A stretch of 64,000 nt of DNA from an uncultured Clostridia bacterium (GTDB taxonomy: Bacteria > Bacillota > Clostridia > TANB77 > CAG-508): positions 66,868 to 130,867 of the forward strand of contig CANEDP010000001.1 in assembly GCA_947426305.1 (NCBI GenBank), in the 5' to 3' direction. Shown here piece by piece: positions 1 to 64,000 of the stretch; position 1 is the stretch's first letter; each line of letters starts with the position of its first letter. Below the pieces are notes generated by a model. It saw nothing but the letters and a program-made list of their open reading frames with translations. It ran no database searches and was not told the DNA's origin. Position numbers and translations under genes: made by a program.

Positions 1-11
1 TCAATCACCCC

Positions 12-479
12 TTATTTAACCCATTCCCCTTCTGTAGAATGGTCTGTTAGTCTATCCAATACAACGTATTTTTGTCCACCTTGTGCTTTTATCACAATTA
101 CTTCTTCTCCCACTTTTAATCCATTATAAATTTTAATCTTCTTTTTGCCTGTATATTTATGTTTATGCTTTCCATTTAAATTGCCGCTTGAAGTTGTTCC
201 TTCAAATGTATTTCCTTCGGAATTATTTTTAGAAAAAGTGTGCACATGACTTTCTTTAAAAGTCTCATCTTCTACATAATGTGAAACTTCAACATCTACT
301 TCATAATCTTGAACAGCCTTTGTCAAAACCAGAAATTCTGATGTTAAAAATAATTTTGAATTAATATTAATTTGAAGTGGATTAATACTTACAACTTTTC
401 CAAAAAGTACATTACACAGCTGTGATGCTGTCACTGCATTTACAGCAGTCTTTTTTATGATATTAAATAAATCATCCAT
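12..479 (-). CDS. Phage baseplate-module protein, DUF2577/XkdR-like
   Basis: 155-aa ORF continuing the minus-strand tail/baseplate series. The N-terminal FGKVVSINPLQININSKLFLTSEFLVLT pattern resembles DUF2577 proteins of PBSX-like myophages. Confidence 0.45.
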   Translation of the reverse strand: MDDLFNIIKKTAVNAVTASQLCNVLFGKVVSINPLQININSKLFLTSEFLVLTKAVQDYEVDVEVSHYVEDETFKESHVHTFSKNNSEGNTFEGTTSSGNLNGKHKHKYTGKKKIKIYNGLKVGEEVIVIKAQGGQKYVVLDRLTDHSTEGEWVK

Positions 480-506
480 AAAAAATCTCCTTTAAAAACA
501 CTCTTC

Positions 507-536
507 TGTCATTAATTGTCAATTTATGTCGACGAT
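507..536. promoter_or_regulatory. Three TGTC(A/G)A motifs at 10-bp phasing, upstream of the XkdR-like gene
   Basis: tgtcattaat|tgtcaattta|tgtcgacgat. Contains TTGACA on the minus strand but no convincing -10. Same motif family as 3076-3093 and 22167-22184. Confidence 0.3.
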
Positions 537-609
537 TAAATACTATTCTCTTCTTTTTTGTGATATAATTTCCTAGTTACACAAAAGATGAAAGGTGGTG
601 ATTCACTTG

Positions 610-894
610 ATGCGCATCAATTTATCTGAACAGGCAAAAAAACTTTTATATCGTATCTATCAAGAATACCAATTTCACAAAGACAATAAAGTACCAGATT
701 CTTATACTTCTAGAACTGTTCCCAGTCATTTTTTATTTTCTAGTTCAGATAATAGTCAAATCATATCTAGCATTGCAGAATTATCTTCTAAAGGAATGGT
801 AAGATTCCTTAGCGATAATCGCATTATGATACGACTTCAAGGTATTTCTTACATAGAAAAGCAATTGACTAAAACAAAAGACATGAATCTATGA
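610..894 (+). CDS. Hypothetical small protein on the opposite strand, part of the moron island
   Basis: ATG at 610 preceded by the AGGTGGTG RBS. A strong terminator follows directly. No family recognised with confidence. Confidence 0.4.
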   Translation: MRINLSEQAKKLLYRIYQEYQFHKDNKVPDSYTSRTVPSHFLFSSSDNSQIISSIAELSSKGMVRFLSDNRIMIRLQGISYIEKQLTKTKDMNL

Positions 895-898
895 AAAA

Positions 899-926
899 AT
901 GCTAAGCAAACGCTTAGCATTTTTTA
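899..926 (+). terminator. Rho-independent terminator
   Basis: Stem atgctaagc/gcttagcat with a 4-nt loop, followed by a T-run. Confidence 0.7.
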
Positions 927-1054
927 TAAAACTTTTTGGTAATATAATAAAAACACCAGATTTCTCTGATGTTCTTCATTTTTAACAGAAAAATAGAGCC
1001 ACGCCTTGTCAACATAGCCCCGCAAAAGATTTTTCTTTTTCTCTATAATATATA

Positions 1055-2005
1055 TTATATACTATTAGTATACCATGTGTCAATAATTTTAGTCAAAAAT
1101 TTTAAATTTGTTTGTACTAAATCATTTGTTTCATAATAGTCTATATGATGCTCTATTCTATCTTTTAATTCATTTAAAATTTTTATTTGATTATTTAATA
1201 CTCCCTCACTCGTTATCATTCTTTTATTTAAGTATAGCAGAGTTACTATCTGTTGGATTCTTACGTTAGACATTTTATTATCTCTTGTTTTCTTTGACAC
1301 TCCGATAGATGCTATTTCACTAAGTATTTTATAATTTGCTCTATGTTCTGATGTAGAAGATTTTAAATCATTAATAATGCAATTATTATGAGCGCAGGCA
1401 TTTCTTAATTCTCTAACATTTTTCAATAAATATGCCTCATCTAACATTGCTTTATCTTGTAATCTATTTGCAACAAACATATAAAATTTGATTAATCTTC
1501 CAAACGGAATAATTTCTACAAAAGCCCAAATTGGATATTCATCTCCATACTTTGCTACTAAATCACCACAATAAGTACTTCTTATATTTTTATTTAATTC
1601 GTTTTTTAAATAATCATATTCTCTATTATTTTTTAAATTTTGAACATAATCTTCTACTATACCATAAGCATCTTTGCTGGCTTTTTCCACTTTTGATAAC
1701 AATCTGACTTTAGTATAATGTTCTAAGTCAAGCACAATACTTAACATTGTTTTTCTTAATCTCATGTCAATAATAGAAAGATCTATCAACATTTTAAAAT
1801 CCAAATCTATATATTTACCTTGTTTTTCGCCATCTTCATATTTAGAAAAATTCTTTCTATAAGAAACTAATTTAAAATAGTTATTATTCTTTTCTAAATA
1901 TTTTTCAGCATCATCTTTAGAAAATAATTCAAATTTTACTCCTTTTTCCATCAAATGTTTAACCAGTTCTCCTGCATTCAACATTGGTTTAGATTCTTTG
2001 TACAT
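1055..2005 (-). CDS. Abi_2 family (AbiD/AbiF-like) abortive-infection protein
   Basis: 316 aa. N-terminal ...EKYLEKNNNYFKLVSYRKNF and central VRELRNACAHNNCIIN motifs are typical of Abi_2 proteins. Confidence 0.8.
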   Translation of the reverse strand: MYKESKPMLNAGELVKHLMEKGVKFELFSKDDAEKYLEKNNNYFKLVSYRKNFSKYEDGEKQGKYIDLDFKMLIDLSIIDMRLRKTMLSIVLDLEHYTKVRLLSKVEKASKDAYGIVEDYVQNLKNNREYDYLKNELNKNIRSTYCGDLVAKYGDEYPIWAFVEIIPFGRLIKFYMFVANRLQDKAMLDEAYLLKNVRELRNACAHNNCIINDLKSSTSEHRANYKILSEIASIGVSKKTRDNKMSNVRIQQIVTLLYLNKRMITSEGVLNNQIKILNELKDRIEHHIDYYETNDLVQTNLKFLTKIIDTWYTNSI

Positions 2006-2117
2006 TTTGTTTTTGCTCCCATTTTTTCTATTTATAATGTATTATATACTATTTTTACACTTTTTTCAACATTTTTTACAAAATAAAAACACCTACCTAA
2101 GTAAGTGTTTTGAACTA

Positions 2118-2990
2118 TTATTTTATATATTCTTGCCCGTCAAATATTAAAGAAATAATTTGATTATTTTGATATTTAACTTGAAATTGACTTCTTAGCA
2201 TTGCCCCAAAACTATTTTGGGAATCTACATATCCTTGTACAGTAATTACTCCTGTATCTTTATCTTTTCCAACATACCATTCGTCATACCATGGATATTT
2301 AGCAGTAGATGGTGATTTTAGTATAGTATTAATTGTATTTTTTGTATTATCTATAAAATCATATTTTTCGTCTGGAGTCATGAAAAAGTCAGAAAGCGTA
2401 TTTATAATTTGCCCATTTTCATATAAAATATTATTAGCATAATCTACAGATATAACTTGTCCATTTTGTATATTAAGACCACCAGATACATTACTATTTT
2501 CTTGCCTAATTATAAAATAGTAAATTCCCTTTTCTTCTCCAACATATTCTAAATTATAATCATCAAAACCACAAGATTTTACGATATTATCTAAATCATC
2601 ATAAGATGATACGTATTGTTCAATCATTTGACGCTTTTCTGCTTGCTCTTGTTCTTCTTTTTCTAGCGTACTATTTACACCAATCACTATACTTAATATA
2701 ATGATAATAAAAATAATTAAACCAATTCCTTGTTCAACTTCTGCTTTTTTTATTTTCTTTGTTTGAGTATTATGATAATTACTTATTGTTTCTACTGTGT
2801 CTTTGTTTTTCAAATCTTGATTCAAAACTTGCTTCTTAATTTTATCAATTCTACTTGCAAAATAGATAATTCCACCTAAAGCAGGCATTCCTATAAGCGG
2901 TGCAGAGTTATTCCCCTCCATGCTTAGTGATATGCAAAATATCAATATACAAACAATAAGTCCTATTATAAGTAATGTTTTTTTGCCCAT
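2118..2990 (-). CDS. Membrane protein with extracytoplasmic C-terminal domain, possible superinfection-exclusion moron
   Basis: 290 aa with three hydrophobic helices (res 5-25, 30-47, 88-107) and a soluble C-terminal domain. Lies immediately upstream of the Abi gene on the same strand. Confidence 0.55.
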   Translation of the reverse strand: MGKKTLLIIGLIVCILIFCISLSMEGNNSAPLIGMPALGGIIYFASRIDKIKKQVLNQDLKNKDTVETISNYHNTQTKKIKKAEVEQGIGLIIFIIIILSIVIGVNSTLEKEEQEQAEKRQMIEQYVSSYDDLDNIVKSCGFDDYNLEYVGEEKGIYYFIIRQENSNVSGGLNIQNGQVISVDYANNILYENGQIINTLSDFFMTPDEKYDFIDNTKNTINTILKSPSTAKYPWYDEWYVGKDKDTGVITVQGYVDSQNSFGAMLRSQFQVKYQNNQIISLIFDGQEYIK

Positions 2991-3037
2991 TACAATATCT
3001 CCATTTCTTACTAATTCTTAATATATCTTACGAACTC

Positions 3038-3093
3038 AGTATAAAGGATTTTGTCGAATATTGCAATTTATTTCGGTCGACATTTTTCGACAT
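3038..3093 (-). promoter_or_regulatory. Promoter with tandem ATGTCGA repeats upstream of the -35
   Basis: Minus strand reads ATGTCGAaaaATGTCGA-N10-TTGCAA-N17-TATACT. The 18-mer gtcgacatttttcgacat (3076-3093) is identical to 22167-22184. Confidence 0.5.
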
Positions 3094-3096
3094 CTG

Positions 3097-4078
3097 TCAA
3101 GCAGTAAAATTATTTCCAATTAGGGTCAAATCCATTAAATGTTCTTTATTCTTGAATTTATGTTTTACTTTTTCAACAATCATCCAGTTTTTTAATTTTA
3201 CATCACCCAAATTCAAACAAACAATCACCATACTTCCTGCTCTTACTCGTATATCTCCCAAACAATCTTTAATTTGTAAATTCCTTGTTTTCTGATTATA
3301 TAAAGAAAGGAGCGCGTTTGCTTTTGCTGCTCCATTCACATTCTTATCAATTGTGTCAAAATACTGCAATACACCCCACTTGTTAATATTTGACGTATCT
3401 TTCGCTATAAAGACATCTCTTGTTCCAGTTTCATCATTTTCATATATCAATTTAATCTTATTGTATGTATTTGAATCAATACTAGACGAATAGCCAAAAT
3501 CACCTGCTGTTTCAACATCAATCATCAATATATTTCCTGAGCCATCCATAACACGCATATTATTGATATTTTTTAAATTTAACTTTCCAAAATTATCATA
3601 TAAAACAAATAGTTGCTTTGTTGCTGTCAATGTTAAATCCAAAGCATTTTGTGTAATGTCAAATAAAGTTGTATTATCTTCAACTCTACTCGGAATTATA
3701 TATCCAGTATCTTCAACATCACCAATATTTAGATTAAAATCATTAGCAATCATTTTTGTAACATCGCTTGCTTTCTTATTTGCATAAATATAAGTATCTT
3801 TATTTTTGAAATAACGTAATTGGTCATAACAAGTAACTGATACAAGTCTATCCTTACTATTTTTCTTAGAAAAAGCAAATCCATAAAAAACATTATTTTT
3901 ATCCACACTCATTCTCGTTGCATTGCCTTCTTCAAAGTTAATCTTTCCGTCATCTAATACTTTAAATGTTAATTTCCCGTGGACTTCCTTTTCTCTCTAG
4001 TTCCCATTCAATTCCTTCCTCTATAACAGGAACATAAATGTTTTCGCCATTCTGAATTAATATATTCGTATGATTCAT
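3097..4078 (-). CDS. Baseplate/late-control-D-like protein (XkdQ-like), needs a +1 shift at CGG 3979-3977
   Basis: ATG at 4078 gives MNHTNILIQNGENIYVPVIEEGIEWELERKGSP, then cca CGG g. The +1 frame continues GKLTFKVLDDGKINFEEG... into ORF 3097-3912. Confidence 0.65.
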
Positions 4079-4087
4079 AATCTCCTC

Positions 4088-4958
4088 CTACAATGCTGGA
4101 ATATAATAAGTATAATCAATTTTGTCTTCGTATGGAGATGCTCCTTGTCTTCCTTCTTTTTTGCCATGTTCTAAATAATGTGCATATAAAGTGTCTGGAT
4201 CCGTTCCATAAACAGCCACCACATCTGGATTATTTCTTGCATAAAACATCGCATCGAAATTGATTTGCGTATTGTGTGGCACATAGGCTGTTGTAACCAA
4301 TTTTAGCCTATCTGCATTAGCATCATAAATTTTTCGATAATATGCTCCATTTCCATAAAATTTTTTAGCAATCCCCCAAAAGGTATCGCCCTTTTGCGCT
4401 TCGTAATAAGCTGGCAAGCTCACTTTTGAATAATCATCGCGTACAGAATTAACAGTTGCATTAAATTTTCCATTTTTTAATTCCTGTAATGAAATAGTTT
4501 TTGTGCTATACGATCTATATTGTTTTAATTTTATCGATACAATAATGTCAAATCCCTCTGCCGTATCATCCTTTATCGTATAATCTTCTAATGTTACCAT
4601 CATATTCGTATCAAATAACTCATTATATTCAGAATACGCCCCATTTCTAGTCGTGATGGGATTTGGTCTATGTCTCCAAACAACAAATCGAAACGGCTCT
4701 AAACTTGTCTTCATATTCTCAAATTCTTCTAAAAAATATTCGGCTTTTACAAATCCGTTGTAAGGATAATTCGCAAAAGGATAACTATTTTGTGGAATTA
4801 ACACATCAAAGGATATTTCCGTCAATCCGTGGCGACTTCAATAAGTTAATTTCTCCATCATTTATTAAATTAATTGTTTTATTTTGATTTTTAATTTTCA
4901 TCTCCATTTTGCTTGGCGCAATTGGCAATTGTATTTCACCCAAATAAAATATATACAT
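4088..4958 (-). CDS. LysM-domain tail protein (XkdP-like), needs a +1 shift at CGG 4829-4827
   Basis: ATG at 4958 gives ...NDGEINLLKSP, then cca CGG a. The +1 frame continues GLTEISFDVLIPQ... A LysM-like segment GDTFWGIAKKFYGNGAYYRKIYDAN is present. Confidence 0.65.
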
Positions 4959-4973
4959 TTTTGCATTCTCCTT

Positions 4974-7298
4974 TTATGCATGACATCCTTCTGCTGTTGT
5001 CATTAATTGTTCTTGCAATGCTTCTGTTAGTGTGCTAACCACACCGTCAATATCCATATCGCTATTAATATTATTATTGTTTGTCATATCGATTTTAATT
5101 TCTGCTGTTGTAAAACGATTAATGGTATCTCGTTCTGCTAAATCCATGATATATTTCAAATCTTCTGTTGTTGTATCTAGGCTATCGGCTATTTTAGCAG
5201 TGTTATCGGCTATTTTTCCTGTATCTCCTGCAACGTTATTTGGCATTACTGGAGTGCTAAAATTCAAAATATCTTTACTAGCAGCCGCAACATCTTTTGC
5301 TATTGAAGAACCATCTAATTTTTTCCTATTTGCCACTCTGTCTTCTCTAGTTGCTGCTTGTTCTGCTGCCTTTTTCTGAATTTCAGTTGCACCATTGTTG
5401 GCTATATCAATTAATTTTTGTTGATAATCTCCAATTTTTAGATTAACATCTTCCATTTCTCCATATGTTTCAGATATAGCATCTACATATTCTGCCATTT
5501 TATCAGAAATTTCATTAACAGTTTTACTTGTAAAGTCTGCATAATCCATTTTTTCAAAATGAGCACCAAGTTTATTAAGCGTTTCAGCAACTTTATTGTA
5601 CATCCAAATAACAGCGTTAACTATTCCTTGACATACACCTTGAAATCCCAATTTCATACTCAAGGCACCTAGTTGTATCATATAAAATGCTGTTTGCAGT
5701 CCCATTTTTACTCCTAAAATGCCTTGATACATATATAGTCCTGCGATAACAATTGCATAAAATGCCGCTTCAACGCCCAACTTTAAAGCCATAGCCCCTA
5801 AAACTAATGCATCCCATGCATATAATATCCAGTAAGCAACTTCATCGCTTGTATTCCAAAAATAAATTAATACAGCAATTATTGCAATTATAACTATCAT
5901 TATCCAAGTCGTTGGATTCCTTAACGCATTCATAGCATTTGTCAACAACCATGTACCTGCTCTTGCTAATAATGTATATGTATAATAAACTCCTAAAACA
6001 ATAATTATTGCCTGTAAAATTGGTTGAATTATACTCCAATGGCTTTTTACAAAATTTCCTATCTGCAATATTATATTTAATATTGGACTCAGTAAAGTAA
6101 TTACATTTCCGACAAAATTTCCAATATTGCTTAGTATGTTTTCCATTGCGCCACCAAAATTATTTAGCATAATCTGAATTGTTGGTAATTTAGAATTTTC
6201 CAAAGCAGTATTAATAGTTGTAATCATATTTGCAACACCTCTTGTCACAGACGTTTTCATATTAGCAATTGATGTCGCAAATCCACCAGTCGCATTCTTG
6301 GCTTGCTCTGCAAAACTTTGAAAACCATTTTTACCCGTTTCATTTAGTCTAATAATTGTATCCATAAAAGAACTCATTGACACTTTTCCATTTCTTAAAC
6401 CTTCGCCAAGTTGCGTTTCTGTCATCTTCATTTCTCTTGCAATCTGTTGTAATTGTGCTGGCATTGCTGACTGTAATGCTTTCCACTCCATCATATCTGG
6501 TTTTCCTTTTGAATATGCTTGTGACAATTGTTCTAATGCTGTTCTTTGAATATCCATACTTTGTCTACCTGCTAATATCGCATTATTTACCGCCAAAAAC
6601 ATTTTTGTACTATATCCAATACTGTTATTCGAAGATGTAAATCTTTGAACCGCTGATGCTGCATCATTCAAAGTTGTTGGTAGCCCTTTTAAGCCATCGC
6701 TCAAAATTTGAATAGCGGCTTGTGATTGTTGTTTGTCAATTCTAAGATTAGACATTACTTTCGGAAAATTATTGATTGTGTCTATTCTACTTATAGCAGA
6801 ATCTATAGAACTATTAACCATACCAACAACTTTTTGTATAACACTTAATCCCATAATTGTTTTTACCAAACTAGCAGCATTCGTGTCCCCTTTTTTAATT
6901 TTGTTATTCAATCTTTCTTGATTATCATTCGCGTTTCTTATGCCATTTGAAACTTTGTCATAATCACTTTTCAAGCCACCAACCAAAGACCTTTGTTCTC
7001 TCACACTTGCTATCATATCTTGCGCTCTTGCTGTTTTTGTTCCTTCTGCTGCGATGATTTTTTTTGTTTCTGATTCTACTTGTTTCAATACTTGTAATTC
7101 TGCCTGATAAGCCAATTCTGTTTGTAAAGCTGAATCCTTTAGTTTTTCTGCATTAGTAATCGCTTTTGTTGGAGCAACTGACATTTCATTATTTAAACTT
7201 TTAAATCCACTTGTTGTTCTTGATAAGCCAGAATGTATCCTTGCAAATACACTAGAGGCTCTATCTTCAACCACTATCGAACTTTTTATTGTAGCCAT
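4974..7298 (-). CDS. Tail tape measure protein
   Basis: 774 aa, coiled-coil rich with a central hydrophobic block. Lies directly downstream of the tail chaperone pair. Confidence 0.85.
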
Positions 7299-7331
7299 TT
7301 CCTTCTCCTTTTCGAAAAAATAAAATATAGT

Positions 7332-7511
7332 TTATTTCTTTAATTTCGCTTCTCTTTCTTTTTCGTCTTCCGCTCTTTTTTGTATTGATGCAATAACAAA
7401 AGCCCTTTCCTTGAATGGTAAATCAAGAAATTCATGTGGAAATCTATGAAGTTTTTGAAGGCAATAATGAGCATTTACTGCTTCCGTATCGCCTTCTTCA
7501 ATTAGTTTTTT
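7332..7511 (-). CDS. -1 frameshift extension of the tail assembly chaperone (G/GT-type)
   Basis: After the A AAA AAC heptamer the -1 frame stays open for about 59 codons (KKLIEEGDTEAVNAHYCLQKL...KLKK*), ending just before the tape measure start. Confidence 0.6.
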   Translation of the reverse strand, partial: KKLIEEGDTEAVNAHYCLQKLHRFPHEFLDLPFKERAFVIASIQKRAEDEKEREAKLKK

Positions 7512-7909
7512 GCTTCTTCAACCGCATCCTCTAAACTATAACCATTCGCAGATTGAATAAATTCCATAAGGTCGTCATATTCTCCCGGATTTAACAAATG
7601 TTTTTTTAGCACTTTAATTGGGTTCATTTCATTATAAAAATTTTGCAATTCAACATTATGTAAGTCAGGATATAAAATACATTTTTCCGCTAATAATTCT
7701 AAGTATTTAACAGTATCAAATTCTTGTTTCATTCTTTTTCCTACTTGAACTTGTTTATAGCATTCTTTTCTTAACGCATCATTTTCATCTGCTGTTATTG
7801 TTTGTATTTTCCATTTTTCAGGATTTCCATTTTTATCTTTAATTCTTTTAGAAGCAACATATTCTTCTACCTTTTTTTCGTCTTTCAACATAAAACTTTC
7901 TAAACTCAT
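7502..7909 (-). CDS. Tail assembly chaperone (XkdN-like)
   Basis: 135-aa ORF between tail tube and tape measure, with a slippery site at its stop codon. Confidence 0.7.
   Translation of the reverse strand: MSLESFMLKDEKKVEEYVASKRIKDKNGNPEKWKIQTITADENDALRKECYKQVQVGKRMKQEFDTVKYLELLAEKCILYPDLHNVELQNFYNEMNPIKVLKKHLLNPGEYDDLMEFIQSANGYSLEDAVEEAKN
7505..7511 (-). promoter_or_regulatory. Programmed -1 ribosomal frameshift slippery heptamer A AAA AAC
   Basis: gcA AAA AAC taa at the 3' end of the chaperone ORF. This is a canonical X XXY YYZ site in the canonical position. Confidence 0.6.
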
Positions 7910-7942
7910 AACTTTATTCTCCTTTTTCTTTTTAATTATTTC

Positions 7943-8416
7943 TTATTGCATACCTGCTAATTGCAAAAATTTTGTTGGATTAGAAAAATCTTCAAATGTA
8001 AAATTGATTTCTTGTTCTAAAAAATCACCATCTACATCAAAAGCAGCCAATACTCCACCATCGATATTGCAACCTATAAATACCATTGTACAAATTCCTG
8101 CTGCAGAGGTAGGATCTTCATTTGTTATTTGTGTTTCAAAATATACATCTTCCCCTGTGTTTTTATATCTTTCCATGATTTCATCAAATATAGAAGTATT
8201 CTTATAGATTGTCATTTTTCCAGTGCCTTTCCATCCAGTCGACTTATTTCCTGCACCAGTTTGTCCCAAAATATTAATTTCTTTTTTAGTTTTTTCAAAT
8301 TTTGCTTCAAAATCTTTTGCTTGCATCAACAAAAATCTTCTGTTCTCAATTGTTACATAGCATTCTGCTAACTTTGCACTTATTGCATCTTTTGCATTCA
8401 TTGTTATATTAGCCAT
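7943..8416 (-). CDS. Tail tube protein (XkdM-like)
   Basis: 157 aa, directly downstream of the sheath gene. Size and order match contractile-tail phages. Confidence 0.7.
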   Translation of the reverse strand: MANITMNAKDAISAKLAECYVTIENRRFLLMQAKDFEAKFEKTKKEINILGQTGAGNKSTGWKGTGKMTIYKNTSIFDEIMERYKNTGEDVYFETQITNEDPTSAAGICTMVFIGCNIDGGVLAAFDVDGDFLEQEINFTFEDFSNPTKFLQLAGMQ

Positions 8417-8468
8417 TTACAAATTCCTCCCTTATAAAAAAATAAAGAGAACTTTTCGTTCCCTTTCC

Positions 8469-9764
8469 TTAACTTACATCTACCGTCATATACAATTTTT
8501 CCATTGCACTAATCACTTTAACCCCTGTGCCAACAGCCACTGATTTTTTATCATTTCCTATTTCAATGCTTATATCTTCATCTTTAAAGTCCTCAATTGC
8601 TTGCAAGGTCTGATAGTTTTTAAATAATGCAACAACATCACTCCAAAGAGAAATTCTTCCTGCTTCATTATTTGCTATTTTACCAACATATTTGGAATTA
8701 AATACACTAGCAACATCTAAAGCAATTTCATCTAATACTCTTATTGTTTGATTTGATTTAAAATCTTCATTCTTTTCATCCGCCATAGTCAGTAAACTAT
8801 TAATATCTACTAATACTCTAATTTCACTACCAACCTTATGAAGTACAAATTCTCCATTATCAATTGACGCTTCTAATTGCGCTTGTGTATAATCTGCATT
8901 AACATTATATTCCCCATCATACACTCTGTTTGTGTTCGATTTATTAATTTCACAACCTGCAATTATACCTGTTACCCAATAAACAAGCGAAGTATCTCCT
9001 TCAACTGTTGTATTTTTTACATTTACAACCCCTTCGTAATCTGCCGCATTATCAAACAACACTACTTGAAATTTAACACCTTGTTTTTCTCTTAATCTTT
9101 TTGCATATTCAACATATAAATTCGATGTATTCTTCTCTTTTACTGTACATCCAATAGCGTTTACTTGATAAGATTCCAACTTATCCAAGAAATTTTGATG
9201 TGCTTCTCCATTTGCTTGTCCATTTGTTCCACCTGTCAATTTTGTTCCTGCAGTCACTTCAAGTGTCGCGCCTGTTTTAAAAACTACATAACTATTTGAG
9301 ATTAATTCATCTGCTTTTTTTACTGTTTGTATATCAACTTCTTTTGAATCTAAATACGTACTTACATCATATTTGCTTTCATCATCAATATTTTTAGCAA
9401 TTACAATCGTTATGTCGTTTCCTCTTACTCCACTACACTTAGCCGTAGCAAAATCATTTGTAGCTTTTTCTCCAGAATTTAATCTATATAAATACGCTTT
9501 CTTAATATTTTTAAACAAATCTCTTAGTCCTTTTAATTTTTCATTCGAATAATCATATCCTAAAATTTCTAACGAATTTTTATTAAAATTCTCCGATGAA
9601 GTTTCAATCAATTCTCCATCTTTTCCCCAGTCCATTTCAAGAGCCATTGCAGCAATACCTCTTTCTCCAATTGCAGAAGATGCCTTTTGTGCAGGCACAA
9701 AATTAATGTATGTACCGGGTAATTTCTTATTTTGACTTGTAAAAGTTCCACCACCTAATGCCAT
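8469..9764 (-). CDS. Tail sheath protein
   Basis: 431 aa. The N-terminal MALGGGTFTSQNKKLPGTYINF motif is typical of phage sheath proteins. Gene order sheath-tube-chaperone-TMP. Confidence 0.8.
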   Translation of the reverse strand: MALGGGTFTSQNKKLPGTYINFVPAQKASSAIGERGIAAMALEMDWGKDGELIETSSENFNKNSLEILGYDYSNEKLKGLRDLFKNIKKAYLYRLNSGEKATNDFATAKCSGVRGNDITIVIAKNIDDESKYDVSTYLDSKEVDIQTVKKADELISNSYVVFKTGATLEVTAGTKLTGGTNGQANGEAHQNFLDKLESYQVNAIGCTVKEKNTSNLYVEYAKRLREKQGVKFQVVLFDNAADYEGVVNVKNTTVEGDTSLVYWVTGIIAGCEINKSNTNRVYDGEYNVNADYTQAQLEASIDNGEFVLHKVGSEIRVLVDINSLLTMADEKNEDFKSNQTIRVLDEIALDVASVFNSKYVGKIANNEAGRISLWSDVVALFKNYQTLQAIEDFKDEDISIEIGNDKKSVAVGTGVKVISAMEKLYMTVDVS

Positions 9765-9765
9765 A

Positions 9766-9951
9766 CTATTTCACCAATCCTTTCTTGTAATTCTTAATTT
9801 TTTCATCTATCTCTTGTTTACTATATTTTTCATTTTCACTTAATAATACAATTAACAAATCTCTATTCTTTGCAAACATCTTAGAATCAACAATTTGCTT
9901 CTTCGTGTATTTTTCTATATTGTCATTTTCCACTTTTTTAACTGCTTTCAT
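9766..9951 (-). CDS. Hypothetical small phage protein
   Basis: 61-aa ORF tightly packed between structural genes. Confidence 0.4.
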   Translation of the reverse strand: MKAVKKVENDNIEKYTKKQIVDSKMFAKNRDLLIVLLSENEKYSKQEIDEKIKNYKKGLVK

Positions 9952-10408
9952 CTTTTTTTACCCCCTCATTTAAATTATAATCATTCATTTTAGTCGTTTC
10001 GTCATTACCTTTTTTTATTGACAAATTATAATCAATAAAAAAATGCAAAACATCATCCTCAATTTTCGGATGTAATTTCATTGCTCTAACCAAACTTTTG
10101 TCTGACAATTCTATGCATTCTAATTTATACAAATTGTCTATCATATCATTCAATATTTCAGTCTCTCCATCAAGTGTAAAACCAATAACCACAATATTTA
10201 GCAAGTCTTTATAATACTTGTCTTGTAATCCAATTTCTCTGATTTCTTCTCCATTTAATACTTTGATAAAAAAACAAGGCTTTTCTAAACCTTGCTCTTG
10301 ATTATCTGTATAAATCGGATAGTCCTTATATATTTGTTTAATTTTAGCAGCAATGCCAAGCACTATTTCATTTACTACATTTTTAACCATTATTAAAACA
10401 CCTCTCAA
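9938..10408 (-). CDS. Putative tail completion/terminator protein
   Basis: Called from its position between the head-tail joining genes and the sheath. No motif recognised. Confidence 0.35.
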   Translation of the reverse strand: MRGVLIMVKNVVNEIVLGIAAKIKQIYKDYPIYTDNQEQGLEKPCFFIKVLNGEEIREIGLQDKYYKDLLNIVVIGFTLDGETEILNDMIDNLYKLECIELSDKSLVRAMKLHPKIEDDVLHFFIDYNLSIKKGNDETTKMNDYNLNEGVKKDESS

Positions 10409-10934
10409 TATATTGTTTCATTTTTCTTTCCAATATAGACGGAAGTTCTGCTTCTAGTTCTTTTTCTGATACTGTTAGCATATATTTGCCTTCTACCCAA
10501 CTTTTCTTTAATCGTTTTCCGATTGCCGAAACATATCTTCCCACTTCCTGTCTATGTCCATACTCCACATAAGAAGCATATTTTATTGGATTTTCAACAA
10601 CTACAATATAATTATTGCCAAATTTAAGAACTTTTAGTGAATCAGCATATGCCATAGCATCTGGAACGTTCCCACTCTCTGCTTCCGATTCTGTATTTGC
10701 TGTCCAACCTCTTCTTAATGTTCCACCACTTTTTATCGTAAATCTTTTGCCCTTTATTGTTTCAAAACTGCCCTCTCCTATTGGTGTTCTTGGAATTACT
10801 TTTGCTAATAATCTAGCAGCAAGTTCTTTGGCTACTTCTTGACAAAATCTCTCAATATCTGTTTTCGCCAATTTTTCAAACTGTTTTTCTAGTTCTTCTA
10901 ATTCGCTAAAATCACATTTTCCCCATTTTGCCAT
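10383..10934 (-). CDS. HK97 gp10-family head-tail joining protein
   Basis: 183 aa with an ...ASYVEYGHRQ... motif and a position typical of the gp10 family. Confidence 0.55.
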   Translation of the reverse strand: MAKWGKCDFSELEELEKQFEKLAKTDIERFCQEVAKELAARLLAKVIPRTPIGEGSFETIKGKRFTIKSGGTLRRGWTANTESEAESGNVPDAMAYADSLKVLKFGNNYIVVVENPIKYASYVEYGHRQEVGRYVSAIGKRLKKSWVEGKYMLTVSEKELEAELPSILERKMKQYIERCFNNG

Positions 10935-11300
10935 TTATGCCCATCCTTTCCACAATTCTAGCATTATTTCTTGATGTGTATCATAAACCGCTGGTTCTCC
11001 GCTATTCTTATATTCTGTTGTTCTACCTCTGCCAGTTACAATTATTTTACTACCTGATTTTATTTTTAGTTCTGGCGCAATAAATAGTTTAATTTTCTGT
11101 GTCTTTTTGCTTTCTGTATCCGTCTGTGTATTCACGCCAATATCTTCAAAAGAAACTCTACATTTTTGTGCTGTCAATACTGTTTCTTCTGATTTTTTTG
11201 TGATATTCTTTTCTACTTTCGATTTTAATTCAATGACATCGCATTTCCAATCGTATTGACTTTCAAGCGCTTGTCTTGCAAATAATATATATTGATTCAT
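10935..11300 (-). CDS. Head closure / head-tail adaptor protein
   Basis: 121 aa. Called from position and size. Confidence 0.45.
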   Translation of the reverse strand: MNQYILFARQALESQYDWKCDVIELKSKVEKNITKKSEETVLTAQKCRVSFEDIGVNTQTDTESKKTQKIKLFIAPELKIKSGSKIIVTGRGRTTEYKNSGEPAVYDTHQEIMLELWKGWA

Positions 11301-11301
11301 A

Positions 11302-11820
11302 TTACCACCTCAACTTTCGATGTCTATATAAATCTTTTTTATATTTCTCTAGCAAAAAGTTTTTTGAAAAATCAATTGTTCCCATGTTATACGTTATCCC
11401 GTTTATTTCAACTTGTGAAGACGTATCAGCAAATGTTGTTGTCGTATCTCCTATTACAATGCTTTTTACTTTCATTTCTTCTCTTTTTTGTCTTTCTTCT
11501 TCCGATAAAAGCAATACATCATATTTATTTAAAAACCAATAATCTTTAGCCATTGCAACCCATGTACTATACAAATGTCCATCAATTCTTCTCAAATGAG
11601 TAACATCTAAAATAATAAGCATTGTATCAAATATACAATATTGCATTAATTCTTGAACATCAGCACTTTCAAATTCAATACACTCGTCCTTTTCTGTCCT
11701 TATACATTCATCTGTTTCAGTTCTTACACATTCTTTTGTCTTTAACTCTAATTCTAGTCTTTTAATCATTCTGTCTATATCAATACTCGTTCTACTTTTT
11801 ATTTCTTCTAACATATCCAT
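11302..11820 (-). CDS. Head-tail connector (gp6-like) protein
   Basis: 172 aa, lying downstream of the capsid genes. Confidence 0.4.
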   Translation of the reverse strand: MDMLEEIKSRTSIDIDRMIKRLELELKTKECVRTETDECIRTEKDECIEFESADVQELMQYCIFDTMLIILDVTHLRRIDGHLYSTWVAMAKDYWFLNKYDVLLLSEEERQKREEMKVKSIVIGDTTTTFADTSSQVEINGITYNMGTIDFSKNFLLEKYKKDLYRHRKLRW

Positions 11821-11824
11821 AAGT

Positions 11825-12295
11825 TTATTCTCCTTCTGGATTCAAGTTTTCTCCTGTTTTTTCTTTTATCTCTTGAATTTTAGCAATCAATGTTTCTTTT
11901 TTCATGTTGTGAATATTTTTCATTCCCAATTCTTTTGCTCTTTCCCTTAACGCTTCTAATTCTTCGTCTTCGTTACTGTCTCCGACATTTGTGTCGTTAA
12001 CGTTATTATTTACATCTTCATTTTCTTCTGGATTTGAGTTTTCTCCTGTCGGAACCTTTCCGAAATTTTCTAAACAATTATACAAATATTTTTCTACTTC
12101 TTTTAAGTCAAGATCCTCATTTTCTACTTTTATTTGTACAACTCTTTTATTTCCATTTTCATTATTTTCTTTTAGTGCATTTACCATTTCTTTTATCGAC
12201 TCATAATCTTCGTCTGTTACTTCGAACACATCATTTTTAAAATAAGAAATACCATTTACTTGTACTCCTATACCTTTCACTTTTACAGTCTTCAT
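11825..12295 (-). CDS. Rho_N-domain-containing phage protein
   Basis: C-terminal ELEALRERAKELGMKNIHNMKKETLIAKIQEIKE resembles the Rho N-terminal/SAP-like motif. The middle of the protein is acidic. Confidence 0.5.
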   Translation of the reverse strand: MKTVKVKGIGVQVNGISYFKNDVFEVTDEDYESIKEMVNALKENNENGNKRVVQIKVENEDLDLKEVEKYLYNCLENFGKVPTGENSNPEENEDVNNNVNDTNVGDSNEDEELEALRERAKELGMKNIHNMKKETLIAKIQEIKEKTGENLNPEGE

Positions 12296-12346
12296 TTTCT
12301 ACCTCCATTTTATAATTTAATAAGTAGAGCTTTTAAGCTCTACTTA

Positions 12347-13378
12347 TTAGTTAATTACTATACTTGCTTGAAATAACTCATCTGCACAATTTAATGATGG
12401 AATAGCTGTAGCAACTGCTTTTTCCCATGTGCTTACTGGATCTAATGACTCATCATAAACCATTGCAAGGATTTTTCCTACAGTTCTAATATCAACTGCT
12501 GGATTTCCACTTAATCTTATTTCTTCTGCTGTTGGTCCATATAGAGTTTCTCCTAATTGTTCACTTGGCATCATAACAAATGCATTTTCTGGGAAATATC
12601 TTAATTTGTCATAACCTTGACCATTAGCTTTTTCTTTTCTATATTTTTCATCATATGTATAAATGCTTGGAAGTTTTAATTGATTTAAGTAGTTGTTTAA
12701 TTCTCCTACACTAGCGATTCTTGATGTATCTTTTCCAAATAATGCATTTACAACAGCTTTGTTTGATAGTATTTTTGAAAGAATAGTTGTAGAAGTTAAT
12801 ATTCTTCCTGGAGCACTATCTAATTGATTTCTCCATTTAATCATATCTTGAATTGGATTTGCTGTTTCTAAATCCCAATTAACATTAGATATTTTGTTTT
12901 CATCTGGTACACCATAATCAATTGTAGCATTTAGTCCATTTTCATTTAATGTTACTTTTCCTGTTGCTGTTACTTCCATTCTCATTCTTTCTACTCTTGC
13001 TCTAATACTTTGAACAAGATTTTCAATGTCATTATATACTTCTTTCATTAAGTATGTTTTTTCTGCTTCATTTCTTGGTGCTTGTAATGCTATTATATCT
13101 TCTTCTTTTAATTGCATTTTTCTCTTAATTAAAGCTGCTTCAATTGCAAGTTTTTCAGCTTCTCTTGTACCGATTTCAGATTCAGTATTGAAAGCATGAA
13201 CACTTGCTGTTACTGGTGTTTTGCTTTTGTTAGTTAATATATCAAATTTAAGTGATTGTTTTTTCACTTCTGGATATAATTCCTCTCCCATCATAGGTTT
13301 GAATTTTCTTTCTTTTAAATAATTTAATATTTCCTGTTGTGGAAATAACTCTGCTATACTTTTTTGCATAATATACAC
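12347..13378 (-). CDS. Major capsid protein
   Basis: 343 aa, between the scaffold/decoration genes and the connector genes. Size and order are typical. Confidence 0.8.
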   Translation of the reverse strand: MYIMQKSIAELFPQQEILNYLKERKFKPMMGEELYPEVKKQSLKFDILTNKSKTPVTASVHAFNTESEIGTREAEKLAIEAALIKRKMQLKEEDIIALQAPRNEAEKTYLMKEVYNDIENLVQSIRARVERMRMEVTATGKVTLNENGLNATIDYGVPDENKISNVNWDLETANPIQDMIKWRNQLDSAPGRILTSTTILSKILSNKAVVNALFGKDTSRIASVGELNNYLNQLKLPSIYTYDEKYRKEKANGQGYDKLRYFPENAFVMMPSEQLGETLYGPTAEEIRLSGNPAVDIRTVGKILAMVYDESLDPVSTWEKAVATAIPSLNCADELFQASIVIN

Positions 13379-13415
13379 TCTCCTTTATTTATTTTTCTAA
13401 TTTTTCATATTTTTA

Positions 13416-13748
13416 TTATTTTGATTGACTTTCATAATCATCTTTAAATAATATACCTTTCATTGTTGCCTTATCTTCTTCTGCAACAGTTGTTGGTAAT
13501 TTTGAACCATAAACTATTCCTTGATACATTACTGCTCCTGGTTGTGGTCCATGAGTTACATCTACATCAGCAAATACTAATCCAATTGCAACTCCATTTT
13601 CATTTTTGTATACAGTTCCAGCTGGAACTATTTTTTTACCTTTTTCGTCAGCCTCTATACCTTCATCACTAATTTGTCTAGTATAGTTTTGAAATTTAGC
13701 TGACGCTAAAAAATTAACTTCTTGAACACTTTGTTTTTCAACGTACAT
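13416..13748 (-). CDS. Putative head decoration protein (DUF2190-like)
   Basis: 110 aa, immediately upstream of the capsid gene. Confidence 0.4.
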   Translation of the reverse strand: MYVEKQSVQEVNFLASAKFQNYTRQISDEGIEADEKGKKIVPAGTVYKNENGVAIGLVFADVDVTHGPQPGAVMYQGIVYGSKLPTTVAEEDKATMKGILFKDDYESQSK

Positions 13749-13768
13749 ATTTGTTACCTCCTAAAAAT

Positions 13769-14377
13769 TTAATTAAAAAATTGGCTTTTGGTTTCTTGAC
13801 TTTCACTTTTGTTAGCTTCTTTTGCGAAATTAGATGCCATACTAATTTCGTCATCTTCATCCCCTCTGTTTCCTTCTGGGTCAACTGGTTCATAACCAAC
13901 TGCTTTTTTCCTTTCAAAGAAATAGGCATCTGTTTTCTTTATTTCCTCAACTTGTTCTTTCAATCCTACCAATGACTTCTGGTCTTTAGACATTGTTATT
14001 TTCTCAAAATCTAATAAACTTTTAAATGCCTTTCTTGTATTTTCAGATTTTAGTATTTTTAAATCATCTAAACCTTTTTCAAGTAAATCTTGATAAATAT
14101 AATCTTTATGTTCTTTTTTGGCATTTTCTTCTATTTCTTTGATTTTGTTTTGGTATTCCTCACTTGAAATACTATTTTTTTGTAAATCCTCTAGTGCTTT
14201 TTCTTTTTCGCTTTTTTCTTTTGTTAATACTGTTTTGTCATTCTCCAATTGCGCTTTTTCAGTTTTTAACGTTGCATTTTCATCTTGTAATGTTTTCAAA
14301 TCTTTTCCATTTTCTCCCATTACAAAATTAATTTGCTCATCCGTTAACCCTTGTGCTTTTAAATCTTCTGTTTTCAT
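13769..14377 (-). CDS. Scaffolding protein
   Basis: Likely start is MKTEDLKAQGL at 14377, preceded by an AAAGGAG RBS. Highly charged coiled-coil protein upstream of the capsid gene. Confidence 0.6.
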   Translation of the reverse strand: MKTEDLKAQGLTDEQINFVMGENGKDLKTLQDENATLKTEKAQLENDKTVLTKEKSEKEKALEDLQKNSISSEEYQNKIKEIEENAKKEHKDYIYQDLLEKGLDDLKILKSENTRKAFKSLLDFEKITMSKDQKSLVGLKEQVEEIKKTDAYFFERKKAVGYEPVDPEGNRGDEDDEISMASNFAKEANKSESQETKSQFFN

Positions 14378-14575
14378 ATATGCTCCTTTTCTTATAACAA
14401 CTATCGTAGTAGGCTTTTTTAGGCAGTTCTCCATCTTCCGCTATTCAAATTGTTATGAGGCAATTATTCAAGTCTACCTCTTGACTAATTTTATTATTAA
14501 AATACACTTAACACTTTTGTTAAGTGTATTTTAACTCAAACTTTTTTAATAAATAAAAATTATTCTATTTTCATA

Positions 14576-15931
14576 TTATTTACTCTCTAATTCTGTTACT
14601 CTTTTTTCTAACATCTGAACTTTTTTCAACAATGGAGTAACAAGCTTTGAATAATCAATCGAATCTGGCACCATTTTTCCATTCACTTCCGCTAAAGTAA
14701 CAACGTTTGGAAATATTTTATAAACATCTTCAGCAATAAGTCCTGTCTGATTCACGCCATTACTTTCTTTTTTATAATCAAAAATTTTGGCTTCCAATTC
14801 ATCAATTTTATTCGCTTCATCCTCTGTCATTTCTCTAATATTCTTCTTATATCTTCTCGAAGATGCCTGAGTAAATGCACTCGCTGTAATTGGCTTATAA
14901 GTATTTATATCAAACATACTTCTAATTGTTAAATGTTCCCCAACTGCCATAACAGCTGCTGATTCTGAATTATATAAATGAAAATTAGTCGATAATAATT
15001 CTGACAGAAATCCTCTTTTCCATAACGCCCCTGCACTTCCTAAATCATACGCATTATTTTCAGCAGGAAAAATATGTCTAGTTTCTATTCCCCCTTCTAA
15101 GGCTCCACCTGCTGTTGGTAAATAATCATGTGTATGTCCTGTTGGAGAAGCTCCAATATTAGCTGGCGTTATATTCACATTTCCTACTCGATATTCTTCT
15201 TCTTTATCTCCCTTAATACCAGTAATCACATTTTTTTGTGCTTCACTCTCAATTCCGTCCAACTTTGCCTTATCTTCTTTACTCATTAACCCATTCTTTA
15301 AAGCAGAAACAATCCCTGTTCCCGCTTTATTGGCTAATAGATTATTTATTTTTTTGCTTGAAAATGTTTGATTGTCAGAATTTTTGCTATCATCAATCAC
15401 ATCAGCCCATTCACAATCAAAATCTTCATCTGTTTTCTTTCTTAAATACTGTCCTTGTAGTCCTTCAACAGGAACTCCTGTACATTCTTGAATTAATATT
15501 TTTAATTGCTCCATTTTCAACATCCATTGTTGAAGTAATGTTGGAAAATGTGATGTCAAAAAATCGTCTGCATTTATTGAACTATTAACAAACATCAAAG
15601 CATTATTTGAATACCAAACAACTTCTTTGTTCGTATTTTCAAAAACAATTTGATATGTTAAAGTTCCATTTACTTTTGTTGTATAATTCGTAACTTTCCA
15701 TGTTAATGTTAATTTTTTATCTATAATATTCTTTTCCAACTCTATCTTATCCATCATTTTTCCAGTTGGTAGAACTGCTATTGCATAAGCCACATATTCG
15801 TCATCTTTAAAATCCAAATTTTCATAAATCGTATTTTCTAATTCAAATATTAATGTATCTGTACCACTTGAAAATTGAGTTAAATTTATAACGCCCGGAT
15901 TTATCAATTTATTTTCTATTATCAAGTTCAT
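14576..15931 (-). CDS. Fiber protein with C-terminal intramolecular-chaperone (peptidase S74-like) domain
   Basis: Start MNLIIENK at 15931 after an AGGAGA RBS. The C-terminal SSRRYKKNI...IFDYKKES...GLIAEDVYKIFP...DSIDYSKLV region with a terminal coiled coil resembles the endosialidase-chaperone domain. Confidence 0.6.
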   Translation of the reverse strand: MNLIIENKLINPGVINLTQFSSGTDTLIFELENTIYENLDFKDDEYVAYAIAVLPTGKMMDKIELEKNIIDKKLTLTWKVTNYTTKVNGTLTYQIVFENTNKEVVWYSNNALMFVNSSINADDFLTSHFPTLLQQWMLKMEQLKILIQECTGVPVEGLQGQYLRKKTDEDFDCEWADVIDDSKNSDNQTFSSKKINNLLANKAGTGIVSALKNGLMSKEDKAKLDGIESEAQKNVITGIKGDKEEEYRVGNVNITPANIGASPTGHTHDYLPTAGGALEGGIETRHIFPAENNAYDLGSAGALWKRGFLSELLSTNFHLYNSESAAVMAVGEHLTIRSMFDINTYKPITASAFTQASSRRYKKNIREMTEDEANKIDELEAKIFDYKKESNGVNQTGLIAEDVYKIFPNVVTLAEVNGKMVPDSIDYSKLVTPLLKKVQMLEKRVTELESK

Positions 15932-16090
15932 TATTTTTTCTCCTTTCCCACAAAAAATAGACACTCATAAAAGTGTCTATTTTCTTACTATTAGTATAAT
16001 ATATTTTTATTATATATTATAACAACCTTCTCGCCTTTAAGCGCCTACTATTACCATTTAGCAATATTGTCTATTCCGCCACTACATTTT

Positions 16091-16291
16091 TTACTCTAAA
16101 ACTTCAATGCTTTTTATTTCGTTTTCTAATAAAAAATACCCTCTATTATCTATTTCATTATCTATATCGATTGAATCAATTTCTGGCTCATTGTCTAATG
16201 CTTGTGTAAATCCTATTACTTTTCCAATATATGTATTATTATTTACAGAAGTTATTTTTACTCGTTTACCTACATAATCTTCTAATTCCAT
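16091..16291 (-). CDS. Candidate immunity protein for the MuF-toxin
   Basis: 66-aa ORF starting 6 nt after the MuF-toxin stop codon, matching the arrangement known for MuF polymorphic toxins. Confidence 0.35.
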   Translation of the reverse strand: MELEDYVGKRVKITSVNNNTYIGKVIGFTQALDNEPEIDSIDIDNEIDNRGYFLLENEIKSIEVLE

Positions 16292-16296
16292 TTACT

Positions 16297-17871
16297 TTAC
16301 TCCTTCCAAAATGGTACTATGTGCGTACCATTTTTACTGTAATGTATCTTAAAGTCATTTGTTTTATGCTCTCCTCTTTTTGAACTTACAGACACACCAA
16401 TCACTTGTTCTGTATGAATTATTTCTTGTTTGCTCCATTTTTTATCTTCTGCAATTCTTATTTCTCCTGTTCCAGCATATTTATCAACTAATTTTTGTGC
16501 ATCTTCTATCGATATTGTTATATAACTTCTACCCTCAATATAGTTATTATGTCCTATTATATGTTTTCCTTGTTTTCCTTCACTGATTGTCTTATCTACG
16601 TTATTGATATATTGCTTTGCTTGTTCTTCTGAATAAATACCTATTTTATCAGCATAATCAACTTTCAGTTGTTTCCAACGCTCTACATCATTATACTTCA
16701 TTTCTTGAAAATTTGCAAACGTTTTTGGCGCTTCATCAGCCAATACATCTCTATATTTTTCATACTGTTTGTAATCAGATGACTTATTTTTATTTATTTT
16801 TATATCATTTTCAAATGCTTTCTTAGTTTCTGGGTCAGAATATACATATTTTTCTAGCCATTCATTGTATGTAATATTTTTCGGAATATAATATGTTTTC
16901 TTAGTCAACGGATCTCTTGCTGCTCTTTCTCCAAACTCATATTCATCTTCAAAATATGGAGCAGTTGTTGTTCTACATCTAACGTGAAAGGGTGGTGCGT
17001 TTACTCCAATTTCAAAATCCTTCACGTCATGTATAGTCCCATCTATTGTTCTACATATTTCTGATGTTTTTAAATCTAATGTTGCTATATTTATATATTG
17101 CTGTACTCCCAAATTGGTAAAACATTCTTTTCTAGATGTACTTGAAAAAAAAGCCGATTCTGTCATTACCAAAGTTCCCGCCTTATTTTTACTGACTTTA
17201 AAATCTTTTGAAATTTTTTCTATTATCTTATCTGGTACTTCACCTAATATAATTGATTGTGTTAAATCTGTTTGCAAAGTATTAATTAGTGACTTTTTAT
17301 TTTTCCAAATTCTATCAGAAAATGTTTGCTCATCAGTTGTCCACGGTTTCGATATTACTTTTTGAATTATACCTAAATCCAATGCTGCAACCTTAAAAGC
17401 AACATTCGTCCCTTTTTGTATTTCATAAGCAGTTTTATAATACGTATCTTTATAAGAATCTATTATAAATTCAGTAGTTGTCTTTTCTTCATTATAATAC
17501 AATTGTTCAATTTGTTCTTGAATCTGCACTTCTAATGCCTCTAATCTAGAAATATGTACTTTTGCACTTGCATTTTCTAATTCTTTTCTCCAAATTAAAT
17601 CCATTCCATTTTCTTGTCCATATTTTATATAATCATCAATATCCCATTGTAATTCTTTTAATTCTTGAACATTTAACCATTTCTTTGCTTCTTTCAAACT
17701 TATTTGATTATTAACTGCAAATCTAACCAACCAATTATTCATTTCTTTTTTTATTACACTCAATGCTTTTTCGTAAGTTTCTTGTAATTCAGTAACATAC
17801 TTTGCATCATTTAGCAATCGTGCTTCTTCCAGTTTTTCAAATCTTTTCGTCCAATATTCTGCATTATTCAC
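16297..17871 (-). CDS. MuF/SPP1 gp7-like minor head protein fused to a C-terminal polymorphic-toxin-like domain (Ntox50-like)
   Basis: 524 aa downstream of portal. The C-terminal ~110 aa (GKQGKHIIGHNNY...AQKLVDKYAGTGE...FKIHYSKNGTHIVP) matches my recollection of toxin-50 domains. Confidence 0.65.
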   Translation of the reverse strand: MNNAEYWTKRFEKLEEARLLNDAKYVTELQETYEKALSVIKKEMNNWLVRFAVNNQISLKEAKKWLNVQELKELQWDIDDYIKYGQENGMDLIWRKELENASAKVHISRLEALEVQIQEQIEQLYYNEEKTTTEFIIDSYKDTYYKTAYEIQKGTNVAFKVAALDLGIIQKVISKPWTTDEQTFSDRIWKNKKSLINTLQTDLTQSIILGEVPDKIIEKISKDFKVSKNKAGTLVMTESAFFSSTSRKECFTNLGVQQYINIATLDLKTSEICRTIDGTIHDVKDFEIGVNAPPFHVRCRTTTAPYFEDEYEFGERAARDPLTKKTYYIPKNITYNEWLEKYVYSDPETKKAFENDIKINKNKSSDYKQYEKYRDVLADEAPKTFANFQEMKYNDVERWKQLKVDYADKIGIYSEEQAKQYINNVDKTISEGKQGKHIIGHNNYIEGRSYITISIEDAQKLVDKYAGTGEIRIAEDKKWSKQEIIHTEQVIGVSVSSKRGEHKTNDFKIHYSKNGTHIVPFWKE

Positions 17872-19415
17872 TACTTACCACCAACTTTTTCATCATCAGT
17901 TGTCTTGTTATTGTTTAATTCATCCAGCATCTTGTTGTATTCTGTTTCCTGTTTTTTCGCTTCTTTCTCTTCTTCTTTTTGAATTTTCTCTTTTTCATCT
18001 TCCACGTTATTAACAAACGGATGTCTTGAAAGAATCGTGTCTTTGCTCAATATTTCCAGACTATTTACACAATTTTCAATCAATTCTTTTTCATTTACTG
18101 TCATCGTTTTATTAAATACATATTCCACTTCTTTGTCTGTATAGTCTTTTCCTGATATCATCTCTAGCCAGTTGTTATAAAAATACATAAAATATTCTAA
18201 ACTACTTTTAAATTCTGTTTCTATATTGCTACAATCCAAATCCAAATCAGCATACAATTGTTTTAATGCTACCCCTGATTCCTGTGTTCCAAACTTCTCG
18301 CTTTGTGTATCAACCCCAGATCCACCTTCATAAATATCTTTTCGCAATTGCTCTATGAAACTTTTAAATGCTTCTATATTTAAGTTGATATCTTTTCTAT
18401 CATAATTGCCGTCTTCATCTAAAAATACCGTATTAAATGTTTTAAGATTTTTTTGAAAAGTCCCTGCCTCTGCTTGATATTTTTTAACAACATTTACCCC
18501 GTCTGGTGCTTCATAAATCGAATCTCCTGTTCTTGAGCACAATTCATCATAACAATCAATCAGCGATTTTAATAAGTGAATTAACGGCATTTCATCGCTA
18601 TTATATTTAAAGTAAGCAAATGGTATCTTTTTCCATCTATGCAATTGATTGCCAATTTTAAAATGTGCCAAAATGCTTATTCCCTGCTTGTCTTTTCCAA
18701 ATACTAAGTCTTTTCTTCTTTCAACCTCTTCAACATCTTCAATTAGCGACGAACCATCATAAATTAGATATCTAACGCCTTCTAAGTCCCAATATTCAAC
18801 TTTTGTTTTCTTTTCCTTCTCTGTTTCACTCGTATATACTTCAACATCATAAAACATAATAATTGCATCTAATATTTCATGTTCTTCATCCTGCCATAGT
18901 GGAACTATTCTTGTTGCATACCTCAATCTTGCCTTCAAATTTCCCTCGTTATCAATATATATCTGCCACCAAGCAATTCCTCGTTTTACCGTTTCTATTA
19001 ACGTATATTTCAGTCTTTTGTGCATTTTATTATTAAATAAGTCTTTTAAAATTTTTTTATAATCTTCGTCTTCCTCTTCGTCTTTTTCTACAACCTGTTT
19101 TATTGTCGGTTTTTTTCTTAGCAAATACCCCGCTTTTTGATTTATCATTTTATATAAAATCGGATGTTTTAAAATATAATTTTTCATATGTGGTGCAATT
19201 TCCTCTATCCCCAATTCATTTATAAACGTTCTTTGTTTCTGTTCAATATCTCCTTCATTTTTGAAATATTTTCCACCTTCTATCATTTCCTTATATTCAT
19301 TCGATTGTTTAAAATCATTAATTTGTAAATCAATAAATTTTGATAATACCAAACCTTTTTTTGCACCTTCTGCAATTATTAATTTTATTCGTTCCGTCTC
19401 AGTTATCATTTTCAT
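17871..19415 (-). CDS. Portal protein
   Basis: 514 aa between terminase and MuF. Its start overlaps the terminase stop (ATGA). Confidence 0.85.
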   Translation of the reverse strand: MKMITETERIKLIIAEGAKKGLVLSKFIDLQINDFKQSNEYKEMIEGGKYFKNEGDIEQKQRTFINELGIEEIAPHMKNYILKHPILYKMINQKAGYLLRKKPTIKQVVEKDEEEDEDYKKILKDLFNNKMHKRLKYTLIETVKRGIAWWQIYIDNEGNLKARLRYATRIVPLWQDEEHEILDAIIMFYDVEVYTSETEKEKKTKVEYWDLEGVRYLIYDGSSLIEDVEEVERRKDLVFGKDKQGISILAHFKIGNQLHRWKKIPFAYFKYNSDEMPLIHLLKSLIDCYDELCSRTGDSIYEAPDGVNVVKKYQAEAGTFQKNLKTFNTVFLDEDGNYDRKDINLNIEAFKSFIEQLRKDIYEGGSGVDTQSEKFGTQESGVALKQLYADLDLDCSNIETEFKSSLEYFMYFYNNWLEMISGKDYTDKEVEYVFNKTMTVNEKELIENCVNSLEILSKDTILSRHPFVNNVEDEKEKIQKEEEKEAKKQETEYNKMLDELNNNKTTDDEKVGGK

Positions 19416-20799
19416 TCTCCCCTTTGATTTGAAAAATAAACACCTTTATTTTTTGGCTCATATAAAGAAAGAACCAAAGCATCTCCGTCTATCTGGAGAA
19501 GTTAGTCCTCGTTTTTTCATTTCTTCTTTTCGTTCCAATTCTATTTTTCCATCACTATTTATTCTGTATTTTCTATTACTTAACTGCGTAATTTGCTTAT
19601 CGTCATATATAAGTTCTATTTCATTACGTTTTAACTTTTCTCTTAATAATCCCCACATTAACCCTGTTGAATTACTAAATTCAACAGGCTCTTCTTGCTT
19701 GTTTTTTCCTCCTGCTCCACCAAAATGGCATTCGTACAATTTGACTGTTGTCCAATTCTTTTCTTTCTTTATTTCTTTTAATCTATCATATACTCCAACT
19801 CCTAAGCCATCACAATCTATCTTAATATGTATTGGTATTCCTATATATTTAAGTTTTAACTGGTTTACTATTTGTATTATTCTACCAGTAACTTGCATTG
19901 TATCATTATGATGTAATACATTAAGTGGTTGCTGATATGTTTTATCAAACATAGTATTTATAACAGTTTCGTCATCTCCATATCTCGCAACATCCACTCC
20001 TAAGTCTATTCTACTTGTTGGATAATTTTTACTTATTACTCTTCTACTGCAATTTTCTGCCCAATCCAATTGTATAAAACTATCTGGCATTGCCTTTGGA
20101 AATTCTCCAGCAACACGAACCCTATATACGTCACTATCCAACCCATACATATCAGTAATATCTTTGATAAAATCTTTTGAAACTCTTCTTGAGTTCTCTC
20201 CAGATACTTTTGATGTGCTATATTTACTTCTATTTTTGTTATGACTATCAAAAAAGAAACCGCTTAATTGAGTAGGATTTCCCATCATAACTAATCTTGA
20301 ATCTTGAGTTGATAAAGATCCTAATACTGGTTCAAATACTGCATCTTTTACTCCGTGATGCTTCATCTATAATATACAATAAATGGTCTGCATGAAATCC
20401 TTGTAAGGCATCTGGTAGGGTCGCTGTTCGTGGTACTGCAAACCAATTTTCTGGATATGCCTTCATATATAGTTTTTCTTGTGTCCACTCTATTTCTGTT
20501 CTTAATGTTGGATTAAGCCATTTTGCAATTTCTGCCCATAAAATGTCATATAGTTGATGTTTCGTAGGTGCTGTGCAAGGTATTTTAGGAAATGGTCTTG
20601 TACACATAAACCAAATAATAAGCCAACTTAAAGCCGTAGATTTTCCAATTCCATGTCCAGACCTTATTGATGTCATTCTATTTTTTGCAACTCTATTTAA
20701 AATATCTGACTGATTTTCATCTGGTATTGCTTTTATGATATCTTGTACAAATTCAACCGGTCTATCTTTATAATATAAAATGGCTTCTGTCGTTAGCAT
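19412..20799 (-). CDS. Terminase large subunit, needs +1 shifts at CGG 20355-20353 and 19487-19485
   Basis: Walker A-like GHGIGKST. Walker B IIDEAS, then tca CGG a, after which the +1 frame gives GVKDAVFEP...MMGNPT. The second site is SPDR, aga CGG a, then +1 gives GDALVLSLYEP...GE*, ending in an ATGA overlap with portal. Confidence 0.85.
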
Positions 20800-21359
20800 T
20801 CTTTATCACCTTCCTTGCTTTCGTAAGCCTTTTGTATTGTTTCTGCAAGCGATTGAGTTGTGATGTTGTCATTCTGTTTGTTGTTTATAATATCATTCAA
20901 ATCTTTCAGTGCTGATGTGAGTTCTTTTAAACCTTTTTTATCTATAATATCTATATATGATTTTATTTCTTCTTGTTCATCTATTATTTCTTTTTTAGGC
21001 TTATTGCAATTGTAATCATATTCTACTATTTTGGTTTTCTTTTTATTTCTCGTTAAGTGCATATTAAGTTCATCATTAGCTTGTACTATTTTTTGCAGTA
21101 AATCATTTGCAACATCTTTTACTTGTACTATTTTTTTTGCTTCTTTTTCAGATTCTTTTTCTGTAACTTTTTCAATTGTTTTTAGTGTCTTATTGATGTC
21201 TTTTTGATGTTTTTTTGTATTCCAATCTTTTGTTTGTGTGTTTGATGTTTTATTTCTTGATATTCCTTTATCTTTTAAAAAACTATTTACCGATTTATAA
21301 TCACCTAGTATGTATTCTTTTTCTAGCTGCTTCCAATCATATTTTGCCACCTCTTTCAC
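20793..21359 (-). CDS. Putative terminase small subunit
   Basis: 188 aa immediately upstream of and overlapping the large subunit. N-terminal HTH-like region. Confidence 0.5.
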   Translation of the reverse strand: MKEVAKYDWKQLEKEYILGDYKSVNSFLKDKGISRNKTSNTQTKDWNTKKHQKDINKTLKTIEKVTEKESEKEAKKIVQVKDVANDLLQKIVQANDELNMHLTRNKKKTKIVEYDYNCNKPKKEIIDEQEEIKSYIDIIDKKGLKELTSALKDLNDIINNKQNDNITTQSLAETIQKAYESKEGDKEC

Positions 21360-21380
21360 CTACTTTTGTTTGATTCGTAT

Positions 21381-21542
21381 TTATTTCTCATCTATATTAT
21401 CTACTAATCTTCTAACGCATTCAGCTATATTTACGGCAATAGTGTATAAAATACAAGCAATTAATACTGCACTAATAAAAGCACAAATAATTATTGCTGG
21501 ACTCAAAAGAATCGCTATTGATACTAAAATAAAATTAATCAT
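21381..21542 (-). CDS. Small membrane protein (53 aa)
   Basis: MINFILVSIAILLSPAIIICAFISAVLIACILYTIAVNIAE... Below the ORF-track length cut-off. Confidence 0.35.
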   Translation of the reverse strand: MINFILVSIAILLSPAIIICAFISAVLIACILYTIAVNIAECVRRLVDNIDEK

Positions 21543-21564
21543 CTCTATTCTCACTTTCATATTT

Positions 21565-21729
21565 TTAATCTTTATTCTTCAAAAACTTAACAGAACATTC
21601 TCTTAATATTCTGTTCTTTGTGCATCTGTCTTTATAAAACTTACAGTCTTTACACATCATCTTAATCATAATTTCATCTTCTTTACTGTAAGCCTCGTAC
21701 TTGTTTTCTCTTTTCTCTTTGTCGTTCAT
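21565..21729 (-). CDS. Small Cys-rich protein (54 aa)
   Basis: GGAGTG RBS. MNDKEKRENKYEAYSKEDEIMIKMMCKDCKFYKDRCTKNRILRECS... with a CxxC...C...C pattern. Confidence 0.35.
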   Translation of the reverse strand: MNDKEKRENKYEAYSKEDEIMIKMMCKDCKFYKDRCTKNRILRECSVKFLKNKD

Positions 21730-21842
21730 TTGTAATCACTCCTAAATAAAAAGAGTCTATCTGCTTTAGATAAACTCTACTTTTCACTATCTTTTTGTCA
21801 ATTTTTGTCGAATTTTATACTTTTTTTGTCGTACGAAATATA

Positions 21843-21871
21843 TTGATTGTCATTCGTTCTTACAGTATAAT
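21843..21871 (+). promoter_or_regulatory. Sigma-A type promoter TTGATT-N17-TATAAT
   Basis: Read directly from the sequence. Lies upstream of the 22-aa peptide gene. Confidence 0.5.
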
Positions 21872-21923
21872 TTATTTGTCTTCTACATATTCTTCCTTTT
21901 TTACTCTTAGAAAGGAGGTTTTT

Positions 21924-21992
21924 ATGAAAAGTTTTTCGCGCATTATCGCTTTAATCATGATTTACTTAATTCTTAAGTTATTTAATGATTAA
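21924..21992 (+). CDS. 22-aa hydrophobic peptide (MKSFSRIIALIMIYLILKLFND), candidate type I toxin or moron peptide
   Basis: AGGAGG RBS 5 nt upstream. Has its own promoter and terminator and is antisense to the phage late-operon leader. Confidence 0.45.
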   Translation: MKSFSRIIALIMIYLILKLFND

Positions 21993-22000
21993 TAGCAAAA

Positions 22001-22030
22001 AGACTAGAGTTCGCCCTCTAGTCTTTTTTT
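22001..22030. terminator. Bidirectional rho-independent terminator
   Basis: Stem AGACTAGA/TCTAGTCT with an 8-nt loop. A-run on one side and T-run on the other, so it is followed by T residues on both strands. Confidence 0.7.
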
Positions 22031-22128
22031 GTCCTCTTCAGTTTTAAACGCATTATCTATACAAGAATAGTATAAGGAGTAATAAGAAAGAATAATGAAT
22101 ATATTTATTCTCTTACTACTTTAAATAT

Positions 22129-22184
22129 ATTATACTAGAGTTGTTTATAAAAGTCAACATTTTCACGTCGACATTTTTCGACAT
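22129..22184 (-). promoter_or_regulatory. Late-operon promoter: tandem ATGTCGA repeats-N10-TTGACT-N17-TATAAT
   Basis: On the minus strand, -35 is at 22157-22152 and -10 at 22134-22129. The 18-mer 22167-22184 is identical to 3076-3093 with the same 10-nt spacing to the -35. Confidence 0.55.
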
Positions 22185-22445
22185 TCTCCTAGTATCTACT
22201 TATATTATACCACATTATGTTCCTTTTGTCAAATTTTCTTGCAAAAATTTATATTGCAGTCTTGGGATTGCTTATTTCTAAGCGACTGCATCGTTGTAAG
22301 AAAAACAAAACACCTTTCTTTTTTTATTTCGTATTTAAATAACTATATGATGTCTTGCTTTCTTTCGCTATTATAATTATAGCACAATGGTTTTTGACAA
22401 AACAAGTGAAAAAACGGGTAATTTTTGGGTAAAAAATGGGTAATT

Positions 22446-22919
22446 TTACAATCTCAACATTTTACTTAGTGCTTTCTTGCATATTTTCTTTATTGCATCC
22501 ACACTTCTTGTTTGATGTTTTATTCTATAAAATACCTCATTTCCTATAACATCATATTCCATTTCGTCTATGTATCTCGATGTCAATACTGTTTTCTCCG
22601 TATAAGTCAAAGCACCTAATCGTATATTAACCTGATTTAAAACATAATCCAACTCTTTATTTTCCTCTTCTAATTGCCTTATTCTCTCTTCTATTTCAAT
22701 AATTCTTGTATCTTTTTTCACAACCGCATTTTCAACTTTGCTAGACACTTGATTACTTTTACTGCCTTCTTGATATGTCGGTGTTATATTTGTACTATAA
22801 TCAGTTTCTATCTTTTCAATGTCTCTATTTAACTTACTGATTTCATTTAAGTTTAAGTCTTTCTTGGCTGTTGTTTGTTTATGTGTTTTTAATAATTCAA
22901 TTAATTCATCTTTGCTCAT
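22446..22919 (-). CDS. Putative late transcription regulator (sigma-70 region-4-like / ArpU-RinA-like)
   Basis: 157 aa with a coiled-coil N-terminus and a C-terminal HTH-like TEKTVLTSRYIDEMEYDVIGNEV...KKICKKALSKM. It is the last gene before the late promoter. Confidence 0.4.
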   Translation of the reverse strand: MSKDELIELLKTHKQTTAKKDLNLNEISKLNRDIEKIETDYSTNITPTYQEGSKSNQVSSKVENAVVKKDTRIIEIEERIRQLEEENKELDYVLNQVNIRLGALTYTEKTVLTSRYIDEMEYDVIGNEVFYRIKHQTRSVDAIKKICKKALSKMLRL

Positions 22920-23119
22920 TCGTACCTCCTTGTATATTCTAAAATTACTCTCTCCACGTATCTCAACGCTTCATACTTCGTCATAAATCTTTCATATCTA
23001 TGTCTTCTATCATATCGTATTACTTTTATTCTTTGATTGTATTCTCTCATGTAATACGTTGATACTTGATATTTATTTAAACCACTTTTCCATAATTTTA
23101 TTATCTGTTCGTCTTTCAT
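22916..23119 (-). CDS. Hypothetical small basic protein
   Basis: 67-aa ORF overlapping the downstream gene by 4 nt. Confidence 0.4.
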   Translation of the reverse strand: MKDEQIIKLWKSGLNKYQVSTYYMREYNQRIKVIRYDRRHRYERFMTKYEALRYVERVILEYTRRYE

Positions 23120-23161
23120 GTTATTAGTATTTGCAATAATAAAGTTTGTATTTATTTAATA

Positions 23162-23190
23162 TTGACATTTTATGTTAATTATGTTATAAT
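23162..23190 (+). promoter_or_regulatory. Perfect consensus promoter TTGACA-N17-TATAAT
   Basis: Read directly from the sequence. Drives the 45-aa membrane peptide gene through a ~60-nt leader containing a GTAGTT/AACTAC hairpin. Confidence 0.6.
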
Positions 23191-23253
23191 TTTCTTATGA
23201 AACCTTATTAACAAAGTAGTTGATTAACTACACCTACTACGGAGGATAATTTT

Positions 23254-23391
23254 ATGATTATAGTTCTTCTTTTTGTTTTGTATATTGTTTCTGGTATCAT
23301 TTCAGAAGCATTAAAAGATTATGGTTACGGTGGATGGGCTATTGTAGTAGATGTAATTGCTTGCATAATCACACTTGCACTTATTTCATAG
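23254..23391 (+). CDS. 45-aa two-helix membrane peptide
   Basis: MIIVLLFVLYIVSGIISEALKDYGYGGWAIVVDVIACIITLALIS. GGAGGA RBS. On the opposite strand to all flanking phage genes. Confidence 0.5.
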   Translation: MIIVLLFVLYIVSGIISEALKDYGYGGWAIVVDVIACIITLALIS

Positions 23392-23412
23392 TAATAATCT
23401 TTTAAGTGAGAT

Positions 23413-23433
23413 GCACCCTTCGGGGTGCTTTTT
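23413..23433. terminator. GC-rich hairpin terminator between convergent genes
   Basis: GCACCC-ttcg-GGGTGC followed by a T-run. Confidence 0.75.
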
Positions 23434-23691
23434 CTATCCTTCTTTCTTTTTAAAATATTCTATTACTTGTTTTATACAATTACTATAATAATCATCTCTA
23501 TGTATCAATAAACTATTTTCAACATAATCTCTATCAAATATCCATTTTGCCATTTTATTTATTGTCTTGTCTTTTTTCTCCATTGCTTCTAATAATACTT
23601 TGTATGCTTCTTTATTTTTTCTACATTCTTCACAATCGCATTTATCTTTAAGTAAAAATTTTATTCTTTTTATTGCTTCTTCCTCTGTCAT
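23434..23691 (-). CDS. Hypothetical phage protein
   Basis: 85-aa ORF in the packed early-gene array. Confidence 0.45.
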   Translation of the reverse strand: MTEEEAIKRIKFLLKDKCDCEECRKNKEAYKVLLEAMEKKDKTINKMAKWIFDRDYVENSLLIHRDDYYSNCIKQVIEYFKKKEG

Positions 23692-23705
23692 GACTTGTCC
23701 TCCTT

Positions 23706-24122
23706 TTATGCTATTTCAAAATATTTTGTTACTATTCTTTTTATAGTCTCATAATAATGATGTTGACTTACATCTTGTATTACTTTTTGAGAAATATATC
23801 TTCGACCATCTTTATATCCATTCAATTCATAATGTATTGCTTCTTCTTTAAGTCTATTGATTGACTCATGATGTATTACATATATATCTCCTGTATCATT
23901 TACATTATATCTATAAAATATTCCTTTACTGTCATCTAGTAAATATTCTAAATCGCCAAAATGTGTTTCTCTTGTATCTTCGGTATCTCTTTTATATTTC
24001 TCTAGCTCTTCTACTAATTTCATTAATGCATATTTGTGATTACTTATATCTTCAATTTGTTTAACTATAAATGTATGATAACTATGTCTATATTGACTTA
24101 CTATTAAACAATATTTACTCAT
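23706..24122 (-). CDS. Hypothetical phage protein
   Basis: 138-aa ORF in the packed early-gene array. Confidence 0.45.
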   Translation of the reverse strand: MSKYCLIVSQYRHSYHTFIVKQIEDISNHKYALMKLVEELEKYKRDTEDTRETHFGDLEYLLDDSKGIFYRYNVNDTGDIYVIHHESINRLKEEAIHYELNGYKDGRRYISQKVIQDVSQHHYYETIKRIVTKYFEIA

Positions 24123-24280
24123 TGCTTGTCCTCCTTCATGTATTGGCGTACAATATCTCTTGCCTTTTCCATTGCTAATTGATACCCCTCTTGCATACCA
24201 TTTATTTTTTCTCTTTCCACTCTAAAATTATGCAACTGTATATCTTCACATTTTCTTAATTTATTTATAATTTCTTCCAT
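24119..24280 (-). CDS. Hypothetical phage protein
   Basis: Likely start is MEEIINKLRK at 24280. The TTG-extended form in the track overlaps the upstream gene. Confidence 0.4.
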   Translation of the reverse strand: MEEIINKLRKCEDIQLHNFRVEREKINGMQEGYQLAMEKARDIVRQYMKEDKQ

Positions 24281-24281
24281 T

Positions 24282-24498
24282 TTATTCACCCAACTTTCTT
24301 CCGACACATCGGACAATAATTTATCTTAGTAATCGCATAATGTGTTCTTAAAAAGTACATATTATTTGTTTTATATATAAACGACCTTTTATAATATATA
24401 CTTCCGTTAAATTCTCTTTGCGCTGGTAACTCTAAAAAATACACTGTTCCATCATATGCTTTTTTAGTCGTTGCATCTTCTTTGCAATATTTACACAT
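24282..24498 (-). CDS. Small zinc-ribbon protein with an in-frame CGG at 24303-24301
   Basis: MCKYCKED...YCPMC then tgt CGG a. The zero frame gives RKKVG*, the +1 frame gives GRKLGE*. CxxCG is the usual zinc-ribbon knuckle. Confidence 0.45.
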
Positions 24499-24519
24499 CT
24501 TCTTCCTCCTATATTTTTT

Positions 24520-25159
24520 CTACTTATTCGCTTCATAAAACGCTTTTGCAAATCCGCAATGGTGTCATACTTCTTAATACTGTTCTTTTAGTTAAACCTG
24601 TTTTTTCTAAATAACCTTCTGGTATTCGTTTTAAATCTGCATAATGTTCTACACAACTCACAAAATCTCTTGCACCACAACTATGTTCAAATTTTCGCGG
24701 TTCTACTATATGTTTTTTTGGTTCTTTAAATTCTCCCCATAATGCTGTCTTTTTCGTATATGGGTCACCAAACTCGTATGGTTCAAACACCATCCATGGC
24801 TTTCCTAAAAATCTTTTTAAATATCCAGTGTAAGGATTTTCTAACGCCCAAAATCTTAATCCCTCTCCAACCTTGTAATTATCATATAAGCAAGTATGTA
24901 TTATTCTTAAACAAGCATTTACAATTTCCATACCGCCCCTTAGGTCTCGTGGTGTTTTCGCCGTCTTGTCGTTTCTGGCAATTGAAAACATTGTACAAGG
25001 CGGTGCTGCTAAGATTCCATACACATTTTGTGGTGGCTCATAGGTAAGTACATCATGGTCTGGTAACGTTATTACTCTCACATCGTAACCATTTTCTTTA
25101 TAATACTTGCTCCAGGAACCTGTCCCACCGCATAAATCTAAAATTATCTTATTTTTCAT
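24520..25159 (-). CDS. Short C5-cytosine-methyltransferase-like protein with an in-frame CGG at 24556-24554
   Basis: Start MKNKIILDLCGGTG (motif I) after a GGAAGGAG RBS. AAPPCTMFS (motif IV PC) and WALENP (ENV) are present. After ttg CGG a, the +1 tail is GFAKAFYEANK*. Confidence 0.6.
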
Positions 25160-25194
25160 TTTTCTCCTTCCTCTCGACATCTGTGTCGTTACCA

Positions 25195-25416
25195 TCAATT
25201 ACACTCGCATTCATCAAGCAATCCATTCGCTTCAAGTATATCTTCATACATCTTACACTTATTTACATATACTTCTTTTTCTTCTGCTTGCTCTATTTGA
25301 TTTTGCTGTAGTTGTATTATTTGATATTCATATTCTTTAAACTGTTTTCCACTCTCAATTATAATAAAAATTACTATTGCTAAATAAAATATAAAATCCT
25401 TTGTTTCTTTTTTCAT
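25195..25416 (-). CDS. Small membrane protein
   Basis: 73-aa ORF with one TM helix. Confidence 0.4.
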   Translation of the reverse strand: MKKETKDFIFYLAIVIFIIIESGKQFKEYEYQIIQLQQNQIEQAEEKEVYVNKCKMYEDILEANGLLDECECN

Positions 25417-25417
25417 T

Positions 25418-25702
25418 TTACTTCTCTCCTTCTTTTAATATTTCTTCTATATCTTCTACTTTTACATATTTAACAATATACATTTCTGGTACATTGTCTG
25501 TAAATTTCACATCTCCCTCAAAAACCGCCTTGAATTTAGTAGTTATTAATTCCCTTAGTGCTGAATTTGGTGTGCTGTCTGCTAATTGTTTTTCTAATTC
25601 TCTAAACTTTGTTCTATATCTGCATATTTTACATATCTCCATTGATTCATTCTGCTTTTGTATGTATCCTTCCCAATATTCATCTGATTTTTCTTTACTC
25701 AT
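25418..25702 (-). CDS. Hypothetical phage protein
   Basis: 94-aa ORF in the packed array. Confidence 0.45.
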   Translation of the reverse strand: MSKEKSDEYWEGYIQKQNESMEICKICRYRTKFRELEKQLADSTPNSALRELITTKFKAVFEGDVKFTDNVPEMYIVKYVKVEDIEEILKEGEK

Positions 25703-25934
25703 TTAAAACACCTCTTTTCTGTTTTCTTTTTGATTTAGTAACTTCTAAATAATAATTTTGTTGATATATCTTTAATGCTTCTTTTCTTTCTTCTAGTGTC
25801 TTTGGTTTTCTTTTAACTTTTATATGCCTTACTTCCCATTGTCTTGGAACTTCGTATTTTAAACATTCATTCCAACTTTTAGGATTATCCAATGTAACTT
25901 TGTTTAAATCTACTAAATTTGTTTCTATTATCAC
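25695..25934 (-). CDS. Hypothetical phage protein
   Basis: 79-aa ORF in the packed array. Confidence 0.45.
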   Translation of the reverse strand: MIIETNLVDLNKVTLDNPKSWNECLKYEVPRQWEVRHIKVKRKPKTLEERKEALKIYQQNYYLEVTKSKRKQKRGVLNE

Positions 25935-25939
25935 AATTA

Positions 25940-26272
25940 TTACCCCACACTAATGACTATTGCTTTATAGTGTCTTACATTTTCTTCTATGTATTTTTCT
26001 ACTGCTTTGTCATAATCGTCATCTGACAAATCTTTAAATTCATCTTCATCTGCTAAATCACATCTAAAGTCATCTAATATCTCGTCAAAATCGTCATAAC
26101 TTCTATCATCTGTAAAATATACTATTGACACTTTACAATCTACACTTTCTTCAAATACTATACTACAATAATCTGTATTTATATTATCAGTATAAATATT
26201 AAATACTAACGGCAGTTCTGGGTTTTCAGCTATTAACTTTCTTAATTCTTCGTTATCTTTCATTCTAACCAC
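25940..26272 (-). CDS. Hypothetical acidic phage protein
   Basis: 110-aa ORF, Asp/Glu-rich. Confidence 0.45.
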   Translation of the reverse strand: MVRMKDNEELRKLIAENPELPLVFNIYTDNINTDYCSIVFEESVDCKVSIVYFTDDRSYDDFDEILDDFRCDLADEDEFKDLSDDDYDKAVEKYIEENVRHYKAIVISVG

Positions 26273-26505
26273 CCCAATTCCTTTACTTTTTCGTTTATTG
26301 CTTGTAGTTCTTGTATTTGCAATCCAAAACTTCTTCTATCTAGCACATCGCATCCATCATTTATTTCAGTAAATATCAATTTTGATTCAATCATAATTTC
26401 TATAACAAAATCTTCATCTTCAACACTTTTTGTATATGTAATCTTATATCCATAATCACTTTTCTTGTATCCTAATTCTTTAAACATCTCATCTGCTTTG
26501 CTCAT
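26260..26505 (-). CDS. Hypothetical phage protein
   Basis: 81-aa ORF. Confidence 0.45.
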   Translation of the reverse strand: MSKADEMFKELGYKKSDYGYKITYTKSVEDEDFVIEIMIESKLIFTEINDGCDVLDRRSFGLQIQELQAINEKVKELGWLE

Positions 26506-26507
26506 CT

Positions 26508-26852
26508 TTATTTTCCCTCCTCGATTTTATATTCTACTAATTCAAATTGTTCTTTCGTCACTATTGTTTTTATTTGATAATCCACAAAAGTTGCATTTCC
26601 TTTATAATACAAATATGTACTTCCATCTTTAAACCTTTCAATGTATTCTATTAAAAATCCATTCACATAGTCTCCTATTTCTATTGAATCTATTATGTTT
26701 TTACTGTGTTTGACTACTTGATGTTCCCATTCTCCAAAACAACTATCAAGATAATAGTAATTTTCTTTTGCATCTATGTCATACTCTATTTTCTTTACTT
26801 TTTTTATTCCTTGACTTCTAGTTCTCACATACTCCCCTACTTTTATTTCCAT
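26508..26852 (-). CDS. Hypothetical phage protein
   Basis: 114-aa ORF. Confidence 0.45.
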   Translation of the reverse strand: MEIKVGEYVRTRSQGIKKVKKIEYDIDAKENYYYLDSCFGEWEHQVVKHSKNIIDSIEIGDYVNGFLIEYIERFKDGSTYLYYKGNATFVDYQIKTIVTKEQFELVEYKIEEGK

Positions 26853-26993
26853 TCTTTATCCCTCTTTTCTAAATAAATTCTATAATTTTCATCAACTCTG
26901 TTTTCTGTGCTTTCTAGAGTTATTGTTGATATTAGTATTCCACTCGCTTGTCCGATTAAAATGCCGAATCAGTATACTTATTAAATCAATCAT
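26843..26993 (-). CDS. Small membrane protein visible only with a +1 shift at CGG 26966-26964
   Basis: ATG 26993 overlaps the upstream stop (ATGA). MIDLISILI, then att CGG c, then +1 gives GILIGQASGILISTITLESTENRVDENYRIYLEKRDKEWK*, which overlaps the next start. Confidence 0.45.
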
Positions 26994-27400
26994 TTTTCCT
27001 CCTTCTTCGCACATTTCAAATCTTTCAAAATACGCGGTACATATTTTCTATTAGTCTGATTATTTTTTAACGTATTCACATTCTCAATAAGCTGATTCAC
27101 GTCTCCACAAATTCCTTTTGTTATATACTTTGATGTAAATCCTTTTAAAGTATTTACTAATTCTAATTTATTTTTAATGATACGTCTATCTTTTCTAACT
27201 TTTTCTAATTTAGAATACACTCTGCTTCTCTCTATCGCATTTAACGACGCTAATTCTATTTCGTGTAGCAAATCAATTGTTTCTAGTTCTTTATCGTTTA
27301 GTTCCTTTTCTAAACGATTTCTTTCAACATCTATGTAACTAAAAAATTCTTTTGTTTCTTGTAAATATTCTTCAATTTCTTTTATATCGTCAATTTTCAT
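26990..27400 (-). CDS. Hypothetical coiled-coil phage protein
   Basis: 136-aa ORF. Confidence 0.45.
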   Translation of the reverse strand: MKIDDIKEIEEYLQETKEFFSYIDVERNRLEKELNDKELETIDLLHEIELASLNAIERSRVYSKLEKVRKDRRIIKNKLELVNTLKGFTSKYITKGICGDVNQLIENVNTLKNNQTNRKYVPRILKDLKCAKKEEK

Positions 27401-27585
27401 TCGTTTCCTACCTTTCTACATATTTTCTTTTCCTTGTCCCACGCCACGCAGTTTTCTTCATAACAATCGCAAAAATCTTGCTTTTCTATTAAAATATGAC
27501 TATCTCCTGCCAATTGCATATTTTCGTTATATAGATAGCCTCGTAGATTCTGTTGTACTATCATAAATCTTTCTGGACATTTCAT
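27397..27585 (-). CDS. Hypothetical Cys-rich small protein
   Basis: 62-aa ORF. Confidence 0.4.
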   Translation of the reverse strand: MKCPERFMIVQQNLRGYLYNENMQLAGDSHILIEKQDFCDCYEENCVAWDKEKKICRKVGNE

Positions 27586-27649
27586 TTGCTATTCTCCTTC
27601 GCCTACATTTCCATCTTCTTTTTCAAAACATTCCCTCTTTTCTTCCTTT

Positions 27650-27877
27650 CTAATAATATATAATCTCCACCAAACCTTGTTTCTCAACAATTTCTGTTTT
27701 AATTTGTTTCAACTCCTTATTCAACACTTTTACCACTTCTCTTATCTTCGCCCTCTTCGTCCTCTTATCATTCAAATAGCTATACTGTTTTACCAAATCA
27801 TTCATCTTACACCTACAATCATGCTCTAGTAATATCTGCAATATCTCTTTCTTATCCTTTTGTGTTATTAAAAACAT
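27650..27877 (-). CDS. Hypothetical phage protein
   Basis: 75-aa ORF. Confidence 0.4.
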   Translation of the reverse strand: MFLITQKDKKEILQILLEHDCRCKMNDLVKQYSYLNDKRTKRAKIREVVKVLNKELKQIKTEIVEKQGLVEIIYY

Positions 27878-28013
27878 TCATCTGTTCTCCTTTTATCCAA
27901 GCAACCTCTCTCCTATATGTCTCACACAACAACTTCAAACTATCAATGTCATACAACAGCCCTTCACAGCCTGTACATTTCTCATTGCTAAATACTTCAC
28001 AATTACCTTTCAT
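27852..28013 (-). CDS. Small Cys-rich protein (53 aa)
   Basis: MKGNCEVFSNEKCTGCEGLL... Overlaps both neighbours in the translational-coupling style. Below the track cut-off. Confidence 0.3.
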   Translation of the reverse strand: MKGNCEVFSNEKCTGCEGLLYDIDSLKLLCETYRREVAWIKGEQMNVFNNTKG

Positions 28014-28275
28014 AACTCATTCCCTCCAATGTTGGTATGTGTTCTATATTTTTACTAACAATGTCATTTAGATAGTATCTTTTATAATTTACTATCTCTC
28101 CGTAACGATTCTTCTTGCTTTCCCATTCAGTTTTAAATTCATATCCTTGTTCTTTTAGTTCTTTCACTCTAGTTGCAAATTGAGTAATTCCTAAATCGCT
28201 ATAAGCATCCCAACTTGTTATGCTTCCAAATTCTCGCATATACTCGATTATTCTTTCTCCTTGTGTCATTTTCAT
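28003..28275 (-). CDS. Winged-helix DNA-binding protein
   Basis: 90 aa. QGERIIEYMREFGSITSWDAYSDLGITQFATRVKELKEQGYEF is a typical HTH/wHTH pattern. Confidence 0.5.
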   Translation of the reverse strand: MKMTQGERIIEYMREFGSITSWDAYSDLGITQFATRVKELKEQGYEFKTEWESKKNRYGEIVNYKRYYLNDIVSKNIEHIPTLEGMSYER

Positions 28276-28293
28276 ATGTTTTTTTCTCCTTTC

Positions 28294-37143: not shown

Positions 37144-37219
37144 TGGTGAGCTATCCGCGACTCGAACGCGGGACAACTTGATTAAAAGTCAAGTGCTCTA
37201 CCACCTGAGCTAATAGCCC
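37144..37219 (-). tRNA. tRNA-Lys (anticodon UUU)
   Basis: GGGCTATTAGCTCAGGTGGTAGAGC...CTTGACTTTTAATCAAG...GTTCGAGTC...CCA. Confidence 0.9.
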
Positions 37220-37359
37220 AAACTTTGCAATGCGTCTTTGACTTCATTAGTCAAGACATTTAATAGTATAAACTTTTTTTTTCAGTTTGTCAATACTTTT
37301 TTTTAATTTTCTACAATTTTTCTTGCTATTCCATACTATTTTTTCATAATTTTATTAAA

Positions 37360-37821
37360 TTATACTTCGAAATGCGATTTTTCCAGTTTCAATAATGCCA
37401 CTTTTTTATCGATTCCATAAGCATATCCCGTCATCGAGCCATTCGAACCAATAACTCGATGACATGGTACAATAATTGCAACCGGATTTTTAGCAATTGC
37501 CGTTCCAACTGCACGAATTGCTTTCTCATTTTCTATATTTTTTGCTATTTCTTTATATGAAACCGTTTTTCCATATGGAATTTTATACACCTCATTCCAC
37601 ACCTTTTTCTGAAATTCTGTTCCTACTAAATTTAAAAATACATCAAATATCTTTCTTTTCCCCAAAAAATATTCCTCCAATTGTTTTTCACAGCTTTTCG
37701 TAATTTCATTTGGTTTATCTACAATTGGCTTACAATCTGTAAATTCTATTGCAACTATTTGTTTCTCATTTGCCTCAATTTTAATTTCTCCAATTGGACT
37801 TTTGTAATATGATTGATACAT
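37360..37821 (-). CDS. ogt: Methylated-DNA--protein-cysteine methyltransferase
   Basis: Active-site IVPCHRVI motif and the preceding HTH region. Confidence 0.85.
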   Translation of the reverse strand: MYQSYYKSPIGEIKIEANEKQIVAIEFTDCKPIVDKPNEITKSCEKQLEEYFLGKRKIFDVFLNLVGTEFQKKVWNEVYKIPYGKTVSYKEIAKNIENEKAIRAVGTAIAKNPVAIIVPCHRVIGSNGSMTGYAYGIDKKVALLKLEKSHFEV

Positions 37822-37886
37822 TTTTTCTCCTTTAGGTTAATTATATTATTTTTCATTATTATTTTCAATAACATTCGAAAAAAAAT

Positions 37887-37998
37887 GGGGACGGGGACAG
37901 TCTTGAATTTTCATTATTGTTTTCTTTTTGCTCTCTTAAGTAAGTTTTTACAATTTTAATAGATTTTCTAATATTATTTGAAGAGTGTCCCCGTCCCC
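37887..37998. mobile_element. MITE-like element with GC-rich 21-bp terminal inverted repeats
   Basis: Left arm ggggacggggacagtcttgaa, right arm ttgaagagtgtccccgtcccc. A second, inverted copy lies at 39676-39778. Confidence 0.5.
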
Positions 37999-38041
37999 AT
38001 TTTTTATTTACTTTTACAAAAATTTCTGTTATACTTTTTCT

Positions 38042-38956
38042 ATGAAAAATGAAAAACGATACCAACACTTAAATCAATATCTAAAAACTAAATTTGGTGA
38101 ACGAACTCTAAAAATCTGCATCGATGGCGGTTTTACTTGTCCAAACCGTGACGGCACCGTCAGCTCACACGGCTGTATATTCTGTAGTGAAAAAGGCTCT
38201 GGCGAGCACATTCCTTCTTGTGAAAATATTACAAAACAAATAAAAAACTACTTTTCAAGTTACAAAGCCACTCGAGCTAGCAAATTTATCGCTTATTTCC
38301 AAAACTTTACCAACACTTATGATACTGTGGAAAACTTAAAAGCTAAATACAACACTGCTCTAACAGATGACAGAATTGTAGCTTTAGCCATTGCAACTCG
38401 CCCAGATTGCATTGACGAAAATATCGTTAAACTCTTAAAAAGTTATACCGAAAAACATTCCGTCTGGGTCGAACTTGGCTTGCAGACTTCCAATGACGAA
38501 ACCGGAAAACGAATCAATCGTGGATACAACAGCGTCCAATTCACAAAAGCAGTAAAACTTCTAAATCAATACAATATTGACGTTGTCGCACACATCATGG
38601 TTGGGCTTCCAAACGAAACATTTAACGATTTAGTAAACACAGTAAATTTCATCAACAACCACAATCTTCAAGGCTTAAAAATTCATTCTACTTACGTCGT
38701 AAAAAATACCGTTTTAGCCGAAATGTATAAAAATGGGCAATACCAACCGATTTCATTAGAAACCTACTTAAAAAGCGTAGCCTACATTTTAACCCACATT
38801 TCGCCCAATATTATCATTCACAGAGTATCTGGTGATGCACCAAAGGACTTGCTCATCGCCCCAGAATGGAATTCTCACAAAAAATGGATTTTGAACGGAT
38901 TGGATAAACTAATGCGCGAAGAAGATTTGTGGCAAGGAAAATATTATCAATTTTAA
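38042..38956 (+). CDS. TIGR01212-family radical SAM protein
   Basis: CPNRDGTVSSHGCIFCSEKGSG cluster. Start MKNEKRYQHL at 38042; the longer track ORF begins inside the MITE. Confidence 0.8.
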   Translation: MKNEKRYQHLNQYLKTKFGERTLKICIDGGFTCPNRDGTVSSHGCIFCSEKGSGEHIPSCENITKQIKNYFSSYKATRASKFIAYFQNFTNTYDTVENLKAKYNTALTDDRIVALAIATRPDCIDENIVKLLKSYTEKHSVWVELGLQTSNDETGKRINRGYNSVQFTKAVKLLNQYNIDVVAHIMVGLPNETFNDLVNTVNFINNHNLQGLKIHSTYVVKNTVLAEMYKNGQYQPISLETYLKSVAYILTHISPNIIIHRVSGDAPKDLLIAPEWNSHKKWILNGLDKLMREEDLWQGKYYQF

Positions 38957-39040
38957 ATATGACATAAAAATGTCATATTTAAAGTAAAAAAAGTGATGGT
39001 TGCTACACCATCACTTTTCTGACAAATGAAAATTATTTCA

Positions 39041-39580
39041 TCAAAAAAATTTAATCAACTCCAATATGATACCAGCCTTCGTTTCCACCAATGTACCATA
39101 CACCCACTTGCTCTCAGTTTCTTCTATCTCTCCTATATATGCAATTTCTGACTCTTTACAACCAATTCTTTCGTTTCTGGTATATGCCACATTTTCTCCA
39201 AAATTTCCTTTATGTGTTTTAATATTCCACATAAGTACATCCGAAAAAAATCTTTCTTCGTTACTCAATTTTACTTCATCTAGACAGATATCAGAAACAT
39301 TGTATCTAGGAGATAATCCCTGCCAATAAGTATGAATTCTTCCAAAAAATTCAATCTTATCTCCTTCTTCAAAATAAAGATAATTTTCACTAGTATTAGC
39401 AATCATAGAGCAATTAAGATGTATTCCATCATTCAATCTCATAGTAAATCTCCAATAATGTCCATCGTAAGTTACATTTTGAATCTTTCCTACGCCATGA
39501 ATCACGATTGATGTCCATTTGGATTCCATCTGATTTAATTCAACAATAATCTCCCGTACTGGTTTTAACAAATTAATCAT
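39041..39580 (-). CDS. Hypothetical protein carrying the only in-frame CGG (39556-39554) without a frame change
   Basis: AGGAAG RBS. MINLLKPV-CGG-EIIVELNQ... continues 170 codons in the zero frame. The +1 frame stops after 6 codons. Confidence 0.5.
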   Translation of the reverse strand: MINLLKPVREIIVELNQMESKWTSIVIHGVGKIQNVTYDGHYWRFTMRLNDGIHLNCSMIANTSENYLYFEEGDKIEFFGRIHTYWQGLSPRYNVSDICLDEVKLSNEERFFSDVLMWNIKTHKGNFGENVAYTRNERIGCKESEIAYIGEIEETESKWVYGTLVETKAGIILELIKFF

Positions 39581-39675
39581 ATTATTCTTCCTTTCATCTT
39601 GAACTAAAAATGATTTTACACAACTATTTTCCTAATTTTATTGTATCACATTTACATAAAATTGTCAAGTATTTT

Positions 39676-39778
39676 GGGGACGGGGACACTCTTCGAAGAA
39701 AATAAGAGAAAATTCAAAATCCTTGGTATTAGAGAGTTTTGGAATTTTTCTCTATTTTTCAAGACTGTCCCCGTCCCC
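39676..39778. mobile_element. MITE-like element, inverted copy of 37887-37998
   Basis: Arms ggggacggggacactcttcgaa and ttcaagactgtccccgtcccc. The right arm is the exact reverse complement of the left arm of copy 1. Confidence 0.5.
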
Positions 39779-39955
39779 GAATTTTTAATTTTCTCTAAAA
39801 TATCTAAATTTTTAAATATGACACATTAATGTCATATTTAAAAAAACAAATTATTAATATATTATAAACATCTTTATTTTACTAATTTCTCCGAATTAAA
39901 TTTCATTATCACCAAAAAATAAAATATGACATTTTCATGTCATATTTTATTTTTT

Positions 39956-41032
39956 CTATTTTACATATTCATTTAAAGATTTCAGTTTAAACTGCAAATC
40001 TCCCATCTTTTCCGTTGGAACATATCCTGCCTCAGCATTTACGACATCTGGCAAACGATTGACAATTGTCGCGCAGGTTAATTCTACTGTAGCTGGTTTT
40101 TCTACTACAATGGTTGTATTTGGCTCTCCCTCGACTGTCCAGATATTTTTATCAAATTCTTCTGGCGCATATACTTTTCCGATGCATTCGGATTCAATGG
40201 TAATTCCTTCTTTCGTCTCGGTGGTTACCACTGCACTCATTCCAGTTGCATCTCCAGCTTTTACAGTCATATTCAAAGTCGTTGAAAAGATATCTTTATC
40301 ATGTGTTTGAGGCACACATTTTTGTGTTTGCGATGTGACAGTTAAACCCAATTTTTCCGCCAACCAGCCATTAACATTCCACATATATGATGGTAAATAT
40401 TCTCCTTTTTCAATGATTTCCTGCCTTGCTTCATTACTAATTTTATCAGCAGATGCAATTTCCTTTTCAAAATCAGTAAGTGGCAAACCTGCACCATGTG
40501 CTTTTGCCAACGCAATTCCATAATCTTCTACATTATAACTTGAACTTCCCTTAATTTTCACAATTTTCTGCGTCGAACCTGCAATAGACGTAATTAATTG
40601 TCCCCAATAAATATCTTGATAGCCACTTCCTGTAATCGTACAATTATTTTTCTTGGCTAATTCATCAATTTTTTTGGTTAAATTAGGATTCGAATTCATT
40701 GGAAAAAACGCCTCTTCACAAGTTGTTATCGCATTAATTCCAAGTTCTGCGCATAGCATAAGTGGTTCTTCTACATCATTTAGTAGACTCATGGTTGTTA
40801 CAATCACAATATCAGGCTTTGTTTCCTGCAAAACACTTTTTGCGTCTTTAGCGTCCTTAACCAGAATTCCTTTCTTTTCTGACCCCATAATTTCTCCAAT
40901 GTCTTTTCCGATAACTGCAGGATTCACATCTACTGCACCTACAATTTCTGCTCCTTTTTCGTAAACGTAACGCATCGTATACACTGACATCTTTCCTGTT
41001 CCATATTGGAATACTTTTAATTTTCTTTCCAT
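39956..41032 (-). CDS. NAD(P)-dependent dehydrogenase, DapB-like / 2,4-diaminopentanoate-dehydrogenase-like
   Basis: N-terminal Rossmann KVFQYGTGKMSVYTMRYV...GAVDVNPAVIGKDIGEI. The precise substrate cannot be inferred. Confidence 0.45.
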   Translation of the reverse strand: MERKLKVFQYGTGKMSVYTMRYVYEKGAEIVGAVDVNPAVIGKDIGEIMGSEKKGILVKDAKDAKSVLQETKPDIVIVTTMSLLNDVEEPLMLCAELGINAITTCEEAFFPMNSNPNLTKKIDELAKKNNCTITGSGYQDIYWGQLITSIAGSTQKIVKIKGSSSYNVEDYGIALAKAHGAGLPLTDFEKEIASADKISNEARQEIIEKGEYLPSYMWNVNGWLAEKLGLTVTSQTQKCVPQTHDKDIFSTTLNMTVKAGDATGMSAVVTTETKEGITIESECIGKVYAPEEFDKNIWTVEGEPNTTIVVEKPATVELTCATIVNRLPDVVNAEAGYVPTEKMGDLQFKLKSLNEYVK

Positions 41033-41364
41033 AAAACCTCCTTAAAATTTCAAATTTTCTTCTGTATTTTTATAATATAAAATAAAATCCTTAAGTTAAA
41101 TTTATTTTTTGCAAAAGTCCTAAAAATTATTTCGTTATCAAATTAGAATTTTTTTGCAAAACATATTGACATTCGTAGATAATCATGATATACACTATCT
41201 ATTCTATGGATAAATTCTATCTCTAAAAATTCAGGCACTTCTGCCAAAAAAATCAATTTTTATTTAAAAATAGAAAAGGAGATGTTAATATTATCAAAAA
41301 AATAAATATTTTTTCCCCAATAAACGATTCTATTTTTAAACGATAATGTTATATGCAATATTGA

Positions 41365-41505
41365 AATTCAACTGTATGGCAATTAAGAGAAAAAGATTTT
41401 CCCGAAATTATCTTGACAGATACTTGTGAAATCCATATAATTGAGTTACCAAAATTAATGGAGTTAATAAAAAATGAAGCATTAAAAAAGCCAAGAAAGA
41501 ATTAG
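41365..41505 (+). pseudogene. Remnant of an Rpn/PD-(D/E)XK putative-transposase-family gene
   Basis: The short frame ...EIILTDTCEIHIIELPKLMELIKNEALKK resembles the C-terminal part of Rpn-family proteins. No intact ORF. Confidence 0.3.
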
Positions 41506-41548
41506 AAGAAATCCAAAATCTAATCCCCTAAAAGAAAGAAGGCAAACT

Positions 41549-43685
41549 ATGCATAGTCCACAAAATTTACTTAAAAAATACTTTGGCTATGATCATTTCA
41601 GAAGTGGTCAAAACGAAATCATTGAACAAATATTAAATGGCAAAGATTCTTTAGCTATCATGCCAACTGGCGCAGGAAAATCAATTTGTTATCAAATTCC
41701 AGCTATGATTTTGCCCGGAATAACGCTTGTGATTTCCCCACTTATTTCTTTAATGAAAGACCAAGTCAATACCCTAAACGAAATCGGAATTCCGTCTGCT
41801 TTTATCAATAGTTCTCTTACTGAATTAGAATTCCAAGCAACCATGCAAAATATTTCTTATAATCTTTATAAAATCGTTTATGTGGCTCCAGAAAGGTTAA
41901 ATTCAAATTCTTTTCTTCATTTTCTCAATCAATTAAATATTTCTATGATTACGATTGACGAAGCTCACTGTGTTTCTCGGGTGGGGACATGATTTTAGAC
42001 CAAGTTATCGAGAAATTGCAGGTGTCATCTCGAATTTGAAAAAACGTCCTATTTTATCTGCTTTTACGGCAACAGCAACAGAAATTGTCAAGCATGATAT
42101 CATTGATTTGTTGCATTTGGAAAATCCTTTTATTTTGACTACTGGTTTTAATCGAGAAAATTTGAGTTTTTCCGTTGAATTTCCCAAAAGTAAAAAAGAA
42201 TTTATTTTGAATTTTTTGAAAAATAATAAAGAAGACTCTGGTATTATTTATTGCTCGACCCGCAAACAAGTCGACAGTTTGTTTGCGGAACTTTCTCATG
42301 CAAAATATGCTGTTTCCAAATATCATGGCGGAATGAATGAAAAAGCACGAACGAAATCGCAAGACGATTTTACTTACGATAAAACTTCCATTATGGTAGC
42401 AACTAACGCATTTGGCATGGGAATTGACAAATCAAACATTCGTTATGTGATTCATTTTAATATGCCAAAAGATTTAGAAAGTTACTACCAAGAAGCAGGT
42501 CGTGGCGGACGCGATGGTGGCAATGCTAAATGCATTTTGCTTTTTAGCCGAAGTGATATTATTACTAACAAATTTTTGATTGAGCAATCTTCTGAGTCAA
42601 ACCACAAAGTCGAATATGACAAATTAAATGATATGATTGATTATTGCAATACTGATAAATGCTTGCGAAAATATATTTTAGAATATTTTGGTGAAACACC
42701 AACTTTTGAAAATTGTAATAATTGCAGTAATTGTTTGTCCGAAACAGAAACTACTAATATTACGTTAGATGCACAAAAAATTTTTTCCTGTATGAAAAAA
42801 ATGCATGAGCGATTCGGAATAGGGCTAGTTTCAGAAGTTTTAAAAGGTGCGAAAACAGCAAAAATTAGGAATTTACACTTTGATGAATTATCCACTTATG
42901 GAATCATGAAAGAATATTCCAAAAATACGATTTCTGATTTAATTTATTTTCTGATTACAGAAGGATACATAAAAACCGTTGGCAATCAATATCCAACTTT
43001 AATGCTAAATAAAATGTCAGATGATATTTTATTTGGCAAAAAAGAAATTTTTATGAAACGAAAAATTGAGAAAGAAATTTCGCCTGAAAAAAATCTGGAT
43101 TACGATGAAGCTTTGTTTGAAATTTTAAAATCTTTTAGACACGATATTGCAAGTATCCACAATTTGCCCCCATTTGTTGTATTTACAGACGTTTCTTTGA
43201 AAGAGATGTCCACCTATTACCCAATTACTGTGGATTGTATGTTAAAAATAAGTGGTGTTGGCGTAAATAAATTGGAGAAATATGGCAATATTTTTCTGGA
43301 AACGATTCAAAGATATGTAACAGAAAATAACATTATCATTCCTGAAAAAATAGAAAAAATTTCTGAAACAAAGACGAAGCCTTCTAAAGAAGATACAGCC
43401 ATGATTTCTTTGGAACTCTATAAACAGGGAAAAAGTATCAATGAAATTAGTAAAATTCGTGGTTTTACGAGGCAAACGATTGAAAGTCATCTTATCAAAT
43501 GTTATGAAATGGATCTAAATTTTGATATTACCAAAGATATTCAAACCGAATACGAAACGTCCATTTTAAAGGCAATTGACGAATTTGGTATTCAGAAATT
43601 AAAACTTTTGAAAGAAAATCTGCCAAGTCAAGTCAGTTATTTGGATATTCGCTATTATATTGCCAAATATCGAAAAAATGCATAA
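41549..43685 (+). CDS. recQ: ATP-dependent DNA helicase RecQ, needs a +1 shift at CGG 41978-41980
   Basis: Motif I MPTGAGKS. DEAHCVS, then tct CGG g, then +1 gives GWGHDFRPSYREI. Zn-binding, winged-helix and HRDC regions lie downstream. Confidence 0.85.
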
Positions 43686-43688
43686 AAA

Positions 43689-43717
43689 ATAAGTGCCGAT
43701 TTAGCACTTATTTTTTT
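43689..43717. terminator. Bidirectional terminator between convergent genes
   Basis: Stem ataagtgc/gcacttat flanked by A- and T-runs. Confidence 0.7.
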
Positions 43718-43718
43718 G

Positions 43719-44735
43719 TTATATTTCTTTATATTTTCTATAGCCAATATAAGATACAAAGCCTACACCAATTAAACCTGCTACGATTAATAAAATGTAT
43801 TTTGTTTCAGTTCCTGTTTTTGGTAGATTTGAATTGGTTAATGAAGCATCTGTATTCGTTGTGTTGTTCGTTGTATTTTTGGTGGTATTATCGGTAGTAT
43901 TATTGGTTGTGTTTTTGGTTGTATTATTCGCTACTTTATTATTGTTTTGATTTGTTGAAGTATTTACATTATTGTTTGTATTTATGTTGTTATTATTGTT
44001 TGACTGTTTTGCTTTTACCGTAATAGCTTGAGTAGTTGATTTTGTTACTCCATTCTCTTCATATGAAAATGTTATTAATTTATTTTCTGTTCGTAATTCG
44101 GCGTTTGGAGAATACGTATAGTTTGTTACTTCTTTTTTGGTTCCATCACTATACACTGCTTTTATTACTAACCCTGTTGAACTGAATTTTTCTCCTTCTG
44201 TGTAATCCACTTTATCTGGAGCTTTTTCTATTTCGATTTTTGATAATGTAACTGCTGGAGCTTCAGGCTCGGTCTGTTTTCCCGTTATATTCATCGAAAC
44301 AACTTGGTCTTCTACTGGTAAATCATTATAGTCTGTATTGGTTATTCTAATGTCTTTTAACTTAATTTCACTTGTTTGAGATGATACATCTTCTTTCACA
44401 GCCAATACTAATGTAAAAAGATTCCCAGACTTTATTGCTTCATTCATAGATAAATCTAGTCTTTGATTATCTCCTGCATCTAAATTTGTTCCGCCTTGCT
44501 CAATTTTTTTACTTTTTAGTTCAAATACATTGGTATCATATTCTAATAGTGATTCTATCGCTAAAATTTCCTCTTCGCTTTCTAGTGAAACCAGAATTGT
44601 AAATTCTTCGCCAACTGCTACTTCTGTTTTTGATGCAGTTAATTTTATTGCGCTTGTTGTAGCTAAAGAATTCATAGAAAGCATTAAAATTATTAAGAGC
44701 ATTACAACCAAAACTATTTTTAAACTCTTTTTCAT
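43719..44735 (-). CDS. LPXTG-anchored surface protein with cohesin-like N-terminal domain, Ig-like domain and N/T-rich linker
   Basis: Signal peptide. LPKTG plus a hydrophobic helix plus a RKYK tail. The TASKTEVAVGEEFTILVSLES...LLEYDTNVFEL pattern is cohesin-like (inference). Confidence 0.7.
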   Translation of the reverse strand: MKKSLKIVLVVMLLIILMLSMNSLATTSAIKLTASKTEVAVGEEFTILVSLESEEEILAIESLLEYDTNVFELKSKKIEQGGTNLDAGDNQRLDLSMNEAIKSGNLFTLVLAVKEDVSSQTSEIKLKDIRITNTDYNDLPVEDQVVSMNITGKQTEPEAPAVTLSKIEIEKAPDKVDYTEGEKFSSTGLVIKAVYSDGTKKEVTNYTYSPNAELRTENKLITFSYEENGVTKSTTQAITVKAKQSNNNNNINTNNNVNTSTNQNNNKVANNTTKNTTNNTTDNTTKNTTNNTTNTDASLTNSNLPKTGTETKYILLIVAGLIGVGFVSYIGYRKYKEI

Positions 44736-44889
44736 CTGTTACCTCCGATATCTTTTTATAACGTATATCATTATTATAACTATTATATATATATCTATTT
44801 CCAAAGTCAATACTTTTTAAACCATAAATTTACAATCTTCTTTTATCTTTGACAAAAAAATCCAGAATTAATTCTGGATTTTTTAAATA

Positions 44890-47800
44890 TTATAATTCAT
44901 TTATTTTGTTAAGTCTATATTGATTTAATTTTGTAATATCTCCTAAACTAATCTTTCCATCTTCTGTTACATCCCCTGCTAAAAATTCTGCCCTATCTAA
45001 TGCTATTTTATTTAGTCTGTATTGATTTAGTTTAGTCAAATCACCTAAACCAATTTTTCCGTTTCCTGTTACATCTCCTTTTACAACAACTCTGTGTTCT
45101 TCATTAATCGAATTAATTACAATCATTTCGTTCGTAGCCAATTTCGAGTCTCCTGCCACTTCTTTGTTAGAATCTGACATCTTAATTGTTACCTTGTAGG
45201 GAGATGTAATACATTTTAACAAATCATTTACTGTTGTATTTACTGGAACAATAACGTAATTTACTCCATTAATTGTTTCTACCTTAGTAATGCAACTTTC
45301 TTCTGTTGTATCAAAAATAATTGCTGGTCTAACAGTAAATGCTTCTGATACATATTTGGTTGAAGCTATATTTGAAATATTATCAACTGCATAAATCCAT
45401 AAATACCATGTGCCTTGTGTCATATCTATATTTAATTGTACTTTATTTGCTACAACATTAGCATAATTAGTCGGTTCTGTTGTATTACTTTCCGATACCG
45501 CATAATAAATTGTACAATTATTTTCTGTATCCACTTCTATTGTAGGATGTACTTTTGCTACATTTTCTCCTGTTGGTATTATATAATCTCCACCATTATT
45601 TTCTATTTTTATGATTGGTGCCGTTCCACTTATTACAACTGATACTGCGCTACCATATGAGCCTATATTTCCTACTTTATCTTTTACTTTTAATTGGTTT
45701 GCTCCTATGGTTATTGCCTCTGTATATATTTTTGTAGGAGATGTTTGCCAACTTGCTCCACCATCAAAACTATATTCTGCTAGTCCTGATTCTGCGTCAT
45801 TTGCTTTAATGGTAAGTTCTGTAGAATATTGTGATATTTGTTTTTGATCCACCGCTACTATCGTTGGAGCAATATTATCTATCTTGGTTATATGAACTAT
45901 TTTTTCTTCGCTTTCATTTCCAAGACCATCTTTTACCTTTATTCTAACATTTCCATTTGCTGTTACCTTATAAGTATTATTGGTTGAATAAGCTCCTCCA
46001 TTAAAGCTATATTGTATTCCCCCAATACCCTCATCGCTTGCTACTACTGATAAAGTTGCTTCTCTTGTCCAATTGGTTGGAACACCCACTACATCGTTGA
46101 TAACTGGAGCCTTTCTATCCACATATACTTTTGCAATCTCAGATGCTTGGCTTAGATTTCCAAGATTATCTGTTGTAACCTCCGCTGGTACATATACACT
46201 AACATAACCATCTCCATTTGGCATAACTCTAATGTTTAAATTATTTCCAGAAGTTGAGTTTGCAATAATCGTACCATTTGAAACCATGACATTTGAAATA
46301 TCAACTACCTTATAGTTATCTCCTGATTGTACACCAGAACCTTTATATTGAGTAGCATTTTTAATGTTAGAATCGCTTGGTGTAATTGTAAAATCTATCG
46401 CATCCTGTTTTTGAGAACCTGTTGTAGGATTAATATTGATATTTGGTCCTGTTTCATCACAAAGTACTGTTACATAATTACTTAATGAAAAACAAACTAT
46501 ATTTCCTGCATAATCACTTATATTTCTGGTAGGATTGTATAAACCTTCTTCAGATATTAAATCTATTCTCGCTTCTGCAGATGCAGTCGAATCTATTCCT
46601 ATTTCATCACTAGCACTATATGAAAAACTAATCTTAGCTCCCTTGCGTAACCATATTGTTCCAGATGCTTTATTTTCATTCACTGCCAAAGATGCTCCAT
46701 TTGTATTATTCCCTGATCTATCTGTTGATGAATAATAAGCCGTTCCTGATTGTAAAGAAATACCATCGAAATTTATTATTGGTGCAGTTGTATCTGCTAT
46801 GTAATTTCCATTTCTATAATATATACTTCCATTATCTCCATTTTGAATAATATAAGTGCTGATATAAATATTATTATTATCTTCACCTGAACTTAATAAT
46901 TTCTTCTCCACAGTAGCCGTTTTAATAACACCACCTATTTCAAATTGGGTTAATGGTAAGCTTCCAACACTTAAAAATTTAATTGTTTTTCCTTCTTTAT
47001 AATAATATTTTCCATTAACAAGATTTCCTTCACATGGTATTATGCAAACTTCATTCCAACCATTACACACACCTTTTACATTTCCTGCTATATCACAAAC
47101 TTTATCAACAAGTATAATGGATGAATCATCTTTTGGTCTTACTTTTGCTACTGCATTTGTATCTCCAGTAGTTGCATATGTTATTTCTATATTATCAGAA
47201 TTTCCTGCTGTATATGAACCGTCTGTTGTATTTAGGATAAGCACATCGCTTTCAACCATTTTACGTATTCTTCCGCTATCTTCTAATATATAGGCTCCAC
47301 CTTGAAGTTCATTTGCAATGTTATCCCCGTTAATTACATTTTCAGGAAATATTATTTGTCTATTTGAAATCATTACACCTGTCCATTGTCCTTTTGCTAT
47401 AATTGTATTAGTCCAAGTATTTTCACTTCCCTGTATACCAAGCGAAATTGTATTACCAGAAGTGTCAGTAATAGTTCCTTCAATAAAAGTCAATGTTAAT
47501 CCGCCAAAATAATCACTATTCTGAATATTATATGAAAATATCACATAACTGCCTCTTATTTCCGGATTAGTAGCAACTCTTTCAATTCCATCACCAAATC
47601 TTAATCCTAATCTCAAATTTGAACCACTAGCAACTTCTCTAGAAAACGAGAATCTTACTTTTAATGTTTCTCCAGCTCCATAATATGTCCTTGTATTGGC
47701 TATAGCAGTATCTATCGTCTTATTTGTATCCATATAGCAATTAATTGCAGTCTGGTAAATACCCGCATCTGTTCCCAAAGCATTATAAGTACTTACAACT

Positions 47801-64000: not shown

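Follow-up and report, generated by a model that had tools for sequence, protein, structure and literature searches.

Does the gene that follows the portal gene of this prophage encode a head protein ending in a toxin, and is the small ORF directly behind it the corresponding immunity gene? This is the question raised by the locus, which lies in a window of 64,000 nucleotides (the whole stretch of DNA that was analysed), and the original prediction had proposed both. We consider it highly probable that this proposal holds as a whole, i.e. that a MuF-family polymorphic toxin is encoded here together with its immunity protein, within the late head operon of a prophage located next to tRNA genes. 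The features concerned are the following:

16297–17871, minus strand: gene for the MuF–Ntox50 fusion protein, 524 aa, a minor head protein with a C-terminal, predicted RNase toxin domain (ORF list, Pfam, PHROG, TIGR01641, metagenome gene calls)
16843–17871, minus strand: MuF/SPP1-gp7 core, residues 1–343 (alignment with phiC2, CDMH1, phiCT9441A, FNU_1P and phiCD119)
16588–16842, minus strand: linker, residues 344–428 (alignments, residue numbering)
16312–16587, minus strand: Ntox50 (PF15542), predicted RNase toxin domain, residues 429–520 (Pfam, alignments to solved toxins, AF2 fold)
16300–16305, minus strand: Shine-Dalgarno sequence AAGGAG of the 66-aa gene, within toxin codons K523–E524 and 8 nt ahead of the ATG (sequence read)
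16091–16291, minus strand: gene for a 66-aa acidic Sm-like protein, predicted cognate immunity protein (PHROG 1865, linkage to Ntox50, AF2, fold matches, charge)
15948–15987, minus strand: terminator-like hairpin, AAAAUAGACACU-loop-AGUGUCUAUUUU followed by a U run (sequence, terminator scan, RNA fold)

The 524-aa gene begins with a GTG codon that shares 1 nt with the stop codon of the portal gene. On metagenome contigs encoding identical proteins, independent gene calling finds the same pair, arranged as portal, MuF plus Ntox50, 66 aa. The 524-aa protein had been described as an SPP1 gp7/Mu F-like protein encoded after the portal, and with this both the gene order and three profiles agree: Phage_Mu_F (PF04233) matches residues 198–303 (E 1.4e-14, 55 bits against a cut-off of 29.6), TIGR01641 phageSPP1_gp7 matches with E 4.9e-24 and PHROG 115 'minor head protein' with E 6.5e-132. 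As profile scores, the Pfam and TIGR01641 values are far above chance. In SPP1, the minor head protein of the MuF/gp7 type sits at the portal in few copies per capsid. Residues 1–343 are an ordinary protein of this type, joined to Ntox50 by the linker of ~85 residues. The core ends in a conserved YNEWxEKYV motif, from which relatives with other toxins diverge. Within the linker, the motif F385–W399 (FANFQEMKYNDVERW; 16675–16719) is common to this protein and the MuF-deaminase of phiCT9441A, and many stand-alone Ntox50 genes begin at the corresponding place (MKYN...). From these alignments, the motif may represent a recombination junction.

A toxin-50-type module had been proposed for the last ~110 residues. 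The C-terminal location holds, but the domain proper comprises residues 429–520, with linker sequence at 344–428. Ntox50 (PF15542) is matched over its full length (model positions 1–92 of 92, E 7.5e-31, 107–113 bits against a cut-off of 22.2), and among solved structures the sequence matches are MafB2-CT (8hhj_B), the best with E 2.5e-7, and YxiD-CTD (9v8i_B). The AF2 model of the domain (pLDDT 94.1) finds the same two by Foldseek as the sole significant matches in the PDB (9v8i_B, 6.5e-7; 8hhj_B, 1.8e-5; the rest not below E 0.6), with TM values of 0.69/0.74 and 29% identity to YxiD-CTD, so that HMM, sequence and fold matches agree on the proposed module. Its predicted active site consists of K436, H437, H510, K513 and H517, which align with K446, H447, H521, K524 and H528 of YxiD, while H437, H510 and H517 align with His335, His402 and His409 of MafB2. 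Q434, K436, H437, H510 and H517 are invariant and K513 nearly so in a 53-sequence alignment. The signature published by Zhang et al. in 2012 (H, S, K, T, H, K, HxVP) is found as K436, H437, S449, T504, H510, K513 and H517-I-V-P520, its residues being invariant or nearly so in Ntox50 alignments. A degenerate toxin is ruled out, as every catalytic residue is intact. The solved fold is described as BECR or RNase A-like, and the roles of the catalytic residues are taken from YxiD and MafB2 (PMC12700104, PMC9970974). Ribonuclease activity has been established for MafB2-CT and YxiD-CTD only (PMC9970974, PMC12700104), and by homology the present domain is predicted to be a His-His-His/Lys RNase in the family of the MafB2 RNase and the YxiD tRNase.

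[quoted passage not shown] The junction reads TGG AAG GAG TAA agtaa ATG, and the position of the Shine-Dalgarno sequence inside toxin codons suggests that the two genes are translationally coupled. The 66-aa product has a net charge of −9 and a pI of 4.2 (median charge of the family, −9) and matches PHROG 1865 with E 2e-19. This PHROG is labelled 'unknown function', and neither Pfam nor NCBIfam holds a model for the mini-Sm family. The AF2 model (pLDDT 97.2) matches Sm, LSm, Hfq and YaeO folds. Between the strands formed by residues 20–29 and 40–45 lies a conserved acidic β2–β3 loop, ALDNEPEID (approximately residues 31–39), in which D33 is nearly invariant. The Pfam LSM profile stays below threshold on this protein (16.5 bits against a cut-off of 23.4, first 30 residues only), and profile matches of the family to LSm8 in the PDB are no better than E ~1e-3. 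The marked acidity of the surface (net −9) speaks against the protein itself binding RNA.

An Sm-like barrel with an acidic β2–β3 loop is also found in YxxD of Bacillus subtilis 6633 (PDB 9V8I), an immunity protein with a crystal structure, which inhibits its Ntox50 tRNase via this loop (PMC12700104). YxxD is longer, at ~110 aa against 66 aa here, and comprises two helices and six strands. Membership of the 66-aa protein in the YxxD family was rejected, since neither profile-profile nor HMM comparison is significant: in hhalign, 68 sequences of the 66-aa family score E 0.1 against 15 that are YxxD-like, with a probability below 1%, and an HMM of the family gives E of at least 0.78 against YxxD-like ORFs from metagenome contigs. 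Nor does YxxD (9v8i_A) appear in the 50 best fold matches to the 66-aa model. A mode of inhibition common to both proteins would be an analogy, drawn from fold class and loop chemistry.

The case for immunity is carried by the distribution of the two genes. A genome scan with an Ntox50 alignment gathered 499 Ntox50 loci, 80 of which were examined for a downstream partner. A homologue of the 66-aa protein follows Ntox50 in 79 of these, the remaining locus ending at a contig edge, and it starts between −10 and +84 nt relative to the end of the toxin ORF. In 62 of the 80 loci Ntox50 forms the C-terminal end of a minor head protein that is 440 aa or longer and belongs to one of two Pfam families (Phage_Mu_F, Phage_min_cap2), and the partner is found downstream of MuF–Ntox50 in phiC2, phiFN37, phiOH2, Javan210, AP45, CJLB-5 and SpT152. 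Other carriers of Ntox50 are MafB2, the LXG toxin YxiD, a TNT-toxin array and LXG-type loci from metagenomes. Off head proteins, the partner follows Ntox50 in an orphan cassette within a TNT-toxin/Imm59 array (L015), in a free-standing pair surrounded by housekeeping genes (L017), in tandem arrays (L092, L098) and in PhiSepi-HH1. After MuF genes with other C-termini, namely those of CDMH1, phiCT9441A (MuF-deaminase), FNU_1P and phiCD119, an ORF of the 66-aa type is absent. As far as the junction, the MuF proteins of phiC2 and CDMH1 are 98.5% identical (336 of 341 residues); beyond it they are unrelated, agreeing at 25 of 90 positions, and the ORF that follows switches along with the toxin domain. 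Toxin and partner are thus strictly linked across contexts and are swapped together between near-identical MuF genes. Phage homologues of the small protein were recovered by reading the ORF after Ntox50 matches and by HMMs; tblastn with the 66-aa protein against phage records gave no match although homologues exist, the query being short and compositionally biased. All homologues retrieved with the toxin domain as query were short (203 aa or less), and these proved to be stand-alone or orphan cassettes.

Because it is tied to Ntox50 whether or not the latter sits on a phage head protein, and is missing when the MuF C-terminus differs, the 66-aa protein is not a conserved structural head protein, an outcome that had been named as one that would speak against the immunity proposal. 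As first suggested from its position, it is most likely the immunity partner of the Ntox50 toxin, which it would neutralise. A modest new point is that Ntox50 has its regular partner in this mini-Sm family (PHROG 1865), which has so far not been curated.

A different use of the toxin would be takeover or counter-defence, with Ntox50 as an RNase that serves the phage in its own infection cycle rather than as a weapon against other cells and with the Sm-like protein as its timer or regulator. The anatomy of the locus fits this equally well, the virion protein to which the toxin is attached comes from the head module of the phage itself, and the role was explicitly left open by Jamet et al. (PMC5576092). 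The roles envisaged, for a toxin that is injected or made late, are host shut-off, a bias between lysis and lysogeny and the destruction of host RNA needed for defence. Yet the cassette is also present in a classical polymorphic-toxin array and in stand-alone chromosomal pairs without a phage; because of this occurrence outside phages we favour a generic toxin–immunity pair over a phage-specific regulator, and regard the takeover explanation as unlikely.

The element that houses the pair is a tRNA-adjacent prophage with a contractile tail, and the pair lies in its late head operon. An integrase sits beside tRNA genes (tRNA-Thr/Glu/Lys), an ImmA-like protease gene and sheath and tape-measure genes are present, and bacterial genes follow beyond ~37 kb. 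Genes of the head module come in the order TerS-like, TerL, SPP1-type portal, MuF-toxin, 66 aa, S74 fibre-like, scaffold, decoration-like and major capsid. The putative terminator-like hairpin lies ~105 nt 3' of the 66-aa gene, before the next gene, and the RNA fold of the intergenic region holding it has a z of −3.5. Among 50,697 phage records the prophage has no near DNA match except in TerL. Its tyrosine integrase is split into two ORFs and TerL is also split, the latter split being kept in a relative; given both, the prophage may be defective. Further defence-type genes of the prophage are Abi_2 and DUF3644 plus an REase-like gene. A promoter scan for separate expression of the immunity gene in the lysogen gave 10 sites, fewer than the 13.8 that chance alone would yield. 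The best promoter-like site, TTTGCA-18-TATAAT (16690–16719), consists of codons of the FANFQEMKYN motif and was not counted as evidence.

This setting bears on whether the pair could be a toxin–antitoxin system of the addiction or abortive-infection type, which would stabilise the prophage or exclude phages, the MuF fusion being incidental and involving no delivery. Stand-alone pairs (L017) and tandem arrays (L092, L098) do resemble toxin–antitoxin loci, and the prophage carries the other defence-type genes. We nevertheless think it very improbable, as fusion to a head protein in 62 of 80 loci and in two Pfam families is hard to explain without a virion role, and as a gene pair in a late head operon is probably silent in the lysogen, whereas an addiction module needs constitutive expression. 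That the 66-aa protein is a folding or packaging chaperone or adaptor, or a small structural head protein, instead of an inhibitor is scarcely credible: its gene sits within the head module and the small partner genes of some secreted toxins do encode chaperones, but homologues accompany Ntox50 in settings that lack any head or secretion apparatus and are missing from near-identical head modules without Ntox50, its strong acidity, shared by the family, would complement an RNA-binding active site, a cytoplasmic RNase with intact catalytic residues would need an inhibitor, for which there is no other candidate gene, and the only other Sm-like partner of Ntox50 is a proven inhibitor (PMC12700104).

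With a MuF toxin and its immunity protein as the preferred reading, the pair could work as follows. By analogy with YxxD and its acidic loop, the 66-aa protein most likely forms a 1:1 complex with the toxin at its basic active-site face and keeps RNA out, which would spare the RNA of the producing cell during virion assembly; lysogens would also be protected, provided that the prophage expresses the gene. Along with the head protein, the toxin would be packaged into the capsid and would then pass, together with the DNA, into the next cell; if this recipient has no immunity protein, tRNA or other RNA would be cut there and translation would be arrested. MuF toxins are widespread in gut Firmicute prophages, one type (Apk2) has been characterised biochemically, and delivery by the capsid has never been demonstrated; packaging and injection of any MuF toxin domain are still treated as a hypothesis, characterised members included (PMC5576092, PMC12226406).

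More tentatively, we can imagine, as something possible rather than probable, that acidic mini-Sm proteins of 63–75 aa are a dedicated immunity family for a large, mostly phage-borne clade of Ntox50, acting as RNA mimics and forming with an injected tRNase a mobile two-gene cassette. If this is true, mini-Sm immunity would mimic RNA via the loops that canonical Sm proteins use for RNA binding, and the cassette would start at the conserved KYN(D/N)xxxW junction and move as a unit among Phage_Mu_F, Phage_min_cap2, polymorphic-toxin arrays, tandem arrays and free-standing pairs resembling toxin–antitoxin systems. A tRNase tethered to the phage head and injected would then cause translation arrest in non-immune cells. 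For annotation, mini-proteins of PHROG 1865 and of the 'LSm family' beside Ntox50 can be labelled as immunity proteins. The small size of the toxin and its partner would allow direct experiments on toxicity, rescue and co-crystallisation.

Among known Ntox50 systems, YxiD (PDB 9V8I) shares the toxin fold, the His triad and the two Lys residues; it differs in being an LXG toxin secreted by the type VII system instead of a phage head protein, and tRNase activity and metal dependence are established for YxiD only (PMC12700104). The present locus ties in with the 2025 finding of a Sm-like immunity protein for Ntox50. In MafB2-CT/MafI2 of Neisseria meningitidis B16B6 (PDB 8HHJ), the catalytic histidines of the toxin are those conserved here, and immunity is achieved by a charge-complementary block of the RNA-binding face (PMC9970974); however, MafB2 is a Maf-secreted toxin of a Gram-negative bacterium, and MafI2 is helical at the interface and unrelated to the Sm-like 66-aa protein. 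Apk2/IapK (with Aph1) of Streptococcus pneumoniae and Pasteurellaceae prophages combines, as here, a MuF N-terminus with a toxic C-terminus and has directly downstream an immunity gene whose product occludes the active site (PMC12226406). Toxins of the Apk2 type are the only MuF toxins with biochemistry (PMC12226406), but Apk2 is a (p)ppApp synthetase and not an RNase, has two immunity genes, and its immunity proteins are unrelated to the 66-aa protein.

Fusions of MuF to Ntox50 were already described in 2012 and 2017 (PMC3482391, PMC5576092): Zhang et al. (2012) listed MuF as a trafficking domain for Ntox50 and named phiC2 (PMC3482391), and Jamet et al. (2017) named Ntox50 among MuF toxin domains (PMC5576092). 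Neither assigned an immunity family to Ntox50, the table entry being '-' (PMC3482391, PMC5576092), and a family that accompanies Ntox50 in every sampled context fills this gap of the 2012 catalogue. The Clostridioides phage phiC2 has the same arrangement of portal, MuF with C-terminal toxin (gp04), small ORF (gp05) and then scaffold; gp04 shares 54% identity with the 524-aa protein in its MuF part and 58% in Ntox50, and the identity between gp05 and the 66-aa ORF is 55%. Compared with phiC2 and other MuF toxins, the present locus differs in phage and host, its protein has a longer linker (~85 residues) with a KYND junction motif, and a Peptidase_S74 fibre-like gene and the terminator-like hairpin are added between the immunity and scaffold genes. 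The current understanding of MuF toxin systems is unchanged by it; the locus is a clear further example of an already known type, and a compact, intact MuF–RNase case with a clearly identified predicted partner.

The candidate toxin and immunity proteins are encoded by two adjacent genes:

16297-17871, minus strand: 524-aa ORF, directly 3' of an SPP1-type portal gene (PF05133, 2.4e-58)
16091-16291, minus strand: 66-aa ORF, the next gene after the 524-aa ORF

Gene calls on 23 metagenome contigs give the same pair, each protein 100% identical and the gene order unchanged. The original prediction of a MuF/SPP1 gp7-like gene after the portal gene was borne out by Pfam (Phage_Mu_F at residues 198-303, 1.4e-14), NCBIfam (phageSPP1_gp7, 4.9e-24) and PHROGs ('minor head protein', 6.5e-132). 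Its C-terminus had been assigned to the toxin-50 type from motif patterns, and Pfam places Ntox50 (PF15542) at residues 429-520 with the entire model covered (7.5e-31; 1.6e-32 for the isolated tail). By sequence, the tail also matches the solved MafB2 toxin (8hhj_B, 2.5e-7) and YxiD-CTD (9v8i_B). MafB2-CT is an RNase with essential His335, His402 and His409 (PMC9970974), and YxiD-CTD is a metal-dependent tRNase with essential His447, His521, His528, Lys446 and Lys524 (PMC12700104). These residues align to K436, H437, H510, K513 and H517; four of the five lie in columns invariant among 20 diverse Ntox50 domains, and the K513 column is nearly invariant in a 53-sequence alignment. Judged from these alignments, the domain, which is basic (pI 8.9), looks catalytically intact. 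Residues 409-524 gave a confident AlphaFold2 model (pLDDT 94.1), and in a fold comparison with the PDB nothing but YxiD-CTD (E 6.5e-7, TM 0.69/0.74) and MafB2-CT (1.8e-5) matched it significantly. Profile, solved homologues, aligned residues and fold therefore agree that the earlier assignment was correct.

The toxin stop codon and the start codon of the 66-aa gene are 5 nt apart (TGG AAG GAG TAA agtaa ATG), and the Shine-Dalgarno sequence AAGGAG of the latter lies inside the final two toxin codons, a layout typical of translational coupling. The start of the variable part was located by aligning the 524-aa protein with MuF relatives. In phiC2 and CDMH1, phages of one genus, the MuF proteins have 336 of 341 residues in common up to ...YNEW(Y/L)EKYV and 25 of 90 beyond it, where phiC2 continues into Ntox50 and CDMH1 into an unrelated domain; in phiCT9441A the same MuF core is followed by a Toxin-deaminase domain. 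A linker motif, K(T/S)F..FQ..KYND...W, is common to the 524-aa protein and phiCT9441A ahead of their divergence, and many stand-alone Ntox50 genes begin exactly there (MKYN...). This anatomy is the usual one for a polymorphic toxin, and we infer that the linker motif may act as a recombination junction. The region's best sigma-70-like match (TTTGCA-18-TATAAT, 10/12; 16690-16719, minus strand) coincides with the codons of the conserved junction motif FANFQEMKYN, at whose Met the stand-alone Ntox50 genes start; this may be a coincidence, since promoter-like sites in the region are not enriched over shuffles.

The 66-aa ORF, which we refer to as mini-Sm after its predicted Sm-like fold, matches no Pfam or NCBIfam family (LSM, 16.5 bits, is below the threshold of 23.4) but matches PHROG 1865 (2e-19), a family of 'unknown function'. 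When the gene that follows Ntox50 was read in further phages, each had a homologue: phiC2 (gp05, 55% identity), phiFN37, phiOH2, Javan210, CJLB-5 and AP45, the last with its MuF-toxin gene after the major head gene and not after portal. SpT152 and PhiSepi-HH1, two distant phages of Staphylococcus, have a homologue as well, and searching the protein database by profile gave 918 clusters, all of 60-95 aa. Scanning genomes, one for each species, with an Ntox50 alignment gave 499 loci, of which the closest 80 were examined; at 79 of these a family member begins between -10 and +84 nt relative to the toxin ORF's end, and at the 80th the sequence ends 94 nt past the toxin match. Counted by gene, 88 of 90 Ntox50 ORFs at these loci were paired. 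Fusions of at least 440 aa, with Phage_Mu_F or Phage_min_cap2 as the head-protein part, accounted for 62 of the 80 loci. Pairs free of a head protein were found as an orphan cassette in an array behind a 1123-aa TNT toxin and Imm59 (L015), as a stand-alone pair between ispH-rpsA and htpG (L017), and in termite-gut Bacillota/Defluviitaleaceae MAG contigs (L092:110-3454 and L098:2683-6036) as tandem arrays of five stand-alone Ntox50 genes (~127-163 aa), each followed by a mini-Sm gene, with an additional mini-Sm gene closing the array. Conversely, the family was absent from all four MuF loci without Ntox50 (CDMH1, phiCT9441A, FNU_1P and phiCD119). That the 66-aa ORF might be a conserved structural head protein is ruled out by the head-free pairs and by this absence, and its candidacy as an immunity gene stands. 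Because of the 79/80 linkage, the head-free pairs and the absence from Ntox50-less MuF loci, the ORF goes with the toxin domain and not with the head; toxin and partner are strictly linked and are swapped together.

Minor head proteins of the Phage_min_cap2 type (PF06152) carry Ntox50 as Phage_Mu_F does, at nine loci (L040, L045, L056, L065, L073, L074, L082, L090 and L099), each with a mini-Sm gene downstream. A further pair not fused to a head protein, a 123-aa Ntox50 gene and its mini-Sm gene, lies in a C. perfringens prophage contig (L013:1856-4567); a NUMOD4/HNH homing-endonuclease gene separates it from the minor capsid gene (Phage_min_cap2) and looks as if it had split a former fusion.

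The window, of ~30% G+C, holds a prophage with a contractile tail (sheath, tape measure) and a head module at 12-21 kb, running from about position 1 to 36.9 kb. The prophage ends in a tyrosine integrase adjoining tRNA-Thr/Glu/Lys, beyond which lie bacterial genes including radical SAM and dockerin proteins. The toxin's closest relatives in the genome scan were from Clostridium and Clostridia MAGs; among 50,697 phage records there was no near DNA match except to TerL. The tRNA cluster (36946-37219, minus strand) probably marks the attachment side, and the integrase (35757-36852, plus strand) is divided between two ORFs that differ in frame, one with the N-terminal SAM-like/central part and one with the catalytic part; the prophage may have lost the ability to excise. 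The large terminase (19458-20799, minus strand) consists of two overlapping ORFs of 155 and 302 aa (junction near 20332-20366). Immediately behind the Walker-B-like IIDEAS, at UCA CGG, the frame moves +1; with ~30% G+C, CGG would be rare. Bajarodcaudo virus 4 (83.5% nucleotide identity) is annotated with the same split and has no indel, and most substitutions downstream are synonymous when read in the +1 frame; this points to a conserved +1 frameshift, possibly a programmed one, rather than to a recent defect. After its portal gene, that virus (PQ006095; L138:2689-4129) encodes two proteins, one of 206 aa and one of 194 aa, the latter with a CdiA_C (Bp1026b-type tRNase) domain, and thus has a different toxin in the same slot; the 46-aa ORF downstream is not of the mini-Sm family. 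Inside the head module, between the candidate immunity gene and the scaffold gene and preceded by a terminator-like hairpin, lies a fibre-like gene (14576-15964, minus strand; ~451-462 aa) whose C-terminal domain is a Peptidase_S74 intramolecular chaperone. The corresponding place is empty in phiC2 and phiOH2, and the gene may encode a head fibre or be an inserted moron. The prophage carries further conflict-type genes:

1055-2005, minus strand: Abi_2 protein, tail region
32792-33760, plus strand: DUF3644 and EC042_2821 restriction-endonuclease-like protein
34966-35556, plus strand: NUMOD4/HNH endonuclease with HTH, near the lysogeny module

Ntox50 domains act as RNases or tRNases and are inhibited 1:1 by their immunity proteins. 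MuF/gp7 proteins are located in the capsid at the portal, in few copies (PMC5576092, PMC12226406). We propose that the fusion would be packaged and that its RNase would enter the next host along with the DNA, while the mini-Sm protein would cover the active site and thereby shield the producer and possibly lysogens. Across the whole MuF family the ecological role may be competition between strains, manipulating the cell that is infected, or a TA-like one.

The AlphaFold2 model of the 66-aa protein (pLDDT 97.2) has a short N-terminal helix and five strands, and Foldseek matched it to Sm/LSm/Hfq/YaeO proteins (probability 1.0, TM up to 0.74). With a net charge of -9 (family median -9) and a pI of 4.2, the protein is very acidic, the best-conserved acidic residues being D33 in the strand 2-3 loop (ALDNEPEID) and E56/E58 before the last strand. 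YxxD is of the same Sm-like fold class, and by analogy the 66-aa protein plausibly inhibits its toxin in the same mode, whereas MafI2, the other known Ntox50 immunity protein, has an unlike structure. For a homology test, YxxD-like genes were taken from metagenome contigs downstream of YxiD-like Ntox50 cassettes, their first residues agreeing with the published cloning primer. The profile-profile comparison was not significant (E 0.1; a short alignment with the 'DN' loops in register) and the 50 best fold matches did not include YxxD, so we do not file the 66-aa protein in the YxxD family.

MuF was already listed as an Ntox50 carrier, with phiC2 named, by Zhang et al. 2012 (PMC3482391), and Jamet et al. 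2017 defined MuF toxins, cited Ntox50 among their domains and noted small downstream ORFs (PMC5576092); the MuF-Ntox50 locus is therefore a further example of a described system. Ntox50 is rarely mentioned in the literature searched, and the table of Zhang et al. 2012 gives no immunity family for it (PMC3482391). The modest new point is the mini-Sm protein, of a family without a curated model, as its regular partner.
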